The translations under genes and the position numbers were made by a program. The notes under the pieces are model-generated. The model was not told the origin of the DNA and did no database searches. It saw nothing but the letters and a program-made list of their open reading frames with translations. Source: Thermodesulfobacteriota bacterium (GTDB lineage Bacteria > Desulfobacterota_D > UBA1144 > Nemesobacterales > JAJCZQ01). Taken from it: a stretch of DNA of 64,000 nucleotides. The stretch spans positions 160,001-224,000 of the forward strand of contig OZ244044.1 in the NCBI GenBank assembly GCA_965215275.1, written 5' to 3'. Numbering within the stretch: position 1 is the first letter of the stretch; the number at the start of each line of letters is the position of its first letter. Shown one piece after another: positions 1 to 64,000 of the stretch.

Positions 1-9
1 AGGACGGCT

Positions 10-1008
10 ATGAACGAAGAAAGTCTAGGGTACTGGAATACCGTTTGGATAGAGTTTAAAAAAGACAGGATGGCTCTGATATCCTTGCTGTTCATTGTCT
101 TTATGGGTTTTATTGCGGTCTTTCAGGACCTTATTGCGGGCAGTAAACCCATTGTGTTAGTGGATAACGGAAAGCTTTATATGCCGGCAGTGTTCAGTTA
201 TCCGGAGTTAAGTGGCCTTGATATTAAAAAAGCGTATATGAACAGCAAAGATACTTTTGCAATATTTCCACCCGTTGCGTACAGTCCGACCGAAAGTGAC
301 CTGTATGCGATCCTGCAGGGTCCATCGACGGACCATCTGTTCGGTACGGACGACAGGGGCAGGGACGTGCTGAGCAGAATGGTACATGGCACAAGGGTTT
401 CTTTATCGATCGGAGTTATCGCGGTCGGGATATCCGTGCTGATCGGGATAGTCCTTGGAGCGGTCGCGGGTTATTACGGTGGAACGATAGATTTTATTAT
501 ATCGAGGCTGTTCGAGGTAATGATAACATTCCCCGTCTTTTTTCTGATACTTACGGTTCTTGCATTCAGCAATCCGAGCATTTATAACATTATGATAGTA
601 ATTGGTCTGACCAGCTGGACGGGAATTGCAAGACTTGTCAGGGGCGAGTTCCTGAAGTTCAGGAACTTTGCTTTCGTGGACGGTGCGGTAGCCCTTGGTG
701 GAAGCGACGTGAGAATAATATTCAGACATATCATGCCAAATTCCCTTGCCCCTGTTCTTGTAAGTGCGACTTTCGGGATCGCAGGAGCGATACTTGTTGA
801 ATCATCCCTCAGCTTTTTAGGCTTTGGCGTACCTCCTCCCGAACCCAGCTGGGGAGATACGCTTTCGCAGTCTCAGAAATACGTTGATTTTGCATGGTGG
901 CTGGTACTTTTTCCCGGACTGTTGATATTTGCGACCGTAACTTCTCTGAATCTTATAGGGGAAGGTTTCAGGAACGCGGTCGATCCGAAACTGAAGGATG
1001 CACGATGA
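10..1008 (+). CDS. oppC: Peptide/nickel ABC transporter permease (OppC/DppC family)
   Basis: HLFGTDDRGRDVLSR motif, RHIMPN motif, multiple TM segments; precedes two ABC ATPases. Confidence 0.9.
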   Translation: MNEESLGYWNTVWIEFKKDRMALISLLFIVFMGFIAVFQDLIAGSKPIVLVDNGKLYMPAVFSYPELSGLDIKKAYMNSKDTFAIFPPVAYSPTESDLYAILQGPSTDHLFGTDDRGRDVLSRMVHGTRVSLSIGVIAVGISVLIGIVLGAVAGYYGGTIDFIISRLFEVMITFPVFFLILTVLAFSNPSIYNIMIVIGLTSWTGIARLVRGEFLKFRNFAFVDGAVALGGSDVRIIFRHIMPNSLAPVLVSATFGIAGAILVESSLSFLGFGVPPPEPSWGDTLSQSQKYVDFAWWLVLFPGLLIFATVTSLNLIGEGFRNAVDPKLKDAR

Positions 1009-1991
1009 GTTCCAAAAATATACTGGAAGTTAAAGATCTGAGCGTGAGCTTTGGGGACGGTGAAAGCAGGTACGAGGTAGTAAGCGGCGTTTCTTTAAGC
1101 ATCCCCAGAGGTAAGATCATCTGCGTAGTTGGTGAAAGCGGGTGTGGAAAAACGGTAACTGCACTTTCCATAATGGGGCTCCTGCCGGTTCCTCCCGGGA
1201 AAGTGGAAAGTGGAGAGATAATCTTTGATGGCAGTAATTTACTTGAGCTGTCTGAAAAAAAGCTAAGAGAGTACAGAGGGAACAGACTGTCAATGATATT
1301 CCAGGAACCTGTAAGTTCATTTAACCCGGTTTTTACGGTAGGGGAGCAGATAGGGGAGGCGTTGAGGATACACAGAGGTCTGTCAAGGAGTGAAGAAAAG
1401 GAAAAAGTCACGGACCTGATGAAGACCGTTGGCATACCCGCGCCGGAAGCAAGGATAAGCAGCTATCCGCACGAACTAAGTGGAGGTATGTGCCAGAGGG
1501 CGATGATAGCTATGGCCCTTGCCTGTGATCCGGAACTTCTGATAGCCGATGAACCGACAACGGCTTTAGACGTGACCATTCAGGCGGAGATACTGCGGCT
1601 GATACTTCACCTGAGGGATATTACAGGGATGGCGGTCCTGCTTATAACCCATGACCTTGGAATAGTCTCTGAAGTTGCGGATGAGGTATACGTTGTTTAC
1701 GCCGGTAAAGTGGTTGAAAAGGGTACAAGGGACCTCGTGTTCAGTTCACCCTCACATCCTTATACCAAAGGGCTTATAAGTTCCATACCTTCTCTTGATA
1801 AGAAAGTGGAAGACCTGCCATCTATCCCCGGATACGTGCCTTCTCCGAAGAACCTGCCTTCCTCATGCAGATTTCAGGACAGGTGTGAGTACGTGATAGA
1901 TAAATGCAGGGATCAGGACCCTGACCTTAAAAAGGTAAGTCCTCTGCATTTTTCAGCGTGTCACAGGTCGGAAGAGATCTTAAAACGGTGA
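1005..1991 (+). CDS. oppD: Peptide ABC transporter ATP-binding protein (OppD/DppD)
   Basis: Walker [27 protein letters not shown]-terminal Cys domain; start moved to ATG 1005, which overlaps the oppC stop (ATGA). Confidence 0.9.
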
Positions 1992-1997
1992 TCGAAG

Positions 1998-2957
1998 ATG
2001 AAATTAGTTGAAATAAAAGGACTGAAAAAATACTTTCCGATAAAAAAAGGTATTTTCTCCAGGGTGTCTGATCACGTTAAGGCGGTCGATGGGGTTGATC
2101 TGAACATAGAAAAAGGTGCCACGCTGGGACTGGTAGGGGAGAGCGGGTGCGGTAAGTCCACTCTTGGTAAAACTGCAATAAGACTTCTTAACGCCACTGA
2201 CGGGCAGATAATGTTCGACGGTCGGGATATAACGAACATAGGTTCTTCTGCTTTAAGGCCCATCAGAAAGGATATGCAGATGATATTTCAGAACCCTTAT
2301 GGTTCTTTGAACCCCAGGATGAACGTGGAGGACCTTATTACCGAAGGTATGGATATTCACGACCTGCACGACAGATCAGAAAGAACGGGTGCGGCAGGTG
2401 ACTTGTTGGAAAAGGTCGGCTTGGCAAAAAGTTCACTTTATAAGTATCCTCACGAGTTCAGTGGCGGGCAGAGGCAGAGAATAGCGATTGCCAGGTCGCT
2501 TGCCGTGCAGCCTTCCTTTATTGTATGTGATGAACCCGTTTCCGCACTTGATGTATCGGTTCAGGCACAGATAATAAACCTGCTGGTATCCCTTCAGAGG
2601 GAGTTCGATCTGACCTACCTTTTTATCTCACATGATCTCAGGGTGGTAAAACACATAAGTGACCAGGTTGCAGTAATGTACCTGGGGAAAATAGTTGAAG
2701 TTGCAAGAAGTGAGGATATATACTCAAATCCTCTTCATCCATACACGCAGGTACTTATTTCTGCCATTCCGGACGTGATGAACAAAAAGATCGGTAAGAG
2801 GTCTTCTGTGACAGGGGATATTTCCAGTCCGATAGACCCTCCAAAAGGATGCAGTTTTCATCCAAGATGTCCGGTTGCCGAAGAAAAGTGCAGGAACATA
2901 GAGCCTGAACTAACCAATAAGGGAAAAGAGCACAGGGTGGCTTGTCATTTGGTTTAA
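1998..2957 (+). CDS. oppF: Peptide ABC transporter ATP-binding protein (OppF/DppF)
   Basis: GESGCGKST, FSGGQRQR, CDEPVSALD, GCSFHPRC...VACH tail. Confidence 0.9.
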   Translation: MKLVEIKGLKKYFPIKKGIFSRVSDHVKAVDGVDLNIEKGATLGLVGESGCGKSTLGKTAIRLLNATDGQIMFDGRDITNIGSSALRPIRKDMQMIFQNPYGSLNPRMNVEDLITEGMDIHDLHDRSERTGAAGDLLEKVGLAKSSLYKYPHEFSGGQRQRIAIARSLAVQPSFIVCDEPVSALDVSVQAQIINLLVSLQREFDLTYLFISHDLRVVKHISDQVAVMYLGKIVEVARSEDIYSNPLHPYTQVLISAIPDVMNKKIGKRSSVTGDISSPIDPPKGCSFHPRCPVAEEKCRNIEPELTNKGKEHRVACHLV

Positions 2958-3024
2958 GATAATGTTGTAATAGCAGTTATGTATGTTATATTGAACGGTT
3001 TAAATATTCTAACTGCTGGGAAAA

Positions 3025-3561
3025 ATGTTAATAAGGGTCGATCATATAACTGAAAAAGGGTTACCTCTGAAGGTTCAAAGGGGTGCAAGCTGGGTTACCA
3101 ATATCCTGGAGATAGTTACCGGGACGGAAGAACTGAGCTTAAATAAGGACATTGAGATCGATTGTAACGTAACTAAGGTTCAAAAGGATATAAGCGTGAG
3201 CGGTTTGATGCGATTTGGCATAAAGACCGTGTGTTACAGATGCTTAAAAGAGGTAGAACTGGACCTGCAGACGGATATAGACCTGATATTAAAGCCAAAG
3301 CATGAGTTCGAAAATGACCAGACCGATATCAGGCACGATCCTTATGAAGGGGAATCGGTGGACCTGTCGGACTATTTCAGAGAGCAGATCGCCATAAGTT
3401 TACCTTCCAGAGTGGTCTGCAGAGATATATGTGAAGGACTGTGTTCTGAATGTGGAACTGATCTCAACGTTGAAAGATGTAACTGTCAAAAAGGTTTAAA
3501 CGGTTCTGCTTTTAAGGTGTTGAAAGATATTAAATTTGAGAATAATTTGGGGAGAACATAA
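3025..3561 (+). CDS. yceD: DUF177/YceD family protein
   Basis: CxRC and CxxxCxGLCxxCGxDLN motifs; directly upstream of rpmF. Confidence 0.85.
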
Positions 3562-3563
3562 AA

Positions 3564-3764
3564 ATGGCACTGCCAAAAAGAAAAAAATCAAGGTCAAAGT
3601 CGAGAAAGAGACGAACACACTATAAGGTAAGCGTTCCCGGTCAGTCCTTGTGTCCGAGTTGCGGAGAGAAAAAACCTCCCCACAGGGTATGTCCGAGCTG
3701 TGGTTTCTACAAGGGCAGAACGTTCAGTAAGCAGGAAGAGGAGAGCGGGGAAGAAGCCGAATAA
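3564..3764 (+). CDS. rpmF: 50S ribosomal protein L32 (Zn-binding form)
   Basis: [22 protein letters not shown]...[13 protein letters not shown]. Confidence 0.95.
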
Positions 3765-3799
3765 TAGCGAATCTATAATAAAACAGATAAACGTATAAC

Positions 3800-4732
3800 A
3801 TGAGAGCTTTTGTTTTTCCAGGTCAGGGAGCACAATACATTGGAATGGGTGGTGAGTTCTACAGGCAGTTCCCCGTTGCCAGGCATACCTTTGAGGAAGC
3901 AGGGGACGTACTGGGCTTTAACCTGGCAAGGTTATGTTTTGAAGGGGAGCCGGACGAACTGAACTTAACGGCTAATGCGCAGCCGGCGATCCTAAGTACA
4001 AGTATTGCAGCTCTGAGAGTACTGGATCAGGAAACTGACATCGTTCCGGATCTTGTTGCGGGACACAGCCTGGGTGAATATTCGGCACTTGTGGCTTCTG
4101 GTGCTTTAAACTTTAAGGATGCCGTTCATACAGTCAGAAAACGTGGTGAATTTATGCAAAGTGCCGTTCCGGTCGGGGCAGGTTCAATGGCCGCTGTGAT
4201 AGGATTATCAGCCGAAGAAGTGGAAGGCATTTGCCAGCAGGTATCGTCTGACGACAGCGTTGTAAGCTGTGCGAATTACAATTCACCTAAGCAGACCGTT
4301 ATATCGGGACACGGGAAAGCGGTTCAGGAAGTTTCCGGAATGTTGAAGAAAGCGGGAGCAAAACGTGTCGTTCCATTAGCAGTAAGTGCTCCTTTTCATT
4401 GCAGCCTGATGGATAAAGCAGCAAGGAACCTCTCGGAAGTCCTGAATGACGTTCAGATAATGGATATGAGAACGCCCGTTGTCACCAACGTGGAAGCCGT
4501 GGCCAATACCGATAAGAACAGAGTAAAGGACCTGCTCGTTCAGCAGGTCGTCAAACCTGTCAGGTGGTTTGCCTCAATGGAATACCTGTATGATCAGAAG
4601 GTCACTGATTTTATGGAGATAGGTCCGGGCAACGTGTTGACGGGACTGATCAGAAGGACACTGAAAGGAGTAAATTTGGTAAATATTGAAAATATAAGCC
4701 AGCTGGACCACGTTAGAACAAATGGGATTTAA
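3800..4732 (+). CDS. fabD: Malonyl-CoA:ACP transacylase
   Basis: FPGQGAQ, catalytic GHSLGEY, VSAPFH. Confidence 0.95.
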   Translation: MRAFVFPGQGAQYIGMGGEFYRQFPVARHTFEEAGDVLGFNLARLCFEGEPDELNLTANAQPAILSTSIAALRVLDQETDIVPDLVAGHSLGEYSALVASGALNFKDAVHTVRKRGEFMQSAVPVGAGSMAAVIGLSAEEVEGICQQVSSDDSVVSCANYNSPKQTVISGHGKAVQEVSGMLKKAGAKRVVPLAVSAPFHCSLMDKAARNLSEVLNDVQIMDMRTPVVTNVEAVANTDKNRVKDLLVQQVVKPVRWFASMEYLYDQKVTDFMEIGPGNVLTGLIRRTLKGVNLVNIENISQLDHVRTNGI

Positions 4733-5465
4733 AGACAAGGTTGCACTTATAACAGGGGCGTCGCGAGGGATCGGAAGAGAAATTGCAGTGGACTTAGCAT
4801 CCAAAGGTGCTGTGGTTATCCTGAACTATATAAAAAGCGGTGAGTCGGCAGAAAAGACCATGAGAGAGATAAAAGAGAAGGGTGGTAATGCCGTTCTGTC
4901 CCAGTTTAACGTTGGCGATTATAAGGAAGTGCAGGGTCGTGTCAGTGCCTTGATCAATGATTTTGGTAAGATCGACCTGCTTGTGAACAACGCCGGGATC
5001 ACCAAGGACAAGATGTTTTTGAGAATGACTGACCAGGACTGGGATTCAGTGTTCGATACGAACATAAAGGGTGTTTTTAACTGTACCAAGTTCGTTATAA
5101 GGAATATGAGCAGGAACAGATATGGAAGGATCGTTAATATAGTATCGGTCGTGGGAGAGATGGGTAACGCAGGTCAGGTAAATTACTCCTCAACGAAAGC
5201 CGGTCTGATAGGGTTTACCAAGTCAGTTGCAAAGGAATTCGCGTCAAGGGGAATAACGGTTAACGCGGTAAGTCCTGGTTTTATTGAGACGGATATTACA
5301 AAAGACCTGTCCCTTGACTTAAAAGAGAAATATTTGGATTCTATTCCATTAGGCAGATTTGGTCAGCCTGAGGACGTATCGGGGATCGTAACGTTTTTAT
5401 TATCCGACAATGCGTCGTATATTACAGGTGAAGTTATAAGGGTCAATGGTGGATTGTATATATAG
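4722..5465 (+). CDS. fabG: 3-oxoacyl-ACP reductase
   Basis: TGASRGIG, NNAGITKD, YSSTK; fab operon context. Confidence 0.95.
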   Translation: MGFKDKVALITGASRGIGREIAVDLASKGAVVILNYIKSGESAEKTMREIKEKGGNAVLSQFNVGDYKEVQGRVSALINDFGKIDLLVNNAGITKDKMFLRMTDQDWDSVFDTNIKGVFNCTKFVIRNMSRNRYGRIVNIVSVVGEMGNAGQVNYSSTKAGLIGFTKSVAKEFASRGITVNAVSPGFIETDITKDLSLDLKEKYLDSIPLGRFGQPEDVSGIVTFLLSDNASYITGEVIRVNGGLYI

Positions 5466-5515
5466 ACTGTGTTTAAATAGTTAAGTAAAATGAAAATAAT
5501 TTTAGGAGGTTTTTG

Positions 5516-5758
5516 ATGTCGGAACAGGAAATATTGGAAAAGGTTAAGGAACTGGTTGCCAGTCAACTGGGAAAATCGAAAGATGAGGTAACGCCGGAAT
5601 CTTCATTTATTGAAGATCTGGACGCGGACTCACTGGATCTGGTCGAACTCATTATGTCAATGGAAGATGAATACGGGTTAGAGATATCAGATGAGGACGC
5701 AGAGAATATCACGACCGTAAAAGATGCGGTTAAGTTCATTGCAAAACACGCGGAATAG
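5516..5758 (+). CDS. acpP: Acyl carrier protein
   Basis: [12 protein letters not shown] phosphopantetheine site; AGGAGG RBS upstream. Confidence 0.95.
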
Positions 5759-6994
5759 ATGAGCAGGAAGAGGGTGGTTATAACTGGTGTCGGGCTTGTG
5801 ACACCTCTTGGCGTGGGTACTGCAAGCACCTGGGAATCTATCTGTAAGGGACAGAGCGGGATCACAAGGATACATAAGTTCGATCCCACCGATCATAAGA
5901 CCAAAATAGCGGGACAGATCAGCGATTTTGATCCGTTAAAGTACGTTAATTCCAAAGAAGCAAAGAGGAATGACGAATTTATTAATTTTTCGATCGCGGC
6001 TACAAAGCTCTCCCTTGAGGATGCCGGTCTCGAAATAGACGACAGGCTTTCCCCTATGGCCGGTTGCATAATCTCTTCCGGGATCGGGGGAATGCGCAGC
6101 TATTACGAAACCGTTATGACCGTGGAAAACAAAGGACCGTCACGGATGTCGCCTTTTTTCATTCCTAATATCATTACGAACATGGCCGCTGGGTACGCGT
6201 CGATAATCTTTAATGCAAAGGGACCTAACTGTTGCACGACCACTGCCTGTGCGGCAAGTGGTCACGCGCTGACCGTGTCACAGATGCTTATTCAGAGAGG
6301 GGATGCTCACGTAATGATCACGGGAGGTACGGAGGCCCCTATCATCCCGATAACGGTTGGTGGTTTTAACGCAATGAGGGCCCTTTCTACAAGGAACGAT
6401 GATCCGGAGGCTGCCTCGCGTCCTTTTGATAAGGACAGGGATGGGTTCGTTATATCCGAGGGTGCTGGTACTTTGATCCTTGAGGAACTGGAGCATGCAA
6501 AAAAACGTGGTGCGAAGATCTATGCCGAACTGCTTGGAAGCGGAATGACCGGGGACGCGGGACATATAACAGCTCCGACCCTTGACGGACCGGTAAGGTC
6601 GATGACAGGTGCTCTTCGGGACGCCGGGATAGGACCTGATGAAGTTGATTATATAAATGCCCATGGTACTTCAACGGCTTTAAATGACGTCAATGAGACC
6701 AATGCAGTAAAAGAAGTATTTGGTGAACGTGCTTACAAGATCCCCGTCAGTTCCACCAAGTCCATGACGGGTCATATGCTGGGTGCGGCGGGCGTTGTTG
6801 AAGCCATTATATCATCTTTGTCCATTTACAACAGCGTGGTCCCTCCTACCATAAACCTTTGTGAACCCGATCCGGAGTGCGATCTGGATTACGTGCCTAA
6901 TGAAATGAGAGAAAGCAGGATCAGGACCGTAATGAGCAACTCGTACGGTTTTGGAGGCACTAATTCAAGTGTAGTGTTAAGACGGTTTGATTAG
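5759..6994 (+). CDS. fabF: 3-oxoacyl-ACP synthase II
   Basis: TACAAS, INAHGTST, KSMTGHMLGAAG, SNSYGFGGTN. Confidence 0.95.
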   Translation: MSRKRVVITGVGLVTPLGVGTASTWESICKGQSGITRIHKFDPTDHKTKIAGQISDFDPLKYVNSKEAKRNDEFINFSIAATKLSLEDAGLEIDDRLSPMAGCIISSGIGGMRSYYETVMTVENKGPSRMSPFFIPNIITNMAAGYASIIFNAKGPNCCTTTACAASGHALTVSQMLIQRGDAHVMITGGTEAPIIPITVGGFNAMRALSTRNDDPEAASRPFDKDRDGFVISEGAGTLILEELEHAKKRGAKIYAELLGSGMTGDAGHITAPTLDGPVRSMTGALRDAGIGPDEVDYINAHGTSTALNDVNETNAVKEVFGERAYKIPVSSTKSMTGHMLGAAGVVEAIISSLSIYNSVVPPTINLCEPDPECDLDYVPNEMRESRIRTVMSNSYGFGGTNSSVVLRRFD

Positions 6995-7037
6995 ACCGCT
7001 AGGTTAAGGAACGTTCTGAAAAACTTAAGGAATAAGT

Positions 7038-7075
7038 TAAGCTCCGGTCACGGCAGGACCGAGAGCTTATTCTAA
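7038..7075 (+). terminator. Hairpin after fabF, possible terminator
   Basis: TAAGCTC-CGGTC/GACCG-A-GAGCTTA inverted repeat followed by a T-rich stretch. Confidence 0.45.
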
Positions 7076-7091
7076 TTTAAAAAGGTGCAAA

Positions 7092-9776
7092 ATGTCCATT
7101 AATAAAATTAACGATTTAAAAACTAAAATTAAAGCTGGGGGAAAAAGTTACGATATATTTTCGTTAAAGCTCCTTGAAAAAAGCACGGGTCATGACCTGT
7201 CCGTTCTTCCGGTTTCCATAAAGGTACTGCTTGAGAACATTATAAGGAACTATGATGGAAAGATCGTCAACGACGACCACATTGAGCTTCTGGCAAACTG
7301 GGATGCTGGTAACAGCGAGCCAAAGGAGATCCCCTACAAACCAGCAAGGGTAATTCTTCAGGACTTTACCGGTGTACCATGCGTGGTGGACCTTGCTTCA
7401 ATGAGGTCGACCGTAAACGCCCTGGGCGGAGACCCGGACAGGATAAATCCGATCGTCCCCGTTGACCTGGTGATCGATCACTCCGTTCAGGTCGATCATT
7501 TTGCAAAAGAGGATGCCTTTCAGAAAAACGTGAGCCGTGAGTATGAAAGGAACGAGGAAAGATATCAGTTTTTAAAGTGGGCCCAGGAGTCCTTTGATAA
7601 TTTCAGGGTGGTACCTCCCGGTAACGGTATCGTCCATCAGGTAAATCTTGAACGATTGGCCAGTGTAATTACGACGGAAAAAACTGACGGCAGTACGGTC
7701 GCTTTCCCGGACACCCTGGTCGGGACCGACTCCCATACGACCATGATAAACGGTCTTAGCGTCCTGGGATGGGGAGTTGGAGGGATTGAAGCAGAGGCGT
7801 GTATGCTCGGACAACCTCTGTACATGCTGGTGCCGGACGTTGTAGGTTTCAAGCTCAGCGGGCGACTGAGGGACGGGGTAACTGCTACTGACCTTGTACT
7901 GAACGTGACGGAAATACTAAGAAAAAAGGGAGTGGTAGGAAAGTTCGTTGAGTTTTACGGTCCCGGTCTGAGCTGTATGACGCTGTCGGATAAAGCTACT
8001 ATTGCCAATATGGCACCTGAGTACGGAGCAACTATGGGATTTTTCCCAGTGGATGCGGAGACGATCAGATACCTGCGGACGACCGGAAGAGATAAGGAAC
8101 TGACAGACCTGGTCGAAATATATACAAAAGAACAGGGTATGTTCAGGGATGACGATACACCGGATCCGCTGTACACGGACGTAGTAGAGCTTGATATATC
8201 AACGGTGGAACCATCTCTGGCGGGTCCAAATCGGCCCCAGGACAGGATAGACCTGAAGAACATGAAAGGCGTTTATGAAAAGAACTTCCTGGAAAGGTCA
8301 GGTTCGGGCAGGCAAAGGTCAGTTGATATTGAAATGAACGGTCATGCTGATAAGATCGGGGACGGTTCAGTGGTCATAGCGGCTATAACCAGTTGTACCA
8401 ATACTTCAAATCCTTCGGTTATGATAGCTTCCGGACTTGTTGCAAAAAAAGCCGTTCAGCTCGGTCTGACCGTTAATCCGTGGGTCAAGACCAGTCTGGC
8501 CCCGGGTTCAAGGGTCGTAACGGACTACCTGAAGGCATCTGGATTACTGCCGTACCTGGACCAGCTCGGGTTCAATCTGGTCGGTTACGGGTGCACCACA
8601 TGTATCGGTAACAGTGGCCCTCTCCCTGACGAAGTTGAGACAGCTATTAAAGAAAATGATCTGACGTGTGCGTCGGTACTGAGCGGGAACAGGAACTTTG
8701 AGGGCAGGGTGCATCCGCACGTCAAGTTCTCATATCTTGCCTCACCTCCACTTGTCGTGTCCTACGCACTTGCGGGAACTGTGGATAAAGACCTTACAAA
8801 AGAACCCCTGGCCAGGGATAAGGAAGGTAATGACGTATATCTGAAGGACGTCTGGCCAGCACAGCAGGAGATAGATGAAATACTGTCGGGCTTTATAACT
8901 CCTGATATGTTCAGAGATCAGTACGAGACGGTCTTTTCCGGCGATCATCAATGGAAGTCCCTGCTGGCACCGTCCGGTAATCTGTATGAATGGGAACCGG
9001 GTTCCACCTATATACAGAATCCTCCTTTTTTCAAGGATTTTTCATTAAGCGAGAACGACCCGTCCGATATCAGTGGTGCTCACGTACTTGCCCTGTTAGG
9101 GGATTCCATTACGACCGACCATATCTCTCCAGCCGGGTCCATACCGGCGTACGGACCGGCAGGAAAGTATTTAATATCAAAAGATGTCATACAGAGGGAC
9201 TTTAACAGCTTCGGTTCGAGAAGGGGTAATCATGAGGTGATGATAAGGGGCACTTTTGCAAATATAAGGATCAGGAACAAGATGGTTGAAGGTACTGAAG
9301 GGGGAGTTACGCTGCACGTTCCCTCGGAAGAAGTTATGAGCATCTATGAGGCATCTGAAAGGTACATTGCAGATAACGTTCCGTTGATCGTGATCGGCGG
9401 TAAGGAATACGGCACTGGAAGTTCAAGGGACTGGGCGGCAAAGGGAACAATGCTCCTTGGTGTTAGATGCGTTATTGCCGAGAGCTTTGAAAGGATACAC
9501 AGGAGCAATCTGGTCGGTATGGGCGTTTTGCCCCTTCAGTTCAAGGATGGTGAGAGTGCCGGTACCCATGGCCTGACCGGACTGGAACAGTACGATATCT
9601 CCGGAATATCGGATGGACTGGACCCGAACAAAGTGCTCATGGTCAGTGCTGCTGACGTCAGCAGTGGAAGTATCAGGGAGTTTGAAGTGATCTGCAGATT
9701 GGACAGTCCGGTCGAAGTCGATTACTTCAGAAATGGAGGGATACTGCAGACGGTTCTGAAGCAATTGGTCTCGTAA
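7092..9776 (+). CDS. acnA: Aconitate hydratase A
   Basis: [46 protein letters not shown]. Confidence 0.97.
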
Positions 9777-9837
9777 GTTGCAAAGTGGCTTTTTTTGATT
9801 ATATTTACCTTAAATTTGATTTAATCAGGAGATAGAT

Positions 9838-11076
9838 ATGTCTACATTAGACGCGGAAAAGATAACGATCGATGAAAACAAGAAAAAGTTAGTGATCCCG
9901 GACAGGCCGATCATACCTTTTATTGAAGGTGACGGCACGGGTCCCGATATATGGCGTGCTTCGCAGTTTGTGTTCGATGCTGCCGTGAAAAAAGCGTACA
10001 AGGGACAAAAAGAGATCGTATGGCATGAAGTATTGGCGGGAGAAAAGGCTTACGAACAGACTGGTGAATGGCTCCCGGATAAAACACTGGAAGATATAAG
10101 GGAGTACGTAGTTGCGATAAAAGGCCCCCTGACGACCCCCGTAGGTGGCGGGATCAGAAGTCTGAACGTTGCTTTGAGACAGCTTCTGGACCTGTACGCC
10201 TGTGTAAGACCGGTCAGGTGGATAAAAGGAACGCCTAACCCGGTTAAAAACCCTGAAAAACTGGACGTTATCATATTCAGAGAGAACACGGAGGACGTGT
10301 ATTCGGGGATCGAGTGGGAAAGCGGTACGGAAGATGCAGAAGCTATAAGACAGTTCTTGGTTGACAATTATGATGTAAATATAAGAGAAAGATCGGGAAT
10401 AGGAATTAAACCTATAAGTCCCTTTGGAACTAAAAGGCTGGTTAAAAAGGCCATCGAATATGCGATAGATTACAGCAGAAAAAGCGTTACTTTCGTACAC
10501 AAGGGCAATATCATGAAATTTACCGAAGGTGCGTTCAGGGAATGGGGCTATGAGATAGCCAAAGAGGAGTTTGGAGATATTACGATCACGGAGGATGAAC
10601 TCTGGGATAATTTCAACGGGAAGATGCCCGAAGGTAAGATATTAATTAAGGACAGGATCGCTGATAATATGTTCCAGCAGGTACTGACAAGACCTAATGA
10701 GTACGACGTCGTTGCCATGCCTAATCTGAACGGCGACTATATGTCCGATGCCTGTGCCGCTCAGGTTGGTGGATTGGGGGTTGCTCCTGGTGGAAATATA
10801 GGGGATTATCTCGCCGTGTTCGAAGCAACCCATGGTACGGCCCCTAAATATGCCGGTCAGGATAAGGTCAATCCCGGTTCGGTGATACTTTCAGGAGTGA
10901 TGATGTTCCAGTATCTTGGATGGAACGAGGCCGCGGACCTTACCGTAAAGGCAATGGAAAAAACGGTACTTAACAAGACGGTCACTTATGATCTGGAACG
11001 CCAGATGGAAGGGGCCACCTTGCTCAAGTGTTCTGAATATGGAGAAGCTATAGTTGAGAATATGGACAAGGTCTGA
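9838..11076 (+). CDS. icd: Isocitrate dehydrogenase (dimeric, E. coli-like)
   Basis: [50 protein letters not shown]. Confidence 0.95.
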
Positions 11077-11127
11077 CCGGTCGGCTTTTCTTAAAAACCA
11101 AACCTTCATGTAGGAGAAAGTCCCGTA

Positions 11128-12069
11128 ATGAATAGAAATAAGATATCAGTTATAGGTGCAGGTAACGTTGGTGCATCAGCTGCTTTTCAGATCGCCGGTA
11201 ATGAACTGGCGGACGTTGTTCTGGTCGATATAATGGACGGTATGCCTCAGGGAAAGGCACTTGATCTTTATCAGATGTGTCCGGTTATCGGATCTGACGT
11301 TGAACTCGTTGGAGGCACTGACTACGAAGCCACGAAGAATTCGGATGTGGTCATCATAACGTCCGGTATTCCAAGAAAACCCGGTATGAGCAGAGATGAT
11401 CTGATATCAACGAACACCAGGGTAGTGAAGGAAGTTACTGAGAACGTCGTTAAGAATTCACCTGACGCTGTTTTAATACTCGTTACCAATCCGCTTGATG
11501 CCATGACGTACGTTGCACACAAGGTCAGTGGATTTCCAAAACAGAGAGTGATGGGAATGGCAGGTGTACTGGATTCGGCAAGGTTCAGGACCTTCATAGC
11601 GATGGAACTGGGCGTGTCGGTGGAGAACATACAGGCGTTCGTTTTAGGTGGTCATGGGGACGATATGGTACCACTTGCCAGATATACCACGGTGGCGGGT
11701 ATCCCTATTACCGAGTTAATGGACCAGAGTACTATAGATGCAATAATCGAAAGGACCAGAAAAGGCGGAGCAGAGATAGTCGGGCTTTTAAAGACCGGTA
11801 GTGCCTTCTATGCTCCCGGTATATCGGCCGTTGAAATGGCCGAGGCCATACTTAAGGATAAAAAGAAGATCCTGCCGTGCTGCGTGCTCGCTGAGGGAGA
11901 GTACGGGATCGAAAATACCTTTGTCGGACTGCCGGTCAAACTGGGCAGAGGTGGGGTTGAGGAGATAGTACAGATAAACTTAAAGGAAGAAGAAAGCGAG
12001 GAATTAAAAGTTTCAGCGGGCCACGTCAGTGAACTCTGTAAAGTGATAGACGATTCCGGTCTGGTATAG
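11128..12069 (+). CDS. mdh: Malate dehydrogenase (LDH-like)
   Basis: [31 protein letters not shown] context. Confidence 0.95.
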
Positions 12070-12174
12070 CATAGATATAATGCTTGTGTGATATTTTACT
12101 GAATTGGTTATTTCTTAACAAAACACAATAACTTCAAACCTTAACTACTTGTAATTATTAGTGGAGAGAATTTA

Positions 12175-12906
12175 ATGTCCAATGGTACAGATCAGGGAAC
12201 TTTAACGCAGCGCAGGGACGTCTGGTGGATAGAACCTTTGATCACTGCAGCTGTTTTAGGGGCGTTCGGTATATATTCCACCTGGAGAGCACTGGCTGAC
12301 GAGTATTTTTATACCGACCCTTATCTTTCTCCGTTCTACTCCCCGCTTATTCTTGCAGATTGGTGGCCGTTCTCTCCTGCAATACTGATACTCTGGGCAC
12401 CACTGGGATTTAGAGCGACCTGCTACTATTACAGAAAGGCCTATTATCGTTCCTTTTTCCTTTCTCCACCGGCGTGTGCGGTCAGCCTGATTAGAAAGAA
12501 CAGCAACTACAAAGGAGAATCTGCATTTCCCTATATCTTGCAGAACGTACACAGGTTCTTTTTCTACGCTGCAACCGTGGTCCTCATATTCCTGTGGTAC
12601 GATGCAGTTATAGCTTTTAAGTTCAAAGACGGTATAGGTATTGGTTTTGGTTCAATAGTTTTAACCCTTAACGCGTTTTTACTGACCCTTTATTCCGTGT
12701 CGTGCCATTCGTTCAGGCATTTGATAGGAGGGAAACTTGATGTATTTTCCAGTTGTCCCACCAGGTTCAGACTTTGGGGTGCAGCAAGTGTAATGAACGA
12801 AAGGCATATGTTATACGCCTGGGTCAGTCTGGTGTTCGTTGCCCTGGCAGATCTTTATGTAATGCTGGTTGCCAAAGGGATAATTACAGATGTGAGGTTC
12901 ATATAG
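12175..12906 (+). CDS. Succinate dehydrogenase membrane anchor (single-subunit, Sdh1/Rv0249c-like)
   Basis: Several TM helices, FRATCYYYRKAYYRSF and CHSFRHL motifs; directly upstream of sdhA/sdhB. Confidence 0.75.
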   Translation: MSNGTDQGTLTQRRDVWWIEPLITAAVLGAFGIYSTWRALADEYFYTDPYLSPFYSPLILADWWPFSPAILILWAPLGFRATCYYYRKAYYRSFFLSPPACAVSLIRKNSNYKGESAFPYILQNVHRFFFYAATVVLIFLWYDAVIAFKFKDGIGIGFGSIVLTLNAFLLTLYSVSCHSFRHLIGGKLDVFSSCPTRFRLWGAASVMNERHMLYAWVSLVFVALADLYVMLVAKGIITDVRFI

Positions 12907-12910
12907 TTAA

Positions 12911-14641
12911 ATGGAAAATTTTGAAACGCATATTCACGACATACTTGTGATCGGAGCCGGCGGTGCCGGTTTGAGAGCTGCGATCGAATCATCGGCAAAA
13001 GGTGCGTCTACCGGGCTCGTATGTAAGTCCCTGCTTGGAAAGGCCCATACGGTCATGGCAGAAGGTGGTGTGGCAGCGGCTCTTGCTAACGTTGACGTAA
13101 AAGATGACTGGAAGGCCCACTTTAAAGATACCATGCTGGGTGGAAAAATGCTCAATAACTGGAAAATGCCTTACAATCATGCCCACGAATCACCTGAACG
13201 TATCTATGAACTTGAGCAGTGGGGAGCTGTTTTTGACAGAACTCCTCAGGGAAAGATAATGCAGAGGATATTTGGAGGGCATACGTGGAAAAGGCTTGCG
13301 CACGTCGGGGACAGAACGGGTCTGGAAATGATAAGGACCCTGCAGGACAAGGGTATACACTCGGGTATTGACGTGTATATGGAATGTACTATTACTCATA
13401 TCATTAAAGACGGGGATAAAATAGCAGGGGCTTTCGGGTACTGGAGAGAAAGTGGAAAGTTCGTTTTATTTAAAGCAAGGGCGATCGTTCTGGCAACGGG
13501 AGGCGTAGGTAAGGCCTATCAGGTAACGTCAAATTCATGGGAGTATACCGGGGACGGCCACTCTATGGCCTATGAGGTCGGGGCCGAGCTTATCGATATG
13601 GAATTCGTGCAGTTCCATCCGACGGGGATGGTATGGCCGCCAAGTGTGCGAGGCGTTCTGGTGACCGAAGCGGTAAGAGGGGAGGGCGGCATACTGACGA
13701 ACAAGAACGGTGAAAGGTTCATGAAAAAATACGACCCTGACAGGATGGAACTTTCAACCCGTGACGTTGTTGCAAGGTCTATTTATACCGAAGTTCAGGA
13801 AGGAAAGGGTTCTCCGCATGGAGGAGCGTTCCTGGATATATCTCATAAGGGAGCCGACTACGTAAAAAGAAAGCTTCCAAGTATGTACCATCAGTTCAAG
13901 GAGTTTGCTGACATTGATATTACAGAAGAACCAATGGAAGTCTTTCCCACCACGCATTACATTATGGGTGGCGTGAAGGTGGATGGGGACACCTGTGAGA
14001 GCAGGGTAAGCGGTTTGTTCGCTTCCGGAGAGGTGTCGGGCGGAATGCATGGGGCGAACAGGCTTGGGGGTAATTCCCTATCAGACCTGCTCGTGTTCGG
14101 CAAGAGATCAGGTGAAGCTGCTGCCAGCTTTGCGAACGGTAACACGACCCCGGTCTCGATCTCAAAGGACCATATTGAAAGTTACATTAATGAACTCCTG
14201 GAACCTTTTAACAGTTCCACAGGAGAAAATCCTTATACGATACACCAGGAACTTCAGGAGATAATGGGACGGTATGTCGGAGTGTTCAGGACCCAGGAAA
14301 ACATCAAAAAAGGAATAGAGGAGGTCTTAAAGCTGAAAGACAGGGCGAAAGACCTGAAGATAGAAGGTTCAAGGATGTACAATCCGGGCTGGCATCTTTG
14401 CAGGGATCTGAAGTCAATGCTGATCGTATCGGAAGCGATCGCAAGGTCCGCTCTCCAGCGTCAGGAAAGTCGTGGGGCTCACAGCAGAGTTGACTTTGAA
14501 AATACCGACGATGAAAAATGGGGAAAGGTTAACTCCAGTGTATTTTGTGATGGCAGTGATGGCGAAAGTATGAACATAACGACGTCACCTGTCCCGGAAA
14601 TGCCCGGGAAACTGAAAAACCTGTTCAAGGAGGCCAGTTAA
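12911..14641 (+). CDS. sdhA: Succinate dehydrogenase/fumarate reductase flavoprotein
   Basis: GAGGAGL, AHTVMAEGG (FAD-His), QFHPTG, HGANRLGGNSL. Confidence 0.95.
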   Translation: MENFETHIHDILVIGAGGAGLRAAIESSAKGASTGLVCKSLLGKAHTVMAEGGVAAALANVDVKDDWKAHFKDTMLGGKMLNNWKMPYNHAHESPERIYELEQWGAVFDRTPQGKIMQRIFGGHTWKRLAHVGDRTGLEMIRTLQDKGIHSGIDVYMECTITHIIKDGDKIAGAFGYWRESGKFVLFKARAIVLATGGVGKAYQVTSNSWEYTGDGHSMAYEVGAELIDMEFVQFHPTGMVWPPSVRGVLVTEAVRGEGGILTNKNGERFMKKYDPDRMELSTRDVVARSIYTEVQEGKGSPHGGAFLDISHKGADYVKRKLPSMYHQFKEFADIDITEEPMEVFPTTHYIMGGVKVDGDTCESRVSGLFASGEVSGGMHGANRLGGNSLSDLLVFGKRSGEAAASFANGNTTPVSISKDHIESYINELLEPFNSSTGENPYTIHQELQEIMGRYVGVFRTQENIKKGIEEVLKLKDRAKDLKIEGSRMYNPGWHLCRDLKSMLIVSEAIARSALQRQESRGAHSRVDFENTDDEKWGKVNSSVFCDGSDGESMNITTSPVPEMPGKLKNLFKEAS

Positions 14642-15370
14642 ATGTCAGAAACGATATTCAGGGTATTCAGAGGTGATGCAAACACTGGTGGAGAAAAAGA
14701 GTACAGTGTGCCCGTGGAAGAAGGTATGGTGGTTTTAGACGCCCTGCATTATATCCAGGCCAATTATGCCCCCGATCTTGCGGTCAGATGGAACTGTAAA
14801 GCGGCCAAGTGCGGTTCGTGCAGCACGGAGATAAACGGAAAACCAAAACTGGCATGCAAGACACGAATAGATCATCTGCCAAAGAACGAGCCCATTACCG
14901 TGTATCCGATAAAAACGTTCCCGGTGATCAAGGACCTTGTAGCTGACGTATCGTGGAATTACGAAGTGAATAAGAAAATACCCCCTTTCTCTCCGGTTAC
15001 AGATAAGCCGTTTGAGATGTACCAGGACGATGTGGACAGAATTCAGGAATTCAGAAAGTGCATTGAGTGTTTTATGTGTCAGAACGTGTGTCACATATTA
15101 AGGGACCACGGCAGAAAGGATGCTTTTTTTGGCCCGAGGTCCATGATCAAGATAGCTGAGCGGGTCATGCATCCGATGGAAAAAACGGACAGAATGGAAT
15201 TTCTGAAGAACAAGGCTGGTGTAGGATACTGTAATATAACGAAATGCTGCACTGAGGTATGTCCGGAAGACATACATATAACTGATAATGCAATAATCCC
15301 GCTTAAAGAGAGAGTGGCAGACAGGTATTTTAACCCGCTGAACTGGGTCCTTGATAAGATCAGAAGATGA
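14642..15370 (+). CDS. sdhB: Succinate dehydrogenase iron-sulfur subunit
   Basis: CKAAKCGSC, CIECFMCQNVC, CNITKCCTEVCP. Confidence 0.93.
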   Translation: MSETIFRVFRGDANTGGEKEYSVPVEEGMVVLDALHYIQANYAPDLAVRWNCKAAKCGSCSTEINGKPKLACKTRIDHLPKNEPITVYPIKTFPVIKDLVADVSWNYEVNKKIPPFSPVTDKPFEMYQDDVDRIQEFRKCIECFMCQNVCHILRDHGRKDAFFGPRSMIKIAERVMHPMEKTDRMEFLKNKAGVGYCNITKCCTEVCPEDIHITDNAIIPLKERVADRYFNPLNWVLDKIRR

Positions 15371-15412
15371 TGAGTTATTTACGCAGTGTTGTAATTTCGG
15401 AGGATAGGCACG

Positions 15413-16576
15413 TTGAACGTTCATGAGTATCAGGCAAAAGAGTTGTTCTTTAAATATGGAATAAATGTTCCGATTGGCAAAGTTGCCACCACGGAGGAAG
15501 AGGCAAGACAGGTCGGAGAGGACCTGAATGCGGAGAAGGTGGTGATCAAGGCACAGATCCACTCGGGAGGAAGAGGTAAGGCAGGTGGTGTTAAGGTCGT
15601 GGATTCAGTTGATGATATTGCAAGAAAGTCTGCTGATATGCTGGGATTAAAGATAGTAACCCCTCAAACCGGCAAGGCAGGAAAACTCGTACGAAAGGTT
15701 CTGATCGAGGAAGCCTCGGACATTGTGAACGAGTTTTATCTAGGGATGGTAATTGACAGGTCAAAAGAGCAGATAGTGGTTATGGCAAGCCCTGAGGGTG
15801 GGACTGATATTGAAGAAGTGGCAAGGAATATGCCTGATCAGATACTGAAGGTCCATATAGACCCTTCTGTGGGTATTTATCCATATCAATGCAGAAAGAT
15901 CGCGTATTTTCTTGACCTGAAAGGTAAGGTCGTTAATAAGTTCCTGTCGATAGTTACAGGGCTTTACGCTCTTTTTACCGAAAAGGATTGTTCACTGGCC
16001 GAGATCAATCCTCTTGTACTTACAGGCAACGATGAGCTGTTGGCCCTGGATGGAAAGTTAAACTTTGATGATAATGCGATATTCAGGCACAGGGACATTG
16101 CAAAGCTGCATGACCCATCGGAGGAAAACAGGCTGGAACTTGAAGCAAAAGAGGTTGGTATCAGCTTTGTGAAACTGGACGGGAACATCGGATGTCTTGT
16201 AAACGGGGCCGGTCTTGCGATGGCTACAATGGACATCATTAAACTGCATGGAGGGGAGCCTGCTAATTTCTTAGACGTAGGAGGCGGTGCCAATGAGGAG
16301 CAGGTGACCAAGGCCTTTAAAATGATATTAAGTGACGACAATGTAAAAGCTGTCTTTGTAAATATATTCGGGGGCATTATGAAATGCGACACGATAGCAA
16401 AGGGTATAATATCTGCAGTTCGTGAAATATCCATTAACGTGCCTCTTATCATCAGACTGGAAGGGACGAACGTTGAGAAGGGGAAAGAAATGCTTTCGAG
16501 TTCCGGACTTAACATACAGACGGGAAACAACATGAAAGATGCTGCCCATAAGGTCGTGAAAGCCGCAAACGGATAG
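15413..16576 (+). CDS. sucC: Succinyl-CoA synthetase beta subunit
   Basis: NVHEYQAK, KAQIHSGGRGKAGGV, NGAGLAMATMD, NIFGGIMKCD; TTG start after GGAGG. Confidence 0.95.
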   Translation: MNVHEYQAKELFFKYGINVPIGKVATTEEEARQVGEDLNAEKVVIKAQIHSGGRGKAGGVKVVDSVDDIARKSADMLGLKIVTPQTGKAGKLVRKVLIEEASDIVNEFYLGMVIDRSKEQIVVMASPEGGTDIEEVARNMPDQILKVHIDPSVGIYPYQCRKIAYFLDLKGKVVNKFLSIVTGLYALFTEKDCSLAEINPLVLTGNDELLALDGKLNFDDNAIFRHRDIAKLHDPSEENRLELEAKEVGISFVKLDGNIGCLVNGAGLAMATMDIIKLHGGEPANFLDVGGGANEEQVTKAFKMILSDDNVKAVFVNIFGGIMKCDTIAKGIISAVREISINVPLIIRLEGTNVEKGKEMLSSSGLNIQTGNNMKDAAHKVVKAANG

Positions 16577-16716
16577 ACCTCTCAAAACCATATTCCTTGA
16601 CAACTCTTTCTTGAGACTTATTTTAGAGGTCGGAGACAGGAAATATATAAAACACGATAAAAATTGAAAATATCAATAAGAAAGTAACACACTAGTACTT
16701 CAGGAGGCTTGTTTTT

Positions 16717-18627
16717 ATGGCAACTTCAAAGATCATTGGAATAGACTTGGGCACCACTAACTCATGTGTAGCTGTGGTTGAGGGAGGTGAACCTAAGATC
16801 ATAATAAACGAGGAAGGTATCAGGACCACCCCGTCCGTAGTTGCGTTTGGCAAAGACGATGAGGTCATAGTCGGCGGGTCGGCAAAAAGGCAGGCCGTGG
16901 TTAATTCAAAGAACACGATATATTCAAACAAGAGACTTATGGGAATGAGGTTCGAGGAAGTGGAAAAAGAGGCCAAGACCCTGTCCTACGACGTTGTAAA
17001 ATCCCCCAATGGGGACGCGTGGCTTGAGGTTGAAGGTAAACAGTACTCACCTCCTCAGATATCATCACACATTCTGACGAAACTGAAAAAAGCTGCAGAG
17101 GATTATCTTGGTTCAGAGGCAAAGGAGGCGGTGGTAACGGTGCCGGCTTACTTCAACGACAGCCAGAGACAGGCAACTAAGGACGCCGGCAAGATAGCGG
17201 GATTAGAGGTTAAGAGGATCATCAATGAACCTACTGCGGCGGCTCTCTCTTATGGGTTCGATAAGAAGAGCGAAGGGATAATAGCAGTTTACGACTTAGG
17301 GGGAGGGACCTTTGATATCTCTATACTTGAAGTCGGGGATAACGTGATCGAGGTTAAATCCACTAATGGAGATACACATCTGGGAGGCGATGATTTCGAT
17401 AAGAAGATCATCGAATACATAATAGATGAGTTTAAAAAAGATTCAGGAGTTGATCTGAGTAAAGACAAAATGGCGATCCAGAGACTCAGGGAATCGGCAG
17501 AAAAAGCAAAAATAGAACTTTCAAGTACTTTGGAGACCGAAATAAACCTGCCTTTTATAACGGCAGATGCATCAGGTCCGAAACATTTAGTAATGAAGAT
17601 CACCTGCTCGAAGTTCGAGCAGCTGACGGAGGACCTGGTCAAGCAAACCCTTAAACCATGCAGGCAGGCTTTAAAGGACGCCGGGTTAAAGGCTTCGGAT
17701 ATCTCTGAAGTGATCCTGGTCGGAGGATCTACCAGGATTCCGCTTGTTCAGAGAACGGTGACCGAGTTCTTTGGTAAGGAACCCCATAAGGGTATTAACC
17801 CTGATGAGGTCGTGGCAATGGGTGCAGCGATCCAGGGTGCTGTTCTTGGAGGGGACGTAAGGGACGTGCTGCTTCTTGACGTAACGCCTTTATCTCTCGG
17901 TATTGAAACGCTGGGTGGGGTGATGACACCTATCATATCCAGAAATACGACTATCCCTACTAAAAAAAGCCAGGTGTTCACAACGGCAGAGGATAATCAG
18001 ACCGCAGTTGATATTCACGTCCTTCAGGGTGAACGTCAGATGGCTTCAGACAACAGAACGCTGGCTAAGTTCATTCTTGACGGCATTCCTCCGGCATCAC
18101 GGGGCGTGCCTCAGATCGAAGTGGCGTTCGATATCGATGCTGACGGGATACTGCACGTTTATGCCAAGGATACGGCAACGGGTAAGGAACAGAAAGTAAA
18201 GGTCGAAGCATCAAGTGGGCTTTCCAAGGAAGAAGTGAACAAGATGGTGGAAGAAGCTGAAGTGAAATCTGAAGAAGATAAGAAAAGACACGAAGCCGTT
18301 GAAAAGAGAAACAAGCTGGACGAACTTATTTACAGGACTGAAAAGAACTTCAAGGACATGCAGGACAAACTGTCCGACCAGGAAAAGAAAGAACTTGAAG
18401 ATGCACTTGAGGAAGGGAAAAAGACCCTTCAGTCCGATGAAGCAGGCAAGATAGATGAAGTAACCGAGAGAATTACACAGGCATCACATAAACTGGCTGA
18501 AATGGTGTATAAACAGCAATCAGAAGGTCAGGGTCAAGAGGAACAAAAGGATACGAGCGAACAGAAGGGAACGGACGAAACTAAAAATGACGATGTAATA
18601 GATGCTGAATTTACAGAGAATAAATAG
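16717..18627 (+). CDS. dnaK: Chaperone DnaK
   Basis: [32 protein letters not shown] tail. Confidence 0.98.
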
Positions 18628-18748
18628 TCTCGTTCCACGTATACCACTTGAAGTTATTTTCTGACATATGAATAAACCTGTATGGGAAGTTTTGGTTACG
18701 TTTGATCTTAATGATGAATACTGTATTTAGAAGGGTCAGGAAGGGCAG

Positions 18749-19501
18749 ATGGCTTTCGGTGATGGTAAGATCTCTGAAGAAATGAAACAGAAAGATATAA
18801 ATGATGAAGCTAATGGGTTGGAAGGGGCTGATATTAAAATCAGCGGTGAAAACTCAAAAAGAATGGAAAAGATCCTGAAGCACTGTGAGCAGGTCTCACC
18901 TGAAGGTTCAAAGAAGATAGGAGAACTGCTGCAGCGTTGGGGGCAGGTCTCACCTGAAGATTCAAAAAGGGTAGAAGAACTGTTACAGCATTGGGAACCG
19001 GTTTCAGAGGCTTTAGATGATCGTTTTGTAAGACTTAATGCAGATTTTGATAATTATAGAAGACGCGTATGGAAGGAAAAAGATGATATTTCCAAGTATG
19101 GTAATGAAGAATTAATAAAGGAACTGTTAACAGTTTTGGATAATCTGCAACTTGCCGTGGATTATTTTGATCCCAAAGGTAATGTAAATTCACTGTTTGA
19201 AGGCGTGAAGCTGGTACAGAACCAATTGATGACCACCCTTAAAAAGTTCGGATTGACCACCGTTGATATACAGGAAGGCAGCAAATTTGATCCAGAATTC
19301 CATCAGGCGGTTGAAAAGAAAAGTGGTAAAGATGAGCCGGAACTGATACTTGAGGAACGGGCCAAGGGCTATATATTAAATGGCAGACTCGTAAGACCTT
19401 CAATGGTAGTTGTATCGACCAGTGATGAGGCGGATAAAGTAACAAGTGAAGCTGAGGATGTTATAAAAAAGGGTCAAAAAGACAACTCGGAGGAGATGTG
19501 A
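18749..19501 (+). CDS. grpE: Nucleotide exchange factor GrpE with N-terminal tandem repeats
   Basis: RLNADFDNYRRR, FDPEFHQAV, KGYILNGRLVRPSMVVV; between dnaK and dnaJ. Confidence 0.9.
   Translation: MAFGDGKISEEMKQKDINDEANGLEGADIKISGENSKRMEKILKHCEQVSPEGSKKIGELLQRWGQVSPEDSKRVEELLQHWEPVSEALDDRFVRLNADFDNYRRRVWKEKDDISKYGNEELIKELLTVLDNLQLAVDYFDPKGNVNSLFEGVKLVQNQLMTTLKKFGLTTVDIQEGSKFDPEFHQAVEKKSGKDEPELILEERAKGYILNGRLVRPSMVVVSTSDEADKVTSEAEDVIKKGQKDNSEEM
18854..19012 (+). repeat. Three imperfect 54-bp (18-aa) tandem repeats inside grpE
   Basis: SKRMEKILKHCEQVSPEG / SKKIGELLQRWGQVSPED / SKRVEELLQHWEPVSEA; units start at 18854, 18908, 18962. Confidence 0.85.
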
Positions 19502-19598
19502 TCCGTAGTTGAAAGGTCTGTAATAAGTGAAGGAACGTTTGGATTTGCTGATACCTGAAACTGATTTATGGTTTTAATTAACCTTCTGGAGTTAAACA

Positions 19599-20675
19599 GT
19601 GACCAGAGATTATTATGAAGTTCTCGGTATTGACAGAAGTGCCAGTTCGGGCGAGGTAAGAAAGCAGTACAAAAGACTTGCTTTTGAGTTCCATCCTGAC
19701 AGGAATCCCGGTGATGCTTCTGCTTTGGAAAAGTTCAAAGAGATAAATGAAGCCTATCAAATATTGAGCGATGAGAACAAACGTGCTCAATATGACAGTT
19801 TCGGTCACATCGGTTCTGATTTTGGGTCTAATATCAATGACCTGTTTGGAAACCTGTTTGATGAAGTTTTCAATGGTGGTTTTGGTTCCGACGGTCGTCA
19901 GAAAGGCAGTAATTTACAGTACGAGCTTAAAATAGGGTTTGAGGAAGCTGCATTTGGAGTTCAGAAAGAGATTGAGATCTCCAAAAACGTCATATGTTCC
20001 CATTGCAGTGGTAGGGGAGCATCACCCAGAGGCGAAGACAGATGTAAGGCCTGTAGGGGTAGTGGTTCGGTTGATTACACAAATGGTTTATTTTCTGTCA
20101 GAAGGACCTGTGGTCAATGTAAGGGTAGGGGATATGTAATTACAGAGTATTGTAATGAGTGCAGCGGAAATGGGGTCCTAAAAACTCAACATAAGGTAAA
20201 AGTTAATGTTCCGGCAGGGATTTCCAGTGAATCAAGGTTAAGGATCAGAAATGAAGGAGGACATGGAATTAACGGGGGACCGAACGGAGATCTTTTCGTT
20301 GTTATATTGGTAGAGGAACATCCGATATTTATAAGGGAAGGTAACGATATATGCTGTGAAGTGCCGATAAATTTTATCCAGGCAATGTTAGGTGATAAGA
20401 TTACCATTCCGACCCTGCTGGGAAAGGATAACTTAAAAATTCCACCAGGTACTCTGCACGGTCAGCTTTTCAGATTAAAAGGAAAAGGAGTGGTTGATTT
20501 ACAGACGAACAGGATTGGTGATCTGATTGTAGTAATTAGCGTTGAAATTCCTAAAAAGGTAACATCGAAACAGAAAAAGCTATTAGAGGAGCTTGCCAAG
20601 GATATTGTCCCCGAGCAGTTTAAAAACGTTAATAGTTTTAAAGAGAACTTGGAGAGACATATTTCAAAAAATTAG
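19599..20675 (+). CDS. dnaJ: Chaperone DnaJ
   Basis: J-domain with HPD, four CxxCxGxG zinc motifs, C-terminal domain. Confidence 0.95.
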   Translation: MTRDYYEVLGIDRSASSGEVRKQYKRLAFEFHPDRNPGDASALEKFKEINEAYQILSDENKRAQYDSFGHIGSDFGSNINDLFGNLFDEVFNGGFGSDGRQKGSNLQYELKIGFEEAAFGVQKEIEISKNVICSHCSGRGASPRGEDRCKACRGSGSVDYTNGLFSVRRTCGQCKGRGYVITEYCNECSGNGVLKTQHKVKVNVPAGISSESRLRIRNEGGHGINGGPNGDLFVVILVEEHPIFIREGNDICCEVPINFIQAMLGDKITIPTLLGKDNLKIPPGTLHGQLFRLKGKGVVDLQTNRIGDLIVVISVEIPKKVTSKQKKLLEELAKDIVPEQFKNVNSFKENLERHISKN

Positions 20676-20773
20676 GGGATTACATACTTAATTGCCAAAA
20701 AGCTCAGACTACTTCCTGCACTGACTTTAAAGTTTTGGACAGGTCCTGTCAGTATGAGATATTATTTATCCAC

Positions 20774-20803
20774 TTGACATTCGTTCATAATACTTGGTAA
20801 AAT
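20774..20803 (+). promoter_or_regulatory. Sigma70-type promoter of S8-like surface protein gene 1
   Basis: TTGACA (20774-20779), 18 nt spacer, TG-extended TAAAAT (20798-20803); ATG 9 nt downstream at 20813. Confidence 0.7.
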
Positions 20804-20849
20804 ATAAATGTTATGAAAAATTCAAACATAAAAACACATAGTTCCATTA

Positions 20850-20930
20850 CCCCCCCCCCCATATAAACCTGACCTTTCAGTCTGGTATAAGTATTTTTTA
20901 AGAACAATGTTTAAGATAATCCCCCCCCCC
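20850..20930 (+). repeat. Two poly-C tracts (C11 at 20850-20860, C10 at 20921-20930) in the 5' coding leader
   Basis: Seen directly; each puts a stop codon in frame, and removing one C from each joins ATG 20813 to the downstream ORF. Confidence 0.85.
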
Positions 20931-20973
20931 ATCTAAGTCATTACTTACGTTAGTTTTATTTATTCTGTTTATA

Positions 20974-23900
20974 ATGGTAATAGCTGCAAAAGGGCAGAGC
21001 AGCCTGGAAGAAACATTATCTGAATGCAGAGGTATGAGTGCAGACACGGAAGATCCGTTATACGGATGTCAGTGGCATCTGAAAAATACAGGACAGTTTA
21101 GTATTTCCGGAAATAGAATAACTGCAGGAGAAGATATAAACATAGAGGGAGTGTGGAACGAATACGTATACGGTACCGGAATTAACGTAGCAGTTGTAAG
21201 TGACGGTATCGACCTTTCACATGAGGACCTTTCTGCAAACGTACGTTCCGAACTGAACTATAGTTTTTCTGAGAAAGATAATTCTGACAGTTCATCCTTT
21301 ACCGGAACACGAGCAGCAGGTGTTATTGCAGCGGCTGGATATAACGGACTGGGAGTAAGAGGAACAGCACCTGGTGCGAGTATATACAGTTACAGGTTAT
21401 CCGGTGATCTCAGGGAAGCGGACGCGGTGGTCCGTAATAAAGAAATAACAGCAGTATCGGTTAACGGCCTGGGATCTGAGGACGGAGCTTTTTTTCAGGA
21501 GGCTTTATCTTCCTGGGAAGAAGGAGTGGAACTTGGTATAAGTAAAGGGTTTTATGGTAAAGGAGTGTTTTACGTCCGGGGAGCAGGGGACGGGCATGAG
21601 AATAACGATCAGGCTAATTTTTCTGAATATTCTAATTACTACGGCGTAACAGCCGTGTGTTCAACTGACGGTTATGGAAAAAAGAGTATTTTTTCAGAAG
21701 AGGGAGTAAATCTCTGGGTATGTGCACCTGGTTCTGATATTGTAACCACAGATAACAACAACGATTACGTTGTAACTTCCGGAACATTTCTATCAGCTTC
21801 ACAGGTCGGAGGAGTGGCTGCACTGCTGAGAGAGATAAACGGGAATCTGAGCTGGAGGGATATAAAGCTTATACTTGCGGGTTCAGCACGTCAGAACGAT
21901 TTTTCTGATATTAGCTGGGAGACAGGAGCTGTTAAATACGGCTCTGACACGGAAAGATATAATTATAATCCTAAGTATGGTTTTGGCGTGGTAGACGCAG
22001 AAGCAGCTGCAGAACTTGCAGGAAGCTGGAAAGGCGTTGGAGAGATGAGGACCGTTACCGCCTTTTCAGATAATGAAATAACAATTCCTGATGGAGAAGG
22101 AGAAGCGGATGGAATACTTACCTCCACACTTATGATCCCGGACCTGGAGGAAATATTTACGGAATTCGTGGAGGTAGAACTTGTTTTCTCTCATGACCGC
22201 TTACAGGACCTTAATATACAGATAACCTCTCCTTCCGGGACAGTATCTGAACTTGTGCGGGAGGTTGTAAGGGGATCTTCGAATGAAGAAGAAAACTGCG
22301 TCAGTTACCTGAGAAGAACACATCGTTTCGGGTCGGCTAAGCACCTCGGAGAAGACCCTTCCGGAGAATGGATCCTTAATATATCTGATACTGCTTCCGG
22401 AGATGCAGAAAACACTGTTACCTTACACTCATGGAGCATTAAGGTATACGGGCATTTTTATCAGGGAACTGGCAATGAGATAAATCCTAAACATCACAGA
22501 CTGAATTTTGGCGGTCAGACAATTCAGGATCAGGAGTATCAAGTAGAAGTTCAGATAGCACCATTAGTGCTGCCTAGGGCAACTGGAGATACTGGAATAC
22601 AATATAATTTGACTGATGATCCAAACACAGATGGATTTGCCACTAATGTACCAATTGATGGATTGAGTTTTAACCGTGGAACCAGAACTCTAAGTGGCAC
22701 ACCCACTAATACTGGGTCTTTTGATCTCATATACAGCGCTGTTGGTAGAACAGACGGTACTGCTGCTCAACTTGAGTTCAACGTTACGGTGGTAAACGTC
22801 CCTACCTTCGGAGGTCAGACCATACCAGATCATACGTATGCAAGACTTCAGACAATAAGAAATCCGTTAACTTTTCCTAAAGCAACGGGAGGGAATGCTC
22901 CCTTGACTTACAGTATAACTCCTAAGGTACAGACTGGACTTGCTTTCAGCAGTTCCACTCGGAGGATAACCGGGTCACCTGGGACTGTAAGGAGCAGAAC
23001 TGAGCATACGTATACGGTAACGGACAATGAGGGAGATACGGCTGAGATAACGTTCGGTATAACCGTAGAAGGAAATGACAGGAGGCCGCGTTTCAGAGCA
23101 GGTGAGAATATCTCTGATAAGTTTTATTTTACAGGTGTTCCGATAACGCCGGTAACGCTGCCCAGGGCAACTAACGGGAACAGTCCGATAAAATACAGTT
23201 TAAATCCTTCTTTACCAACTGGATTGAGCTTTAACGCAAATACCCGGGAGATAAGCGGGACACCGACTGCTGCAAGCAGTAACACAGAGTATACATACAG
23301 AGCATCAGACCTTGATGGAGACAGGCGTGATCTGAAGTTCAGTATCACGGTAAGGGATGCAACTGACGTACCGACCTTCGGCAGTGAGACGATAGATGAT
23401 CAGGAGCATACAGCAGGGAGTCAGATAACACCAGTAACGCTGCCTGAGGCAACATCAGGAGATGCTCCGTTAATATACCGTTTAACCCCTGCCTTGCCTG
23501 ATGGATTGATCTATAACAATATCACCGGAGTTATAAGCGGAACACCGACTGCTGCAATGTCTGAGACTATGTATACATATACAGTAACGGATAATGATGG
23601 AGATACGGATGAGCTGACGTTTAATATTGAGGTAGCAGCAAGCTTCAGCAACGTAACGATAGAAGATAAGGTGTATATAGCAGGTACAGCAGTAACGGAA
23701 ATGCTGCCTGAGGCAACTGGACATAATGGAACGGTAACCTACAGTTTAACCCCATCATTACCAACTGGACTGGACTTTAACACAGCTACCCGGGAGATAA
23801 GTGGAACACCTTCTGCTGCATCGTCTCAGACTGCTTATACATATACCGTTACTACTGGTGCAGGAGGACCTGCACGAACTTTGACGTTCAGGATAACAGT

Positions 23901-24366
23901 AGAAGAAGACAGCATGCCGGACTTCAGCGGTACAGCAATACCTGATCGGGTGTACACGGGGAGAGCAATAACGCTGCCGGAGGCAACGGGAGGGAATCCA
24001 CCAGTTACTTACAGTATAACACCTGATCTGCCAGCTGGATTGAGATTTAACGAAGTAACGCGGGAAATAAGTGGGACACCCAGGAGTGCATCAACAAGAA
24101 CTTACACGTATACGGTAACGGACAGCAATGGAGATACGGATGATGCGACTTTCATGCTCAGTGTAGAGGTTACTTCTACTCCAGGACCAACACCACCACG
24201 AGGACCAAGAACGTCAGGTACTGATTCAGGCGGAGGTGGAGGAGGATGTGCCGTCTCAGATCAGATCAGCGTTGTTTATGATATTCTCGGAGCAGTGGCA
24301 TGTCTGATACTTATACCTGTATCAGTAGTTATCAGAAGGAAGAGAAGAGCTCAGATAAAGACGTAG
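20974..24366 (+). CDS. Surface-anchored kexin/furin-like S8 protein (catalytically degenerate) with P-domain, six Ig-like repeats and C-terminal Gly-Cys-TM-basic anchor; true N-terminus lies upstream across the poly-C frameshifts
   Basis: DPLYGCQWHL, GINVAVV, NLSWRDIKLILA, YGFGVVDA, P-domain (ITSPSGT, GEDPSGEWILNISD), repeated LPEATG..YSLTP.LP.GL.FN..TREISGTP, GGGGGGCAVS..LIPVSVVIRRKRR. Confidence 0.85.
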   Translation: MVIAAKGQSSLEETLSECRGMSADTEDPLYGCQWHLKNTGQFSISGNRITAGEDINIEGVWNEYVYGTGINVAVVSDGIDLSHEDLSANVRSELNYSFSEKDNSDSSSFTGTRAAGVIAAAGYNGLGVRGTAPGASIYSYRLSGDLREADAVVRNKEITAVSVNGLGSEDGAFFQEALSSWEEGVELGISKGFYGKGVFYVRGAGDGHENNDQANFSEYSNYYGVTAVCSTDGYGKKSIFSEEGVNLWVCAPGSDIVTTDNNNDYVVTSGTFLSASQVGGVAALLREINGNLSWRDIKLILAGSARQNDFSDISWETGAVKYGSDTERYNYNPKYGFGVVDAEAAAELAGSWKGVGEMRTVTAFSDNEITIPDGEGEADGILTSTLMIPDLEEIFTEFVEVELVFSHDRLQDLNIQITSPSGTVSELVREVVRGSSNEEENCVSYLRRTHRFGSAKHLGEDPSGEWILNISDTASGDAENTVTLHSWSIKVYGHFYQGTGNEINPKHHRLNFGGQTIQDQEYQVEVQIAPLVLPRATGDTGIQYNLTDDPNTDGFATNVPIDGLSFNRGTRTLSGTPTNTGSFDLIYSAVGRTDGTAAQLEFNVTVVNVPTFGGQTIPDHTYARLQTIRNPLTFPKATGGNAPLTYSITPKVQTGLAFSSSTRRITGSPGTVRSRTEHTYTVTDNEGDTAEITFGITVEGNDRRPRFRAGENISDKFYFTGVPITPVTLPRATNGNSPIKYSLNPSLPTGLSFNANTREISGTPTAASSNTEYTYRASDLDGDRRDLKFSITVRDATDVPTFGSETIDDQEHTAGSQITPVTLPEATSGDAPLIYRLTPALPDGLIYNNITGVISGTPTAAMSETMYTYTVTDNDGDTDELTFNIEVAASFSNVTIEDKVYIAGTAVTEMLPEATGHNGTVTYSLTPSLPTGLDFNTATREISGTPSAASSQTAYTYTVTTGAGGPARTLTFRITVEEDSMPDFSGTAIPDRVYTGRAITLPEATGGNPPVTYSITPDLPAGLRFNEVTREISGTPRSASTRTYTYTVTDSNGDTDDATFMLSVEVTSTPGPTPPRGPRTSGTDSGGGGGGCAVSDQISVVYDILGAVACLILIPVSVVIRRKRRAQIKT
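22501..24170 (+). repeat. Six tandem ~90-aa putative Ig-like (He_PIG-like) domains
   Basis: Repeated F.G.TI.D..Y...LP.ATG....YS.TP....GL.F...TR.ISGTP...YTVTD..GDT....F.I.V; boundaries approximate. Confidence 0.8.
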
Positions 24367-24506
24367 TAATGCGGTCCTTTCCAAAACAATGAAGGAATTA
24401 AAATCTCTCAGTCAGAATAAAGGAATAATAACAAGTGAGAAACCAAGGATAATTCTATCGGTAGATGGTGATAATGATTAAAATTTAAAATCTGAATTGC
24501 TTCAAA

Positions 24507-24782
24507 TCACCTGCCACCAGCTATAGCAGGAATTATAGAAATATTGTCATTTTGATTTAGTTTGGTGTTCTTCCCATCAAGAAACCGGATGTCTTCATTG
24601 TTAACGTATAAATTTATGAATCTTCTTACGTTTCCTTCTTCATCACATATTCTATCTTTAATACCGGGACATTCTTTCTCAAGTTCCTCTATCAGTTCAT
24701 TAATATCCGAGGCAGTTACATTTATTTCGTCTCTATCTTTAGATAATTTTCTAAGTGGAGTTGGTATTCTTACAGATGGCAT
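24507..24782 (-). CDS. MoaD/ThiS/CysO-like ubiquitin-fold sulfur carrier
   Basis: VRIPTPLR, RRFINLYVNNEDIRFL, C-terminal IIPAIAGG(R). Confidence 0.88.
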   Translation of the reverse strand: MPSVRIPTPLRKLSKDRDEINVTASDINELIEELEKECPGIKDRICDEEGNVRRFINLYVNNEDIRFLDGKNTKLNQNDNISIIPAIAGGR

Positions 24783-24819
24783 GTATATTTCTCCTGTTAT
24801 AAATTCTACGTATAATTAA

Positions 24820-26055
24820 CTATTGTACTATATTTTTATACAATTCTTCAAATATTTCAATTTTAGATTCTATTATCTTTGGACTTGCTAATTTATTTAC
24901 GATGGCGTCCTGAGTTTTTAAACCGTTACCGGTTATAGAAATAACGGTTGACTCATTAACGGATAGTTTTCCCTTTTCTATAAGTTTTTTAGTAACCGCT
25001 ATAGTAACCCCACCGGCAGTTTCGGTATAAATTCCTTCTGTTTCTGCAAGCAGTTTTATTCCATCAATTATTTCTTGATCAGACACATCTTCAGCCCAAC
25101 CTCCGCTTTCTTTAATTACGGACATTGCATAAATTCCATCTGCGGGAGTACCAATTGCAAGTGATTTAGCAATGGTGTCGGGTTTTACTGGCTTAAACAT
25201 ATCCCAGTTGTTCTTAAATGCAGTGGAAATAGGTGAACATCCTGTAGCTTGAGCCCCATACATTTTTGTTCTGCCAGACTCTACAAATCCTAATAGTTCA
25301 AATTCCTTTATAGCTTTCCATATTTTGGTCAGAAGCGAACCACTTGCCATTGGCACTATAATATTGTCAGGGACTTTCCAGCCAAGCTGCTCCATTATTT
25401 CAAAGGCATAGGATTTTGAACCTTCTGAATAATAAGGTCTGATGTTTATGTTAACAAATGCCCAGTTATATTTTCCTGCAATTTCACTGCAGAGCCTGTT
25501 TACATCATCATAAGTACCTTTGATCCCTATAAGATCAGTGCCGTACACGATACTGTTAACGACTTTTGATTGTTCAAGGTCGTGGGGAATAAAAATAAAG
25601 CTCTTTAAGCCACCTGATGCAGCAAGAGAAGATACAGAATTTGCAAGATTGCCGGTAGAGGCACAGGAAACGGTATCAAACCCAAATTCTCTGGCTTTGG
25701 ATAAAGCAACTGAAACCACTCTGTCCTTAAATGACAAGGTCGGAAAACATACTGCATCATTCTTTATGTACAGATTTGAATGTCCTAGTGCCTTTGCCAG
25801 ATTATCAGCTTTTATTAGAGGGGTATAACCGACTTTTTTGCCTATTTCTGGTTCATTATCAATGGGTAAAAGTTCAGCATATCTCCAGATATTGTTCTTC
25901 CGGGATATAATATCTTCCTTTGTCAGGACTTTTTTAATCTCTTCGTAGTTGTATGATACCTCTAATGGACCAAAGCATGTTTCGCAAACATATATTGGCT
26001 TAGCAGGATATTTTTCACCGCATTCTTTACACTTTAGACCTTTAATAAAACTCAT
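24820..26055 (-). CDS. thrC: Threonine synthase (PLP-dependent)
   Basis: N-terminal CxxC..CxxC, PTLSFKDR (PLP Lys), ASTGN, TGNGLK; start set at ATG 26055. Confidence 0.85.
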   Translation of the reverse strand: MSFIKGLKCKECGEKYPAKPIYVCETCFGPLEVSYNYEEIKKVLTKEDIISRKNNIWRYAELLPIDNEPEIGKKVGYTPLIKADNLAKALGHSNLYIKNDAVCFPTLSFKDRVVSVALSKAREFGFDTVSCASTGNLANSVSSLAASGGLKSFIFIPHDLEQSKVVNSIVYGTDLIGIKGTYDDVNRLCSEIAGKYNWAFVNINIRPYYSEGSKSYAFEIMEQLGWKVPDNIIVPMASGSLLTKIWKAIKEFELLGFVESGRTKMYGAQATGCSPISTAFKNNWDMFKPVKPDTIAKSLAIGTPADGIYAMSVIKESGGWAEDVSDQEIIDGIKLLAETEGIYTETAGGVTIAVTKKLIEKGKLSVNESTVISITGNGLKTQDAIVNKLASPKIIESKIEIFEELYKNIVQ

Positions 26056-26095
26056 TTTTTCACAAGTTGAGGAGAGATAGGATTGGAAAGAAAAA

Positions 26096-26521
26096 CTACC
26101 TTTTATTAACGGTTTTGTCAAAGCTACTTGAAGGTTTTATACCGTCTTTAGTAACTGTTACTTTAATAACCTTCTCTGATATGATGATATTTTTGTTTTT
26201 TCTATACCTGCCTCCAACTACTACAGTGTCATTTTTATCAAATTCTGGTATTTCTGTAAGTTCCACATTTATGTTGTTTCCGTAATGATCGGCTAAAGTA
26301 AGGATTCCTTGCTTGTTTTCCAAATTCTTGATTTCTTCAACAAATCCCAGTACAACTACTTGTGCTCCATCGAACGCGATAGGGGATATCTGAATTCTGG
26401 CGATCGAAGTTTTGATCCCTGTTATATTAAAAACAGGTTTCGGCTGTTCTTTCTTCTGACACCCGGCAAGAACGATTAACGAGATACAAATTATAAGCAG
26501 TTTCGATATTTTAAAAGCCAT
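26096..26521 (-). CDS. Putative lipoprotein, possible OB-fold
   Basis: Signal peptide with lipobox LAGC; beta-rich body. Confidence 0.6.
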   Translation of the reverse strand: MAFKISKLLIICISLIVLAGCQKKEQPKPVFNITGIKTSIARIQISPIAFDGAQVVVLGFVEEIKNLENKQGILTLADHYGNNINVELTEIPEFDKNDTVVVGGRYRKNKNIIISEKVIKVTVTKDGIKPSSSFDKTVNKR

Positions 26522-26572
26522 TTTTTTAATAAATCAGGTAAATTCTATAAGTATATCTGAAGAGAGGAAAAA

Positions 26573-27364
26573 GTGTATATTTCAGAAGACGATAATTTAA
26601 GTATATACAGATTTAAAGTAGAAAACAGTGGTAAGAACTTTAATTACATAGTTAAATGCAATCAAACGGGAGAATGCGTTGTGATAGACCCGCTTGACCC
26701 GGTTCGATTGCTGAACTTTGTAAGAAAGAACGATATGAGAGTGTCTTATGTAATAAATACCCACGGTCACCCCGATCACGTTGAGGGAAATAATCCCATA
26801 ATTAAGGTTTTTTTGTCATCTAATATCTTAATACACGAACTTGGTATGGATTTTGTTGCACCAAGAGCGGAAGCATTAAAAGAAGGGGACGTTATAAGTT
26901 GTGGTAAACTTAAAATAGATGTTCTGCACACCCCGGGTCACTGCCCCGAACATATTTCTTTAATGATCGGCAGCAATATATTTGTAGGAGACACTATTTT
27001 TGTCTCCGGATGTGGAAACACAAAGTTCAGAGGTAATACTGATGAACTCTATGAAACTTTCTCAAGTAAGCTGATGAAACTGGAAGATGATCTTAATGTG
27101 TTCTGCGGGCATGATTATGCAAAAAATAATTTAGAATTTGCTTTAAGTATTGATCATAATAATCCTCATATAAACAGTAAATTAGAAGAAATTAAAAAAC
27201 AAAATGAGGTTTTATCTACGATCGGAGAAGAGAAAAAATATAATCCTTTCATGAGAGTTGGTGAAAAAAGTCTGGTCAGTGCCTTAAAAGAGAAATACCC
27301 TGATATGAAGACAGATGAGAGGTCCGTGTTCATTAAATTAAGAGAGCTTAGAGATAACTGGTAA
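26573..27364 (+). CDS. gloB: Hydroxyacylglutathione hydrolase-like metallo-beta-lactamase
   Basis: THGHPDH, HTPGH, GDTIF..GCG, CGHDY, STIGEEKKYNPF, LRELRDNW. Confidence 0.8.
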   Translation: MYISEDDNLSIYRFKVENSGKNFNYIVKCNQTGECVVIDPLDPVRLLNFVRKNDMRVSYVINTHGHPDHVEGNNPIIKVFLSSNILIHELGMDFVAPRAEALKEGDVISCGKLKIDVLHTPGHCPEHISLMIGSNIFVGDTIFVSGCGNTKFRGNTDELYETFSSKLMKLEDDLNVFCGHDYAKNNLEFALSIDHNNPHINSKLEEIKKQNEVLSTIGEEKKYNPFMRVGEKSLVSALKEKYPDMKTDERSVFIKLRELRDNW

Positions 27365-27427
27365 AGTGGTTCTTGTTCAGGGTAGGGCAGGGGGGGGGGC
27401 ACGTCTCAAGTGGTTTTAACTGATTTT

Positions 27428-28219
27428 TTAAAACAGACCTTTACTATAACCACCATCTATCTGAATGGTGTTCCCGGTTATGTAGCTGGCTCTTTCTGAA
27501 ACCAGAAAAGCCACCATCGAACTGAATTCTTTTGGGTCGCCGATCCTCCCGACTGGAATATCGGATTCCATACCCTTAATAACCGTTGTGAGATCCTTTT
27601 TTGTTTCTTCAGCTCTTTTTTCAGCGAGTTCCCTGATCCTATCGGTCATTATCCTTCCAGGACACAGGTTATTAACCAGTATATTAAACTTTCCATACTC
27701 ATTGGACAGGGTCTTGGCAAAACCAATTACTCCGGTTCTAGCTGTATTTGAAAGGATAAGACCCTCTATGGGCTGCTTTACGGCAATTGAAGTAATATTG
27801 ATTATCCTTCCCCATTTTTGCTTTTTCATGTATGGAAGAACCTCTTTTGTTAAATTAATAACGCTCAGGAGGTTCAGTTCCAGTGCACTCTGCCAGTCTT
27901 TTGATCTGAAGTCTTCAAAATAACCAAAAGGCGGGCCGCCCGCGTTGTTTATAACTATGTGAACCGTTTTATATTCTTTTATGGTGGACCTAACGACGTT
28001 TTTTATATCTTTGGTACTTTTTGCATCGGCTCTTAAAGATAGGACCCTGGTTTTGTATTTTTCTCTTATTTCGTCTGCTGTTTTTCTGATATCAGCTGAA
28101 TTTCTTGAAAATATAGTTAAGTTACATCCTTCGGCAGCCAATTCTTCGGCACATGCTCTGCCCAGTCCTTTGCTGGATGCTGATATTATTGCAACTTTGT
28201 CCTTTATACCTAAATTCAT
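27428..28219 (-). CDS. SDR family oxidoreductase
   Basis: SASSKGLG, NNAGGP, GNTIQIDGG. Confidence 0.88.
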   Translation of the reverse strand: MNLGIKDKVAIISASSKGLGRACAEELAAEGCNLTIFSRNSADIRKTADEIREKYKTRVLSLRADAKSTKDIKNVVRSTIKEYKTVHIVINNAGGPPFGYFEDFRSKDWQSALELNLLSVINLTKEVLPYMKKQKWGRIINITSIAVKQPIEGLILSNTARTGVIGFAKTLSNEYGKFNILVNNLCPGRIMTDRIRELAEKRAEETKKDLTTVIKGMESDIPVGRIGDPKEFSSMVAFLVSERASYITGNTIQIDGGYSKGLF

Positions 28220-28552
28220 TTAGACCTTTGAGTTTTTAGCTTTAGCAGTGTCTTTTTTTATAGAGTCAACCGTGGTTGCTGCAGCAGTAGCCGTATCTCC
28301 ATCAGGTGTTCCAGACTCTACTGTTGTGGAATCGGTCTGTTTGGGTGGAGGAGCACCGGATGAAACTTTTTTTCTCCCATAATCAGTTTCATACCAACCA
28401 GATCCCTGTAAATGGAAAGAGGATAAAGAAATGAGTTTTTTAACTTTATTCTTTTTACAAGATGGACATTTTTTTATTGGCTCATCATTGAATGCCTGCA
28501 TTTCCTCAAATACATGATCACACTGTTGACATTGATATTCATATATAGGCAT
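28220..28552 (-). CDS. FmdB family zinc-ribbon protein
   Basis: [27 protein letters not shown]; start set at ATG 28552. Confidence 0.88.
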
Positions 28553-28866
28553 CTTACTGTGTATCTCCTGTAATGATGTAAATAGGGTAATTATAATACT
28601 TCTGATAGTTTTCTTCAAGATAACGTATCTTTTAGACCGTTTTATATGAACGTATATGTTAGTTTACATAATATCCCTTATCAGACATAAAATATTCTTA
28701 ATAAATTACATTAACAAATTAGATATAACTTGCTTTAATAACTCAATTTAATATCAGATATTACATTGAGTTATTTTTTGGATAAAATTTTTATTGAAAA
28801 AGTTGTAATAATGGATTTGCCAATGAAGAAGATTGTCAGTACGTTATTTATTAGAGGTACGGAGCA

Positions 28867-29208
28867 ATGAGCACGATATTTGATCAGATCATAAATAGAG
28901 AAATTCCCGCGGATATAGTTTACGAAGATGATCTTTGTATAGCGTTCAAGGATATAAATCCCAAGGCACCGGTCCATATACTCATAATACCCAAAAAAAA
29001 TATCGTATCTTTAGCTACAACGGACCAGGAAGACCTGAAGGTCTTAGGACACATCATGATAAAGACGGCTGAGATAGCAAGGAACGAGGGAATTGAAGAG
29101 TCCGGCTACCGTGTAGTGACAAATATCAACGCAGATGCCGGTCAGAGCGTTTTTCACCTGCATTTTCATATTTTAGGTGGAAGGAAGATGACGTGGCCTC
29201 CAGGCTAA
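28867..29208 (+). CDS. hinT: Histidine triad nucleotide-binding protein
   Basis: AFKDINPKAPVHILIIP, GQSVFHLHFHILGGR, WPPG. Confidence 0.92.
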   Translation: MSTIFDQIINREIPADIVYEDDLCIAFKDINPKAPVHILIIPKKNIVSLATTDQEDLKVLGHIMIKTAEIARNEGIEESGYRVVTNINADAGQSVFHLHFHILGGRKMTWPPG

Positions 29209-29217
29209 ACGTCTTTT

Positions 29218-32076
29218 TTACTGAATTCCAAGCACTTCAGCGTCTCTGTCACAGAGCATTCCACCGTCGGTCCTTTTCTTTACGGTCTCATCACGTTTCC
29301 AGGACCTTTCACATCGTGCTTCCATCGTTAGATCATTGACTTCGACCTTCAGGTCGTTACCGTTCTTTATATTGAAACGGCTTACTCCGCAGAGGTCGGC
29401 AAGTTCAGGTTCATAGGGTTTTATAGTATTATAGAGGTCGCTGTTTAAACTTATCTGAATACCAGCGTCCAGCGGATTGGAAATACCGTGCGATTTGGCC
29501 TCTTCAAGTCGTTTCATACATTGACTTCGTATGTTCAAGACCTCGTTCCAGGCGTTATCCAGCTTAATACTTTCAACGTCGGGGAATTCAGTAAGATGTA
29601 CACTTTTTACATCATCAGCCCCGCACTGTTCATTAAGGCACCTGTATGCTTCATCAGCGGTATGTACTAATATTGGTGCCAGTAATCTTATTAAACCATC
29701 TGCTATATCGTACATAATGGTCTGGGAGCGTCTGCGGCGTCTGCTGTCCCGCCTGTCGCAGTATAACCTGTCTTTTACAGCTGCCAGATAAACTGAACTT
29801 AAAGTTTCAGAGCAGAAACTGAATATTAACTCCCCTGCCCTTTTGTAATCAAATTCAGAATAAGCTTTTTTTGTTCTTGTGACGAATATAGAAAAATTTA
29901 CATAGGCCCAGTGGTCAATGGACAGCTTATCTTCATCCGCTGTAAGGTCTGTTTTGTCTTTCTCGGGGTCAAAATCGCTTATATTGCCCAGCAGGAACCT
30001 GATCGTGTTTCTGATCTTCCTGTACTCGTCAGCTGCAACTTCAAAGTATCTCCAGTCCGTCTTTATGTCATTTGAGTATTTTAAGTTACTGACCCACCAT
30101 CTGCATACATCTGCTCCGTGTTTTTTTAATATTTCATCCACATCCAGTGCATTTCCGCCTGATTTGCTCATCTTTTTACCGTGAACGTCGACCATAAAGC
30201 CGTGAGTGAGAATTCCCCTATATGGTGGTTCACCCGTCACTCCGAGTGCCAGGAGCAAAGACAGATGGAACCAGCCGCGATGTTGATCGGAACCTTCAAG
30301 GTAAAGGTCCGCCGGATATCCTATACTGCGTTTCTGGTGCTTTAAGACCGAGTTCCATGAAGAACCGGATTCGAACCACACGTCAAATATATCCATTCCC
30401 TTACTGAGCTTGCCTTTGATCAGTTCCGGTTCGTTCTTTATCCAGTCCGGTGCATCAGGGTCATCTGCGGGGTCGTAACCCTCAAGTATATGCTCGGCGT
30501 CTTCTATGAACCATACATCTGAACCTTTTTCTTTTATCTTGGAAGCAACAAGTTCCACGGTTCGTACCGTTAACAGATGCTCTCCCCTGTCATTGGTGAA
30601 GTAAGGTATTGGAAGTCCCCAGGACCTCTGTCTTGATATACACCAGTCCGGTCGTGCTTCAAGCATGCCTCTCAGCCTGTTCCTTCCCCATTCGGGGAAG
30701 AACCTTACTTTGTTCACTACGCCGTCAATAGCTTTGTCCCGCAGTGTCTTACCGTCTTTACCATAAGGCTTGTCAACGGCTACGAACCACTGTTTGGCTG
30801 CTCTGAAGATCGTAGGGGTCTTGCTGCGCCAGTCATGGGGATAGCTGTGAAAGTACTCCTCTTCATGGAACAGGTGCCCGTTTTTCCTTAGCGCATCGAT
30901 CACTAACTTATTTCCCTTCCATACGTTTACACCCTGCAGCCAGTCCGGAACGGTTTTATCAAAAGTACCGTCCTCCAGTACGGGGCAGTAAATGTCCAGT
31001 CCTTCCTTCAGTCCGGTCTGATAATCTTCGATCCCATGTCCTGGAGCAATGTGAACGATCCCTGTTCCATCTTCAAAAGTAACGTACTCTGCACCGACGA
31101 CCACACCACGTCTTTGCATGAATGGATGAACATAGGTAATGCCGCTTTCGGCAAGTTCATCTCCTTTGAAACTCCCGATCTTTTTGAAACTTCCCGTACC
31201 GGATCTGCCGAACACTTTTTCTGCAAGCAGTTCGGAAAGTATCGTGATTATTTTCTTACCCCAGTGCGTTATTTCATATAGACCGTAATCTCCCACTGGT
31301 GAAACGGCTGCTGCCAGGTTTGCCGGAAGCGTCCATGGAGTGGTCGTCCAGATCATCAGATAGATATCTTTTCCTGAAACTTCGACTGGTAAGGGCAAGT
31401 TATTAGTGTCGTCTATCTGAAAAAGGACAAAGATACTTTTATCCTTTCTGTCGTAGTACTCAAGTTCTGCGTCTGCAAGAGCTGTTTGATTTTCAATTGA
31501 CCAGTGGATCGGCTTCAGGTCCCTGTAAACGAGCCTGTTATCTATAAGCCGTGCGAACACTTCCAGAACCCCTACTTCATACCTGGGGACCATTGTCAGG
31601 TACGGGTTATCATAATTCCCGGTAGTTCCAAGCCGTTTCATCTGACCTGACTGGACCTTGACGAACTTACTGGCGTAATTAAAGCATTTATTTCTGATCT
31701 TCAGCTTTGTATAGCCCCTTGCACTGTCCCCCAGGTCTTTAAGGACCTTATGTTCAATGGGAAGTCCATGACAGTCCCAGCCGGGAATAAAATCCACGTT
31801 ATAGCCTTCCATGGTCTTGGACCTCACTACAAGGTCCTTGAGGACTTTATTTAAAAGATGTCCAAGGTGGATCGGTCCGTTCGCATAAGGAGGACCGTCG
31901 TGGAAAATAAATTTTTCCCTGTGTTCAGACCGCTCTCTTGTTTTTTCATAAAGCTTTTCCTCGGCCCAGGCCTTCTGGAGCGCGGGTTCACGCTGGGTTA
32001 AGTTAGCTTTCATTGGAAAGCTGGTCCTGGGAAGGTTCAGGGTGTTTTTATAATTTATCTTTTTTACAGTAGACAT
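29218..32076 (-). CDS. ileS: Isoleucine--tRNA ligase
   Basis: PPYANGPIHLGH, GWDCHGLPIE, WTTTPWTLP, EGSDQHRGWF, KMSKS. Confidence 0.96.
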   Translation of the reverse strand: MSTVKKINYKNTLNLPRTSFPMKANLTQREPALQKAWAEEKLYEKTRERSEHREKFIFHDGPPYANGPIHLGHLLNKVLKDLVVRSKTMEGYNVDFIPGWDCHGLPIEHKVLKDLGDSARGYTKLKIRNKCFNYASKFVKVQSGQMKRLGTTGNYDNPYLTMVPRYEVGVLEVFARLIDNRLVYRDLKPIHWSIENQTALADAELEYYDRKDKSIFVLFQIDDTNNLPLPVEVSGKDIYLMIWTTTPWTLPANLAAAVSPVGDYGLYEITHWGKKIITILSELLAEKVFGRSGTGSFKKIGSFKGDELAESGITYVHPFMQRRGVVVGAEYVTFEDGTGIVHIAPGHGIEDYQTGLKEGLDIYCPVLEDGTFDKTVPDWLQGVNVWKGNKLVIDALRKNGHLFHEEEYFHSYPHDWRSKTPTIFRAAKQWFVAVDKPYGKDGKTLRDKAIDGVVNKVRFFPEWGRNRLRGMLEARPDWCISRQRSWGLPIPYFTNDRGEHLLTVRTVELVASKIKEKGSDVWFIEDAEHILEGYDPADDPDAPDWIKNEPELIKGKLSKGMDIFDVWFESGSSWNSVLKHQKRSIGYPADLYLEGSDQHRGWFHLSLLLALGVTGEPPYRGILTHGFMVDVHGKKMSKSGGNALDVDEILKKHGADVCRWWVSNLKYSNDIKTDWRYFEVAADEYRKIRNTIRFLLGNISDFDPEKDKTDLTADEDKLSIDHWAYVNFSIFVTRTKKAYSEFDYKRAGELIFSFCSETLSSVYLAAVKDRLYCDRRDSRRRRRSQTIMYDIADGLIRLLAPILVHTADEAYRCLNEQCGADDVKSVHLTEFPDVESIKLDNAWNEVLNIRSQCMKRLEEAKSHGISNPLDAGIQISLNSDLYNTIKPYEPELADLCGVSRFNIKNGNDLKVEVNDLTMEARCERSWKRDETVKKRTDGGMLCDRDAEVLGIQ

Positions 32077-32135
32077 TTTATGGCCGTGAACGGATCAGGC
32101 GATCATAAATCATTTTGCGGAACTGTAAACCTTCC

Positions 32136-32477
32136 TCAATTTTTTTCATTGTCAAAGAAAGTTTCAAGTCCTTCGTACAGTTCTCTGGAGAACGTCACCC
32201 ATTCCTCCCATTCTTTCATATAGTTCTTTTCACTGTCAACCCGCTTTTTCAGCTTAAAGCCGATCTCGGTATATTCTATGGCAAAATTCCCGTTCTTATT
32301 CAGTTTCTTCAACAGAATATCTCCATATTTTTTAAGCATACTGATAGTTTCACTGTCCGAATCCCTGATCTCAGCCACAAAATAGCCGTTTACCTGTGTT
32401 GCAGGCATATCCATCTGGAGATTGCGGAATTTCGTCCTGTTCATATCGTCCGCTTTCATAGAGATCAGTATTTCCAT
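32136..32477 (-). CDS. Hypothetical protein
   Basis: 113-aa ORF co-oriented between lpdA and ileS; no recognised motif. Confidence 0.55.
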   Translation of the reverse strand: MEILISMKADDMNRTKFRNLQMDMPATQVNGYFVAEIRDSDSETISMLKKYGDILLKKLNKNGNFAIEYTEIGFKLKKRVDSEKNYMKEWEEWVTFSRELYEGLETFFDNEKN

Positions 32478-32503
32478 AGAAGGTCGTCCTGTAATAAATC
32501 CTG

Positions 32504-33910
32504 CTACTTCATAAAATGTGTACTGTTGCCGTAGAACATTTCGGCAGCTTCCATAAAGGTTTCCGTAAGCGTTGGGTGCGGATGTACGGACAGTGATATA
32601 TCGGACGCTAATGTTGCCATCTCTACTCCCAGAACACCTTCAGAGATAAGTTCTCCCGCCCCTGTTCCTGCTATCCCGGCGCCAAGCAGTCGCTCGGTTT
32701 TAGCATCGAAGATCATTTTTGTCAGTCCATCTGTTTTATTGAGGGTCATGGCCCTGCCTGAAGCTCCCCATGGGAACCTGGTTATTTTTACATCTATATT
32801 ATTCCGTCTGGCTTCTTTCTCCGTTAACCCGCACCATGCGATCTCAGGGTCGGTAAAGACCACTGCGGGTACGGCTGCTACGTCGTATATGACGTTTTGA
32901 CCGGCAATGACCTCTGCGGCCACCCTGCCCTCATGAGTGGCCTTATGGGCGAGCATGGGTTCACCTGCCACGTCCCCTACGGCGTAAATGTTCGGTTCAT
33001 ACGTTCTTTTCTGTCTGTCCGTTTCAATAAATCCCATGCTGTTCACCTTTACCTTCGTGTTCTCAAGTCCGATACCTTCGGAGTTAGGTTGCCGTCCGGT
33101 TGATATCAGCACTTTGCTGAACTGACGTTCAAACTTACCGTCATCTTTGTTCTCGAACGTAACCTTTATCCCTTTATTCGTTTTTCTGACCCCGGTCACC
33201 TTTGTACCGAGCAGGATCAAGCTAAACTCCTTTTTCAGTTTTTTATAAAGAACGCTGGACAGGTCATTATCCGCCGCTTCGATTATAGAGTCGAGCATTT
33301 CCACGACCGTTACGTTCGAACCCAGGGACGCATATACCGTACCCATCTCGAGTCCTATGTATCCCCCACCGATAACCAGGAGTTCTTCTGGCACGCTTTC
33401 AAGCGCTAAGGCACCTTCTGAGTTCATTATTTTTTTATTATCCACTTTTATTCCGGGTATGTCTGCCGGTCTGGACCCCGTGGCAATGATACAGTTCTCA
33501 AAACTGACCGTCTCTTCAGAACCGTTCTCTTTCGTAACCTTCATTGTTTTTGAACTTGTAAGGGTCGCGGTTCCACTTATATAATTGATCTTTCTTTTTT
33601 TTACCAGAAAACCGGCCCCGCTCGTCAGCCTGTTTATTATCTGCTCCTTCCACTGCACCATTTTTTTCAGATCTATGCTGGGGTCGTCGTAAGTTATGCC
33701 GATCTTTTCTGCATCTTTTGATCCGCTTAGAACGCTCGCGGCGTGAAGTAACGCCTTTGACGGGATGCATCCACGGTAAAGGCACTCACCACCTGGGTTT
33801 TTTTCACGGTCTATCAGGGTAACCCTGAGTCCCAGGTCCGCGGCCCTGAAAGCTGCTGGATATCCCCCTGGACCGGCACCTATTATGGCTAACTGTGTGT
33901 TTATGCTCAT
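32504..33910 (-). CDS. lpdA: Dihydrolipoamide dehydrogenase (PDH E3)
   Basis: GAGPGGY, GGECLYRGCIPSK, GGGYIG, HPHPTLTE. Confidence 0.95.
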   Translation of the reverse strand: MSINTQLAIIGAGPGGYPAAFRAADLGLRVTLIDREKNPGGECLYRGCIPSKALLHAASVLSGSKDAEKIGITYDDPSIDLKKMVQWKEQIINRLTSGAGFLVKKRKINYISGTATLTSSKTMKVTKENGSEETVSFENCIIATGSRPADIPGIKVDNKKIMNSEGALALESVPEELLVIGGGYIGLEMGTVYASLGSNVTVVEMLDSIIEAADNDLSSVLYKKLKKEFSLILLGTKVTGVRKTNKGIKVTFENKDDGKFERQFSKVLISTGRQPNSEGIGLENTKVKVNSMGFIETDRQKRTYEPNIYAVGDVAGEPMLAHKATHEGRVAAEVIAGQNVIYDVAAVPAVVFTDPEIAWCGLTEKEARRNNIDVKITRFPWGASGRAMTLNKTDGLTKMIFDAKTERLLGAGIAGTGAGELISEGVLGVEMATLASDISLSVHPHPTLTETFMEAAEMFYGNSTHFMK

Positions 33911-35295
33911 TAATGTCCTTCAAACAGTATCTTGAACGGCTCTTCAAGAGCTCTTACTATCCATCTCAGGAACTCTGCGGCTGCCACCCCATCGATTATC
34001 CTGTGGTCATAAGATAAGGACAGAGGTATCAGGAGCCTCGGTTCGAATTTTCCATCTATATGGACCGGTTCGATCTTTGACTGGGAAACCCCGAGTATCG
34101 CAACGTCCGGATAGTAAATTATCGGTGAAAAGTACGTTCCACCCACGCCTCCAAGGTTACTGACGGTAAAAGTGCTTCCCTTCAGTTCGTCCGGGGTGAT
34201 CTTTTTATTCCTTACCCGGTCCGATATCTCTGACAGTTCTGACGCGATCTCTATGATGTTCTTACGGTTAGCGTTCCTTATGTTCGGAACGAACAGCCCG
34301 CGATCAGTGTCAACGGCAAAGCCTATATTAACGAACTTCTTATAGATTATCTCATTGCGTTCCATATCTATGCTCGCGTTGAAATCCTGAAAGACCATAA
34401 GTGCCGAAGCCACGACCTTTATCAGAATAGGAGTGATGGTCAGGTTCCCACCGGCTTCCTTGGCCTTTTGTTTGTTCTTTTTCCTGAGCGCGTCCAGTTC
34501 CGTAATATCGGCCTTATCATGCTGAGTTACGTGCGGGATGGTCCAGGCCATTGCAAGGTTTTCAGCCGTAAGTCTTCTTACGGTCGTCATCTTGACCTTC
34601 TCTATTTCCCCCCATTTGGTAAAATCGGGAAGTTCTGGAAGTCTGGCCTCGTATTTTCCTCTGTGCGTGGAGGTATGTGCATCATAGGCGATTATTATGC
34701 CTTTGGCGTGGTTTATGACGTCCTCAGCCGAGATCCTGCCACCTGGACCGGTACCAGACACTTTATCTATATCAACTCCAAGCTGCCGGGCCAGCTTTCT
34801 GGTGGAAGGAGCTGCAGGGATATGGACCTTTTTGTCTGCATTGACGATCGAGAGCATATTGTCCGCCTCATTACCCGTCCCGAGGTCCTTGTCCGACTTT
34901 TTATCTGAGGGGTCTGCCTCTGCTTTCTTTGATGAAGGCTGTTTGATCTCATCTGTAATTTTTTTATTTTCTTCATCTGCTCGTTTTACCGTATCTTCCT
35001 TTGGTCTTTCCTTTTTCGTCTTTTTTTCAACAGGTGCTTTTTTACTGACCTCTGCACCTTCTCCTTCTGTGACCTTTGCTATCAGCTGTCCTATATCTAT
35101 GGTGTCCCCTACGTTTACAAGCACTTCCTGGACCGTTCCGTCATAAGGGGATGGAAGCTCAATAGCGGCCTTGTCGGTTTCTATCTCGATGACCGGTTGT
35201 TCTTTCTTTATCGTGTCTCCACGTGACACGAAGACGTTTATGACCAGGGCTTTGTCTATACCTTCACCGATCTCAGGGAGCGATATGCTGTTCAT
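33910..35295 (-). CDS. aceF: Dihydrolipoamide acetyltransferase (PDH E2)
   Basis: Single lipoyl domain (ETDKA), E3-binding domain (GTGPGGRI), DHRIIDG. Confidence 0.92.
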   Translation of the reverse strand: MNSISLPEIGEGIDKALVINVFVSRGDTIKKEQPVIEIETDKAAIELPSPYDGTVQEVLVNVGDTIDIGQLIAKVTEGEGAEVSKKAPVEKKTKKERPKEDTVKRADEENKKITDEIKQPSSKKAEADPSDKKSDKDLGTGNEADNMLSIVNADKKVHIPAAPSTRKLARQLGVDIDKVSGTGPGGRISAEDVINHAKGIIIAYDAHTSTHRGKYEARLPELPDFTKWGEIEKVKMTTVRRLTAENLAMAWTIPHVTQHDKADITELDALRKKNKQKAKEAGGNLTITPILIKVVASALMVFQDFNASIDMERNEIIYKKFVNIGFAVDTDRGLFVPNIRNANRKNIIEIASELSEISDRVRNKKITPDELKGSTFTVSNLGGVGGTYFSPIIYYPDVAILGVSQSKIEPVHIDGKFEPRLLIPLSLSYDHRIIDGVAAAEFLRWIVRALEEPFKILFEGH

Positions 35296-35304
35296 TAAAG
35301 TTCC

Positions 35305-37986
35305 TCATACGAACAATGGATTTGATTTATTAACATCTATTTTAAACTGCTTCTTGGCTTTATTCAGTAATTTCTTATCGATAATTCCCTTTTTATAGAG
35401 CTCTGCCAGGCTCGAGTACGCTATATGTTCCGCATTTACCTCAAAATGGTACCTGAGCATTTCTCTGTTGTCGCTTCTGCCAAAACCGTCCGTGCCAAGC
35501 GTTACGAGCGGCTTGGGAAACCACTTTGAGACGGTATAGGGCACTGCTTTTATATAATCACACACTGCAACGTATATACCGCTGTCGTTATTATCGAAAC
35601 ATCTTTCGATGTAGTTCTTTTTACGCTTTTTCCCCGCGTTCAGGATGTTCCATCTGTCCGTGTCCTGCGCATCTTTATAGAGTTCCTTGTAGCTCGTGAC
35701 GCTCCAGACGTCCGTGGTGATCCCGTATTGCGTCTCCAGTATTTTAGAAGCCCTTATCACTTCATTTAAAACGCCGCCACTTCCCAGAAGGTTTACGTGC
35801 CTTTCAGGGTCTCTTTCCGGACTTTCTTTAAAGCGGTACATACCTTTGATGATCCCTTCCTCTACGCCTTCCGGCATTGCCGGCTGTTCATATATTTCAT
35901 TCAGCAGCGTTACGTAATAGAAAACGTCTTCATACTCCATGTACATACGCCTGATACCGTCCTTGATGATAACCGCAAGTTCGTAAGCGTAAGCAGGATC
36001 ATACGCTATTATCGTAGGATAGGAAAAAGCGTAATGATGGCTGTTGCCATCCTGATGCTGCAGTCCCTCGCCGGCAAACGAACTCCTGCCGGAAGTGCAT
36101 CCGATAAAGAACCCTTTACATTTCATATCCGACCCCGCCCAGATAAGGTCCCCTACCCTCTGAAAGCCGAACATCGAATAGAACGTGAAAAAAGGGATGG
36201 TATTTACACCATGGGTCGCATAGGCGGTGCCGGCAGCTATGAACGATGAGAATGCCCCTGCTTCGGTTATTCCTTCTTCCAGTATCTGTCCATCCGTTGC
36301 TTCTTTGTAATAAAGGAAAGTATCAGAATCCACTGGCTCGTAAACCTGTCCCACATGGGAATATATACCTGCCTGTCTGAAAAGGGATTCCATACCGAAC
36401 GACCTTGCTTCATCAGGGATGATAGGTACTATCAGCTTTCCGATCTCCTTGTCCCTCAGGAGTTTTGAAAGCAGTCTTACATAAGCCATGGTGGTTGCTG
36501 CACCTCTGCCACCGGAACCTTTGTAGAATTCGTCAAATACCGTCTCATCATATCCTTTTATGGGCTGTCCCAGCACTTTTCTTGCAGGCAGATAGCCTCC
36601 GAGTTTTTCCCTTTGCTGTTTTAGATATTCGACTTCAGGACTGTCATCGTCCGGTTTGTAGAACGGTGCTCTGGCAACGTCTTCATCTGATATTGGTATA
36701 CTGAAACGCGTTCTGAACTCCTTAAGTTCCTCTTCGTTCAGTTTTTTCTGATTATGAGTAACGTTCCTGCCTTCTCCAGCCTCTCCCAGTCCATATCCCT
36801 TTATCGTTTTTGCAAGTATGACCGTTGGCTCTCCTTTATGTCCGGTGGCCTCTTTATATGCCGCATACACCTTTTCACTGTCATGTCCGCCTCTTCTCAG
36901 CTTTTCAAGTTCGTAGTCCGAATACGTTCTCACGAGGTCTTTCAGCTTCGGATGGGTCCCGAAAAAATGTTCCCTTATGTATGCACCGTCTTCAACTATG
37001 TACTTCTGATAGTCACCGTCCACGGCACTTTCCATCCTTTGAACGAGCAGTCCATCTTCATCTTTTTCCAAAAGAGGGTCCCAGTCGTCACCCCATATCA
37101 GCTTGATGACGTTCCACCCTGCGCCTCTGAATATCCTTTCGAGCTCCTGTATTATCTTTCCATTTCCTCTGACGGGACCGTCCAGTCTTTGCAGATTGCA
37201 GTTCACTACGAATATCAGATTGTCAAGACTTTCTCTTGACGCAAGGGTTATTGCCCCAAGGGATTCAGGTTCATCGGTCTCACCATCTCCCATGAAAACC
37301 CAGACCTTGCTGTCTATATTCTTTTTTAATCCCCTGTCTTCAAGATATCTGTTGAACCTTGCCTGATAGATCGCCATGATCGGAGAAAGTCCCATGGAGA
37401 CGGTGGGGATCTCCCAGAAATCCGGCATAAGCCATGGATGTGGATATGAGGACAGCCCGGCACCATGGGTCAGTTCTTTTCTGTAGTTCCTGATCTGCTT
37501 GACCGTGATCCTTCCCTCAAGGAAAGCACGGGCGTATATACCCGGAGCGGCATGCCCTTGAAAATAAACTATATCTCCATCCTGATTTTCGTTACTGGCT
37601 TTCAGGAAGTGATGGAACGCCACTTCGAACAAAGTAGCACAGGAAGCGTAAGTGGAGATATGACCTCCTATACCTTCATCGTTCCTGTTGGCCCTCACGA
37701 CCATTGCCATCGCGTTCCACCTTATGATGTTCCTGATCCTTCGCTCTATATCTGTATTCCCTGGATACTTGGGCTGTTTACTGAAGGGAATTGTATTTAT
37801 ATAAGGCGTGTTGGCGGTATAAGGTACTGCTATGCCCGCTTTTTGCGAGTATATCTGAAGATTTCTCAGTAACTTTTGGACCCTGGCGTGTCCAGAGGTC
37901 TTGAGAACGGCCTCCAGGGATTCTATCCACTCCCTGTCTTCTGTTTCTTCTTGATGTTCCACACTTTCGTCTTTTTGGTATGACAT
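35305..37986 (-). CDS. aceE: Pyruvate dehydrogenase E1, homodimeric type
   Basis: GGHISTYAS, SSYPHP, GDGETDEPES, NLQRLDGPVRGN, GEGLQHQDG; start at 37986 or 37992. Confidence 0.95.
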   Translation of the reverse strand: MSYQKDESVEHQEETEDREWIESLEAVLKTSGHARVQKLLRNLQIYSQKAGIAVPYTANTPYINTIPFSKQPKYPGNTDIERRIRNIIRWNAMAMVVRANRNDEGIGGHISTYASCATLFEVAFHHFLKASNENQDGDIVYFQGHAAPGIYARAFLEGRITVKQIRNYRKELTHGAGLSSYPHPWLMPDFWEIPTVSMGLSPIMAIYQARFNRYLEDRGLKKNIDSKVWVFMGDGETDEPESLGAITLASRESLDNLIFVVNCNLQRLDGPVRGNGKIIQELERIFRGAGWNVIKLIWGDDWDPLLEKDEDGLLVQRMESAVDGDYQKYIVEDGAYIREHFFGTHPKLKDLVRTYSDYELEKLRRGGHDSEKVYAAYKEATGHKGEPTVILAKTIKGYGLGEAGEGRNVTHNQKKLNEEELKEFRTRFSIPISDEDVARAPFYKPDDDSPEVEYLKQQREKLGGYLPARKVLGQPIKGYDETVFDEFYKGSGGRGAATTMAYVRLLSKLLRDKEIGKLIVPIIPDEARSFGMESLFRQAGIYSHVGQVYEPVDSDTFLYYKEATDGQILEEGITEAGAFSSFIAAGTAYATHGVNTIPFFTFYSMFGFQRVGDLIWAGSDMKCKGFFIGCTSGRSSFAGEGLQHQDGNSHHYAFSYPTIIAYDPAYAYELAVIIKDGIRRMYMEYEDVFYYVTLLNEIYEQPAMPEGVEEGIIKGMYRFKESPERDPERHVNLLGSGGVLNEVIRASKILETQYGITTDVWSVTSYKELYKDAQDTDRWNILNAGKKRKKNYIERCFDNNDSGIYVAVCDYIKAVPYTVSKWFPKPLVTLGTDGFGRSDNREMLRYHFEVNAEHIAYSSLAELYKKGIIDKKLLNKAKKQFKIDVNKSNPLFV

Positions 37987-38063
37987 GGACATTTCTCTTC
38001 AGCAATTTTAATCAATAGTGAAAAAAGTAAAAGGTTTATAATGAACGTAATATAGTTATATAA

Positions 38064-39376
38064 GGGAATTATAGTGAATAGTTGACAGGAAGAAAAATTG
38101 AAAACGGGTCAGAAAATGGGTAATATTATAGCATGGTTAGAACGATCACAAGAACTGTAAAGGCAGATAGTGTTTTTCATAAAAGGCTGGATGAATTCTT
38201 ACAACAGCTTACCGACCTGTATAACGGAGCTTTATATCACAGATTAAGATCTTATGACTGGTATGAAAAAACTATCTCTAAATACGAACAGTTTAACGAA
38301 CTAACTGAGGTCCGAGAGCAAGACAAGGAATTTGAAAAGTTTAATGTTGTAGCTCAAAGAAGCGTTCTGGAAAGACTGGATAATGCATATAGTCCTTATT
38401 TGAACTATTTAAAGAATAAAAAAGCAGGAAAGAAGGTGGGCAGACCAAAATACAAAGGTCCAAACAGACCTGTCAGAAGTTTTGAAACAAACAATTATAA
38501 AAACATTGAAAAGATCGGCAGAAGAACGTATTTAACGATAAAGGGACTTGGCAGATTATCTTTCAAAGGTTCTATGCCTGATGGAGTTGTTTTAAAACAA
38601 CCTAAAACAACAATAAGGATAGTTAAAACTGCTATAAGGATAAAGATCCAGTTTCTATGTGAGTTTACCAGCGAAAAGAAAAGACCTATGGACAGGTCCA
38701 TAGGGATCGATCTTGGAATTATAAACAGAATGGCTTTTTCAGATGGAACTAAAATACCAGGAGTTCGGTTGAACAGAAAGGAACTGAAAAGAAAGCAGAG
38801 AATTGTTTCAAGAGCGGTAAAAGGTTCTGACAGCAGAAAGAAGAAAGTTTTATCGTTAGCAAAGGAATGGGAACGAACTACCGATCGTGAAAATAACGCT
38901 ATACACAGAATGACTACCGAAATAGTAAAAAAGAACAATCATATAAAGTTGGAGGATTTAAAGATCCAAAATATGGTAAAAAATCCTTATTTAGCAAGAA
39001 GTGTAACGGAACAGCAATGGGGGAAGATTAAAACCCAACTTGACTACAAAGCCGAGATAGCTGGAGGCAAGTTAGTTTTAGTTAATTCCCATTATACAAC
39101 AATGACCTGTTCTGAATGCGGAAAGGTAAATCCAAAACTGCCTTTGTCTGAAAGAGTATTTAACTGTATATATTGCGGTTATTCAGAAGACAGGGATATA
39201 AATGCAGGTAAAAATATCAATACTCTTAATGAAGGAGACTTCATATCGGGTGGGAATAAGGTAGAAATACTCCCGATGAGTGCTAAGAGTATCAGATCAA
39301 AAGAGAACAGGGATAGAGGAACTCTGCACTCAGAACAGTACGAGTAGTTGTTTGTCAACTATTCACTATAATTCCC
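38064..39376 (+). mobile_element. Non-autonomous TIR element carrying tnpB (IS1595-like ends)
   Basis: Perfect 24-bp TIR GGGAATTATAGTGAATAGTTGACA at 38064-38087 and 39353-39376; flanking 8-mers TTATATAA/TTACATAA (7/8 identical). Confidence 0.85.
38133..39347 (+). CDS. tnpB: RNA-guided endonuclease TnpB family protein
   Basis: RuvC-I GIDLG, RuvC-II LEDL, CSECG..CIYCG zinc finger, RuvC-III DRDINA. Confidence 0.92.
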   Translation: MVRTITRTVKADSVFHKRLDEFLQQLTDLYNGALYHRLRSYDWYEKTISKYEQFNELTEVREQDKEFEKFNVVAQRSVLERLDNAYSPYLNYLKNKKAGKKVGRPKYKGPNRPVRSFETNNYKNIEKIGRRTYLTIKGLGRLSFKGSMPDGVVLKQPKTTIRIVKTAIRIKIQFLCEFTSEKKRPMDRSIGIDLGIINRMAFSDGTKIPGVRLNRKELKRKQRIVSRAVKGSDSRKKKVLSLAKEWERTTDRENNAIHRMTTEIVKKNNHIKLEDLKIQNMVKNPYLARSVTEQQWGKIKTQLDYKAEIAGGKLVLVNSHYTTMTCSECGKVNPKLPLSERVFNCIYCGYSEDRDINAGKNINTLNEGDFISGGNKVEILPMSAKSIRSKENRDRGTLHSEQYE

Positions 39377-39466
39377 TTACATAAGTAATGCCAATGGCAG
39401 AAAAACCATGTAATATATACCTGATTCATTATTGACCAGAATAATGATACATATGATATTAATCCT

Positions 39467-40897
39467 ATGAAAAAATTCGACCTGACTATTATCGGTTCCG
39501 GACCGGGTGGGTATATAGCAGGAATTCGTGCTGCACAGCTTGGTATGAACGTTGCGGTAATTGAACGTGACAAACCTGGTGGGGTCTGTCTGAACTGGGG
39601 CTGTATACCTTCTAAAGCGATACTTAAATGTGCAGAAGTTTACAACTATATTATCAGTTCGGAAAATTACGGTATTAAAGCGGACGGGGTTTCGTACGAC
39701 TACTCAAAAGTAGTAGATAAAAGCCAAAATGCATCATCGACCTTGAACAAAGGTGTTGAGTTCCTGCTTAAAAAGAACAACGTCACCCTGTTCAAAGGGG
39801 TCGGAAAGATCGTAAAGGAAGATCAGATAGCCGTTCTTAACAAGGAAAGCACTGAGATCCATTCGGATAAGGTCCTTATAGCTACCGGCTCGGTACCAAG
39901 AACGATCCCCGGTCTGGAAATAGACGGCAAAATAGTTATGACCAGTGATGAAGCGATCAGACACCGCGAAGTTCCCAGATCCGTTGTAATTATAGGCGGT
40001 GGTTATATAGGAGTGGAATTTGCCTACGTTTATAACTCTTTCGGCAGTAAAGTTACGATCGTTGAAATGGAAAAGAACATTATTCCAGGGGCTGATGAGG
40101 AAGTCGCACAGGAACTGCGGAAGATCTTTAAAAAACAAGGGATAGAGGTACTTACTGAAACTAAATACAGGTCTGTCAAAAAGCAGAAGACATCCGCTAC
40201 CGTAACGGTCGAGAACGTACGCTCAGGTGAGGAAAAAAATATAAAAGCTTCGTTGGTGTTGGTTGCAATTGGGCGGAGAGCAGTTGCAAATGCTTCCCCG
40301 TCTTCTTTCAGTTATTACGGAAAGAAGGAAAGTCTTGGGCTTGAAGAGATCGGCGTTGAGCTCAGTGATGACGGTTTTATCAAGGTCGATAAGGATTATA
40401 TGACGACTAAAAACAATATCTATGCCATTGGCGACGTCATAGGTCCCCCTCTGCTGGCACATAAAGCCTCCGAAGAAGGTGTTGCGGCGGTAGAGATCAT
40501 GAACGGGATCAAAAGCAAGGTTCACTATAACAAGATACCGGGCTGCGTTTATTGTCAGCCCGAAGTAAGTACCCTCGGTCTTACCGAAAAACAGGTAAAG
40601 GAACAGGGTTTTGACTACACGGTCGGGAAATTTCCGTTCAAGGCCGCAGGAAAAGCCGTTGCCGTAGGTGATACAGATGGATTTGTAAAGATCCTGTCTG
40701 ACAAAAGGACCGGCGAGATACTCGGAGCTCATATCATAGGACATGGAGCCACGGAACTGATAGCAGAACTTGGCCTGGCGTCTTCCCTTGAAGCCACGCC
40801 CCTTGAGATCTCATACACCTCTCATGCTCACCCTACTCTTTCTGAAGCGATCATGGAAGCTGCACTGGGAGCGTTAGGAAGAACGCGCAATTTCTGA
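39467..40897 (+). CDS. lpdA: Dihydrolipoamide dehydrogenase (second copy)
   Basis: GSGPGGY, GGVCLNWGCIPSK, HAHPTLSE. Confidence 0.93.
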   Translation: MKKFDLTIIGSGPGGYIAGIRAAQLGMNVAVIERDKPGGVCLNWGCIPSKAILKCAEVYNYIISSENYGIKADGVSYDYSKVVDKSQNASSTLNKGVEFLLKKNNVTLFKGVGKIVKEDQIAVLNKESTEIHSDKVLIATGSVPRTIPGLEIDGKIVMTSDEAIRHREVPRSVVIIGGGYIGVEFAYVYNSFGSKVTIVEMEKNIIPGADEEVAQELRKIFKKQGIEVLTETKYRSVKKQKTSATVTVENVRSGEEKNIKASLVLVAIGRRAVANASPSSFSYYGKKESLGLEEIGVELSDDGFIKVDKDYMTTKNNIYAIGDVIGPPLLAHKASEEGVAAVEIMNGIKSKVHYNKIPGCVYCQPEVSTLGLTEKQVKEQGFDYTVGKFPFKAAGKAVAVGDTDGFVKILSDKRTGEILGAHIIGHGATELIAELGLASSLEATPLEISYTSHAHPTLSEAIMEAALGALGRTRNF

Positions 40898-40926
40898 ACA
40901 TCCTGCCGTTCAAGTCGTTTACTGCC

Positions 40927-41601
40927 ATGAGCACGCTTGATATATACCACCTTGGAACGATCAGTTACAAGGATGCCATGGATATACAGTTCAAGCTGCT
41001 CGAAAAGAGGATCAATAAAGAGATAAACGACTCTCTTTTACTGCTTGAGCATCCATCAACGATCACAATTGGCAGAAGCGGTAAAAGATCCAATCTTCTT
41101 ATTTCCGACAGTTATTTAAAAAGCAGAAATATAGAATTTTTTGAAACGAACAGAGGTGGGGACATAACGTTCCATGGTCCGGGACAGATCGTATGCTACC
41201 CGATCATAGACCTGGATGATCGCACAAAGGACGTTCATAAGTATATAAGGGATTTGGAAGAAATAATTATAGAGACCCTTAAGGAATTTGACGTTGAAGG
41301 GCAGAGGATCGATGGACTGACCGGAGTATGGACGAAGGGGTGCAAGGTCGCGTCTATTGGAGTGGGTATAAGAAGATGGACCACCTATCATGGGTTTGCC
41401 ATTAATGTAAATACTGACCTTGATCTTTTTGATCTTATAATCCCATGTGGAATTGCTGACGTTGAAATGACCTCTATAAAACGCTGTAATGACCTTGAAG
41501 ACAAAATAGAGATGGATTCCGTCTGTAAGATCATTATTGAAAAGTTCATTAACGAGTTTAAGTATCTTGAAACAGAGGAAAAAACGTTAGTTACTGACTG
41601 A
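40927..41601 (+). CDS. lipB: Lipoyl(octanoyl) transferase
   Basis: LLEHP..TIGR, RGGDITFHGPGQ, KVASIG, HGFAIN, IIPCG. Confidence 0.95.
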   Translation: MSTLDIYHLGTISYKDAMDIQFKLLEKRINKEINDSLLLLEHPSTITIGRSGKRSNLLISDSYLKSRNIEFFETNRGGDITFHGPGQIVCYPIIDLDDRTKDVHKYIRDLEEIIIETLKEFDVEGQRIDGLTGVWTKGCKVASIGVGIRRWTTYHGFAINVNTDLDLFDLIIPCGIADVEMTSIKRCNDLEDKIEMDSVCKIIIEKFINEFKYLETEEKTLVTD

Positions 41602-41697
41602 AACGACCCTGTCTAAGGCAAATTTCTCTTCCCTGTGCTCTCTATACTTCCTGCACAAATAATCTAACCTATACATACTAATGAAAGCACATTGTTG

Positions 41698-42360
41698 TCA
41701 CGGTATTTGTGAACCTAACTGTCCTGTGTCAGCGTCGACCGCTATGCAAGGGTTGCTCGTAGGACTGAAGAAGGACCAAACGCCGGTGCAATCAGCCATA
41801 TTCAAAGCATTTAGCTGTGTTCCATCATCATCCAGTACCGGTATAGGAAGGTTTGCAGAGTCAGATGCTTCTTGTACAAGAACATAAGGACACTTAATAA
41901 TGTCCGCCATTTCCGGGGCATTGGGACGACCTGACCAAAAACCACGCCATTCTTTTTCATTCATATTGTTTTGTACAAGGTTGTATATTCCGGGATTGAT
42001 AAATTCACCAGGGCGGGATTCAACGCTGGTCTGGTAAAACAGCACCATGGAATTTCTTCCAGGATTTCCTTTACTATCTTGCTGATTGGAACCGATGTAT
42101 CCTACTTGTCTAAAATGGTGTCGCCTGCCATTATCGTCAATGAATGTGCTTGTAGCCAGTATGTTGTTTTCGTTAAGCGTTACCTCTTCCATAACTTCAA
42201 AAGCACATATTGGCGTATTATTTGCCCCTAATGTTGTATAATATCCAACCCACTCCACTGGGGCTGGAGAACTGTCCTTACTATCACATGCGAATATAGT
42301 TGCTCCAGCAAGTAGAATTCCTGCAAATACTGAACTAATCTTTTTGTAATGTCGTAAAAT
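41698..42360 (-). CDS. Hypothetical lipoprotein with probable ATT start
   Basis: Frame of the 41698-42258 ORF stays open upstream and encodes LRHYKKISSVFAGILLAGATIFA-C; AGGAGA lies 6 nt before ATT 42360; no in-frame ATG upstream. Confidence 0.6.
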   Translation of the reverse strand: MLRHYKKISSVFAGILLAGATIFACDSKDSSPAPVEWVGYYTTLGANNTPICAFEVMEEVTLNENNILATSTFIDDNGRRHHFRQVGYIGSNQQDSKGNPGRNSMVLFYQTSVESRPGEFINPGIYNLVQNNMNEKEWRGFWSGRPNAPEMADIIKCPYVLVQEASDSANLPIPVLDDDGTQLNALNMADCTGVWSFFSPTSNPCIAVDADTGQLGSQIP

Positions 42361-42417
42361 AATATTTCTCCTGATAGATTTTCTCCAAATTTATTACAGA
42401 GGATCATATTTGTCAAT

Positions 42418-43706
42418 GGGAACTATATACTTAAGTATCCAGTGGATACTAAAAGTTCTCTTTGACGAGTCATAGACCAGTTCCTGTCCCCAACCCCTCT
42501 GCAGTCTCCCCGTCCAATCACCCCTTTCCCTGAGGCTATAATTTGTTTTATTCCAGTTTCCAACTGGTTAAATGCAGCATTTAAGTCAGCATTAACTTCA
42601 TAACCGCAAGATGTACACTTAAATCTGGATTGCGATCTTCTGTTATCAGGAGATCTGTGTCCGCATTCAGAACAGGTTTGACTGGTATATGCAGCTGGAA
42701 CTTCTTCAGTAGCATTACACTTGTAATCCAGCATCCTTTTCATATCAAACCAGCCAGTAGCACGAATGTTCCTGTTCATCTTGCGAAAGTTCTTCCATTT
42801 CTTTCTGGCTGTCATCCCTTGTGTATTAAGTCTCTCAAGTACAGGAACATCATAAAGATCGGAGATCTTTCTTGTAACCTGATGTCTCCAGTCCTTCTGT
42901 CTGTTTGCCAGCTTCCTATGAAGTTTCTGTAACCTTTCCTTAGTAATTCTCCACCTGTTACTTCTCTCTTCCTGACGTGCAAGTTTCTTTTGGTATCTGC
43001 GTATCTTTGCTTCTGTAAGTTCATCATCAGATAACTTAAAAACCTGTCCGTCAGACAGCGTAACCTGTCTTGAATTCCTGTCCATTGCTACAACTCTTAC
43101 TTCTTTCTTTTCCTTTTTAGTTTCATCTATCTCATAGGTAAGGTACGCATACCACTTACCGCATTCCTTCCTTATCCTGCCAGAAAGGAACTTTCCATCA
43201 GGATATGGATTCTTACCTGCCAACCTGAACCATCCAACCTTTAAAATACGGAGCCACTTATTATCTGACAGTTTAGCTGACTGATAATTTACCGGGAATG
43301 AAGGAGTGGTTTTTAATTTACTCTTGAATTTAGGTTGTCCCGATTTTCCATCCCTGTATCTCTTACAGGCATTTGTAAGGTCCAGTAAATAATGCTGAAG
43401 TATGTAAGCAGATGCTTCTTTCAGAAAGTAGTTCTTTTCTTCTTTCTTCAATTCTCTCAAATCGTTACCTAAACTCTCATGACCATAACCATCATTAAAA
43501 TCATTATCCTTTAAATTTCCCACGAATTGATTCCAGATAAACCTGCAACAGCCAGCAGTAGAGGAAAGTTTATGAAACTTCTCCCTGTTGTTTGATCTCA
43601 ACCTCTGCCTTACCGTTCTTATTGTCTTACCTTCTTTCATATTTGTAATTTTACCTTATTCCCTTGCTTTTTTTAAGTAGTTTGGATAGTTAAGTATATA
43701 GTCCCC
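42418..43706 (-). mobile_element. Non-autonomous TIR element carrying tnpB (IS1595-like ends)
   Basis: 24-bp TIRs GGGAACTATATACTTAAGTATCCA (42418-42441) and, on the minus strand, GGGGACTATATACTTAACTATCCA (43683-43706), 22/24 identical; perfect 8-bp TSD TTGTCAAT at 42410-42417 and 43707-43714. Confidence 0.9.
42423..43640 (-). CDS. tnpB: RNA-guided endonuclease TnpB family protein
   Basis: GCCRFIWN, PKFKSK, RuvC-I AMDRN, RuvC-II LERL, TSQTCSECG..FKCTSCG, RuvC-III NADLNAA. Confidence 0.9.
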   Translation of the reverse strand: MKEGKTIRTVRQRLRSNNREKFHKLSSTAGCCRFIWNQFVGNLKDNDFNDGYGHESLGNDLRELKKEEKNYFLKEASAYILQHYLLDLTNACKRYRDGKSGQPKFKSKLKTTPSFPVNYQSAKLSDNKWLRILKVGWFRLAGKNPYPDGKFLSGRIRKECGKWYAYLTYEIDETKKEKKEVRVVAMDRNSRQVTLSDGQVFKLSDDELTEAKIRRYQKKLARQEERSNRWRITKERLQKLHRKLANRQKDWRHQVTRKISDLYDVPVLERLNTQGMTARKKWKNFRKMNRNIRATGWFDMKRMLDYKCNATEEVPAAYTSQTCSECGHRSPDNRRSQSRFKCTSCGYEVNADLNAAFNQLETGIKQIIASGKGVIGRGDCRGVGDRNWSMTRQRELLVSTGYLSI

Positions 43707-43918
43707 TTGTCAATTAAGGGATCTGCCGTATGTTCAATATTCAATCGCAGATGTTTTAATATGAATAACTTGATAAGTTAAGTAATTGTTTTCAGGAGAA
43801 AGAGTTTTTCCGAACACGAGCCTCAAGGACATTACACGGTAACGCACCCGTTCTCCTCAACGAACTTATAAAAGAAAACCAGGTTGTAATTCTATCTTGT
43901 GTTTTGCTGTCAATATTA

Positions 43919-46372
43919 TCAGGTCTTTATCCGAGACCTAATCTTCCTTCTTATCACAACAGATACAGGTATAAGCATCAGCGATGCCACTGCTGTGAGC
44001 ATATCAGGAACGGCTTCGCTCTGACCGGAGACCGCACATCCTCCTCCGCCTGTATCACTACCTGATGACGTTGGTCTTTGTGTCGGTGGTCTTGTTGTTG
44101 GTGGGTCTGTCGGTCCTGGCGGCGTAGTTGTTACCCTGATCGTAAATCTCAGCTCATCCGTATCTCCATCTTCGTCCGTTACCTTATATGTATAACTGCC
44201 AGAAGATACAGCAGTCGGTGTTCCGCTGATAACTCTGTCAGTTTCACTGAAAGCAAGTCCAGCAGGTAAACCAGTAGCAGGTAAAAGAGGGGACAGGCTG
44301 TAGGTCAGTTCTCCATTCCCTGCTGTTGCCTCAGGCAGTGTTTCTTTTATTGCAGTTCCCGGCACGTAATTCTTATCTGGTATGGTCCAGTTGTTAAACG
44401 TCGGCGTGTCCCCAGACATATGACCATAGACCTTTATGTTCCATGAGTGTAAGGTCCCCGTACCTGCAATTGAATTGTTAGTTATCTTCAAGGTCCACTC
44501 TCCAGCAGGGTCCGTTCCTAAGTGATTGGCTAAACCAAAACGATGTTCCCTGCCTGTGTACTTAAAGTCGTCTACAGTAAGAGATCCGTCAGATAAATGT
44601 GATAACGCTTCTGATGCATATTCCTCAGTGAGTTTTGACACGGTAGTATCGTCAGGAGAAGTTATTTCTATATCTAAAAAAGGAAAGAAAGGATGGGTAA
44701 AATTGATACCTATCTCTATAAATTCCGTAAATACCTCAGTGTCTGGTATATCTATATCAGGTACTGTCAGTGTGAAAACAACTGAAACGTCTTCTGCGTT
44801 TTCCCCCGTTGTGAAGTCTGGTATAACCGTATTGATATTACCCGAGGAAACCGTCACGGGTTTCATTTGCGGTGGAACGTTGGTCCAGCTTTCTGCAAGT
44901 TCCACTGCAGCTGCAGCGTCTACTGTGCCAAAAGTATCTACTGTGCCAAAACCGAACTTTGGATTGTAAAAATAATACTCTGAATCAGAACCGTATTGAA
45001 GTGCTACTCTCTTCCATTCTTGGGTATCACCGGAACGGGAGCCCTGGCTGGCTGAACCTGCCAAGATCAGTTTCAGGTCTCGCCAGCTAAGATCACTGTT
45101 TACCTCTCTCATCAGTGCTGCAATTCCTGAAACGACCGCTGCTGAATTTGACGTTCCAGGGAACTCAAAAGTATAACCGTCGTTATTGTCGGTAGTTACA
45201 ATACCGGAACCCGGTGCACATACCCATAGATTGTATCCCTCTTCTGAAAAGGAACTCTTAGTAACAGCGAGCGCATCCCTATCGATCTCTGATGAACATA
45301 CGGTAGTTACTGCGTAGTAGTTGGAATACTCATCAAAATTAGCCTGGTCTGATCCTTCATGTCCGTCCCCTGCCGCCCATACGTAAAACACCCCTTTACC
45401 ACCAAATCCTTCTCTTATACCCGTTCTCACCCCTTCTTCCCACTCTGATGAAGCCTCTGTAAGAACGGGAAGGTCCTTCGGTCCCCAGTTGTTGACCGAT
45501 ACAGCAGTTATATCCTTATTACGGACCATGGCGTCCTTTGCATTAGCATCACTGAAGTTACCAGCTAAATTATAACTGTAGATGTTTGCCTCAGGTGCTA
45601 CACCTCTTACTCCAAGGCTGTTATCACCCACTGCTGCTATAATGCCAGCTACACGTGTTCCACGACCACTGAAAGGACTGTACAGATCACCATTCCCAGA
45701 GTAATCATGAGAAAGTGTGGTATCTACATTGTCAGCAAGGTCCTCATGGTCTGTGTCCATACCATGATCTACCACCGCTACGTTAATCCCAGCACCAAAT
45801 ACGGCATCATCCCAGACATCTTCTATGTTTATGTCTATATCTTGTCTGGCGGAGGTTTGGAATACCTTATCGCCACCTAATATTACATCAACCGCTGGAG
45901 ATTCCAGATACCACTGACAGCCGTATAAGGGATCATTTGGAAAATTGGTAGTAATAATTGAACAGGTTTCAAAGAGTTGATTAGAATCAGCTAATTGAAC
46001 TTGAACTCGATAGGATGTAGCACCACTGCTTCCTACAACGATATAGTACGTTCCCCGTCTGAGGTGAGTTTGTATAGATATATTTCCTAGTAGCCTTTCA
46101 TCACTTGGGTCCACTACTTCAGTAGTACTTGCTATCAGATCATCATTACTGTCACATACCTGTAGGCTGTATTCCTGATCATTGGAGAAGGGGAAGGTTA
46201 CCAATATATCTGCAATAAAATCTCCATTTATGTTTATCTGAAAGTAATGCGGATCAGCACCGGCAGCTAAACTTCCATTGTGTGTTGGTCCTTGCACTCT
46301 CAACGTAGCTTCGGTCGTTGCACTGGAGTCACAGTTGTTAATGCTGGTCTTACCATATGCACTAATGGACAC
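43919..46372 (-). CDS. Surface-anchored kexin/furin-like S8 protein (catalytic His replaced) with N-terminal PPC-like domain, P-domain, one Ig-like repeat and Gly-Cys-TM-basic anchor; true N-terminus lies upstream across a poly-C frameshift
   Basis: DPLYGCQWYL, VAVVDHG, GRGTRVAG, GTSNSA, DLSWRDLKLILA, GTDPAGEWTLKI, GGGGCAVS..LIPVSVVIRRKIR. Confidence 0.85.
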   Translation of the reverse strand: MSISAYGKTSINNCDSSATTEATLRVQGPTHNGSLAAGADPHYFQININGDFIADILVTFPFSNDQEYSLQVCDSNDDLIASTTEVVDPSDERLLGNISIQTHLRRGTYYIVVGSSGATSYRVQVQLADSNQLFETCSIITTNFPNDPLYGCQWYLESPAVDVILGGDKVFQTSARQDIDINIEDVWDDAVFGAGINVAVVDHGMDTDHEDLADNVDTTLSHDYSGNGDLYSPFSGRGTRVAGIIAAVGDNSLGVRGVAPEANIYSYNLAGNFSDANAKDAMVRNKDITAVSVNNWGPKDLPVLTEASSEWEEGVRTGIREGFGGKGVFYVWAAGDGHEGSDQANFDEYSNYYAVTTVCSSEIDRDALAVTKSSFSEEGYNLWVCAPGSGIVTTDNNDGYTFEFPGTSNSAAVVSGIAALMREVNSDLSWRDLKLILAGSASQGSRSGDTQEWKRVALQYGSDSEYYFYNPKFGFGTVDTFGTVDAAAAVELAESWTNVPPQMKPVTVSSGNINTVIPDFTTGENAEDVSVVFTLTVPDIDIPDTEVFTEFIEIGINFTHPFFPFLDIEITSPDDTTVSKLTEEYASEALSHLSDGSLTVDDFKYTGREHRFGLANHLGTDPAGEWTLKITNNSIAGTGTLHSWNIKVYGHMSGDTPTFNNWTIPDKNYVPGTAIKETLPEATAGNGELTYSLSPLLPATGLPAGLAFSETDRVISGTPTAVSSGSYTYKVTDEDGDTDELRFTIRVTTTPPGPTDPPTTRPPTQRPTSSGSDTGGGGCAVSGQSEAVPDMLTAVASLMLIPVSVVIRRKIRSRIKT

Positions 46373-46410
46373 AAAGCACAGAAGAAAGAAAAAAGGAATT
46401 AATAACTTAT

Positions 46411-46495
46411 GGGGGGGGGGGGAGAAACTTCAACATTATTATATTATTGTACTTATGTCCAGCTGAAAGGTCAAGTATATATGGAGGGGGGGGGG
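46411..46495 (-). repeat. Two poly-C tracts on the sense strand (G12 at 46411-46422, G10 at 46486-46495 on +)
   Basis: Seen directly; the first tract (C10) is in frame and the second (C12) leads into TAA; C11 would restore the signal peptide. Confidence 0.85.
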
Positions 46496-46532
46496 TAACA
46501 GAGATACGCGTTTTTAAACTCATAATAGTGAT

Positions 46533-46561
46533 ATTCTACTTCTGTTCTGCTGTAATGTCAA
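46533..46561 (-). promoter_or_regulatory. Sigma70-type promoter of S8-like surface protein gene 2
   Basis: TTGACA-N17-TAGAAT on the minus strand; ATG 9 nt downstream at 46523. Confidence 0.75.
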
Positions 46562-46726
46562 GTATAACGTCTTTCTCTTTCCCTTTTTTACAGTGATAAA
46601 GATCTTCAGGATATACGGATCATTCCTAAAATAACAATGAATAATTAAGACAATGCGACAGAGTTTGATAAAATAGATCAAAGTATTATCTGAAACTAAA
46701 ACCTGTACTTTATCTGACTATATATT

Positions 46727-47338
46727 ATGAAACTAATAGAAGAGATAATAATAGCAACAGAAAACAAGGGAAAGGCAGCTGAATTTTCGTATTTGCTAGG
46801 TAGTTACTTCAGCCGAGTTAGATGTTTGCTGGATTTTGATCAAATACCCGAAATAGTGGAAGATGGGAGTTCATTTGAAGAAAATGCCGTGAAAAAAGCT
46901 CAGATCACCTCTGAATTTTTCAATAAAATGGTAATTGCTGACGACTCAGGTCTGGCAGTGACTTCTTTAAATGGCGAACCGGGTATCTATTCTGCAAGAT
47001 ATGCAGGAGAGAACAGCACAGACGATCAGAACGTCAATAAACTCCTGGAGAAGATCAGATCAGTAAAGAACAGGGAAGCAAGATTTATATGCGCAGTAGT
47101 TCTTGCCTGTCCTGATGGTATGACCAGGCTGTTTAAAGGAACATGCAACGGCGTGATAATAGATGAAAAAAGAGGGAATAACGGATTTGGTTATGACCCG
47201 GTCTTTTACCTGCCAGAAATGAAAATGACCATGGCAGAACTCGACCCTGCCGATAAGAATAAAATAAGCCATAGAGCAAAAGCCGTTAAAAAGCTGGTAG
47301 ATTATTTGAATAGCTTTCTCGGTGTTGAAAGAACTTGA
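46727..47338 (+). CDS. rdgB: Non-canonical purine NTP pyrophosphatase (RdgB/HAM1)
   Basis: ATENKGK, ADDSGL, PGIYSARYAG, GFGYDPVF, KNKISHR. Confidence 0.95.
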   Translation: MKLIEEIIIATENKGKAAEFSYLLGSYFSRVRCLLDFDQIPEIVEDGSSFEENAVKKAQITSEFFNKMVIADDSGLAVTSLNGEPGIYSARYAGENSTDDQNVNKLLEKIRSVKNREARFICAVVLACPDGMTRLFKGTCNGVIIDEKRGNNGFGYDPVFYLPEMKMTMAELDPADKNKISHRAKAVKKLVDYLNSFLGVERT

Positions 47339-47491
47339 TCATTTAAATATACTTTACAAAAGCATATGATATAAGCAGGGAATGATAATGATCTGCTTTG
47401 TAAAGATCAACGTTCTTTAAAGGTGTGGAGGGTCTTTTCAAAGTAAATAAGGACTTGAAACTTAATGTTTTTGTTTAAAAATTTGATTTAA

Positions 47492-49105
<1,614 letters not shown>

Positions 49106-49118
49106 TTAGAACCAACTA

Positions 49119-51122
49119 ATGAACTTATCCTACTCTCCCAATGAGTTAATAGTATTCGCTAAAAGAAATAAGCCCGTGCTCGGTTCGGTATGCTCAGTTA
49201 ACGATGACCTTCTGACGGTTTTATCAGAGGATGGAAAGCAGATTGACATCTGCTCTGATCAGATTGAACTGAAGACCTCAATAATAATAGATCCTGACGG
49301 AAAACTGATCCTAAGGGGCTATAGAAAACAGCTGAACGAAAGTATCAAGGAAATAGATCTGGAATTCTTATGGAAACAGGTAGCCGGGTCGGCTGAAAAA
49401 ATGTCCTTTGATGACCTGATCGAGATCTACTGCGACGGCAGAGCGTTTGACCGGGATGAAGTGTTAAAGGTCTACTGGGCCGTTAACAAGGACACTGTCT
49501 ATTTTAAAAAATTTGACGGGCAGTACTTTCCGTCATCCGAGTCGGAAGTGAACAGCAGGCTGTGGGAGATTGAAAAAGAGGAAAAAAGGAACCGGGAAAC
49601 CTCGGCTGCGTTAGAGTATTTTAAAAGTTTTATAAACGAAGACGTCCACTTCTGCGGAAAACCAGCGTTCGATATTGATTACTTCACCGACCTTATCAAG
49701 CATTACGTCGTTGCCGAAAGCAATAAGGAAAAATATAAGGAGGCCAGGTTCTTTGTCCATCAGCTTGGGATAAGCACTGCTGAAGATGCAGCTGAATTTT
49801 TGATAAAAACAGGTGCGTGGGAAAATGGTGCAAGCCCGGACCTGAAAAAACTTGAAGAATATGGAAAGTTTTCAAAAAGCTCTTTGAGAGAAGTTGAGAG
49901 TAAAATATCTTCGACTTTAGAAAAAGATGGTCTTGTTGATCTGACTTCCAGGGAAGTATTTACGATCGATGACGAAAATACCGAAGACATTGACGATGCG
50001 GTATCTGTTGAGTTAAAGAGCGACGTGGTCGAACTGGGGGTCCATATCTGCAACGTTGCCCATTACATAAAAAAGGGTTCCAGTCTGGACATTGAAGCAC
50101 GTGCCAATGGTCAGACCATCTATATACCCGATAAGCAGATCGGTATATTCCCTCAGAGCCTTATAAAAGAGAAGTTCAGCCTTTTTAAGGCAGATCTCAA
50201 GCCGGCGATATCCCTTCTGTTGCAACTTGATAAAAAAACCTATGAAATAAAGGATTACAGATTTATGAGATCAGTGATCTCGGTCTCAAACAACCTTTCC
50301 TATGAACAGGCGGCAAAAGGATTTCTTAAAGAAGAAAAAGGTAAGGAACTGGCAAATATAGCAATTGCCCTCAGAAGAAAAAGGATCAGTAAGGGTGCTT
50401 TTATTCTGCATTTACCTGAACTTAAGATCAGCGTTAATGAAGACGGTCGTGCAGCCACTTATAAGAACTACATGAACTCCATTCCGCACATTATTATTGC
50501 TGAACTCATGATCCTTACCAACAACTTAGCGGCTAAGTTCATAAAAAGCTATAAGATACCCTCAATATTCAGAGTACAGGATGAAGAGGTGCCACAAGAA
50601 GGAAGGGAATTAGATACGAACGACCCTCTGTATTCCATAAAGGTGGTTAAATATCTGAGACCGTCCATAACGCGTACCAGCCCTGGTCCCCATAGGTCGC
50701 TCGGACTTGACCCGTACGTGCAGATAACTTCCCCGATAAGGAGATATTTTGACTTGGTTGCCCAGAGACAGATCATCGGTATATTAGAAGGTAATGAATG
50801 GACCTATGATGATAAAGAGCTTTCTGATATCATCTCCACTGTAACAAACGGATTTGGCAAAAGAAGGCTTCTTCAAAAAGAAAGGAAAAAATACTGGTTA
50901 TACAGGTACTTACAAGACAATATTGAACAGGATATTAAAGGAATTGTCAGCTTTGTAAACGAGACGAACTTATCTGTTTACCTGACTGATCTCCTTATTG
51001 AGGTCCCGATCAGAAATAACCCTGTAAAAGATCTGAAGGAATATGACGAGGTCGTATTGAAAGTTGAACAGGTAGACCCTCTTAGAAAAAGGCTCAAATT
51101 AAAAGTAATTGATGTGAATTGA
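49119..51122 (+). CDS. RNB-domain exoribonuclease (RNase II/R family)
   Basis: TIDDENTEDIDDA, AELMILTN, TSPIRRYFDL, C-terminal S1-like domain. Confidence 0.88.
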   Translation: MNLSYSPNELIVFAKRNKPVLGSVCSVNDDLLTVLSEDGKQIDICSDQIELKTSIIIDPDGKLILRGYRKQLNESIKEIDLEFLWKQVAGSAEKMSFDDLIEIYCDGRAFDRDEVLKVYWAVNKDTVYFKKFDGQYFPSSESEVNSRLWEIEKEEKRNRETSAALEYFKSFINEDVHFCGKPAFDIDYFTDLIKHYVVAESNKEKYKEARFFVHQLGISTAEDAAEFLIKTGAWENGASPDLKKLEEYGKFSKSSLREVESKISSTLEKDGLVDLTSREVFTIDDENTEDIDDAVSVELKSDVVELGVHICNVAHYIKKGSSLDIEARANGQTIYIPDKQIGIFPQSLIKEKFSLFKADLKPAISLLLQLDKKTYEIKDYRFMRSVISVSNNLSYEQAAKGFLKEEKGKELANIAIALRRKRISKGAFILHLPELKISVNEDGRAATYKNYMNSIPHIIIAELMILTNNLAAKFIKSYKIPSIFRVQDEEVPQEGRELDTNDPLYSIKVVKYLRPSITRTSPGPHRSLGLDPYVQITSPIRRYFDLVAQRQIIGILEGNEWTYDDKELSDIISTVTNGFGKRRLLQKERKKYWLYRYLQDNIEQDIKGIVSFVNETNLSVYLTDLLIEVPIRNNPVKDLKEYDEVVLKVEQVDPLRKRLKLKVIDVN

Positions 51123-51234
51123 CTTTTAAAAAGAAACCATCTGAGTATATACTAAAAGAGTATCATAGGTTGTTTGATCGAATTCTGATATATAGTTGTT
51201 GTAAAAAACTTAAAAAAATAAACCGGAGGTAATT

Positions 51235-52122
51235 ATGAGTAACAAAATGAACAGTCTCTTTACGGGTTTCAGTTTTAAATACCCGATGATAATAATCATA
51301 CTGTTTTTTATTATTTCCAATGTCTTTGTGGTCGTTGACAGTGGCCATGTAGGCATTGTCAGAACCCTGGGTGCCGTACAGCTTGACGCACTGCCGGAGG
51401 GTTTCCATTTTAGAAAACCGATCATTGATAAGGTTGAGCAGATGGACGTCAGACTTACAAAAGCGAATGCAAAGGCCCAGGCTGCCTCAAAGGACCTGCA
51501 GACCGTCAGAACTCAGGTCACGGTGCAGTACTCACTGGTGGGAGAAGTCGCTCCGTTAACCTTTCAGAAAATAGGAAATAGAGATATAGTCTCTGCCACA
51601 CTTATTGAACCTGCGATCCAGGAATCCGTTAAGGCCATTACTGCACAGTATACCGCGGAGCAACTCGTAACCAAAAGAGCAGAGGTAAAACTTCAGATAC
51701 AGGAAGCAATTAACAACTTTATTTATATAACTCTTAAGGAAAAAGGTGTTGATAATTCCCTGCGGATCGCAAACGTTGCCATTACGGACTTTGATTTCTC
51801 CGACGAATTCAACAGGGCAATTGAGCTGAAGGTAAAGGCAGAACAGGAAGCCCTCCAGGCAAAAAACGAAAAAACCAGAAGGGTTACGCAGGCTGAAGCC
51901 GCAGCGGCTGAAAGAGAACTGGCTGCAGATGCGGAGGCTTATGAGATCACGGTTGCCTCAAAGGCCCGGGCAGAGGCGATCAGAAGGGAAGCTAAGGCGC
52001 TTAAGAACAATCCAGAACTTATTCAGCTCAGAGTGGCAGAGAAATGGGATGGTAAACTTCCAAAGTTTTCCGGAAGTGAAGCAGTGCCTCTTATAAATTT
52101 AGATGCAGTGCTTGGAAGATAG
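51235..52122 (+). CDS. Prohibitin/SPFH domain membrane protein
   Basis: N-terminal TM, VVDSGHVG, ASKDLQ, AIELKVKAEQ, EKWDGKLP. Confidence 0.88.
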   Translation: MSNKMNSLFTGFSFKYPMIIIILFFIISNVFVVVDSGHVGIVRTLGAVQLDALPEGFHFRKPIIDKVEQMDVRLTKANAKAQAASKDLQTVRTQVTVQYSLVGEVAPLTFQKIGNRDIVSATLIEPAIQESVKAITAQYTAEQLVTKRAEVKLQIQEAINNFIYITLKEKGVDNSLRIANVAITDFDFSDEFNRAIELKVKAEQEALQAKNEKTRRVTQAEAAAAERELAADAEAYEITVASKARAEAIRREAKALKNNPELIQLRVAEKWDGKLPKFSGSEAVPLINLDAVLGR

Positions 52123-52181
52123 TATTTTTACTGAACCGCTGTCCAGAAAGTACCTATAAGCCAGATAAGCTGAACCTCCAT

Positions 52182-52500
52182 TCAGTATATCTTAAGAAGT
52201 TCCTTTCTGATCACTGCTCCGAGCAGATCAGGAAAGACATAGTTATGATCGGAGGTTGCACGTCCACCACCGCCAGGACCAGCATCTTATGTTAATATCT
52301 AAAGCTGGTCCTGGTGTTGGATTCACTGCCCCTACCCTGATCATGAAGTTCAGTTCATCCGTATTTCCATCTTCGTCTTCTGCCGTAGAGGTGTAAGTAC
52401 TGAAAGAGTGCTCCACTTCCTCCCGCTGCCTCAGGTAGAATTGCTGTAATTGAACTCTCTACTACGCACTGCCGATTGGAGATGGCTACTCCCCCACTCC
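52182..52500 (-). pseudogene. Decayed fragment of the Ig-repeat/GGGGC-anchor surface protein family
   Basis: Frameshifted pieces GVAISNRQCVVESSITAILPEAAGGSGAL, TYTSTAEDEDGNTDELNFMIRV..PTPGP and GPGGGGRATSDHNYVFPDLLGAVIRKELLKIY* resemble the two intact paralogues. Confidence 0.75.
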
Positions 52501-52791
52501 CTTAAATGAAATTCTGTTATCCAGGTTAGAAGTATAAGTGTTTTCTACGACGGGATAGAGAGAGGTAAAACCTTGAATTAATGCGGTATTGATACTTTTT
52601 ATCCTGACCGAAAGGTTATTTTCATGTCCAGGTTATAGTATGTAATTCCCGGAGTTAAATAGCATTGCTTTTCAGATTTTGCTCAGAACCCATGCAATTC
52701 AGCTTTAACTGGTTTTCTTAAAAAGAACTTTACAACGAACACCTAAAAGTTCTATAATCAATGGTATATCTTTTCTAAAGAGAGGTTTTAA

Positions 52792-54882
52792 ATGTCGTTG
52801 GAAATAGACTCGGAGAGAGTACGCAACATAGCTGTAATAGGTTCCCATGGAGTTGGAAAGACCAGTTTGTCAGAAGGATTACTTTTCATTAGCGGTGCCA
52901 CAAGTACGCTGGGAAAAGTGGATGATAACAGTTCGGTCCTTGATCACACAAAAGAAGAAAAGCAGAGAAAAATGTCCTTGACTTCTCACGTTGCCTATTT
53001 TGAGCATGAAGGACATCTTATAAACATTATCGACACCCCTGGGTTCTCGAATTTCCTGTTCGATGCAGATAGTGCGATCAAAGTAGCCGATGCGGTTATC
53101 TTTGTGGTAAATGGAGTTGAAAATTCAGGAGAACAGCTTGACAGATACTGGAGCATGGCGGCTGAAAACGACGTTCCGAGGATCTTGTTTATGAACAATA
53201 TGGACAAAGAACATGCTAATTTCGAGAAATCCTTGGAATATGTAGAGAAGAGCCTCAATATCAAAACAGTTCCGATCACAATACCTATGGGACAGGGAAA
53301 TGACTTTGGAGGAGTGATAAACCTTTTTGAGATGAAAGCCTTTGTATATAAAGGTGAGAACAAGTTCGACGTTCTTGAAATCCCGGAAAATATGGTTCAG
53401 ATGGCAAACGACTGCTATGATAAGGTCCTTGAGACCATAGCCGAACAGGATGACGAGACCCTGGTCAAATATCTTGAAGGTGAGGAGATCGGCCACGATA
53501 CCGTTATCGATATGTACAAGAAAGGCGTAAAGGAATCAACGATCTATCCTATGCTGATAGGCTCTTCAAAAAAGCTTCTGGGCCTATACTCTCTTTTGCA
53601 GGATATCAAGAGCCTGCTGCCGTCCCCGACCGAGGGAGAAGATATGGTCTGCAAAAATCCCGATGGGGATGACGTTACAAGGTCACCAGACAGTACAGGT
53701 CCTTCCTCTTTATATATATTTAAAACGGTATCTGACCCTTTTGCAGGCAAAATAAGTATCGGAAAGGTCCTGTCAGGTACTGTCAAAGCTGACTCAACGC
53801 TCTACAATTCCCACACCAGTTCTAAGATAAAGATCTCTAATCTGTCTCGATTGATCGGAAAGAACGAACATAAGATAAACGAGGCAAAAGCAGGGGATAT
53901 AGTCGGATTGAGCAAGCTCAAGGACGTGAATACGGGTACGACCTTGAGCGACGTTGACCATCCGTGCGTGATCGCTCCAGTGGAATTACCGCAGGCCGTC
54001 CTTTCTTTTGCCATAGAACCTAAAACAAGGGCCGATGAGGATAAACTTACGGTTTCTCTCTCAAGGATAATGGAGGAGGACCCCACGATAAAATTTCATA
54101 AGGAACCGGAAACGAACGAATTCCTTATTTCAGGTACAGGGCAGACACACGTTGAAGTAACGGTTGAAAAACTGCGGAACTCTTATGGAGTGAACGTTAA
54201 TCTGAAAACCCCCAAGGTACCGTACAGAGAGACCATTAAGGGCAGATCTGAAGCAGAAGGTAAGTACGTCAAGCAGACCGGGGGCAGAGGCCAGTACGGT
54301 GTTGCCAGACTGCGTATAGAACCTCTTCAGAACGGAGAAAGTTACGAATTTGTAAATGAAATAGTTGGCGGGGTTATACCGAAAAATTTTATTCCCTCAG
54401 TTGAAAAAGGGGTACAGGACGCAATGAAGAAAGGTGTTCTTGCAGGATTTCCGGTGACGGACGTTAAAATTTCCCTGTTCGATGGTAAATATCATCCCGT
54501 GGACTCTTCCGACGTTGCTTTCCAGATAGCGGGTTCAATGGGATTTAAAAAGGCAATGGAGAACGCCAGCCCGGTACTCCTGGAACCGATCATGAAAATG
54601 AACATACACGTCCCGGAGGACAATATGGGGGATGTGATCGGCGATATAAACGCCAGAAGGGGCAAGGTGGCAGGGGTGGACTCTTCTGTGACCGGTCATC
54701 ACCTTATCGACGCTCTGGTGCCAATGTCGGAAGTTATGACCTACGCACCTGAACTGAGGTCCATTACGAGCGGCAGAGGAAGTTTTACAATGGAATTTTC
54801 CCGCTATGAAGAAGTGCCGTCACAGGTATCCGCCGAAATAGTGGAACAGTTCAGGACCGCACAGGAACAAACTGATACCTGA
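52792..54882 (+). CDS. Elongation factor G-like protein (divergent EF-G paralogue)
   Basis: GSHGVGKTS, IIDTPG, KQTGGRGQYG, YHPVDSSD, LRSITSGRG; not adjacent to rpsL/rpsG. Confidence 0.88.
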   Translation: MSLEIDSERVRNIAVIGSHGVGKTSLSEGLLFISGATSTLGKVDDNSSVLDHTKEEKQRKMSLTSHVAYFEHEGHLINIIDTPGFSNFLFDADSAIKVADAVIFVVNGVENSGEQLDRYWSMAAENDVPRILFMNNMDKEHANFEKSLEYVEKSLNIKTVPITIPMGQGNDFGGVINLFEMKAFVYKGENKFDVLEIPENMVQMANDCYDKVLETIAEQDDETLVKYLEGEEIGHDTVIDMYKKGVKESTIYPMLIGSSKKLLGLYSLLQDIKSLLPSPTEGEDMVCKNPDGDDVTRSPDSTGPSSLYIFKTVSDPFAGKISIGKVLSGTVKADSTLYNSHTSSKIKISNLSRLIGKNEHKINEAKAGDIVGLSKLKDVNTGTTLSDVDHPCVIAPVELPQAVLSFAIEPKTRADEDKLTVSLSRIMEEDPTIKFHKEPETNEFLISGTGQTHVEVTVEKLRNSYGVNVNLKTPKVPYRETIKGRSEAEGKYVKQTGGRGQYGVARLRIEPLQNGESYEFVNEIVGGVIPKNFIPSVEKGVQDAMKKGVLAGFPVTDVKISLFDGKYHPVDSSDVAFQIAGSMGFKKAMENASPVLLEPIMKMNIHVPEDNMGDVIGDINARRGKVAGVDSSVTGHHLIDALVPMSEVMTYAPELRSITSGRGSFTMEFSRYEEVPSQVSAEIVEQFRTAQEQTDT

Positions 54883-54921
54883 CAGGTCCTGTCTTTTTTG
54901 CTCAATACACTTCGTTCTGAG

Positions 54922-55551
54922 CTACGGTGCTATCCTCTCAATGACCCATTTATGGTCTTCTAACCTGTATCTGAACCTGTCGTGAAGTCTGTTCTTTCTG
55001 CCTTGCCAGAACTCAAATCCTTCCGCTGTTAACATGTAGCCCTTCCAGTGTTCCGGTCTTGGGACTTCGGTCCCTGTGAACTTTTTATCGTAATGCCGGT
55101 AAAGCCTGTCAAGTTCTTCCCTGCTTTCTAATACATTACTCTGGTCTGATGCCCAGGCACCCAGCTGACTTCCCCGTGGTCGGGTTTTAAAGTAAAGGTC
55201 GCTTTCCTCGTCCTTTAGATTTTCCACGACCCCTTCGATCCTGACCTGTCTTTCCACTTCGTTCCACCAGAAGCACATCGAGGCCCTGTTGTTCTTTTCC
55301 AGCTCTTTTCCCTTTTTGCTGTTCATGTTCGTGTAAAACTTAAATCCGTTCCCGGTCCTGCCCTTATACAGAAGGACCCTGGAAGACGGTGCCTTATCGT
55401 CCGCCACGGTGGAAAGTACGAAAGCGTCCGCATATTTTATTCTGGAAGTTACGGCTTCTTTATACCAGATATCGAACTGCTCGAGCGGGTCAGAGGACAG
55501 ATGTTCCCTTCGCAGCTGCATAAGTTCATATTGGGTATCTTTTGATGACAT
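54922..55551 (-). CDS. pdxH: Pyridoxamine 5'-phosphate oxidase
   Basis: RVLLYK, FYTN..SKKG, RQVRIEG, EFWQGRKNRLHDR. Confidence 0.95.
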   Translation of the reverse strand: MSSKDTQYELMQLRREHLSSDPLEQFDIWYKEAVTSRIKYADAFVLSTVADDKAPSSRVLLYKGRTGNGFKFYTNMNSKKGKELEKNNRASMCFWWNEVERQVRIEGVVENLKDEESDLYFKTRPRGSQLGAWASDQSNVLESREELDRLYRHYDKKFTGTEVPRPEHWKGYMLTAEGFEFWQGRKNRLHDRFRYRLEDHKWVIERIAP

Positions 55552-55552
55552 T

Positions 55553-56470
55553 TTATTTCACCAGCTTGATCAGGGTTCTTTTTATATCCGTGTCGATAAA
55601 CCTGTAACCGTTTTCCAGCAGTTTCCCTGGTCTTACGTTTACGCCGGAAAGTATGACCTCCTCTGCCATTTCTCCAAAGATCGATCTTATAATAAATCCA
55701 GGCAGATGAAAAAAAGCAGGTCTGTTAAGGACCTCTGCCAGTATCTTTGTAAAATGGGCATTGGTGCACGGGTTAGGAGATACAAGGTTTACCGGTCCTT
55801 CTATCTTATCATTTTTCAGAACGAACTTTATCGAGGAAACTATATCGTCAATGGATATCCAGCTCCATATCTGCTCGCCGCTGCCTATATGGCCCCCCAG
55901 TCCCAGACTGAAAGGCAGTAGCATCTTTGATAACGCTCCACCTCTTTTATCCAGCACCAGACCGATCCTCAGGTTAACCACCCTGGCACCAAGCTCCCTT
56001 GCACGACCTGCTGCTGCTTCCCAGTCCCTGGCAAGTCCTGCAAGAAAGCCCGAACCCGATAATTCGGAACGTTCATCTGCCATGACGGACCCGGCGGGAC
56101 TGTATATCCCTATTGCCGAGGCACATAGGAAATGTCCGGGAGGATCTGATACCTTTTTAAATATATCTGCAAGTAACCTTGTGGTGTCTACCCTGCTTTT
56201 AACGATCCTTCTTTTCTTTCTTTCGGTCCATCTGCTGACGATGTTCTCACCAGCTAAATGTATTACCGAATCAAACCCTTCAAAATCAGACAGTTCATAG
56301 TTTTCGTTCTCATAATCTATAAATACCGTGTCTCTGGAAGACCTTGAAGCGGACCTTGCCAGTTTTATCACCTCATGACCTTCATCCGTAAGAGCGGTTA
56401 CCAGACTTCTTCCTATCAGTCCACTGGAACCTGAAATAAGTATTCTCATTGAAAGCTGATCCTGTCCCAT
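55553..56470 (-). CDS. TIGR01777-type NAD-dependent epimerase family protein
   Basis: SGSSGLIG, IHLAGENI..RW, ASAIGIY, GSGEQIWSWISIDD. Confidence 0.88.
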   Translation of the reverse strand: MGQDQLSMRILISGSSGLIGRSLVTALTDEGHEVIKLARSASRSSRDTVFIDYENENYELSDFEGFDSVIHLAGENIVSRWTERKKRRIVKSRVDTTRLLADIFKKVSDPPGHFLCASAIGIYSPAGSVMADERSELSGSGFLAGLARDWEAAAGRARELGARVVNLRIGLVLDKRGGALSKMLLPFSLGLGGHIGSGEQIWSWISIDDIVSSIKFVLKNDKIEGPVNLVSPNPCTNAHFTKILAEVLNRPAFFHLPGFIIRSIFGEMAEEVILSGVNVRPGKLLENGYRFIDTDIKRTLIKLVK

Positions 56471-56488
56471 TGATACCCTCGTTAAAAC

Positions 56489-57505
56489 TTAATTTCCAAA
56501 AACACGAAGCAGTTCATATTGATATTTTTTAACGTCCTCGTAATCAATAAAATAATGCGGGACGCTCAGTATCGGCAGATCTATTATCTTTCTGTAACCG
56601 TCTATTTTTTCTCTGCATTGGTCCTCGTTGCCGATCACTGCAAAGTTCTCGACCATATCGTCTGAAACGTTTTCGATCATCCCTTTGATGTCCTTATTGA
56701 AGTACGCGTCCCTTATTCTTCTCGTCTGGTCGGAAAATCCTGCCATCTCAAAAGGCCGTCTGTAAGTCTTAACCACTGCATAAAACCCTATGGTCGCCTT
56801 TGCCGCTTTTTTAGCTTTTTCGGCTTCTCTGGGTTTATTCGCAACGGCACAGGTAATGATAGAAGATACCGTAAAATCACTTCTTTGTTTATCTGCTTCT
56901 TCAAGTCCCTCATTGATCGCCGGTATTATACTGTCTTTCAAATAGCTTTTATGACAGACGACGTGACCTAAATAACCATCTGCGATCTTAGCCGACGATC
57001 TTGCCATGTTATTCCCTATACCGGCCATATACAGGGGTATTTTATCCCTGACGGGTTTAAAGGCCCTTTTAAATCCCCTGGTGTTTATATCGTAATATTC
57101 ACCACTGTACCTGTGCTCTGTATCCATGTGTGAGGATGATATATAGTGCCTGATTATCTCCACGCATTCCTCTATCCTTTTAACTGGTTTTCCGTACTTG
57201 ATCCCATGGTACCTTTCGTTGGTGTTCTTTGCCCCTGTCCCAAGTCCCAGTATGAACCTTCCATCGGACATTTCATCCAGATCAAGTGCCGTCAGTGAGG
57301 TGATCAAAGGACTTCTTGTAAAAGCCAGTGCAACGGCACTTCCCAGTTTTATTCTGTTTGTCACGGAGGAGACGGCGGCCAGTTGCTGAAAAGAGGTCCT
57401 GTACAGTTCGGTCGACCAGACTGAATGGAAGTTCGAACCTTCAGCCCTTATGGCCAGTTCCTTAATATCCTCAATTGATGCAGAATCAAGTATTAATCCC
57501 GTCAT
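56489..57505 (-). CDS. LLM-class flavin-dependent oxidoreductase
   Basis: T..IKLGSAV....RSP, SDGRFILGLGTG, IPLYMAG, KIADGY. Confidence 0.85.
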   Translation of the reverse strand: MTGLILDSASIEDIKELAIRAEGSNFHSVWSTELYRTSFQQLAAVSSVTNRIKLGSAVALAFTRSPLITSLTALDLDEMSDGRFILGLGTGAKNTNERYHGIKYGKPVKRIEECVEIIRHYISSSHMDTEHRYSGEYYDINTRGFKRAFKPVRDKIPLYMAGIGNNMARSSAKIADGYLGHVVCHKSYLKDSIIPAINEGLEEADKQRSDFTVSSIITCAVANKPREAEKAKKAAKATIGFYAVVKTYRRPFEMAGFSDQTRRIRDAYFNKDIKGMIENVSDDMVENFAVIGNEDQCREKIDGYRKIIDLPILSVPHYFIDYEDVKKYQYELLRVFGN

Positions 57506-57664
57506 TAAAGCCTTATACCAGTATCACAAAGGTCAGATCCTGGTTTTTACCTTTTTGTATCAGTTCTCTTGCAAGAAATTAAATAATTTTTACTGTTAGA
57601 GTATATTATAACGAGAGATAGGACTTTTTAGAAAAACACAAAGAGGTATCATACAGGATAAAAG

Positions 57665-58345
57665 ATGGATAAACGTACTGATCATACAGGTATCTTCAAG
57701 TTCATAATATCTTCCGTCCGGGTCCACAAGATGTTCAATTTTATGTGTTCGCTGGTGATATTACTGGTCCTGTCGGCTGCGATGGAAGATTATAAATATG
57801 GAGATCTGGTACTTGGCTGTCTAAGCGTTCTTGTGATCGCTGCAGGCGTGTACGTTGCGTCTGCGAATAAAAGGTCAGTGGTGATATTGCTTATACTGGC
57901 TCTCCCGTGGTTCCTTTCCGAATGGTTTTTTACGATCGACAAGGCCGTTTTTGTTGGGTTTTTTTTCTTTCTTTACGTGATCTGGATCTTGTTCGATATG
58001 ATCCTCAAGTCAAAGGACATAACGGAAAACACTTTGTATAGTGCGGTCTGTATCTATCTTCTGATCGGACTTCTCTGGGCATCGCTTTACGGCCTGATAG
58101 ATGAAATAGTACCGGGGGTGATCTTTTCGGACCAGCATGAAAAAAGTTACTTAACTCACAATGAACTCATCTATTTCAGTTACACAACACTGACGACGCT
58201 GGGATACGGGGATATAACGTCCATAACTCCCGTTGGAAGGATAATGTCTGTTATAGAGGCGATTACCGGACAGCTCTTTATCGTTTTCATGGTCGGAAGA
58301 CTGCTGAGTATATACTCTTTCAAGTCCAGAAGGGACGATAGATAA
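57665..58345 (+). CDS. Potassium channel family protein
   Basis: Multiple TM segments, YFSYTTLTTLGYGDI selectivity filter. Confidence 0.88.
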   Translation: MDKRTDHTGIFKFIISSVRVHKMFNFMCSLVILLVLSAAMEDYKYGDLVLGCLSVLVIAAGVYVASANKRSVVILLILALPWFLSEWFFTIDKAVFVGFFFFLYVIWILFDMILKSKDITENTLYSAVCIYLLIGLLWASLYGLIDEIVPGVIFSDQHEKSYLTHNELIYFSYTTLTTLGYGDITSITPVGRIMSVIEAITGQLFIVFMVGRLLSIYSFKSRRDDR

Positions 58346-58371
58346 GCTGCTAGTCTAGGGCTTTATTACCT

Positions 58372-59208
58372 TTAACGGCCGTTATCTCTGAGCTGCTTCA
58401 GAAGCTTTATATCAGCGGCAACTTTATCAGGAGGATTTTCAACTATAACGTCCATAGGAGCTAGCCTCTTGTCACCTATTATCGTTTTAAATCCTTCTAC
58501 ACCTATATTACCTTTCCCTATGAGTTCATGTCGGTCTTTTCTTTCACCCAGACCGACACCTGTATCATTACCGTGTATCAGCTTAATACGGTCCATCCCG
58601 AACGTTCTATCAGCCTGCTCAAGCGAGAGGTTGAGCGCTTTACTGCTTCTGATATCATAACCTGCGCCGAACATATGGGCCGTATCAAGACAGACCCCCA
58701 GATCGCTTTTGTTAACGCGGTCCAGTATGAAGGCAAGTTCCTCGAACCTATGACCGATCGTATCACCCTGTCCTGCCGAGTTCTCAAGCAGCAGGGCAGC
58801 TTGTCCTTCGTACCCTTCCAGGACCTTAATGATCGAAGCAGCGACCCTGTCCAGTGCCACCTTACGGTCCATACCTTTTGAACTTCCGAGATGGGTCATT
58901 ACGTACGTTACTTCAAGAAGTGATGCTCTTTCCAGGTCCTCTCTGATGATCCTTATTGAATTATCCCTGACGTCCTCGTTCACAGAGGCTAAGTTCAGAA
59001 AGTAAGGCGTGTGAACGTGGTAGCCGCTGAAGCCGTATTTTCTGCAGTCTGATAAGAACTTATCAACTACTTTATCGTCCAGCGGAGACGGCTTTCCTCC
59101 CCTTGGGGACCTTGTAAACAGCTGAAAGCATTCACACCCCAGTTCAAAGGCCCTGCCGGGTGCGTTGTCGATCCCTCCGGCGATCGATACATGAGTTCCA
59201 AAATGCAT
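58372..59208 (-). CDS. nfo: Endonuclease IV
   Basis: GTHVSIAGG, HTPYFLNLAS, ENSAGQG, CLDTAH, DRHELIG. Confidence 0.93.
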   Translation of the reverse strand: MHFGTHVSIAGGIDNAPGRAFELGCECFQLFTRSPRGGKPSPLDDKVVDKFLSDCRKYGFSGYHVHTPYFLNLASVNEDVRDNSIRIIREDLERASLLEVTYVMTHLGSSKGMDRKVALDRVAASIIKVLEGYEGQAALLLENSAGQGDTIGHRFEELAFILDRVNKSDLGVCLDTAHMFGAGYDIRSSKALNLSLEQADRTFGMDRIKLIHGNDTGVGLGERKDRHELIGKGNIGVEGFKTIIGDKRLAPMDVIVENPPDKVAADIKLLKQLRDNGR

Positions 59209-59301
59209 TAGATATATCTCCTGATCAATGTTTTAAATAAAACAGTTACAGTGCATACTTAAAGCAGTTTCTACATAAACGTACATAGTTCCCACAGATT
59301 T

Positions 59302-60963
59302 TTAAGATGTTTCGGACAGCATCTCTTTTGCCACCTCGAGCGTTTTTGCAGTAACGTTCTTTCCTGCAAGCATCCTGCTCATCTCCTCAACTCTTTCTTT
59401 GTTACTTAACTTATCTATCTGCACGCTTGTACTGGAACCTTCAATGAACTTGGACACTCTTATATGGGACTGGGCGAACTTTGCCACCTGAGGCAGATGA
59501 GTTATACAGATGACCTGATTATTTTCAGAGAGTCCCCTGATCTTTTTTCCTATTATTTCCGCGGTAATACCCCCAATGCCCGAATCTGCCTCATCGAATA
59601 TCAATATTGCTCCCGTCTCTTTATTTGAGAGCATGTTCTTTAAAAGTAACATTATCCTTGATAATTCTCCTCCCGACGCCACTTTGCTCAAAGGCTTTGG
59701 CTTCTCACCCGGATTTGCCGTGAATAAGAACGAAACGTTATCTATACCATCGATAGAAACGGGCTTGCTCTCTATTTTTATATCGAGCATAGAGCCTTTA
59801 AGTCCCACGTCCTTAGCTTCCTTAGTGAAGGACCTCATCAGCTTTCTGGATGATTCCTTTCTTTTAAGGGAAAGTCTTTCGGCAGAGGAGCTTAGTTCAT
59901 CAAGCGACCGCTTGCCGTCCTGCTTCAGTTTATCGACCGTATCGTCCAGCTTTGTCAGTTCAGAAAGTTCCTGCGATATTGTTTCATGCTTTGTCAGTAT
60001 TTCTGTAACCGTACTACCGTACTTTCTTTTTAGACCGTTTATCTCTGATATCCTGTAATTGATCTCCTCCAGTCTTTCAGGGTCTGACTGTACCTTGGAC
60101 AGATAATCCATTAAACTGAAAGAAATATCTTCGATCTCGACCGTGACCGATGCCACTGCCTCACCAAGACCCGTCAAGTCAGGGTCTATTTCCTGTATTT
60201 TTTCGACCTCTTTTGAAAGGTTTTTAATAGTGTTGTACGAGGAAGACCCGGATTCATAGATATCAGCGTATACCCTGTTCAGCGTATCGACGATCTTCTC
60301 GGCATTTGACAGTATCTTTTCCTCCTGTCTGAGGTTTTCTTCCTCATCTGCCCGCAGACCTGCATCATCTAACTCTTTGAGCTGATATTTCAGAAATTCT
60401 TCTCTTTCGGTCCGGTCTTTAGCAGCTATAAGGGCCTGTTCGAGCTTTTTGCTGATACACAGGTACCTGGAATATGAATTTTTATGCTCTTCAAGCAGGG
60501 AAAGGTTATTCGAGTAAGAATCCAGGAACCTTATATGGCCGCCGGGCTTGATCAGCGACTGATGTTCATGCTGTCCGAATATATCGATCAAACCGGTCGT
60601 TATATCAGAAAGCGTACTCAGCGTAGCGATGCTTCCATTGATAAATATCTTACCCTTTCCCGTAAGCGGTATTATCCTTTTGATAACCAGCTGTTCATCA
60701 CTTGTGCTATATCCCCTGTCTTCCAGCTTATCCGACAGTTCTTTATTATTGGTAATATCGAACAGTGCTTCCACTGTGGTCTGATTGGTTCCCGTCTTTA
60801 CGATATCGGAAGATACCTTATCACCTAAAAGTATGTTGATAGCGTCTATGATTATGGATTTTCCAGTTCCGGTCTCACCTGTGATTATATTAAGACCATC
60901 TGAGAACTCCACGGTCAGACTGTCTATTATTGCGTAATTCTTTAGAGAGATTTGAACGATCAT
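59302..60963 (-). CDS. recN: DNA repair protein RecN
   Basis: ITGETGTGKS, GQHEHQ, ASGGELSR, IFDEADSGIGG, ITHLPQVA. Confidence 0.96.
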   Translation of the reverse strand: MIVQISLKNYAIIDSLTVEFSDGLNIITGETGTGKSIIIDAINILLGDKVSSDIVKTGTNQTTVEALFDITNNKELSDKLEDRGYSTSDEQLVIKRIIPLTGKGKIFINGSIATLSTLSDITTGLIDIFGQHEHQSLIKPGGHIRFLDSYSNNLSLLEEHKNSYSRYLCISKKLEQALIAAKDRTEREEFLKYQLKELDDAGLRADEEENLRQEEKILSNAEKIVDTLNRVYADIYESGSSSYNTIKNLSKEVEKIQEIDPDLTGLGEAVASVTVEIEDISFSLMDYLSKVQSDPERLEEINYRISEINGLKRKYGSTVTEILTKHETISQELSELTKLDDTVDKLKQDGKRSLDELSSSAERLSLKRKESSRKLMRSFTKEAKDVGLKGSMLDIKIESKPVSIDGIDNVSFLFTANPGEKPKPLSKVASGGELSRIMLLLKNMLSNKETGAILIFDEADSGIGGITAEIIGKKIRGLSENNQVICITHLPQVAKFAQSHIRVSKFIEGSSTSVQIDKLSNKERVEEMSRMLAGKNVTAKTLEVAKEMLSETS

Positions 60964-61040
60964 GGCAGCTGTTTAAAACGTTTATCAGGATATAATACAT
61001 TTTCTTTCTGCACAACAAAGGTTACTGGGGTCTTTCCACC

Positions 61041-62342
61041 CTATTCTTTTATCTGTCCTTTGCCCCAGACAACGAATTTCTTGGAAGTCAGTTCTTCAAG
61101 TCCCATGGGTCCAAAGGCGTGGAGCTTGGAGGTACTGATACCTATTTCAGCACCCAGTCCCAACTCAAATCCATCGTTAAATCTGGTAGAAGCATTTACG
61201 ATCACGGCGGAAGAGTTAACACGGCTTAAAAAATATTGAGCATTATTATGACTTTCGGTAATGATAGCATCGGTATGCATAGAACCGTACTTATGTATAT
61301 GCGTGATCGCACCTTCTATATCCTCGACTACTTTTATGTTAAGTATAAGATCAAGGTACTCTTGATGATAATCCTGTTCGTCAGCCAGTTTAATACCTTT
61401 TATTATATCGTTCGTCCGTGCACATCCCCTGATCTCCACCCCGTTTTTTATTAACTCTTCTGAAACCAGCGGCAGGAACTCCTCTGAAACGTCCTTGTGT
61501 ACAAGGAGCGTCTCCATTGAGTTACAGACGCCAGGTCTTTGGACTTTGGAATTTACTGCGACTTTTACCGCACGTTCAAGGTCGGCACTCTCGTCCACAA
61601 AGACGTGACATACGCCTTTGTAGTGCTTTAAGACCGGGATCCTTGAGTTCTCAGATACAAATCTGATAAGTGCTTCACCACCTCTGGGTATTATCAGATC
61701 GATCTGGTCTTCAAGTTTTAACATATTAAGGACCACGTCCCTGCTGGTTACAGGAACGACCTGTACGCAGTTTTCGGGTATTCCCACTTCGTTCAGGGCT
61801 TCTTTTATTACCTTTGCAATGGCGAGATTGGAATTGATCGCCTCTGATCCGCCGCGAAGTATAACGGAATTGCCAGCTTTTAAGCACAGGGAGGCGGCAT
61901 CAAGCGTAACGTTAGGCCTGGATTCGTAGATTATTCCGATCACGCCAAGCGGTATCCTCATCTGTCCGACCACCAGTCCGTTGGGACGTTCCCATTTTTT
62001 TACGACCTCGCCAACGGGGTCTTTGAGAGAAGCGATCTGCTTGAGGCTTTCGACCATGGAACTTATCCTTTGTTCGTTCAACACAAGTCTGTCCACGAGT
62101 GCACTGGATAAGCCTTTTTTTTCCGCACGTTCCACGTCCAGTTTGTTCTGAGACCGTATAAGGTCTTTACTGCCTGTAATTTTATCAGCGATCGTTAAAA
62201 GAGCCTGGTCTTTCAGTTTGGTATCTACCGTTGAAAGGACCAGAGAGGACCGCTTGGCATCAAGTGCAATATCTTTGATCAGCTTAGCGGTATCTGAACC
62301 GACACTGCCTTCTTGTTCTCTTTTTTGCATAGAGCTGGACAT
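61041..62342 (-). CDS. proA: Gamma-glutamyl phosphate reductase
   Basis: IYESRPNVT, PRGGEAL, VCNSMETLLV, NASTRFNDG, GAEIGIST. Confidence 0.95.
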   Translation of the reverse strand: MSSSMQKREQEGSVGSDTAKLIKDIALDAKRSSLVLSTVDTKLKDQALLTIADKITGSKDLIRSQNKLDVERAEKKGLSSALVDRLVLNEQRISSMVESLKQIASLKDPVGEVVKKWERPNGLVVGQMRIPLGVIGIIYESRPNVTLDAASLCLKAGNSVILRGGSEAINSNLAIAKVIKEALNEVGIPENCVQVVPVTSRDVVLNMLKLEDQIDLIIPRGGEALIRFVSENSRIPVLKHYKGVCHVFVDESADLERAVKVAVNSKVQRPGVCNSMETLLVHKDVSEEFLPLVSEELIKNGVEIRGCARTNDIIKGIKLADEQDYHQEYLDLILNIKVVEDIEGAITHIHKYGSMHTDAIITESHNNAQYFLSRVNSSAVIVNASTRFNDGFELGLGAEIGISTSKLHAFGPMGLEELTSKKFVVWGKGQIKE

Positions 62343-62356
62343 GGACGGTCACTTCG

Positions 62357-62953
62357 TTAACGGATAATACCTTTTTCTTTAAGATATTTAACTATAAGCT
62401 CTGTACCCTCGTCGATCCCTGATTGGTCCGTCTTTATGGTTATCTCTGGAGCAAGTGGTTCTTCGTACGGGTCATCGATACCGGTAAAACCCTTTATGAT
62501 CCCCTCACGAGCTTTTTTGTATAAGCCTTTAACGTCCCTTTTTTCACATTCTTCAACGGGACAGTCCACGAATACTTCTATAAATTCTCCGCTTTCGACT
62601 ATTTCCCTTATCTTGTCCCTGTCCGCTCTGTATGGCGAAACGAATGCAGAAAGAACAATGATCCCCGCGTCCACGAAAAGCTTTGAAACTTCACCGATCC
62701 GCCTTATGTTTTCCTCTCTGTCGTCAGCTGAAAAGCCAAGGTCTTTACAAAGTCCCATCCTTACGTTGTCTCCATCCAGAATATAGGTCCGTGCCTGTTG
62801 CTCGATCAGTATTTTTTCGACTTCATTGGCTATAGTGGATTTTCCTGAGCAGGGAAGCCCGGTAAACCAGATAATTGCCGAACCATGCTTGTTCAATCTT
62901 CTTCTGTCGTCTTTGCCGATCTCATGATCATGCGGGATTACAAATCTTTCCAT
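62357..62953 (-). CDS. cysC: Adenylyl-sulfate kinase
   Basis: WFTGLPCSGKST, LDGDNVR, RDVKGLYKKAR, FTGIDDPYE. Confidence 0.95.
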   Translation of the reverse strand: MERFVIPHDHEIGKDDRRRLNKHGSAIIWFTGLPCSGKSTIANEVEKILIEQQARTYILDGDNVRMGLCKDLGFSADDREENIRRIGEVSKLFVDAGIIVLSAFVSPYRADRDKIREIVESGEFIEVFVDCPVEECEKRDVKGLYKKAREGIIKGFTGIDDPYEEPLAPEITIKTDQSGIDEGTELIVKYLKEKGIIR

Positions 62954-63121
62954 TATTAACCTCCATACTGCTGTAAAAATTAAAAATTTATCATATCATA
63001 ACTACGGAGTTATTAAATCTATGATTTTATATTAAGGTAACAGCTGTTTTTCCATCAGTAATATTGACTTATTTTTTTTAAGTTGAAAAATTACACCCTA
63101 AATCAAGACGGAGGAAAGTAA

Positions 63122-63535
63122 TTGGAAAGAACTTTATCTATTATAAAGCCGGACGGTACGGCTAAAAACGTCATAGGGGAAGTCATTACACGCTACGAAA
63201 AAAAAGGTCTCACGGTCGCTGCACTTAAAATGATAAAAATGTCCAAAGGCCAGGCGGAAGGTTTTTACCACGTACATAGAGAAAGACCGTTCTTTGAAAG
63301 CCTGACCAGGTTCATGTCATCCGGGACTGCAGTTGTCATGGTTATAGAAGGGGAAGATGCAATATCAAAAGTGAGAGAGATTATGGGTGCGACCAACCCT
63401 GAAGACGCAGCAGAAGGAACTATCAGAAAAGATTTTGCCTCCGACATTGAGCAAAACACGGTACATGGTTCGGATTCACCTGAGTCGGCCGAATATGAAA
63501 TAAGCTACTTTTTTAACTCTCTTGAAATGTTTTAA
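63122..63535 (+). CDS. ndk: Nucleoside-diphosphate kinase
   Basis: [25 protein letters not shown] start after GGAGG. Confidence 0.96.
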
Positions 63536-63712
63536 GTACCGAAGTTTGTCAAACCAGCTTAGACGGTAATATGACTCTGCGTTCAGTGAAACACTTTAGA
63601 TAACATTTAACTGTCATTGAAGATATCAGGGCAGGAGTTAAAAGTGCGGTTGAGTGATCAAGGGAGACCAGAGTTAATTCAGGGATTGTAAGCAGCTGTT
63701 TTGTAAAATATA

Positions 63713-64000
63713 TTAACTTCCAACCACCTGCTCACCTGTTATACCCATGACCTTGATATTGATCTCCTTACCCGTATCATATTTACCGTAAGGAAGTTTA
63801 ACGTTAATATAGTTGTCGGTTGTTCCCCTTGATCTGCTTTCCACTAAGGTTTTTAACTCTTTTCCAATAAAACTTCTGTAAAATCCGATCTTCTTCCTTA
63901 AGCCCAGGTCCCTCAGGACCTTGCTCCTTGCTTTTTTTATCTCCGGCTCTATCTGCCCTTGCATTGAAGCGGCAGCGGTCTTTTTTCTGATCGAATATGG
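63713..64000 (-). CDS. mtaB: C-terminal part of a MiaB/MtaB-family methylthiotransferase (runs off the window edge)
   Basis: PYSIRKKTAAA..KKARS..L..L, FIGKEL..LVE, GTTDNYINV tail. Confidence 0.7.
   Translation of the reverse strand, partial: PYSIRKKTAAASMQGQIEPEIKKARSKVLRDLGLRKKIGFYRSFIGKELKTLVESRSRGTTDNYINVKLPYGKYDTGKEINIKVMGITGEQVVGS

Follow-up and report, generated by a model that had tools for sequence, protein, structure and literature searches.

Phase variation is known mostly from human pathogens and mostly in the form of one repeat per gene. Neisseria pilC is one gene with translational phase variation at a poly-G/C run. Surface-protein and methyltransferase genes of Campylobacter jejuni and of Neisseria (hpuAB and hmbR) carry G/C runs some 9-11 bases long near the 5' end, with one ON frame for every two OFF frames (PMC4235727). 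Two repeats act on a single gene in Helicobacter pylori sabA, where a T-tract beside the -35 box and a CT repeat in the coding start govern the on/off state and the level of expression, one repeat for each (PMC4081817). Alternative starts around the repeat lead to graded output in Haemophilus influenzae lic2A (as cited in PMC4235727), and 19 of 55 meningococcal repeats are reported to be flanked by several ATGs (PMC5084427).

The locus described here lies in a window of 64,000 nucleotides (the whole stretch of DNA that was analysed) from a Thermodesulfobacteriota bacterium, and carries two poly-C tracts in series in the leader of a surface-protein gene, at 20774-20996. On balance, this leader is probably a two-stage slipped-strand phase-variation switch that rests in the OFF position before a surface protein without a catalytic triad. 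Slipped-strand phase variation itself is known; the serial double-tract leader would be a new form of it. The parts of the leader and of the gene behind it are given below.

20774-20803, plus strand: P1, a sigma-70-type promoter-like site (TTGACA, 18 nt, TG-TAAAAT; motif score 11 of 12)
20813-20815, plus strand: ATG1, 9 nt past the -10 box, with no Shine-Dalgarno sequence
20850-20860, plus strand: tract 1, C11, at which length the frame runs into an early stop at 20864-20866, 40 nt short of ATG2
20869-20897, plus strand: P2, a degenerate second promoter-like site (CTGACC, 17 nt, TATTTT; 8 of 12), 8 nt past tract 1
20899-20901, plus strand: TAA, the predicted coupling stop, reached with tract 1 at C9 or C12, 5 nt before ATG2
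20907-20909, plus strand: ATG2, 9 nt past the -10-like box of P2
20916-20941, minus strand: antisense look-alike, around tract 2, of the G-spacer promoters of relatives (ATGACT, 5 nt, G-run, GATTAT-like)
20921-20930, plus strand: tract 2, C10, an out-of-frame length that leads to a stop at 20934-20936
20932-20994, plus strand: signal-peptide h- and c-regions (hydropathy up to 3.7; putative cleavage site)
20974-24366, plus strand: main ORF of 1130 aa, with a kexin/furin-like S8 domain, a P-domain and five He_PIG stretches
24232-24363, plus strand: Cys-CTERM-like sorting signal at the C-terminus, made up of a Gly-run/Cys, a transmembrane segment and an Arg cluster

The initial annotation had placed both tracts out of frame, and the computation agrees: C11 and C10 each break the frame, and all the peptides that it quoted are correct on retranslation. 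At the present C11, ATG 20813 yields a product of 17 aa. The fusion of this start to the signal peptide, claimed for tract 1 at C10 with tract 2 at C9 or C12, is obtained with 7 and 13 in tract 1 as well; the full product (1182-1185 aa) results from 6 of the 64 length pairs (7-14 x 7-14), namely 7, 10 or 13 in tract 1 with 9 or 12 in tract 2. The route from ATG 20907 requires only 9 or 12 in tract 2, through which alone the signal peptide can be reached. The non-triplet repeats in the 5' coding region set the frame, as they do in SSR-mediated translational phase-variable genes. ATG 20974 was considered as the true start and rejected, since it sits past most of the hydrophobic stretch and is replaced by a Leu codon in many paralogues. 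A reading of the leader or spacer as structured RNA was also rejected, on low z values (0.42 for the leader; median 0.38 across the 28 spacers described below) and on the lack of an Rfam match at E up to 1.

In the proposed mechanism, the C-runs would gain or lose bases at replication, and P1 would produce a near-leaderless mRNA (a predicted 5' leader of about 3 nt before ATG1, from the geometry of the presumed start site) that is translated from ATG 20813. Tract 2 would be the master on/off switch, because every path to the signal peptide passes through it, and tract 1 would set the level through three states. With C10 or C13 in tract 1, read-through would give the fusion with a long signal peptide; C9 or C12 would bring translation to the stop 5 nt before ATG 20907 and make coupled re-initiation possible; C8 or C11 would end it about 40 nt early, leaving only weak output from the degenerate P2. 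Re-initiation at ATG2, which has no Shine-Dalgarno sequence, is a prediction made from the sequence. Starting from the present C11/C10, P1 could drive expression only after two slips. Through some 50 paralogues, each cell would display a small, shifting subset of surface variants, the likely purpose being varied adhesion, or escape from phage or host recognition.

The double leader is found in 28 copies in the genome, all preceding S8 paralogues (28 of 57); the copies are related, and counts over them are not independent. P1 scores 10-11 of 12 in every copy, with 38/39 nt between its -35 box and ATG1. At the same geometry P2 scores 6-10 of 12 (mean 7.5), against a mean of 3.3 for all 56,633 genomic ATGs, 0.57% of which reach 8; the score is 6-8 in the main subfamily and 9-10 in three copies. 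At 20869, P2 was missed by the promoter scanner and the similarity of its module to module 1 is weak (z 1.2-1.6). In the two copies with the least decay, module 2 aligns with module 1 from these same loci at z 7.6-7.7, and with five methyltransferase-type leaders at z 4.4-8.9. Judged by such alignments, the leader consists of two homologous modules, one behind the other, each with a promoter, an ATG and a poly-C tract. The sabA-type layout, a repeat beside a -35 box with a frame-setting repeat in the coding start, is reproduced as far as geometry goes, and two repeats per gene are common to both systems; here, in contrast, both repeats are poly-C, both lie in the translated frame and both stem from a duplicated promoter-start-tract module. 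In lic2A and the meningococcal genes there is one repeat, whereas here each start owns a tract and a promoter-like site, with predicted coupling at the stop beside ATG2. Several starts upstream of one repeat, as in lic2A, are not found at the 20813 locus, where tract 1 separates the two starts; that layout occurs only in two single-tract paralogues (G000:401573 and 1533632).

In all 28 copies, the spacer between the tracts is open in a single frame, that of ATG2. None of the 61 variant bases of the spacer creates a stop in this frame (P = 0.0099, under a null that ignores the tree), though the residue is altered in 54 of the 61 variant codons, so it is the openness that appears to have been kept and not the sequence. 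ATG2 is likewise present in all 28, and in 27 of them the second frame ends at a stop close to it, at -1 to +5 nt, which takes three different forms. The coupled state belonging to this stop is the commonest one for tract 1 (14 of 28; the excess is marginal, P = 0.05), and four copies are exactly in the coupled-plus-ON state. Only in G000:1028883 are both tracts in frame, and there the called gene is a fusion of 1183 aa. The excess of OFF copies has P = 0.016 with 9 of 49 ON and 0.068 with 11 of 49, depending on the ATG used by two copies. The AND gate put forward in the initial annotation holds for the product fused from ATG 20813, with its one open spacer frame, but is probably too simple in its strict form: tract 1 leads to the fusion, to a stop beside ATG 20907 or to an early stop, which makes a graded switch likelier. 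Its further suggestion, that an upstream ORF tunes translation from ATG 20907, fits the promoter-like module that this start owns and the stop beside it.

The main ORF matches PF00082 at residues 67-311 and PF01483 at 397-490 (furin match, E 5e-34). Ser76, Thr110 and Phe272 occupy the Asp/His/Ser triad columns and an Asp the column of the oxyanion Asn; an active kexin/furin-like S8 protease requires Asp-His-Ser with the oxyanion Asn, and by these residues the protein would not be one. The genome encodes 57 paralogues of this S8/P-domain/Ig-repeat surface protein, which take up 9.3% of its 2 Mb. An expansion of exported subtilisin-like S8A proteins in a symbiont, of 11 genes, has been reported for the sponge archaeon Ca. 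Nitrosospongia ianthellae (PMC6790972); the family here differs in its 57 copies, most without the triad, and in its Ig repeats, C-terminal anchor and poly-C switches. The tail of the main ORF has the three parts (Cys motif, transmembrane helix, Arg cluster) common to the MYXO-CTERM and JDVT-CTERM signals that go with myxosortases, and an Rce1-like protease is present here as it is there (bioRxiv 10.1101/2023.06.07.544157). It is the only one in the genome, adjoins a paralogue and scores 65 bits on Mrt_core, for which the cut-off is 100. Alongside this likeness there are differences: no HMM reaches its cut-off (NF033191 has no match here, but none in any control genome either, and the TraA C-terminus matches weakly, E 0.0088), the DP motif of JDVT-CTERM is missing, and a Pro in the helix argues against MYXO-CTERM. 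Module duplication, 28-fold repetition and loss of the protease triad were absent from the initial annotation.

The 1.99-Mb genome has 78 C/G runs of length 6. Length 7 does not occur, with about 7.7 runs expected, and runs of at least 8 number 139 (fewer than 1 expected), against 12-27 tracts reported for C. jejuni genomes (PMC4235727). S8-family leaders hold 78 of the 139, and others lie in TPR and methyltransferase-like genes, as read from their translations; this excess of tracts, and their clustering in genes for surface proteins or restriction-modification, is what SSR-mediated phase-variable genes show. Frame breaks stand to intact ORFs as 18:14 at the long C/G runs, 19:147 at A/T runs of 8-9 and 3:57 at C/G runs of 6. 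MutS (868-aa frame) and MutL (617-aa frame) are both intact, which rules out loss of mismatch repair as the driver; it should also slow switching and in this respect counts against the phase-variation switch preferred here. Compared with Campylobacter and Neisseria, the present genome differs in having mismatch-repair genes, in the two serial tracts of 28 genes of one family and in being known from tract sequences, from which switching is inferred. Near-leaderless starts show no clear genome-wide enrichment.

A second double leader and its gene lie in the same window.

46411-46561, minus strand: P1, ATG 46523, C10 (46486-46495), P2 (TTGACC/TACAAT; 10 of 12), ATG 46436 and C12 (46411-46422, out of frame)
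43919-46372, minus strand: second S8/P-domain/He_PIG paralogue, with the triad positions Asp/Arg/Ser

A contig of run X4 spans both of these tracts with 0 differences and 0 gaps and repeats G12 and G10; this recurrence of the out-of-frame lengths makes an assembly error unlikely, although X4 may be the source sample, in which case the contig is not fully independent. An X3 contig that begins exactly at the G10 at 27390 is given no weight, since runs of this kind are frequent break points of contigs (PMC4235727). Nor is any weight given to the missing tract-1 flank of the 20813 locus among the placed contigs, since a filter drops records. As for the slipped-strand switching claimed in the initial annotation, the statistics, placement and repetition of the tracts support it well, but switching within the population was not seen: two contig-read placements gave no locus-specific length variant (contigs drop rare variants), and the apparent length alleles are all explained by pooled paralogues.

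Several other explanations compete with the graded switch. A strict AND gate, in which P2 is dead, re-initiation does not occur and protein is made only as the long-signal-peptide fusion with both tracts in frame, would account for the single open spacer frame as selection against stops, for the decayed P2 of the main subfamily, for an ATG2 without a Shine-Dalgarno sequence and for the one fully ON copy in 28. It is nevertheless unlikely, with ATG2 and its adjoining stop so widely kept, P2 near consensus in three copies and four copies coupled-plus-ON. In a sabA-like rheostat, P2 would drive the gene from ATG2, tract 2 would turn it on and off, and tract 1 would act through the DNA itself to tune P2 or the P1/P2 interplay, so that the frame upstream would be incidental. 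The 8 nt between the end of tract 1 and the P2 -35 box in 25 of 28 copies suit this proposal, as does the precedent of a -35-adjacent tract joined with a coding repeat (PMC4081817); it is improbable, with P1 much nearer consensus than P2, an open spacer frame maintained and single-tract paralogues without P2 in existence. Less probable still is a silent archive or decay, with out-of-frame copies as pseudogenes or gene-conversion donors and tracts as break points. The triad is missing in 49 of the 50 paralogues with a 5' tract, five paralogues are further split (away from any leader tract), and an identical catalytic domain in two copies suggests conversion; yet 815-1377 open codons follow 27 of the 28 second tracts (471 the other), every copy has a strong P1, and decay would scatter the breaks.

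The minus strand around tract 2 resembles the 57 and 55 TTGACW-N-G-run-TANNNT promoters, with the G-tract in the spacer, of the relatives G011 and G025. One paralogue matches their pattern exactly, and the probability of TGACW at this distance is 0.0055 for each random site, so tract 2 might also be the spacer of a length-gated antisense promoter that interferes with P1 transcription at lengths of 11-13. This resemblance was, however, spotted post hoc, in a set of about 27 tract contexts. In 13 of 27 context clusters a TA stands before the long C-run anyway, most present tract lengths give a spacer of 13-15 nt, and the -35-like bases are gone in several subfamilies; such a promoter ranks lower again. 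A further reading is that the C-runs induce programmed slippage in transcription or frameshifting by the ribosome, which would give constant low expression of all copies from unchanged DNA; it agrees with most copies sitting one base off frame. It is highly improbable in view of the low structure z values, of DNA lengths that range from 8 to 13 among copies with both off-frames present, and of slippage being reported mainly for A/T runs (PMC5084427). Least probable, and largely refuted already, is a homopolymer assembly error in a gene that is really in frame. G/C runs of at least 8 are error-prone and break contigs (PMC4235727), and among the contigs listed none spanned the tracts of the 20813 locus; but errors would have to be assumed in about 80% of some 50 genes, running both ways and converging on 9-10, the X4 contig repeats the lengths at the second locus, a C-to-A change at the tract edge keeps the OFF frame in nine copies, and A/T runs do not break ORFs.

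Under the graded switch, each of the 28 leaders may be seen as a logic circuit on a small scale, whose frame states number nine; if this is true, serial repeats and translational coupling would set both the rarity and the strength of the ON state of a gene. A wider account is offered tentatively, as a possibility that we rate below the switch itself. A portable cassette of promoter, leaderless ATG and poly-C, shared with mobile methyltransferase genes, would have been stacked twice into a stochastic gate of three levels (fusion, coupled re-initiation and early stop, with tract 2 controlling them all) that reverts to a one-tract switch by inter-tract deletion and runs a wardrobe of 50 dead-protease genes. 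Sister lineages of the same order would run equally large lipoprotein wardrobes through promoter-spacer G-tracts. This would be antigenic variation of the pathogen style in bacteria that are uncultured and likely symbiotic, on a scale beyond the 12-27 tracts known from C. jejuni. The switch-bearing family also points to phage or host recognition as a strong force for diversification in a lineage that has been little studied and in which two relatives carry 55-57 promoter switches. For such genes, annotation pipelines place the start past the signal peptide and call the product a protease, and would be wrong on both counts, the activity being judged from residues.

The leader DNA was not found in 40 relatives, nor the leader pattern in metagenome contigs; the double-tract pattern has 6 matches in the relatives, confined to 2 genomes, and each is an unrelated stretch rich in C without such a leader. 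The same-genus genome G001 has no S8 matches, which shows nothing, as its assembly is 80% complete and in 190 contigs. A C/G run of at least 8 is present at 6 of 63 outside loci of S8 relatives, three inside the S8 domain (by translation) and three about 2 kb upstream. Short proteins bearing the fused leader gave three matches, two from the source genome and one at 52% identity. Among five orthologue pairs with tracts compared with another assembly, four share their state, and one differs in the leader on the called protein, a difference that rests on gene calls and not on DNA. Across species, a methyltransferase orthologue carries C9 in G001 and C13 in the source genome, G000.

The source genome (G000; a single contig of 1.99 Mb, 42.5% G+C and 99.87% complete) carries 78 C/G runs of length 6 and 139 of at least 8 (less than 1 expected; mode 9), but length 7, for which about 7.7 runs would be expected, is missing; five runs of at least 7 lie in the 64-kb window. 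Long C/G runs were found at frame breaks in 18 cases and inside ORFs in 14, as against 19 and 147, respectively, for A/T runs. The poly-C leaders form a genuine contingency system that extends across the genome; its kind is known, and the two-module leader is unusual. The surface-protein family concerned (S8, P-domain and He_PIG paralogues) comprises 64 ORFs by BLAST, or 9.3% of the genome, with the catalytic domain present in 57; 50 of these have a C-run no more than 150 nt from the 5' end of the open frame (28 double and 22 single), and all 28 close tract pairs of the genome belong to the family.

Leader features in the window
from 20774, plus strand: promoter-like -35 hexamer TTGACA of module 1 (P1)
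20798-20803, plus strand: promoter-like -10 hexamer TAAAAT of P1
20850-20860, plus strand: tract 1, C11, read from the sequence
20921-20930, plus strand: tract 2, C10, read from the sequence
46411-46495, minus strand: second tract pair, among the five C/G runs of at least 7 in the window, preceding a family paralogue

At the present lengths, the product from ATG 20813 (ATG1) has 17 aa. The frame into the 1130-aa ORF is opened by six of the 64 length pairs tested (tract 1 of 7, 10 or 13 with tract 2 of 9 or 12), while entry from ATG 20907 (ATG2) requires only that tract 2 be 9 or 12. The peptides given for this leader in the initial annotation proved accurate. Translation reads through with tract 1 at C10 or C13, stops 5 nt before ATG2 at C9 or C12, and stops 40 nt before it at C8 or C11.

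The double leader is built of two modules. P1 scores 10-11 of 12 in all 28 double leaders and its -35 hexamer starts 38 or 39 nt before ATG1, a geometry from which a 5' leader of about 3 nt would be expected. The spacer between the tracts copies the order of module 1 (-35-like hexamer, 17 nt, -10-like hexamer, 9 nt, ATG2), and its promoter-like site, P2, scores 6-10 of 12 (mean 7.5; 8 at the main locus and 10 at the second double leader of the window) compared with 3.3 across all 56,633 ATGs of the genome. The least-decayed module-2 copies align, at z 7.6-7.7, with module 1 of the same two loci and, at z 4.4-8.9, with leaders found at five methyltransferase-type genes; module 2 of the main locus shows weak likeness (z 1.2-1.6 to module 1, at most 4.4 to the methyltransferase leaders) and aligns base by base with that of the second locus. 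A single-tract copy, G000:652456, likely lost module 2 by a deletion between the tracts, since upstream its leader agrees with that of the main locus at 74 of 76 bases, and downstream at 55 of 60, and since it sits among double-tract copies in the tree. The same promoter-ATG-poly-C module was also seen at methyltransferase-like genes or fragments (G000:384592, 496990, 828763, 899109 and 1401695), one tract being C26.

In each of the 28 copies, the frame of ATG2 is the only one of the three without a stop in the spacer. Openness of the spacer, and not its sequence, seems to be selected, because none of 61 variant spacer bases creates a stop in the ATG2 frame (P = 0.0099 under a null that ignores the tree), while the residue is altered in 54 of the 61 variant codons. 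Counted from ATG2, the first stop of the second frame ends at -1 to +5 nt in 27 of the 28 copies; that of the third lies 34-40 nt upstream of ATG2 in 25 copies and overlaps it in three. Tract 1 is presently coupled (stop beside ATG2) in 14 copies, fused in eight and in early stop in six, tract 2 is in frame in five, and one copy is entirely fused. A three-level logic of the double leader is slightly more likely than not. Family-wide, the last tract is in frame in 9 to 11 of 49 copies (against an expectation of one third, P is 0.016 to 0.068; the copies are not independent), and in nine copies an OFF frame is held by a C-to-A change turning C10 into C9, the modal length. For each ON state, phase-variable tracts have two OFF states, lic2A with its multiple starts being an exception (PMC4235727); other sources describe several ATGs flanking 19 of 55 repeats (PMC5084427) and repeat control of sabA (PMC4081817).

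Homopolymer errors of assembly are an unlikely explanation of such frame breaks. Runs X1, X3 and X4 represent the same strain: contigs of 2.4-8.3 kb show no differences, and a single gap falls in an X4 contig of 4.9 kb. Both tracts of the second locus are covered without difference or gap by an X4 contig, although X4 is possibly the source sample itself; a different strain is represented by X8, whose contig ends just short of the tract. None of the contigs listed spans the tracts of the main locus, and the C9, C10 and C12 alleles encountered are all accounted for by paralogues. Five tract-bearing orthologue pairs with another assembly, judged from gene calls only, comprise two with both members leader-bearing, two with both leader-lacking and one differing; a methyltransferase orthologue in the related genome G001 (75.5% identity) has C9 where G000 has C13. 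MutS and MutL are present in G000. Slipped-strand switching at the poly-C tracts is considered likely, and we infer that it is reversible. C. jejuni has 12-27 tracts, and contigs break at such tracts (PMC4235727).

The main-locus protein combines an S8 domain nearest to furin and kexin with a P-domain and five stretches of He_PIG. Since its triad columns read Ser, Thr and Phe and the oxyanion Asn is replaced by Asp, a pseudoprotease is predicted. An intact triad is missing in 49 of the 50 copies bearing a 5' C-run, and since these 49 group in a single clade (SH-aLRT 98 in a quick tree) the loss counts as a single event. Asp-His-Ser is kept in six of the seven copies lacking a 5' C-run, the seventh being split by an internal G13 with Gly at the Asp position, and in all seven Dehalococcoidia rows included (24 loci fetched). 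The link between 5' tract and triad loss is not clean, as three of seven triad-intact copies bear a tract, which in two of them is internal and in frame and in the third lies in an upstream ORF. An S8 paralogue at G000:518332 and 518941 has coding-strand poly-G, with G11 just before the ATG and an internal out-of-frame G13. Surface anchoring of the family is likely, because the tails run Gly-run, Cys, transmembrane segment and Arg cluster and an Rce1-like protease adjoins a paralogue; the family of the sorting signal is not established.

G000:680821-681465 (L110:1486-2130), minus strand: Rce1-like (CPBP) protease, the only one found in the genome, just upstream of an S8 paralogue

This protease, a candidate sorting enzyme for such tails, matches myxosortase models best, with scores below their cut-offs; Cys-CTERM signals are treated in bioRxiv 10.1101/2023.06.07.544157.

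S8 matches number 0-8 in each of 40 relatives compared with 44 scored in G000, and the double poly-C leader was absent from the 40 searched. The named DnaJ relatives (Thermodesulfobacteriota bacterium 64%, bacterium HR37 55%, Ca. Dadabacteria 54%) suggest a Dadabacteria-like lineage, and the nearest outside S8 domains are in Dehalococcoidia MAGs (38-49%). A sponge archaeon has 11 S8A genes (PMC6790972). The pattern TTGACW-N4-8-G9-N0-4-TANNNT matched in 8 of 41 genomes (G011 57, G025 55, G001 6, G021 2 and four genomes 1 each), with no control matches. Large sets with G9-G16 between -35 and -10 were seen in G011, G025 and G001 (loci L061-L067, L073, L076, L083-L107), mostly ahead of lipoprotein paralogues where read; lipoprotein-like ORFs lie downstream of eight of nine loci read in G011 and four of six in G001. 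With spacers of mostly 15 nt and 18-20 nt, respectively, the promoters of G011 and G025 seem to have OFF as their resting state on opposite sides of the ON length. On the minus strand tract 2 looks like these promoters, a likeness that may be relic, function or coincidence.

Poly-C tracts also mark a paralogue family of Chlamydia pneumoniae, and Neisseria pilC is a further comparison case. The source organism may occupy a sponge-type symbiotic habitat, as suggested by its Dadabacteria-like and Dehalococcoidia relatives. The literature searched, which included few subscription journals so that absence from print is not established, yielded nothing on Dadabacteria phase variation, sponge-symbiont homopolymeric tracts or a signal peptide combined with two homopolymeric tracts, and, among the papers listed, no title or abstract opening describing a double-tract leader.

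Two genes of the TnpB family, belonging to multi-copy elements of the IS200/IS605 type, lie near the second S8 gene. A G10 separates convergent genes, an X3 contig starting exactly there.

38133-39347, plus strand: TnpB-family gene
42423-43640, minus strand: TnpB-family gene
27390-27399: G10 between convergent gloB-like and SDR genes

A TPR-like repeat family, recognised by eye from translations, carries C9-C11 tracts inside the genes, some 100 codons from the start and mostly at frame breaks (G000:19539, 20737, 31545, 1068992, 1899949, 1901573, 1914729 and 1964984). A C56 run, possibly an assembly artefact, precedes a 384-codon open frame in the related genome G005 (L104:1800). TA directly precedes 58% of the G000 runs of at least 8, compared with 8-9% of C4/C5 and 2 of 78 C6 runs, and is the majority context in 13 of 27 clusters of long C-run contexts; the plus strand holds 109 of the 139 long C-runs, across both GC-skew halves.

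Follow-up and report, generated by a model that had tools for sequence, protein, structure and literature searches.

The window, by which we mean the whole 64,000-nt stretch of DNA that was analysed, carries two members of one family of kexin-like S8 proteins on opposite strands (Table 1), and a search of it against Rfam gave no match. The first member, called from an internal ATG, encodes an S8 domain, a P-domain, an Ig-like stalk and a C-terminal tail. Pfam matched Peptidase_S8 with an E value of 7e-23 (residues 67–311), P_proprotein at residues 397–490 and He_PIG with an E value of 5e-50; five stretches of the stalk pass in Pfam and a count of the repeat motif gives six Ig-like units, so that the P-domain and six repeats of the original prediction both stand. 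The top PDB sequence matches are furin and Kex2 (E ~1e-33), furin being found by phmmer at 5.6e-34. Because a single-sequence model reached a pLDDT of 31, the model built on a 67-row alignment was taken instead (pLDDT 86, pTM 0.91). Comparison of this model with Kex2 and furin resulted in a TM score of 0.85 and a Z score of 49, with a root mean square deviation of 1.9 Å over 438 residues, indicating that the fold is retained. The subtilase fold is followed by the P-domain, which is the layout of the S8B proteases.

The catalytic triad and the oxyanion residue of furin (Asp153, His194, Ser368 and Asn295) are all replaced in this protein. In the phmmer alignment, Asp153 corresponds to S76 (AGT, 21199–21201), His194 to T110 (ACC, 21301–21303), Asn295 to D206 (GAC, 21589–21591) and Ser368 to F272 (TTT, 21787–21789), and the family alignment places D, H, S and N at these columns in six canonical paralogues of the same genome. 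The exchanges of Asp for Ser, His for Thr, Ser for Phe and Asn for Asp had been read from the motifs alone in the original prediction, and the furin alignment and the canonical paralogues fix every motif at the place given there. The possibility of an active S8B protease was rejected on the replacement of both the triad and the oxyanion Asn. The exchange of Asn for Asp is not disabling alone, because proprotein convertase 2 carries Asp at that position as well. The protein belongs to a clade of 29 such triple-dead copies, in all of which the triad reads [SG]-[ST]-[FV], with Phe or Val at the nucleophile position, and the oxyanion position is Asp.

The substitutions extend into the substrate cleft. 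The window ORF has GL in place of SW on the substrate-aligning strand and Arg in place of Trp at 202. Across the triple-dead clade, Ser253-Trp254 of furin becomes Gly/Asp-Arg/Leu/Trp, with Arg or Leu for Trp254 in 25 of 29 copies; Trp291 becomes Arg or Leu in 24 of 29, mostly Arg; and Asp306 becomes Ser or Asn in all 29. Acidic residues are retained at furin positions 258 (Asp or Glu), 301 and 331. The acidic S1 pocket, which in furin is made up of Asp258 and Asp306, is therefore incomplete in the clade, with position 258 kept and Asp306 gone. Of the six canonical paralogues just one has Asp306, and a specificity for dibasic sites may thus never have been a property of the family. Neither an I9 nor an S8 prodomain match was found by Pfam in the window ORF or among the members scanned, eight from the genome and two outside homologues; the predicted lack of a propeptide is thus borne out, although it is weak evidence of deadness because no scanned family member has a prodomain match. 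Alternative catalytic residues in the cleft appear excluded by the alignment, and the window copy is almost certainly catalytically dead.

The original prediction also described the reading frame as intact, which is correct from the internal ATG onward but not at the 5' end. From the ATG at 20907, the C10 run leads to a stop after nine residues, while the hydrophobic core of the likely signal peptide, located upstream of the called start, shares its frame with the long ORF; the window gene is OFF as assembled. Paralogues with a run one base shorter, such as the copy at G000 1028816, read through into the hydrophobic stretch. The C11 run further upstream sits within a short frame (ATG 20813, stop 20866) or belongs to the untranslated leader of the second ATG. 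The gene has the hallmark of a homopolymer contingency locus: its frame depends on a run of at least eight C or G in the 5' part of the coding sequence.

Table 1. Positions of the two family members and their associated elements in the window.
Feature	Position	Strand	Remarks
Sigma-70-like promoter TTGACA-18-TAAAAT, extended -10	20774..20803	+	11/12 consensus matches
First poly-C run, C11	20850..20860	+	Short upstream frame read from sequence
Likely true start, second poly-C run C10 (20921-20930) and premature TAA	20907..20936	+	
Hydrophobic core and likely cleavage region of Sec signal peptide	20931..20997	+	By eye, in stop-to-stop frame
Pseudo-protease ORF, 1130 aa	20974-24366	+	Called from internal ATG 20974
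Kexin-like S8 domain without catalytic residues	21055..22023	+	Pfam, phmmer, model
Proprotein-convertase P-domain	22039..22455	+	PF01483, E 3e-15; structural matches
Stalk of six He_PIG Ig-like repeats	22498..24180	+	Pfam, repeat motif count
C-terminal sorting-like tail: Gly run, Cys (24247), transmembrane helix, basic end	24229..24366	+	
Asp-Arg-Ser paralogue with N-terminal PPC-like domain and one Ig repeat	43919..46372	-	
Two poly-C runs of the Asp-Arg-Ser paralogue (C10 46486-46495, C12 46411-46422)	46411..46495	-	Out of frame as assembled

The genome is a single contig of 1.99 Mb with a completeness of 99.9%. Its DnaK is 83% identical to that of a MAG labelled Thermodesulfobacteriota and 76–78% identical to those of Candidatus Dadabacteria MAGs, and the lineage is likely Dadabacteria-related on this protein comparison. 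The gene had originally been viewed singly, a view that does not hold: it is one of 57 loci with 58 S8 ORFs that together occupy 176 kb or 8.8% of the genome, its signal peptide is frameshifted by poly-C, and it ends in a Cys-type tail. No further decayed copies were found by tblastn of the genome. The catalytic states of the 58 ORFs are graded, with D-H-S-N in six, D-H-S-D in one, G-H-S-D in one, D-R-S-D in ten, D-R-A in seven, S-H-A in one, N-x-A in one and the triple-dead state in 29, the other two being fragments; Asp-His-Ser is retained at seven loci. The heads are 80–93% identical to each other, and three of the 29 triple-dead ORFs are interrupted before the tail. TTGACA lies upstream of most family members, most copies having their own promoter-like site. 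An N-terminal PPC-like domain of ~125 residues, for which the PDB holds no relative, is present in 6/6 canonical, 10/10 Asp-Arg-Ser, 1/7 Asp-Arg-Ala and 0/29 triple-dead copies.

Several members depart from the common layout. The member at G000 C1:310752-315482 (-) carries five PPC-like domains in tandem at its N-terminus and has a pseudo-triad that reads N-x-A, and the one at G000 C1:513689-518958 (-) is split by a long G run just ahead of the catalytic Asp motif and shares with the member at 427581 a 24-residue insert behind the oxyanion residue. In the copy at G000 C1:397719-401609 (-), a DLSHE unit is repeated five times in tandem and in frame within the dead S8 domain. Two genes without an S8 domain (627284-628606 (+) and 1649106-1650050 (+) on the same contig) have the 5' poly-C and tail of the family together with the PPC-like domain, in three copies or one.

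A quick IQ-TREE tree with SH-aLRT support only was computed from 85 rows (56 from this genome, 11 close outside sequences and 18 chosen distant ones). The sequences of the lineage form one branch (100) with the canonical copies basal, the degenerate and oxyanion-Asp copies form one clade (96) with the canonical copies outside, and the triple-dead copies form one clade (100) that is sister to two Ser-to-Ala forms. This topology fits an order of loss in which Asn to Asp would have come first, followed by His to Arg, Ser to Ala, and finally loss of Asp with Ala to Phe or Val, an order that gene conversion may blur and that assumes the root of the tree.

Outside the genome, the intact state prevails, with D-H-S-N in 87 of 100 homologous domains, a set that consists of the best 120 of 1348 matches minus own-genome proteins, plus 20 of 24 loci. 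The nearest named outside relatives are MAG proteins of 38–46% identity, mostly from Dehalococcoidia (22/24), and close degenerate homologues were found in other assemblies (P0023, P0029, P0037, P0054, P0058 and P0062). Part of the window stretch is present in 13 of 18 listed runs from eight studies. The window protein had no match in four genomes of the same family, one of which was matched by PF00082, and distant S8 genes alone were found in 11 of 36 genomes of the same order; these assemblies comprise 20–270 contigs at 80–99% completeness, and short-read contigs shatter in this S8 family. The start-plus-poly-C pattern had no match among metagenome contigs, a protein scan of which returned four distant loci only (41–44%), and an Atlas search with the homologue P0069 returned generic S8/P-domain clusters only. 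The distant homologues P0032, P0040, P0051, P0084 and P0106 have degenerate S8 domains of their own (D-R-A, D-H-A, D-R-G and D-N-H), some of them fused in tandem with a canonical domain. From their sequences, these appear to be independent losses in the wider group.

The second family member in the window belongs, with nine paralogues elsewhere in the genome, to the Asp-Arg-Ser clade, in which Asp and Ser are kept and Arg takes the place of His. A His directly follows the catalytic Asp in 10/10 of these copies and in three of the 100 outside domains, all three of this clade. Conservation is far stronger in the cleft than elsewhere in the domain (pN/pS 0.15 versus 0.47), and the clade is a candidate for either a rewired catalytic site or a fixed ligand site. 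Genes of the IS605/TnpB family lie at 38133-39347 (+) and 42423-43640 (-), the second of them directly downstream of this paralogue.

For the S8 domain, pairwise comparison gives a dN/dS of 0.26 among triple-dead copies, compared with 0.34 for canonical, 0.42 for Asp-Arg-Ser and 0.25 for Asp-Arg-Ala copies, values that are non-independent and that gene conversion may distort. None of 406 triple-dead pairs has dN above dS, and 244 of 480 positions of the triple-dead domain are invariant. Purifying selection thus acts on the dead heads, with a constraint equal in strength to that on the enzymes, and they are very probably functional proteins. The reading of the first gene as a dead kexin-like protease on an Ig stalk is thereby upheld, with Phe or Val at the Ser position throughout the clade, the fold kept and the sequence under purifying selection.

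Variation in the triple-dead clade is concentrated in segments of the old cleft, where pN is 0.128 compared with 0.064 elsewhere at equal pS, a value reached by none of 322 shifted masks; the mask follows the general furin subsites rather than model coordinates. Diversifying selection on the cleft is nonetheless not shown, as pN/pS there (0.52, against 0.25 in the rest of the domain) is below neutrality and the canonical proteases reach a level just as high (0.59 against 0.32). Positive selection is not supported because the canonical copies share the raised cleft variability. A Ser/Glu/Asn-rich insert of variable length lies immediately before the old His position in the triple-dead clade.

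Dead heads of this kind might bind and regulate the six or seven active paralogues, much as CspC and CspA act as a signalling pair, or serve as decoys for protease inhibitors or substrates of the host, comparable to the scabies SMIPPs that bind host complement. The genome does encode active paralogues with the family tail, the acidic residues at furin 258, 301 and 331 are kept, and CspC is known to pair with CspA, likewise an S8 pseudoprotease, in a heterodimer (PMC12880746). We nevertheless regard such a partnership as unlikely, since about 50 separately gated copies far exceed the needs of regulating a few enzymes, and the rebuilt cleft, with Trp254, Trp291 and Asp306 changed and Phe or Val at the nucleophile site, argues against a canonical substrate or inhibitor.

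The gating of these copies can be followed across the genome. A 5' poly-C run is present in 49 of 50 degenerate ORFs and in none of the six canonical ones; on the tree this amounts to one independent pair, and the association between dead state and poly-C is without statistical support because it has a single evolutionary origin. The frame could be scored for 48 copies: it is correct in 11 and shifted by a run one base too long in 25 and two bases too long in 12, the in-frame number being no different from one third (binomial p 0.17). Genome-wide there are 78 C/G runs of length 6, none of 7 and 139 of at least 8 (68 nine-mers and 32 ten-mers), and 81 of the 139 long runs are found no more than 300 nt from the 5' end of a family member. 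This peak at 9 and 10 resembles that of Campylobacter contingency tracts, for which 9 (53%) and 10 (26%) are given in PMC6321876. The remaining 58 runs of at least eight are located away from the 5' ends of the family, many of them no more than 60 nt from the start of an ORF, and constitute a broad candidate phasome. In the window, a G10 at 27390-27399 lies in the 63-nt gap between convergent glyoxalase II-like and short-chain dehydrogenase genes.

Homopolymer errors in the assembly would leave the genes in reality intact and constitutive, and the reliance on a one-contig assembly whose commonest state is exactly one base long (25/48) would be in keeping with this. The second-run length of the window is, however, found again in single contigs of two other studies (X5 record 17 and X7 record 25), the proteins P0023, P0029, P0058, P0059 and P0062 of other assemblies are likewise called from internal starts, and a gap at 7 with a peak at 9 is no error pattern; we consider this explanation highly improbable. 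Several lengths occur at both poly-C runs among contigs of other sequencing runs, and the second poly-C run has lost one base in 5 contigs of X1, 5 of X3 and 2 of X4 relative to the window; these length variants may be different paralogues, because all copies pile onto the same stretch. MutS and MutL genes are present in open frames, so slippage should be lower. We hold switching by poly-C slippage to be probable. A +1 ribosomal frameshift at CCC-C might conceivably allow low-level expression of the 25 one-base-long copies.

The out-of-frame copies could alternatively form a silent reservoir that donates by gene conversion to a few expressed loci, the poly-C keeping the donors silent. This would account for the 37 of 48 scorable copies that are frameshifted, of which 25 share an offset of one base, and recombination among the copies is clear: no permutation of 500 gave a site-incompatibility as low, and the nearest neighbour of a copy differs by segment. 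P0129 and P0130 differ mostly in one patch near the oxyanion residue, and the copy at G000 1336543 has a full N-terminus in three assemblies. The copies are, on the other hand, full-length, dispersed and mostly equipped with their own promoter-like site, unlike promoterless cassettes, and the in-frame fraction does not depart from one third. In P0129 the N-terminus is complete, while P0037 and P0130, its 95%-identical counterparts in other assemblies, have start calls that are internal, which hints weakly at a locus that has switched. A silent reservoir therefore seems to us an unlikely account, on a par with the regulation of active paralogues, and switching of each copy at its own tract is preferred.

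The tail of Gly run, Cys, transmembrane helix and basic end is common to the family, with the Cys invariant. Its score of 13.4 bits, compared with 22.5 for Synerg-CTERM, is below every catalogued cut-off. The genome has a sole CPBP/Rce1-like protease match (G000 C1:680830-681114 (-), L053), immediately upstream of the family member at 678054-680561, which scores 65.4 bits against the cut-off of 100 for the myxosortase core Mrt_core, and a type II secretion system (T2SS) GspD above cut-off that is followed by a GspE-like ATPase gene. A sorting route of the GlyGly-CTERM/rhombosortase type was rejected, since the tail has no HMM match and the genome no rhomboid (no PF01694 match at 99.9% completeness, with 14 of 14 controls found). 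The MYXO-, Synerg- and JDVT-CTERM systems do not match by tail HMM and do match in layout, in that a Cys, transmembrane and basic end occurs with a CPBP protease and a T2SS. In MYXO-CTERM and Synerg-CTERM, as described in PMC11980579, a Cys motif, transmembrane helix and basic end likewise occur on dozens of proteins with myxosortase and T2SS, whereas both the tail and the CPBP protease of the window family fall below all cut-offs. By analogy with the myxosortase system in that account (PMC11980579), the tail may be cleaved and lipidated and the protein displayed by way of the T2SS, and surface display is probable.

A polymorphic head, a stalk and a Cys-type tail are also the layout of myxobacterial TraA, which is the best weak NCBIfam match of the tail (E 0.04, far under cut-off), and the family might serve in self or kin recognition with the expressed subset as an identity code. 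There is no homology to TraA beyond the tail, and the heads, 80–93% identical, have no sign of positive selection, so that we regard such a role as improbable. Instead, we somewhat favour a set of surface pseudo-proteases that is subject to phase variation and binds an external partner. According to this reading, the family likely expanded from a few active proteases, which the genome still encodes, as catalytic residues were lost step by step; a triple-dead copy would likely be a non-catalytic binding head on an Ig stalk at the cell surface; poly-C slippage in the signal peptide would likely switch each copy on or off; and the copies together would likely form a variable, non-enzymatic surface coat. 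An adhesin or decoy role for the dead heads, as first proposed, is plausible, and that it is directed toward a host rather than toward phage or kin we judge to be about even. More speculatively, a furin-like protease may have been turned into a combinatorial surface code of ~50 frameshift-gated pseudo-enzymes, 9% of the genome with every decay step present, in which the ten-member Asp-Arg-Ser clade may have a rewired catalytic site; this larger claim is tentative and we lean against it.

Each part of this arrangement has precedent, in CspC/CspA, the SMIPPs of scabies mites and NalP. The kexin/furin S8B proteases (Kex2, furin and Aeromonas sobria ASP) share the S8 and P-domain fold at ~25–31% identity, with TM scores of 0.81–0.82 for ASP, which folds with the separate chaperone ORF2 (PMC5638518). 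The window family differs from them in the replaced triad and oxyanion Asn, the altered substrate strand and S1 Asp306, the absence of a prodomain, and the possession of an Ig stalk, a Cys-type tail and dozens of gated paralogues. Like the window protein, the clostridial Csp proteins have an S8 fold with a substituted triad kept by selection; in C. difficile, CspC has Thr for His (T170) and has lost Ser (G485), and CspA has Q757 and A1064 (PMC7200643). The Csp proteins are two soluble spore proteins with an uncleaved prodomain, whereas the window clade is kexin-type and stalked, has 29 members and lacks the entire triad, and membership of CspC was rejected at 19.1 bits against an NF040808 cut-off of 675. 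Scabies SMIPP-S and SMIPP-C form a multigene dead-protease family beside active relatives, as here, and some SMIPPs bind host complement proteins (PMC4031079). Unlike the window family, SMIPPs are eukaryotic, secreted and of other protease folds. Frameshift gating is not known among them. In Neisseria meningitidis, a poly-C tract within the coding sequence makes NalP, a subtilisin-like protease of the cell surface, phase-variable (PMC5472700). NalP differs from the window family in being a single-copy, active autotransporter. In the dispersed Opa family, every gene has its gate in the signal peptide; Opa proteins are beta-barrels with pentamer-repeat gating, unlike the window family. In the literature searched, which covers few subscription papers, the bacterial S8 pseudoproteases found are the clostridial Csp proteins, and no report was found of the window family, of this combination of parts or of a phase-variable pseudo-subtilase repertoire.

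In fragmented short-read assemblies such a family would vanish, and annotation would present its members as ordinary proteases with truncated N-termini. Here, one genome contains the gradation between canonical enzymes and triple-dead heads, each state being represented by dozens of natural variants, and this graded series makes the order of catalytic loss and of gain of a binding role directly testable. The family is a pointer to a variable coat, in the style of pathogens, in an uncultured lineage that has been little studied.

Follow-up and report, generated by a model that had tools for sequence, protein, structure and literature searches.

How does a tnpB gene come to lie alone between the ends of a DDE transposon, and what does the nuclease contribute to the element that carries it? 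The question is raised by two tnpB genes in the window analysed here (the whole stretch of 64,000 nucleotides), each of which is enclosed by terminal inverted repeats (TIRs). We propose that both elements, denoted A and B, are tnpB-only cassettes with IS1595-type ends and 8-bp target site duplications (TSDs), that they are likely moved in trans, and that, as predicted here, their TnpB would cleave the empty allele by means of a guide that starts with the TSD. We assign this reading a probability of roughly 0.7.

Two tnpB-only elements and an empty allele

Element A (38064-39376, 1313 bp) contains tnpB as its single long ORF, and element B (42418-43706, 1289 bp) likewise carries tnpB only, with 3041 bp between them. 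The 24-bp TIRs of A (the IS1595-type left TIR at 38064..38087 on the forward strand, the right TIR at 39353..39376 on the reverse strand) are identical at 24/24 positions, and those of B, also 24 bp long, at 22/24 (42418..42441, forward strand, at the 3' end of its tnpB; 43683..43706, reverse strand, at the 5' end). An earlier note on this DNA had described such a pair, two tnpB-only elements of about 1.3 kb with 24-bp TIRs some 3 kb apart, and it was also right that no transposase lies within the elements or the window, the closest IS1595 transposase match being 77-81 kb away. Its further claim of an 8-bp duplication at each element holds exactly for B (TTGTCAAT, at 42410-42417 on the 3' side and 43707..43714 on the 5' side, reverse strand); for A it holds at 7/8 positions, with one mismatch between the left copy TTATATAA (38056..38063, forward strand) and the right copy TTACATAA (39377-39384). 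In A, as also in L128/L129, it is the left copy that has changed, an anecdotal polarity drawn from few orthologous pairs.

Both proteins pass the cut-off of the TnpB model NF040570, and they score against the IS200- and IS607-TnpB models under the respective cut-offs. TnpB-A (38133..39347, forward strand, 404 aa, clade I) has an intact RuvC triad (D193/E274/D355) and C4 zinc finger, and TnpB-B (42423..43640, reverse strand, 405 aa, clade II) likewise retains the triad and the zinc finger, so that the domains expected of a TnpB/OMEGA nuclease are present in each. The two are 27% identical, which bears out their description as clearly divergent. Across both clades the D-E-D triad is intact in 133/134 proteins (80/81 in clade I, 53/53 in clade II), and dN/dS values of 0.10-0.31 in 13/13 tnpB pairs indicate that the tnpB of these cassettes evolves under purifying selection.

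A precise empty allele of A exists in a public run: a contig of run X6 skips 38056-39376, which is element A plus one 8-mer, and the joint indicates that the allele carries the right-hand version of the 8-mer. Repeats and 8-mers that were host sequence would be kept by relatives without tnpB; the empty allele of A lacks both TIRs and one 8-mer. The aceE-lpdA interval is element-free in 3/3 relatives examined. The search for empty alleles proposed earlier thus succeeded for A; for B no such joint was found in 8 public runs, the second set being thinly covered.

IS1595-type ends and probable mobilisation in trans

The host genome is a single contig, 99.87% complete. Throughout it, full-length tnpB loci lie between such TIRs (19/19). 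TSDs are exact at 9 of the 19 cassettes and carry at most one mismatch at 12; at 7/19 they are unrecognisable, as they are at 9/17 transposase elements of this genome. Exact duplications occur at length 8 (9/19 cassettes) and at no other length from 4 to 12 (0/19 at each), and when left flanks were compared with the right flanks of other elements as a control, exact matches were found in 0/1260 pairs.

A TIR profile matched 231 times in the genome as against 4 times in a block-shuffled genome, and 28 PF12762 matches genome-wide mark IS1595 transposases. The transposase elements carry NF033547 and PF12762 matches, and their ends closely resemble those of the cassettes, with 1-5 of 24 TIR bases different. 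The TIR at the tnpB 5' end of B agrees at 23/24 positions with one end of the element that encodes an IS1595 transposase at genome positions 1516018-1519071. For A the best match is 19/24 (5 mismatches), to IS1595 element ends at genome position 1100815, to which sister copies of A match at 21-22/24 (2-3 mismatches). The genome-wide search called for in the earlier note therefore recovered both the repeats and transposases with matching ends. Other cargo ORFs, including methyltransferase-type ones, are found in IS1595 elements of this genome, and some TIR pairs without a transposase bracket host-like DNA.

Short TIRs starting with GG, an 8-bp TSD and ends common to transposase elements place A and B with the IS1595 family. 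They are not autonomous members, as a transposase was found inside 0/19 cassettes of this genome; nor was one found inside any cassette of either clade. The retrieved DNA of related tnpB loci gave no IS1595 transposase match (0/215), and no tnpB was found within paired IS1595 transposase elements. IS607 TnpA and IS200-type TnpA are absent from the whole genome; a lone Y1 match, considered as a mobiliser, was rejected as RAYT-like, unlinked and below the NCBIfam cut-off. Since the ends match those of transposase elements in the same genome and there is no transposase in cis, it is likely, as had been supposed, that A and B rely for their movement on IS1595 DDE transposases acting in trans. We found no paper establishing the mechanism of IS1595 transposition, taken in the earlier note to be cut-and-paste, and none giving an end consensus for the ISNwi1 group, whose ends would be like ggnnatTAT according to that note.

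Cassettes of this design recur in several phyla, and their TnpBs fall into two deep clades. A TIR pair accompanies 73/81 clade I proteins and 44/53 clade II proteins, compared with 0/74 other TnpBs. An AU test (p = 0.33), based on 36 proteins and a quick tree under LG+G4 in which the non-TIR TnpBs were mostly found with clade I queries, did not reject one shared origin for the two clades. One clade II locus, L019, has a CRISPR-like array with a repeat end resembling the TIR tip; the repeat had no match in metagenome contigs, and none of 5 further genomes from the same family held a relative of the protein.

A one-sided flank bias and a predicted guide RNA

Directly 5' of the left TSD, at position -1, G is found at 44/45 clade Ia sites, compared with 12/45 on the mirror flank (p 4e-13) and 5/25 at transposase elements (p 6e-12). 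At A this is the G at 38055..38055 (forward strand), a candidate TAM base present in 7/8 closely related copies; at B the candidate TAM bases are the TA at 43715..43716 (reverse strand), found in 3/3 B copies. Clade II of genus g10 has a purine at -1 in 22/22 cases versus 7/22 on the mirror flank, as do 12/12 clade II metagenome cassettes, and clade I families C, D and E have A, not G (only 3 usable sites). The preferred base tracks the TnpB family rather than the TIR type. This one-sided bias fits a TAM, with the TSD acting as guide seed. The candidate TAM would be G, mostly as TG or GG, for the A family and most of clade I, and for clade II a purine, as TA or TG in the B lineage, possibly reaching into the first TSD base. 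A candidate TAM of 1-2 bases is much shorter than the TTGAT of ISDra2.

It could be argued that IS1595 moves the cassettes and that the choice of the base 5' of the TSD is made at insertion, with retention by cleavage being secondary: a TnpB-omegaRNA complex might steer the transpososome to TAM sites, or the cassette ends might alter target preference. A bias that is nearly complete, that is already seen as G at the strain-polymorphic insertion of A, and that is shared by most closely related A copies would be expected under such a choice. However, transposase elements with similar ends show no bias, the preferred base does not follow the TIR type, and the nuclease, with its active site intact, evolves under purifying selection; we therefore consider choice at insertion unlikely, although it is the most serious of the alternatives. 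As the transposase elements are without the bias, the cassettes that landed beside a TAM are likely those that were retained.

Covariation and folding predict an omegaRNA scaffold for A at 39245..39376 (forward strand, 5' limit approximate). It would comprise a stem (39245-50/39272-77), a terminal hairpin (39338-69) into which the right TIR is folded, and a loop (39252-57) for which pairing to the TIR tip (39371-76) is predicted. By analogy with ISDra2, and from the flank bias, a 16-nt guide is predicted at 39377..39392 (forward strand), made up of the right TSD (39377-84) and adjoining flank. The scaffold predicted for B (42418..42545, reverse strand) is less well supported than that of A; it has a GGGAA loop (42530-26) complementary to the TIR tip and a hairpin (42430-54) formed with the TIR, and the putative guide at 42402..42417 (reverse strand) would consist of the 3' TSD (42410-17) and flank.

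Exchanging the TIR for that of other elements makes the right-end hairpin less stable; in clade I the value is -8.75 kcal/mol for the native TIR and -5.12 kcal/mol after the swap (p 9e-20). Clade II behaves in the same way (p 5e-6), and at left ends swapping had no effect (p 0.59 and 0.57); the right TIR covaries with its upstream arm only. A consensus structure was obtained from a 30-sequence clade I alignment, to which the terminal hairpin and the pseudoknot were added by hand. The proposed structure is 95.9% paired and shows double changes in 14/27 pairs, a result equalled by 0/500 shuffles; when all 72 clade I sequences were aligned, RNAalifold recovered hardly any consensus structure, and Rfam returned 0 matches for the predicted omegaRNA. 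Pseudoknot complementarity is conserved in both clades, with a helix so nearly invariant that it offers almost no covariation, and the fifth pair is broken in 9/30 sequences. The GGG tip is kept at 109/120 right ends versus 84/120 left ends. For B, the 3' end is no more stably folded than shuffled sequences (z = -0.55), and in one of its copies folding is poor. The right TIR is thus predicted to be part of a covarying omegaRNA, more strongly for clade I than for B.

We propose that the tnpB transcript would read through the right TIR, which would form the last omegaRNA hairpin while its tip joins the pseudoknot, and that the next ~16 nt (TSD plus host flank) would serve as guide. An empty allele, presenting TAM, 8-mer and flank, would be cut. 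In the filled allele both junctions would be spared, the left because it has the TAM with, as a rule, just 8 matching bases, and the right because, despite a full match, the TIR tip replaces the TAM. Pairing at filled left junctions ends at the TSD in 72/90 and never extends beyond 11 nt; ISDra2 TnpB needs about 12 nt of pairing (PMC10097598). The filled copy could then act as repair template, so that the cassette would be restored or spread, and cassettes that had landed beside a TAM would be retained through cleavage of empty alleles. A guide match elsewhere in the genome was found for 1/19 right flanks, with 2 mismatches from the TSD on, and is treated as chance. The idea that the nuclease cuts empty alleles thus gains indirect support from the G at -1, the TIR hairpin covariation and the intact triad.

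Were tnpB an ordinary IS1595 passenger whose nuclease plays no part in the life cycle of the cassette, it would join the methyltransferase-type and other cargo ORFs and the transposase-free TIR pairs around host-like DNA that this genome also holds; such a passenger would not account for a flank bias specific to tnpB cassettes and confined to one side, for a right TIR that covaries with its upstream arm only, or for a catalytic triad kept in nearly every protein, and we regard this explanation as improbable. That the genes belong to IS1341/IS605- or IS607-type elements sitting inside pre-existing IS1595 miniatures or host repeats and using their own TnpA, which is how most TnpBs move and which the sub-cut-off scores against the IS200- and IS607-TnpB models might suggest, is largely refuted by the empty allele of A, by 8-mers that differ per copy and lie directly at the TIRs, by the missing TnpA and by tnpB 3' ends only 5-90 bp from the element end across copies.

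Relation to known TnpB systems

The cassettes had been put forward as a candidate new system, and in this general form the claim is not supported. Altae-Tran 2023 (PMC10691335) reported DDE-1 to DDE-6, six TnpB branches that are associated with DDE transposases and have inverted terminal repeats, together with solo TnpBs that lie between those same ends and are mobilised in trans. As in those branches, TnpB here lies within inverted repeats with its 3' end near the element end. DDE-5 shares the geometry seen here, in that a TA motif lies 8 bp before the predicted end (SI, PMC10691335); it is listed there among the branches whose catalytic site is rearranged and which occur on plasmids, whereas the triad of A/B-type proteins is canonical and the top-ranked plasmid matches to them are only 28-33% identical. 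That study's rule was a DDE gene within 1000 bp, and the intact cassettes here are without one. IS1595 is mentioned 0 times in its main text and once in its SI PDF, in an HMM list (PMC10691335). A 2026 review names ISL2, IS630 and IS1031 as DDE partners of TnpB (PMC13565253), and among open-access full texts we found no paper on TnpB in IS1595 ends.

We tentatively suggest, at somewhat less than even odds, that IS1595-TnpB is an undescribed multi-phylum OMEGA class, possibly arising from two captures, in which a transposon end acts as adaptor for the guide RNA and the TSD as guide seed, and a 1-2-base TAM is not imposed by the transposase, with one clade II member having a CRISPR-like array. 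If so, TnpB would decide the survival of insertions and would be a compact, almost TAM-free nuclease; if the TAM is as short as the bias suggests, these ~400-aa proteins would have much wider targeting than ISDra2. The same review considers pairings of TnpB with DDE elements rare in prokaryotes and raises the question of how guides cope with variable TSDs (PMC13565253). More than 100 dated insertion sites would offer a concrete answer, in which the TAM lies beyond the TSD, the TSD acts as seed and the TIR is the RNA adaptor. Neighbourhood screens overlook cassettes that lack a transposase in cis, so that some solo tnpB genes described as 'IS1341-like' may be of this kind.

With the TnpBs of IS200/IS605 and IS1341 elements such as ISDra2, the cassettes share the protein family and, as predicted here, an omegaRNA that overlaps both the 3' end of tnpB and the right element end; a pseudoknot with the last scaffold bases and empty-site cleavage for retention, known from those elements, may occur here as well (10.1101/2023.03.14.532601; PMC10097598). 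However, IS200/IS605 elements have an HUH TnpA and neither TIRs nor a TSD, and IS607 elements a serine TnpA; A and B have TIRs and TSDs and no such TnpA. In IS605 the TAM is the transposase's target motif (10.1101/2023.03.14.532601; PMC10097598), so that the two specificities coincide; here transposase elements show no motif, the specificity of the nuclease would be separate from that of the transposase, and the TSD sits between candidate TAM and element.

Terminal GG and an 8-bp TSD are shared with passenger-carrying IS1595 elements, whose transposase has a zinc ribbon and DDE_Tnp_IS1595, and with Merlin, their eukaryotic relatives (PMC8101967); the cassettes differ in having no transposase gene, tnpB as sole cargo, and a right TIR predicted to be guide-RNA scaffold. 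Fanzor in eukaryotic TIR transposons likewise combines a TnpB-type nuclease with DDE-type elements that have TSDs. In Fanzor, however, the TAM includes the 5' TSD and the scaffold includes the 3' TSD (PMC13565253), and the catalytic glutamate is shifted; in the cassettes the candidate motif lies mostly outside the TSD, and the catalytic site of TnpB is canonical.

Elements A and B and their putative mobiliser

The window holds two cassettes with one long ORF each, and both ORFs exceed the NF040570 cut-off for TnpB. Element A, with aceE on one side and an lpdA-like gene on the other (names assigned by reading the translations rather than by a family scan), spans 38064-39376, has identical 24-bp terminal inverted repeats (TIRs) and is flanked by TTATATAA and TTACATAA. 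Element B (42418-43706), about 3 kb beyond A, has TIRs matching at 22/24 positions and an exact TTGTCAAT duplication. The two TnpBs share 27% identity. The earlier note's description of two divergent tnpB-only elements with TIRs and 8-bp target-site duplications (TSDs) is confirmed. The window also contains, on the minus strand, a 186-aa ORF without a Pfam match adjoining B (41698-42258) and an S8 peptidase with a P-domain and an Ig-like domain (43919-46372), the 3' end of which is repeated in sequencing runs.

The source genome G000 is one contig, C1, of 1.99 Mb, of which the window spans 160001-224000. A profile search of it recovered fragments and 19 full-length tnpB loci, which belong to five families, A to E (eight members in A, three in B); 16 of the 19 cassettes have an ORF of at least 400 aa from ATG. 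GGGRAYTATA-type TIR pairs bracket 19/19 loci. Flanks are exactly duplicated at 8 bp in 9/19 cassettes and at 4-7 or 9-12 bp in none, and in 12/19 the two copies differ at no more than one position. Control comparisons of cross-paired flanks gave 0/1260 exact matches. Seven cassettes and 9/17 transposase elements have no clear TSD, probably through later rearrangement. Two cassettes of different families stand back to back with 16 bp between them (C1 1616480-1619604). Fourteen further omegaRNA (TnpB guide RNA)-like remnants, seven with a right TIR, lie outside full cassettes (C1 1790311, 1953603, 1113616, 1886817, 1484806, 292559, 794533, 655981, 494671, 522329 and others), and are either decayed copies or stand-alone guides.

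Transposases with matching ends, anticipated by the earlier note, are present in the same genome: there are 28 matches to PF12762, many in genes inside the same TIR type with 8-bp TSDs, some of these elements with cargo, and cassette TIRs are 19-23/24 identical to their ends. B TIRs match at 23/24 the end of an element whose IS1595 transposase proved to be of the NF033547 type and gave a weak zinc-ribbon match; the ends of the element at 1100815 match A TIRs at 19/24 and those of A sisters at 21-22/24. An IS1595 transposase probably moves the cassettes (IS1595 features being taken from PMC8101967). No IS1595 transposase lies inside any of the genome and metagenome cassettes examined, and no IS607 TnpA was found in G000; its single Y1 match was rejected as mobiliser, being RAYT-like. 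An empty allele of A exists as well: a contig from the public sequencing run X6 links 38055 directly to 39377 and lacks the 1321 bp between them, which comprise the element and one 8-mer, and the aceE-lpdA interval contains no element in three other genomes (G001-G003).

Five transposase-bearing IS1595 elements (C1 675417-678070, 1002026-1005187, 1304051-1307389, 1516018-1519071 and 1812584-1815955) have cargo ORFs resembling DNA methyltransferase or restriction genes; one was scanned, giving a weak methyltransferase match. Host-like gene blocks at C1 17470-21955 and 1028600-1033127 are bounded by TIR and TSD without a transposase.

Spread and phylogeny

TnpB-A has a match in 8 of 40 relatives, and in 0 of 4 in the same family. 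In g10, a genus of the same order, 30/36 genomes carry TnpB and 31/36 an IS1595 transposase. We analysed 215 loci (26 from relatives, 80 from a second search, 30 from the g10 search and 80 further regions of the g10 list; one region had no profile hit, weaker g10-search matches were left out and duplicates removed), and built a tree of 208 proteins of at least 300 aa.

TIR-flanked TnpBs fall into two clades. Clade I comprises families A, C, D and E, a g10 group and 5/80 second-search loci (titled Pseudomonadales, Arenicellales, Paracoccaceae, Caldilineaceae and Terriglobia); clade II comprises B and a second g10 group. The neighbours share the arrangement, with a TIR pair in 73/81 clade I and 44/53 clade II loci and a TSD within one mismatch (one-base shift allowed) in 50 and 25, respectively, and the remaining 74 TnpBs have no such pair by an end profile trained on G000, which other TIR types would escape. 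Metagenome loci found with the B alignment fall in clade II in 43/80 cases, 19 of the 43 with a TIR pair. The earlier note had proposed recruitment of TnpB at least twice, or once long ago. Non-TIR TnpBs separate the two clades, each of which has 100% SH-aLRT support, but an AU test on 36 proteins does not reject a shared origin (p-AU 0.33).

The RuvC D, E and D residues are kept in 80/81 clade I and 53/53 clade II proteins, and dN/dS is 0.10-0.31 in 13/13 pairs. The nearest solved natural relative is an ISDra2-type TnpB; we take the nearest solved-structure entries to be ISDra2.

One clade I cassette (L269:1928-4432, genome G064) contains an IS630 transposase gene, which lies between tnpB and the tip of the left TIR. 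It most likely reflects a nested insertion, and neighbourhood screening would label the cassette an IS630-associated TnpB. A separate multicopy g10 TnpB group without these TIRs (loci L126, L162, L165, L166, L170, L178, L187 and L201) has copies ending near GAGCGG, and these ends resemble those of the IS607 type.

Predicted guide RNA and candidate TAM

A conserved structure is predicted to arise from the right TIR together with the 3' end of tnpB. In an alignment of 30 clade I ends, 95.9% of cells are paired, with double changes in 14/27 pairs, counts that kinship among the sequences inflates; 0/500 shuffles reached this pairing level, and slid partners gave 35-48%. The inner right TIR contributes to the last hairpin, one position of which pairs in 54/54 distinct tails by four pair types (six anchor-less elements excluded). 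Right ends give a better predicted fold when they keep their own TIR than when it is swapped, an effect that left ends do not show, and right TIR tips are better conserved than left tips. B alone gives a weak folding signal. Both clades retain a GGGAA loop whose sequence is complementary to the TIR tip but hardly covaries with it; the loop's position matches that of the ISDra2 pseudoknot (PMC10097598). A scaffold ending at the TIR tip would leave the TSD plus flank as the guide.

A TIR-less clade II tnpB on the minus strand of G019:C4 (L019, 1753-551) is directly followed by a CRISPR-like mini-array in which 27-nt spacers separate two full 39-nt repeats and one incomplete repeat (starts 539, 473 and 407). 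The last bases of the repeat, TATTCCC plus AAG, resemble the TIR tip, and upstream the locus retains the clade II omegaRNA's 5' part. Its repeat had no match in metagenome contigs, and its protein had none in five other genomes of the family. The locus may represent a TnpB-to-CRISPR transition that began from an IS1595 cassette.

To examine the candidate TAM, the motif 5' of the left TSD, we left out orthologous duplicates and any site whose TSD copies differ at more than one position, which kept 45/73 clade Ia sites. G directly precedes the left TSD in 44/45 (TG in 25), against 12 in the mirror flank and 5/25 transposase-bearing elements (17 with a usable TSD from 40 regions fetched, plus 8 from G000). 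Clade II sites from g10 have a purine at -1 in 22/22 cases, versus 7/22 mirror flanks and 12/25 transposase elements, and the TSD starts with A in 22/22. Metagenome cassettes, some of which may duplicate g10 sites, have the purine in 12/12, three TSDs starting with another base. TA precedes the TSD in 3/3 B copies. As expected of a TAM, the bias affects one side only, follows the orientation of tnpB and differs between families. TnpBs of families C, D and E (463-485 aa; C1 735945, 1094941, 1618044, 1616480, 82022, 772121, 1041602 and 1695227) have A rather than G before the TSD (three sites) and an N-terminal insertion of about 65 aa, which might alter TAM recognition. In L153 (G044) and L199 (G052), read by eye, clade I and clade II cassettes apparently share an insertion site, offset by one base, and the TSD of each is preceded by its own preferred base.

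At filled left junctions guide pairing would stop at 8 nt in 72/90 cases and extend to at most 11, below the roughly 12 bp that ISDra2 TnpB needs (PMC10097598). Retention by cutting of the empty site, shown for IS200/IS605 elements (10.1101/2023.03.14.532601), may by analogy extend to IS1595-TnpB cassettes.

Comparison with known DDE-associated TnpBs

The reading that fits A and B best is that of TnpB cassettes mobilised by IS1595, with a guide RNA predicted to include the TIR and a candidate TAM that is very short. TnpB within inverted ends is as such already known, and the earlier note's candidate new system is to that extent not supported: PMC10691335 describes six DDE-associated TnpB branches with inverted ends and solo TnpBs between the same ends; in DDE-5, a TA motif stands upstream of the end at a distance of 8 bp. 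Its searchable text does not name IS1595 as a partner; its Fig. 4 and Zenodo files could do so. PMC13565253 gives ISL2, IS630 and IS1031 as partners, and a term search of PMC13639567 returned neither IS1595 nor DDE. To these known systems our analysis adds the partner family, the predicted TSD-as-seed geometry with its controls, and a candidate TAM uncoupled from transposase preference.

Follow-up and report, generated by a model that had tools for sequence, protein, structure and literature searches.

A tnpB element with IS1595-type ends, a cargo-specific one-sided flank motif and a predicted omegaRNA-like fold that takes in its terminal repeat

The element between aceE and lpdA

The window, the stretch of 64,000 nucleotides analyzed here (Thermodesulfobacteriota bacterium, GCA_965215275.1, contig OZ244044.1), carries in the 153-bp divergent gap between aceE and lpdA an element of 1,313 bp with IS1595-type ends, in which tnpB is the sole long open reading frame and no PF12762 transposase gene is present. 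aceE and both lpdA genes, named as such in an earlier sequence-only reading of this DNA, each score above their NCBIfam cut-offs. The features of the element and its immediate flanks are as follows.

38054..38055, + strand: candidate TAM in the host DNA directly 5' of the left target site duplication (TSD); AG here, with the G kept in the empty allele
38056..38063, + strand: left 8-bp TSD copy, one base off the empty-site sequence
38064..38087, + strand: left terminal inverted repeat (TIR), IS1595-type, with the GGG-R-M-W-WATA start of the genome's transposase-bearing elements
38098..38126, + strand: promoter-like -35/-10 pair, TTGAAA-17-TAATAT, ending 6 nt before the ATG
38133..39347, + strand: tnpB, 404 aa, with RuvC D193/E274/D355 and a C4 zinc finger intact
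39353..39376, - strand: right TIR, doubling as the 3' strand of a terminal hairpin and of a predicted pseudoknot
39377..39384, + strand: right TSD copy and predicted guide seed

The 24-bp TIRs are perfect, 38064-38087 being the exact reverse complement of 39353-39376, and the 8-bp flanks are one base apart (TTATATAA at 38056-38063, TTACATAA at 39377-39384), just as the sequence-only reading had described them. Since the left flank is palindromic, the inverted repeat could alternatively be taken to extend into the flanks, with arms of up to 35 nt, a reading that was ruled out by an empty site in run X6. There, a contig of 5,775 bp joins 38055 to 39377, skips 1321 bases (1313 + 8) and keeps one copy of TTACATAA. 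Because this empty site skips the element and one 8-bp copy, the flanks are a TSD and the ends proposed earlier, 38064 and 39376, are exact to the base. The empty allele carries the right-hand 8-mer, and the left copy therefore most likely mutated from C to T after insertion. The joint was found in one of the four runs compared and was absent from the other three, of which X1 and X5 have contigs that extend across the left junction into the element. In three of the four relatives searched (G001, G002, G003) aceE adjoins lpdA and the element is absent, while G004 gave no match. The insertion is polymorphic between strains.

The encoded protein scores 206 bits against the TnpB model NF040570 (cut-off 100) and falls under the IS200_TnpB cut-off. 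The three RuvC acidic residues that had been noted as retained (D193, E274, D355) and the four zinc-finger cysteines do not vary in any of the 47 full-length relatives. Values of dN/dS of 0.15-0.33 among the 7 full-length family copies of genome G000, with a median of 0.16 in the related genus g10, indicate that tnpB is under purifying selection. The TTGAAA-N17-TAATAT pair was also found where it had been placed, ending 6 nt upstream of the ATG; taken alone it matches 9/12 and lies near chance, with 9 such sites against 5.0 ± 1.9 in shuffled sequence. Across the family, 38 of 47 elements have a -10-like box at a distance of 5-8 nt from the tnpB start, on its upstream side (5.8% at random positions and 12.6% ahead of host long ORFs), and an SD-like 4-mer precedes the tnpB start in none of the 47. 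This family-wide arrangement supports the leaderless transcript suggested earlier, and the tnpB mRNA is likely leaderless. Separately, each TIR closes in a perfect inward-facing TTGACA box (38082-38087 and 39353-39358 in the window), for which a scan found no -10 partner in the window copy and whose equivalent can serve the tnpB promoter in some g10 copies.

IS1595-type ends and two TnpB lineages

In the 1.99-Mb genome G000 we found 28 IS1595 transposase matches, a single weak Y1 match and, at 99.87% completeness, no match to PF00239 (serine recombinase/resolvase). The IS1595 transposase genes are flanked by TIRs with the same terminal motif and by 8-bp AT-rich TSDs. Because its ends and TSD match those of the genome's transposase elements and tnpB is its only gene, the element is, by its sequence, a non-autonomous one with IS1595-type ends, and an IS1595 DDE transposase from another locus likely mobilizes it in trans. 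An IS605/IS1341 identity was rejected, given the TIRs and TSD and a lone Y1 match that lies elsewhere in the genome, as was an IS607 identity, given the TSD and the lack of PF00239 matches. By IS1595 group name and end consensus, the ends are what we take to be ISNwi-like. Known IS1595 non-autonomous derivatives with passenger genes share TIRs of about 24 bp starting GGG and an 8-bp AT-rich TSD; here, by contrast, the passenger is a predicted RNA-guided nuclease whose RNA appears to have co-evolved with the TIR, and the insertion sites are one-sidedly biased.

Eight full copies of the element occupy different sites in G000 at 85-97% identity, one of them frameshifted. The genome holds further tnpB families (B, C, D and E), whose ends are of the type seen in family A. 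Among its transposase genes there are at least 6 TIR types. The nearest transposase-element TIR has 3-6 mismatches in 24 and belongs to a truncated gene of 230 aa, those of the other transposase copies differ at 6-12 of 24 positions, and among the G000 transposase elements no intact transposase with the exact TIR of the element was found.

Several further observations concern these ends. MITE-like elements of 245-446 bp share the TIR type (C1:17470-21955, 1898058-1900957 and 1903208-1903452 in G000), and the pair at C1:17470 and 21955 delimits a composite of 4.5 kb whose 8-bp TSD is perfect. At C1:773673, 1094941, 1695227 and 82022 and at several transposase copies, the two flanks fail to form a matching TSD pair, which suggests rearrangement through recombination between copies. 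The inner TIR occurs in several variants, matched left to right within each G000 family A copy, whereas in many g10 copies the two ends are mosaic; these patterns suggest frequent end exchange and homogenization, compensated in the RNA hairpin.

Relatives of the window protein were found at E <= 1e-35 in 24 of 120 genomes of the phylum, comprising G000, 22 of the 36 genomes of g10 and one other. The g10 proteins of this lineage (lineage A) are about 39% identical to the window TnpB and have the same ends. A second lineage (lineage B), 25% identical to the window protein, is present with IS1595-type ends in 23 of the 36 g10 genomes, and also lies in the window.

42418..43706, - strand: second tnpB element, lineage B, with tnpB at 42423-43640, IS1595-type TIRs and a perfect 8-bp TSD (42410-42417, 43707-43714)

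An intact transposase element at C1:1519071 differs from this second element by 1 mismatch in the TIR, and its transposase is a good candidate helper. The second element is flanked by an ORF of 186 aa with no Pfam match (41698-42258, - strand) and by one of 817 aa (43919-46372, - strand) that looks by eye like a subtilisin-type protease.

In quick trees, other TnpBs separate A and B, and for several of these such ends were not found. An AU test under LG+G4 rejects a single A+B clade at p 0.008, a value to be read with the group having been named after the first tree (post hoc) and with 5 proteins whose ends are unknown or not found. We consider it likely from these trees that IS1595 ends captured TnpB at least twice. 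Ten other g10 TnpB loci (L351-L360) were all without such ends, a metagenome scan gave no relative (593 pattern matches, 0 confirmed), and a scan of genome contigs returned distant TnpBs only, with no convincing TIR and TSD at the 11 of 80 loci checked.

The families C/D/E of G000 (C1:737502, 1094941, 1618027, 1041602, 773673, 1695227 and 82022) encode TnpBs of 463-485 aa with an N-terminal insertion of about 60 aa, and their RNA scaffold is that of family A. One orthologous target can be occupied by different TnpB lineages across species (L139/L341 and L136/L297, and by eye L020/L340), so that such targets are either hot spots or places of cargo replacement between TIRs. Transposase-bearing elements at L190, L213 and L233 sit at one common site, the right flank of which resembles what is presumably a parS palindrome.

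Predicted RNA scaffold and one-sided flank motif

The right end of the element, which overlaps the 3' end of tnpB, is predicted to encode a structured RNA.

39229..39376, + strand: predicted omegaRNA scaffold core over the tnpB 3' end, a conserved, covarying fold
39229-39244, + strand: predicted scaffold hairpin
39245-39277, + strand: predicted scaffold hairpin, with loop GGGAAT at 39252-39257
39342-39350/39356-39364, + strand: predicted terminal hairpin of the scaffold
39252-39257 with 39371-39376, + strand: predicted pseudoknot between the loop and the TIR tip
39377..39396, + strand: predicted guide (TSD and right flank), the first 12 nt of which equal the X6 empty allele

The last 150 nt fold better than shuffled sequence (z -2.9). 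Aligning 40 ends on the four named helices, we found 97.6% of cells paired and a covariation of 0.39 against 0.17 in shuffles (0 of 500), with the reservation that related sequences can beat such shuffles; in slid controls the paired share drops to 33-52%. One more stem has six positions, each of them paired in 37-40 of the 40 ends and two of them showing compensatory changes. The terminal hairpin is more stable with a copy's own TIR (-6.5 against -2.9 kcal/mol; 0 of 10,000 permutations), such that the inner TIR, which varies by copy, pairs best with its own upstream sequence. Rfam gave no match for this RNA end.

Complementarity between a GGGAA loop and the TIR tip is found in lineage A and also, within a different scaffold, in lineage B. 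Pairs 1-4 between loop and tip are kept in 40, 40, 39 and 40 of 40 lineage-A ends and in 26, 25, 27 and 27 of 27 lineage-B ends; of the 40 lineage-A ends, 9 lack pair 5 and 17 lack pair 6. Family C alters both sides of the fifth pair, and several g10 copies break it. Because the four core pairs barely vary, covariation cannot prove the pseudoknot, and we regard the data as consistent with it. Altogether, the right end is predicted to form an omegaRNA-like structure that absorbs the right TIR. With a scaffold ending at the TIR tip, the guide, for which we assumed a length of 16-20 nt from known TnpBs, would start in the TSD, and the TAM would be the base just outside the TSD. The possibility that the TIR itself is the guide was ruled out, the TIR being paired in the fold and the flank motif lying at the edge of the TSD. 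A 2-mismatch match of one guide (C1:1442783) inside tnpB copies concerns one repeated site, and we took it as chance.

The base just outside the TSD is where the flanks of the elements are biased. We counted elements with at most 2 TSD and at most 5 TIR mismatches and dropped repeated sites, which left 31 of 62 g10 loci and 7 of 8 G000 copies for lineage A, and 27 of 58 loci for lineage B. The comparison set of transposase-bearing elements consisted of 35 of 64 g10 loci and 7 from G000, hand-picked for clean TSDs. The 8-bp TSD is perfect in 30 of the 38 counted lineage-A elements. Directly 5' of the left TSD, G was found in 37 of these 38 (30/31 in g10 and 7/7 in G000), preceded by T to give TG in 22. 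At the mirror position on the right side G occurs in only 8 of 38, and the background frequency of G ahead of AT-rich 8-mers is 21%. Among the transposase-bearing elements G stands at -1 in 9 of 42 (Fisher p 4e-13 against lineage A, p values here being overstated by the kinship of the g10 genomes), and among those with a TIR within 3 mismatches of a lineage-A TIR in 3 of 11. Within lineage A, G holds across two large TIR types (13/13 and 16/16). A further insertion seen in run X6 again follows TG, and in the G000 copy left out of the count TG lies one base off register. The lineage-A TSD is variable at all 8 positions and the motif lies 5' of it; position 1 is T in 7 of 7 G000 copies, and this position alone may belong to the TAM and the scaffold.

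Lineage B shows another pattern, with a purine at -1 in 27 of 27 elements (G in only 15), A at -4 in 21 of 27 and A at TSD position 1 in 26 of 27, compared with 11 of 27 on the mirror side. At one orthologous site (L136, L297) an A and a B element are inserted one base apart, each with its own motif. The G motif is not constant over the whole lineage-A clade, because in G000 the base at -1 is A instead of G in all 7 left flanks of this lineage's subfamilies C/D/E (45-51% identical); counted over families B, C, D and E of that genome, A stands at -1 in 10 of 10 left flanks, to which AT-richness contributes. We thus have a controlled comparison of three cargo classes with three flank patterns, and because the ends and the genomes are the same while the patterns of transposase, A and B elements differ, the motif tracks the nuclease cargo rather than the ends, as would be predicted for a TAM.

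Proposed mechanism, known systems and rival explanations

The transposases of IS605 and IS607 set the element beside the TAM, unlike a DDE transposase, for which the 8-bp target is variable. To account for the motif, we consider it rather probable that TnpB cuts empty alleles and that repair copies the element in, with an IS1595 transposase moving it in trans; cleavage, RNA expression and trans-mobilization are here what we infer. The transposase would insert at an AT-rich 8-mer and duplicate it regardless of the neighboring base. A leaderless transcript would then yield TnpB and an omegaRNA, whose scaffold would end at the right TIR tip, closed by the pseudoknot, and whose guide would begin in the right TSD copy, making the variable TSD the guide seed. 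An empty allele would present the TAM (G, mostly TG), the TSD and the right flank and be cut, whereas the filled site would be spared, as its TAM and 8 nt are followed by the TIR, which breaks the match (the filled junction holds at most 8 contiguous bases matching the guide). With the filled copy as repair template, the empty allele would be converted, be it on a sister chromosome, at an excised site or on an incoming allele, and only insertions 3' of a TAM would gain this drive and become common. The register may be off by one base, so that TSD position 1 would belong to the TAM as well as to the scaffold. Some points weigh against this reading: at one or two bases the TAM would be unusually short, the window copy has AG and not the commonest TG, and the odds ratio near 135 demands a strong drive, since transposase-bearing elements persist without any.

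The reason for a cut-and-paste DDE transposon to retain an RNA-guided nuclease is described as unsettled in section 6.2 of a 2026 review (PMC13565253), and the flank patterns provide population-level evidence that TnpB influences where elements end up, with transposase elements unbiased and two TnpB lineages each biased in its own way. Six DDE-associated TnpB branches with inverted ends (DDE-1 to DDE-6), as well as solo TnpBs with matching ends that are moved in trans, have been described (Altae-Tran et al. 2023, PMC10691335), and they resemble our element in having TnpB inside inverted terminal repeats, mobilization in trans and a tnpB 3' end near the element end. By contrast, as far as the available text of PMC10691335 goes, IS1595 appears once, among comparator families listed in the supplement (0 times in the main text), and TAM, TSD and omegaRNA geometry are not given. 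ISL2, IS630 and IS1031 are the DDE partners of TnpB named in the consulted part of the review (PMC13565253), which cites that paper. We found no paper on TnpB in IS1595 ends in the literature searched, which scarcely covers subscription journals. TnpB in DDE shells was known in outline (PMC10691335).

Similarities also extend to OMEGA systems of IS200/IS605 (ISDra2, IS1341-type solo tnpB) and IS607, which share the D-E-D residues and zinc finger, an omegaRNA overlapping the tnpB 3' end, a pseudoknot at the scaffold end, a TAM 5' of the left end and a right-flank guide, the RNA and guide features being predicted for our element. In these systems, however, TnpA picks the TAM-adjacent site; our element instead has the ends and TSD of a DDE family, whose transposase elements lack such a preference. 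IS200/IS605-type and IS607 elements are described as lacking TIRs or TSDs in the review portion at hand (PMC13565253), and the homing model is stated for IS200/605 in the accessible portion of PMC10432273. Fanzor1/Fanzor2* likewise place an RNA-guided nuclease in a non-autonomous TIR element, with the TIR within the RNA scaffold (Yoon et al. 2023, PMC10711439; PMC13565253; both in part). According to the same partial texts, their 3' TSD lies in the scaffold and their 5' TSD in the TAM (PMC13565253; reported or predicted, PMC10711439), and Fanzor1 lost the pseudoknot (PMC10711439, PMC13565253). Compared with the Fanzors as so described, the element has a variable 8-mer TSD that is the predicted guide seed, a motif outside it and a pseudoknot that appears to be kept, such that the problem posed by the TSD would be solved in another way. 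The analysis also yields predicted TAMs and guide registers for two TnpB lineages, and points to TnpBs of about 400 aa with possibly very short TAMs.

An unlikely alternative places the bias at insertion itself, with TnpB-omegaRNA steering the transposase to integrate directly 3' of the TAM. It would fit a bias that is nearly absolute (37/38), lies at a fixed distance and tracks cargo, and under an 8-bp stagger geometry the G would abut the phosphate attacked by the right, omegaRNA-encoding end. The targets in g10, however, are unlike the guides of same-genome copies (TSD similarity within versus between genomes, p 0.10-0.24; p 0.007-0.015 once G000 is added, a signal that the AT-richness of G000 can produce), so that guide-directed choice of new targets is unsupported in g10; moreover, RuvC is kept intact, there is no adaptor gene and many TIR types are used. 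In its boldest form, to which we give the same low credence, TnpB would have been taken up by IS1595 ends two or more times, and its complex would direct a borrowed DDE transposase to integrate immediately behind the TAM. If true, this would be a natural minimal TnpB-assisted cut-and-paste transposon, in which the TIR also serves as scaffold of the guide RNA and the duplicated target as its seed.

We find it quite unlikely that the one-sided base merely reflects a preference of the helper transposase or of subterminal sequence, with TnpB passive or acting elsewhere. Different elements could indeed use different transposases, given the 6 or more TIR types in G000, and a transposase element of G059 has G at -1 in several copies. 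Against this, TIR-matched transposase elements have a low G count, G persists across lineage-A TIR types, lineage B has another motif with similar ends, and purifying selection on tnpB and the RNA fold requires a function.

Finally, the suggestion that the element is kept at this site for an effect on aceE or lpdA expression, first raised by the sequence-only reading from its position in the divergent gap, was not supported and is very improbable, because promoter-like or upstream sites of both genes lie outside the element.

39432..39460, + strand: promoter-like site of lpdA, outside the element; similar boxes by eye in G001 and G002

For aceE, an upstream block common to G001 and G002 lies, by eye, at about 38005-38039. 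No + strand terminator-like site was found, so that tnpB transcripts may read into lpdA, and a hybrid promoter-like site (9/12) across the left junction points to aceE; the latter, however, scores at chance level, and the insertion varies among strains and is one of 8 in unrelated contexts. The aceE/lpdA site looks like one tolerated AT-rich gap among the 8 family insertions.

Follow-up and report, generated by a model that had tools for sequence, protein, structure and literature searches.

The tnpB element analysed here, located within a 64,000-nucleotide stretch of DNA (the window), is probably a transposase-less IS1595 cassette, likely moved in trans, whose TnpB is predicted to cut the vacant site by means of a guide RNA ending at the tip of a terminal inverted repeat (TIR), with repair copying the element back. 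The element is approximately 1.3 kb long, and its TIRs, identical at 22 of 24 positions, constitute the longest inverted repeat within 41500-44600 (Table 1). The sequence TTGTCAAT flanks it on both sides as an exact 8-bp target-site duplication (TSD); for a fixed register and the base composition of this genome, the chance of an 8/8 match is about 2e-5. The gene tnpB is the only one between the TIRs, and no transposase gene lies inside.

A first-pass annotation had already placed the 22/24 TIRs and the exact TSD at these positions, and an inverted-repeat search and inspection of the flanks confirmed both. Two further copies with about 96% nucleotide identity, which together with this one form lineage A (see below), each have a perfect 8-bp TSD that differs from that of this copy (AAATGTTA and ATATAGAA in the tnpB direction), and the three copies occupy unrelated sites. 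Different boundaries in other copies, which the annotation had named as evidence against its reading, were found in neither of them. The location of the tnpB stop codon inside the TIR, also claimed there, holds for the copy in the window but not as a conserved trait: the open reading frame of copy A2 stops five codons sooner, before the TIR, and encodes 400 aa. Copy A3 is frameshifted. Altogether, the initial description of a real TIR/TSD element with an intact-looking TnpB stands, but its IS1595 ends and the transposase likely acting in trans had been missed. The candidate tnpB promoter would yield a nearly leaderless mRNA. A similar spacing was seen by eye in lineage B.

Table 1. Features of the tnpB element and its flanks (positions in the window)
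Feature	Position	Strand	Basis or remark
Promoter-like TTGACA-N17-TAAATT of downstream lipoprotein gene	42388..42416	-	Host sequence; -35 box in TSD; incidental
Predicted 16-nt omegaRNA guide (TSD + 8 nt of flank)	42402..42417	-	Predicted; length after ISDra2, as given in the text of PMC10097598
Downstream TSD copy	42410..42417	-	Reads ATTGACAA on the minus strand; predicted guide positions 1-8, from the pseudoknot register
tnpB-downstream TIR, IS1595-type	42418..42441	-	Inner part closes hairpin
Predicted 3' strand of omegaRNA pseudoknot	42418-42422	-	Last 5 nt of downstream TIR
Predicted omegaRNA scaffold, ~120 nt	42418..42536	-	Overlaps tnpB 3' end; covariation in the 33-genome alignment and in 93 elements
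Predicted scaffold stem 1	42536-42520	-	Loop holds pseudoknot 5' strand GGGAA, 42530-42526
tnpB, 405 aa	42423..43640	-	NF040570, Pfam, alignment, fold
tnpB stop codon TAG	42423-42425	-	Inside downstream TIR
RuvC residues D187 / E269 / D352	43080-43082 / 42834-42836 / 42585-42587	-	Alignment
Candidate tnpB promoter TTAAAA-N17-TAAAAT	43648..43676	-	Consensus match only, 9/12; 7 nt before ATG
tnpB-upstream TIR	43683..43706	-	23/24 identical to left end of the C1:1516018-1519071 element
Upstream TSD copy	43707..43714	-	Sequence
Candidate TAM, TTA on the minus strand	43715..43717	-	WTA in 3/3 lineage A copies; weak for lineage A

The host genome is a single contig of 1.99 Mb. The genome-wide TIR search that the first-pass annotation had proposed, carried out with a TIR profile, revealed 261 ends of this family (score ≥12, both strands), whereas a shuffled genome gave 12 when one strand was scanned. 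Perfect 8-bp TSDs were found in 19 of the 48 candidate end pairs, and many pairs enclose an IS1595 transposase of 307-326 aa, often along with passenger genes. Genome-wide, there are 28 matches to the IS1595 transposase (PF12762), and at least 11 transposase elements are bounded by the same TIR family. We take the end motif to resemble that of the ISNwi subgroup of IS1595. The element at C1:1516018-1519071 encodes a 326-aa transposase scoring 193.8 bits on NF033547 (cut-off 75), with a CxxC-CxxC finger and the acidic motifs of the IS1595 family. The left end of this element matches those of the three lineage A copies at 23/24, 24/24, and 23/24 positions, the best values among the 11 elements compared, and its transposase is the best candidate for the partner that would move the cassette.

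The 24 matches to NF040570 in this genome correspond to 22 tnpB loci, and the 21 examined (the degraded locus at C1:800857 was excluded from the flank table) all have an IS1595-type repeat at both ends. These own elements belong to three lineages, A (three, including this copy), B (nine, one of them within the window at 38064-39376), and C (nine). Tabulation of their TSDs, also suggested by the first-pass annotation, revealed perfect 8-bp duplications in 10 of the 21 and none in the other 11. Broken tnpB copies are present as well (A3, B8, and remnants). An autonomous element combining an IS1595 transposase with tnpB was found neither among the 21 own elements nor among the best 79 of 502 GTDB loci described below. 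With regard to other insertion sequence types, the genome contains no match to the IS607 TnpA profile NF033518 and a single weak match to Y1 TnpA, located about 48 kb from the nearest tnpB. Elements of the IS200/IS605 type (IS1341) lack TIRs and TSDs, end in hairpins, and rely on a Y1 TnpA, and those of IS607 on a serine recombinase TnpA, again with neither TIR nor TSD; the element studied here has both. The TSD described for IS1595 in the text of PMC8101967, PMC7835479, and PMC12561309 is 8 bp long and AT-rich, as are those of all three lineage A copies. By its sequence, the element is a non-autonomous derivative of the IS1595 family rather than a full insertion sequence, since only tnpB lies inside and it has no DDE transposase of its own. 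Because its ends and TSD length are shared with the IS1595 transposase elements, the cassette is likely moved in trans by an IS1595 transposase encoded elsewhere in the chromosome.

The TnpB protein scores 219.8 bits on NF040570 (cut-off 100) and stays under the cut-offs of the IS200- and IS607-specific profiles (82 bits on NF038280, cut-off 350). Its AlphaFold model, with a mean pLDDT of 78 and a pTM of 0.46, retrieved the TnpB proteins of ISDra2 (E 4e-21) and ISFba1 (E 2e-20) as best Foldseek matches. The residues D187, E269, and D352 and the C4 zinc finger C323/C326/C342/C345 are invariant in a 21-row alignment, and the D/E/D residues are kept in 70/70, 69/70, and 67/70 clade proteins, respectively. 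Hence the presence of the triad, as first annotated, is borne out, but the description of the RuvC-I motif AMDRN as atypical was overstated: D-x-N occurs in 70/70 and D-R-N in 35/70 clade proteins, and the one rare feature is the Ala that precedes the Asp by two residues (2/70, both of this element's lineage). The dN/dS ratio, as a point estimate, is 0.18 for A1/A2 and 0.16-0.36 across 10 TnpB copy pairs. To judge from these features, the TnpB looks catalytically intact.

In ISDra2, nucleotides -5U to -3C of the omegaRNA pair with -103A to -105G in a pseudoknot, and the guide follows position -1, as described in the text of PMC10097598. Analysis of the 3' region of the tnpB elements studied here revealed a 6-mer, 89-145 nt before the element end, that complements the tip of the downstream TIR and occupies the loop of a 5-bp stem that itself covaries. 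Among 93 elements, pseudoknot pairs are formed in 93 at position -1, 87 at -2, 93 at -3, 92 at -4, 79 at -5, and 81 at -6. When only the upstream arm of the stem was used to set the register, 240 of 279 cells at -4 to -6 held Watson-Crick pairs, against 166 ± 6 in 5000 shuffles of the 93 elements; in the same set, A-U, C-G, and G-C pairs occur at -5, and A-U and G-C pairs at -4. The upstream tip, which is untranscribed, provided an internal control for this pairing: the downstream tip fits the pseudoknot strand better in 36 elements and worse in 5, with 37 ties. A pattern slipping by one base in some rows gave weaker values (206/279 cells, tips 23:16). When a single element per genome was used, the excess persisted (93 of 111 cells vs 77), with p 0.002 in all 300 draws and tips at about 13:2. 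In an alignment of 33 genomes, 94.8% of the pseudoknot cells are paired, a level reached by 0 of 500 shuffles, with slid controls at 60% or less. Double changes in this alignment are nearly all at one pair (12 at -5, 1 at -4), and position -5 is unpaired in 6 of the 33 rows, each from a different genome.

In the copy under study, the two strands make five pairs, and one of the two TIR mismatches keeps the U-A pair at -4 on the tnpB-downstream tip. A single-sequence fold was no better than shuffles (z -0.46), and a search of 37800-44000 against Rfam gave no matches. The covariation data support a predicted omegaRNA pseudoknot closed by the downstream TIR tip. Since this pseudoknot would run to the TIR tip in an ISDra2-like register, the scaffold likely ends there and the guide likely starts with the first base of the TSD. 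We also considered a variable stretch inside the element as a guide aimed at other TIRs; this candidate was rejected because the stretch and the TIR fold together into a hairpin and the pseudoknot reaches the tip. No site combining the flank motif with at least 11 guide bases was found in the own genome for the three lineage A guides.

The occurrence of this arrangement in relatives was studied in a GTDB alignment scan, from which the best 79 of 502 confirmed loci, in 37 genomes, were analysed, their ends being called with a profile that had been built from the own genome. The titles of these 37 genomes (best 79 of 502 loci) assign them to Gamma- and Alphaproteobacteria, Caldilineaceae, Rhodothermaceae, Dadabacteria, or Thermodesulfobacteriota; several of the names are presumably those of sponge symbionts. 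Of the best 79 of 502 loci, 74 have the TIR downstream of tnpB and 59 have it at both ends. All of these 59 two-ended elements (best 79 of 502 loci) measure 1235-1565 bp; a perfect 8-bp TSD was found in 31 of them, one of 7 bp in 2, and one of 5, 6, 9, 10, or 11 bp in none. Transposase matches were present in 4 of the best 79 of 502 loci, always outside the element, and IS1595 transposase matches were detected in all five tested genomes with such tnpB loci. Similarly, the same-order genomes have IS1595 transposase matches in 5/5 and the downstream repeat at 19 of 23 tnpB loci. None of 80 metagenome loci encoding distant TnpBs has this TIR. Phylogenetic trees gave two separate groups (SH-aLRT 99-100), one of lineage A and the GTDB clade and the other of lineages B and C and their same-order relatives, with classical TnpBs falling between them, and a single group with IS1595 ends was rejected (p-AU 0.015, 35 chosen rows). 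Because the trees separate the lineage A group from the B/C group, they point to two captures of TnpB by IS1595 ends, as read from long branches and a quick tree search.

According to the predicted guide register, the TAM would be expected just outside the upstream TSD. In the 35 GTDB elements having a TSD with at most one mismatch (best 79 of 502 loci), the base at this position is a purine in 34 (G in 28), as compared with 10 of 35 at the downstream mirror position, and the same bias was observed in 19 of 20 genomes (best 79 of 502 loci). Control ends of transposase elements in relatives carry G in 3/16 and 1/15 cases (31 ends from 49 loci). In all the flank counts given here, the motifs were derived from the data on which they were tested, and related copies are not independent of one another. 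For the own elements, lineage B has G at -1 in 8/9 (nine with a one-base shift in B5) vs 11/119 control ends (p 4e-7) and TG in 7/9 (eight with the B5 shift); lineage C has WWA in 7/9 vs 30/119 control ends (p 0.002); and lineage A has WTA in 3/3 vs 4/16 non-tnpB A-like ends (p ~0.04, hand count). Control ends with B-like TIRs show G in 3/24. For lineage A, a truncated relative located at C1:1013763 shows ATA. These data argue for a strong one-sided, TAM-like bias in the GTDB clade and lineage B that is absent from most transposase controls. The signal for lineage A is weak because similar non-tnpB ends, those with A-like TIRs, also favour A at -1 (15/17), and the motif of this copy may just match the preference of the transposase itself. 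The first base of the TSD was rejected as part of the TAM, being A in 21, T in 8, and C in 6 of the 35 elements (best 79 of 502 loci).

We propose the following model. An IS1595 DDE transposase encoded elsewhere would move the cassette in trans. The tnpB transcript, starting from TTAAAA-N17-TAAAAT, would read through the downstream TIR, whose tip would pair with the loop about 113 nt upstream in the ISDra2 register, leaving the TSD and flank as guide. The target, composed of the TAM, one TSD copy, and the flank, would be present only where the site is vacant or excision has been precise. The ISDra2 TnpB, with a 16-nt guide, needs approximately 12 TAM-proximal matches to cut, according to the text of PMC10097598. 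By that measure, the filled left junction would be spared, as it offers a TAM but only 8 guide matches, and the filled right junction would be spared as well, as it has no TAM. A vacant site, once cut, would be repaired from the filled sister copy and the element restored; cutting followed by such repair is the model published for IS200/IS605 in the text of PMC10691335. For one member of IS1595, the text of PMC12561309 reports circular forms with the 8-bp repeat at their junction; circle formation of this kind would leave a vacant site with one TSD. How IS1595 elements leave the donor site has been little studied. The transposase would ignore the TAM, and copies landing beside one would persist, resulting in a one-sided bias. 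Since the TAM does not generally come from the transposase, the observed bias suggests that only TAM-adjacent copies last.

The same flanks would also accommodate a TnpB that mainly binds the TAM and the 8-bp TSD at the left junction, blocking excision or steering or assisting the transposase, the bias then arising at or right after insertion. We consider this unlikely. Every element with a perfect TSD has a TAM and 8 guide matches at that junction (10 of the 21 own elements show all 8), and a bias of 34/35 (best 79 of 502 loci) would be reached more easily if sites were chosen at insertion than if copies were lost later; however, the catalytic residues are kept across the clade, and binding alone would not need them. 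Slightly less probable still is that tnpB is a passive passenger and the omegaRNA a relic, with the bias reflecting a target preference of the transposase subfamily. The A at -1, which characterizes the A-like TIR subfamily whether or not tnpB is present, fits this proposal, as do the many other passenger genes held by IS1595 shells in this genome and the existence of the broken copies mentioned above. On the contrary, a bias that is one-sided and specific to each lineage in one genome (TG in B, WWA in C, WTA in A), that is absent from the B-like control ends, and that coexists with a downstream tip that follows the pseudoknot strand more closely than the upstream one does (36:5) and with a dN/dS of about 0.2 would not be expected of a passenger.

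It is also conceivable, although improbable, that TnpB is guided as predicted and yet kept for what it does to other DNA: cells or incoming DNA with the vacant allele would be killed, a drive at the level of the population. This option, listed in the Discussion of PMC10691335, fits the same target definition, and a clade spanning several phyla implies frequent DNA exchange; sequence alone does not separate drive from retention, and drive is compatible with the repair model that we prefer. Finally, an ordinary tnpB element of the IS1341/IS605 type that landed in or beside an IS1595 element is hardly credible: seven distant TnpB relatives have, by eye, classical IS605-type ends, but here no IS605-type right end lies between tnpB and the TIR, the reading frame and scaffold extend into the TIR, neither a Y1 nor a serine TnpA is nearby, and 59 of the best 79 of 502 GTDB loci share the same build.

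The search for an empty site found no empty allele, and eight public sequencing runs show no joint across the element. Contigs from runs X5 and X7 bridge an element junction, so the corresponding strains carry the element at the same site. A family-level DNA search for the empty site recovered the lipoprotein side only, in one of four relatives, the same-genus genome G001. The orthologous region of G001, without the element and without the S8 protease gene, is about 70% identical, rearranged, and too diverged for base-level comparison.

That TnpB resides in DDE/TIR elements which are mobilized in trans has been published: the text of Altae-Tran 2023 (PMC10691335) describes six DDE-associated TnpB branches, DDE-1 to DDE-6, together with solo TnpBs moved in trans. 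As in the branches of that text, TnpB lies here inside inverted terminal repeats, its 3' end is within 250 bp of the element end, and solo copies have the same ends. The TA motif reported there for DDE-5, 8 bp upstream of the transposon end, corresponds to the geometry and lineage A motif found here. DDE-5 is described, however, as plasmid-enriched and with a rearranged catalytic site (PMC10691335), whereas the D/E/D of this clade is canonical and its plasmid relatives, in the 25 best rows, do not exceed 32% identity. The clade, set against the six branches by their text description only, may overlap one of them. The DDE-TnpB text of PMC10691335 names only IS630, IS1595 occurring just in its profile list, and describes neither pairing of the pseudoknot with the TIR nor the guide register. 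In the text of a 2026 review, ISL2, IS630, and IS1031 are named as DDE carriers and the pairing is considered rare (PMC13565253). A description of TnpB within IS1595 ends, or of IS1595 as a carrier family, was found neither in the text compared nor by literature search.

The element shares with ISDra2, of the IS200/IS605 family, the fold, the D/E/D triad, and the C4 finger, in addition to a predicted omegaRNA over the 3' end of the gene, with a pseudoknot at -5 to -3 and a guide derived from the flank (text of PMC10097598), and it resembles solo IS1341 tnpB elements in being likely moved in trans. Unlike IS200/IS605, which lacks TIRs and TSDs and whose TnpA itself picks the motif that serves as TAM, it has both features, its transposase would not pick the motif, and the left junction carries a second copy of eight predicted guide bases. 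Likenesses to the IS1595 family include TIRs starting with GG, passenger genes, and a candidate partner DDE transposase with an N-terminal zinc finger (texts of PMC8101967, PMC12561309, and PMC7835479); the differences are that it has no transposase and that its end doubles as a predicted RNA structure. Fanzor1 and Fanzor2, from eukaryotic TIR transposons, resemble the predicted system in being RNA-guided nucleases of DDE transposons with TSDs. In Fanzor, the 5' TSD is in the TAM and the 3' TSD in the scaffold, and Fanzor1 lost the pseudoknot, according to the text of PMC13565253. In contrast, the predicted pseudoknot is kept here, and the TSD, with the candidate TAM beyond it, would constitute the first 8 guide bases.

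As a tentative wider hypothesis, somewhat short of an even bet, IS1595 may be a further natural carrier of TnpB, captured at least twice as its GGGA-starting TIR tip nearly fits the pseudoknot, with TnpB activity, either homing or left-junction guarding, deciding which insertions persist. How a TAM-bound nuclease coexists with a loosely targeting transposase and TSDs is an open puzzle in the text of PMC13565253. If the hypothesis were true, these elements would amount to a natural experiment on the retention of TnpB by transposons, the 8-bp TSD being a sub-threshold self-target. The family supplies many matched cases with built-in controls: within a single genome, ends of this type occur both with tnpB and without it, and three lineages combine different flank motifs with a defined (predicted) guide start, making the retention/homing model testable separately from transposase specificity. 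The hypothesis, if true, would also provide a cross-phylum set of compact nucleases of about 400 aa, whose TAMs, readable from genomes, may be unusually short (1-3 nt, purine-ending).

The insertion site contains the promoter-like sequence listed in Table 1, which the first-pass annotation had emphasized on the grounds that the TSD duplicates its TTGACA and that the insertion leaves the promoter intact. Both statements are true, but they carry no signal: the sequence has 10/12 consensus matches, a chance-level occurrence with six such sites in the region vs 4.9 ± 2.0 in shuffles, and promoter retention is uninformative because any TSD preserves both flanks. A targeting of -35 boxes by these elements was rejected, with TTGACA present in only 1 of 21 own TSDs and in 0 of 35 TSDs of relatives (best 79 of 502 GTDB loci). 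The promoter does not explain the element and is incidental to it. In G001, TTGAAA-N18-TAAACT was seen by eye in a comparable position ahead of the orthologous gene, a match that gives weak support to a host promoter.

In the source genome, 15 of the 21 tnpB elements are followed on the tnpB-downstream side by a same-direction gene that starts no more than 250 nt from the end of the element, and none of the 21 by a purely convergent gene. This orientation bias may mean that the next gene either needs or tolerates read-through out of the tnpB element. At the tnpB 5′ ends of lineages A (that of the element under study) and B, a -10-like box sits 5-7 nt ahead of the start codon and no ribosome-binding site was seen; because of this arrangement, the tnpB transcripts of both lineages are likely leaderless.

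Downstream of the element lies a lipoprotein gene whose start codon in this genome is ATT; the orthologue in a same-genus genome (~70% identical) starts with ATG. In a public sequencing run (X7) from a strain carrying the element at the same site, a base change at window position 42358 likewise gives an ATG start. The signal peptide and Cys of the lipoprotein are intact, and searches of Pfam and NCBIfam with this protein returned zero matches. The S8 protease gene beside the element is missing from the corresponding place in the same-genus genome, and its C-terminal region is one member of an extensive repeat family, of which BLAST gives over 100 pieces genome-wide.

Coordinates of features in the window and on the source contig (C1)
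Feature	Location	Strand	Remarks
Lineage B tnpB cassette	window 38064-39376	+	404 aa; TIR family of the element under study
Lipoprotein gene	window 41698-42360	-	downstream of the element
S8 protease	window 43919-46372	-	P-domain and Ig domain
Lineage C elements (four)	C1:82022, 772121, 1094941, 1695227		ends intact, flanks unrelated, without TSD
Lineage-A-like tnpB cassette remnants	C1:1013763 and C1:1545315		5′ and 3′ remnants, with TIRs
IS1595 elements with passenger genes	C1:675417-678070, 1002026-1005187, 1304051-1307389, 1516018-1519071, 1532715-1540173, 1812584-1815955
Y1 transposase-family match	C1:1883440-1883715		weak, 26 bits, in 274-aa frame

The lineage B cassette in the window has TIRs that are 24/24 identical and a TSD matching at 7/8 positions; this lineage also provides the clearest TAM-like motif (TG) within the genome. 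The unrelated flanks of the four lineage C elements point to copies having rearranged with one another or lost the DNA between them, and the predicted guides of these elements would match no single vacant site any more.

The weak Y1 match is the single one in the genome, with no tnpB adjoining. Several passengers of the six IS1595 elements have N-termini suggestive of DNA methyltransferase or restriction genes, and MITE-like pairs of 245-550 bp have ends identical in type to those of IS1595 elements.
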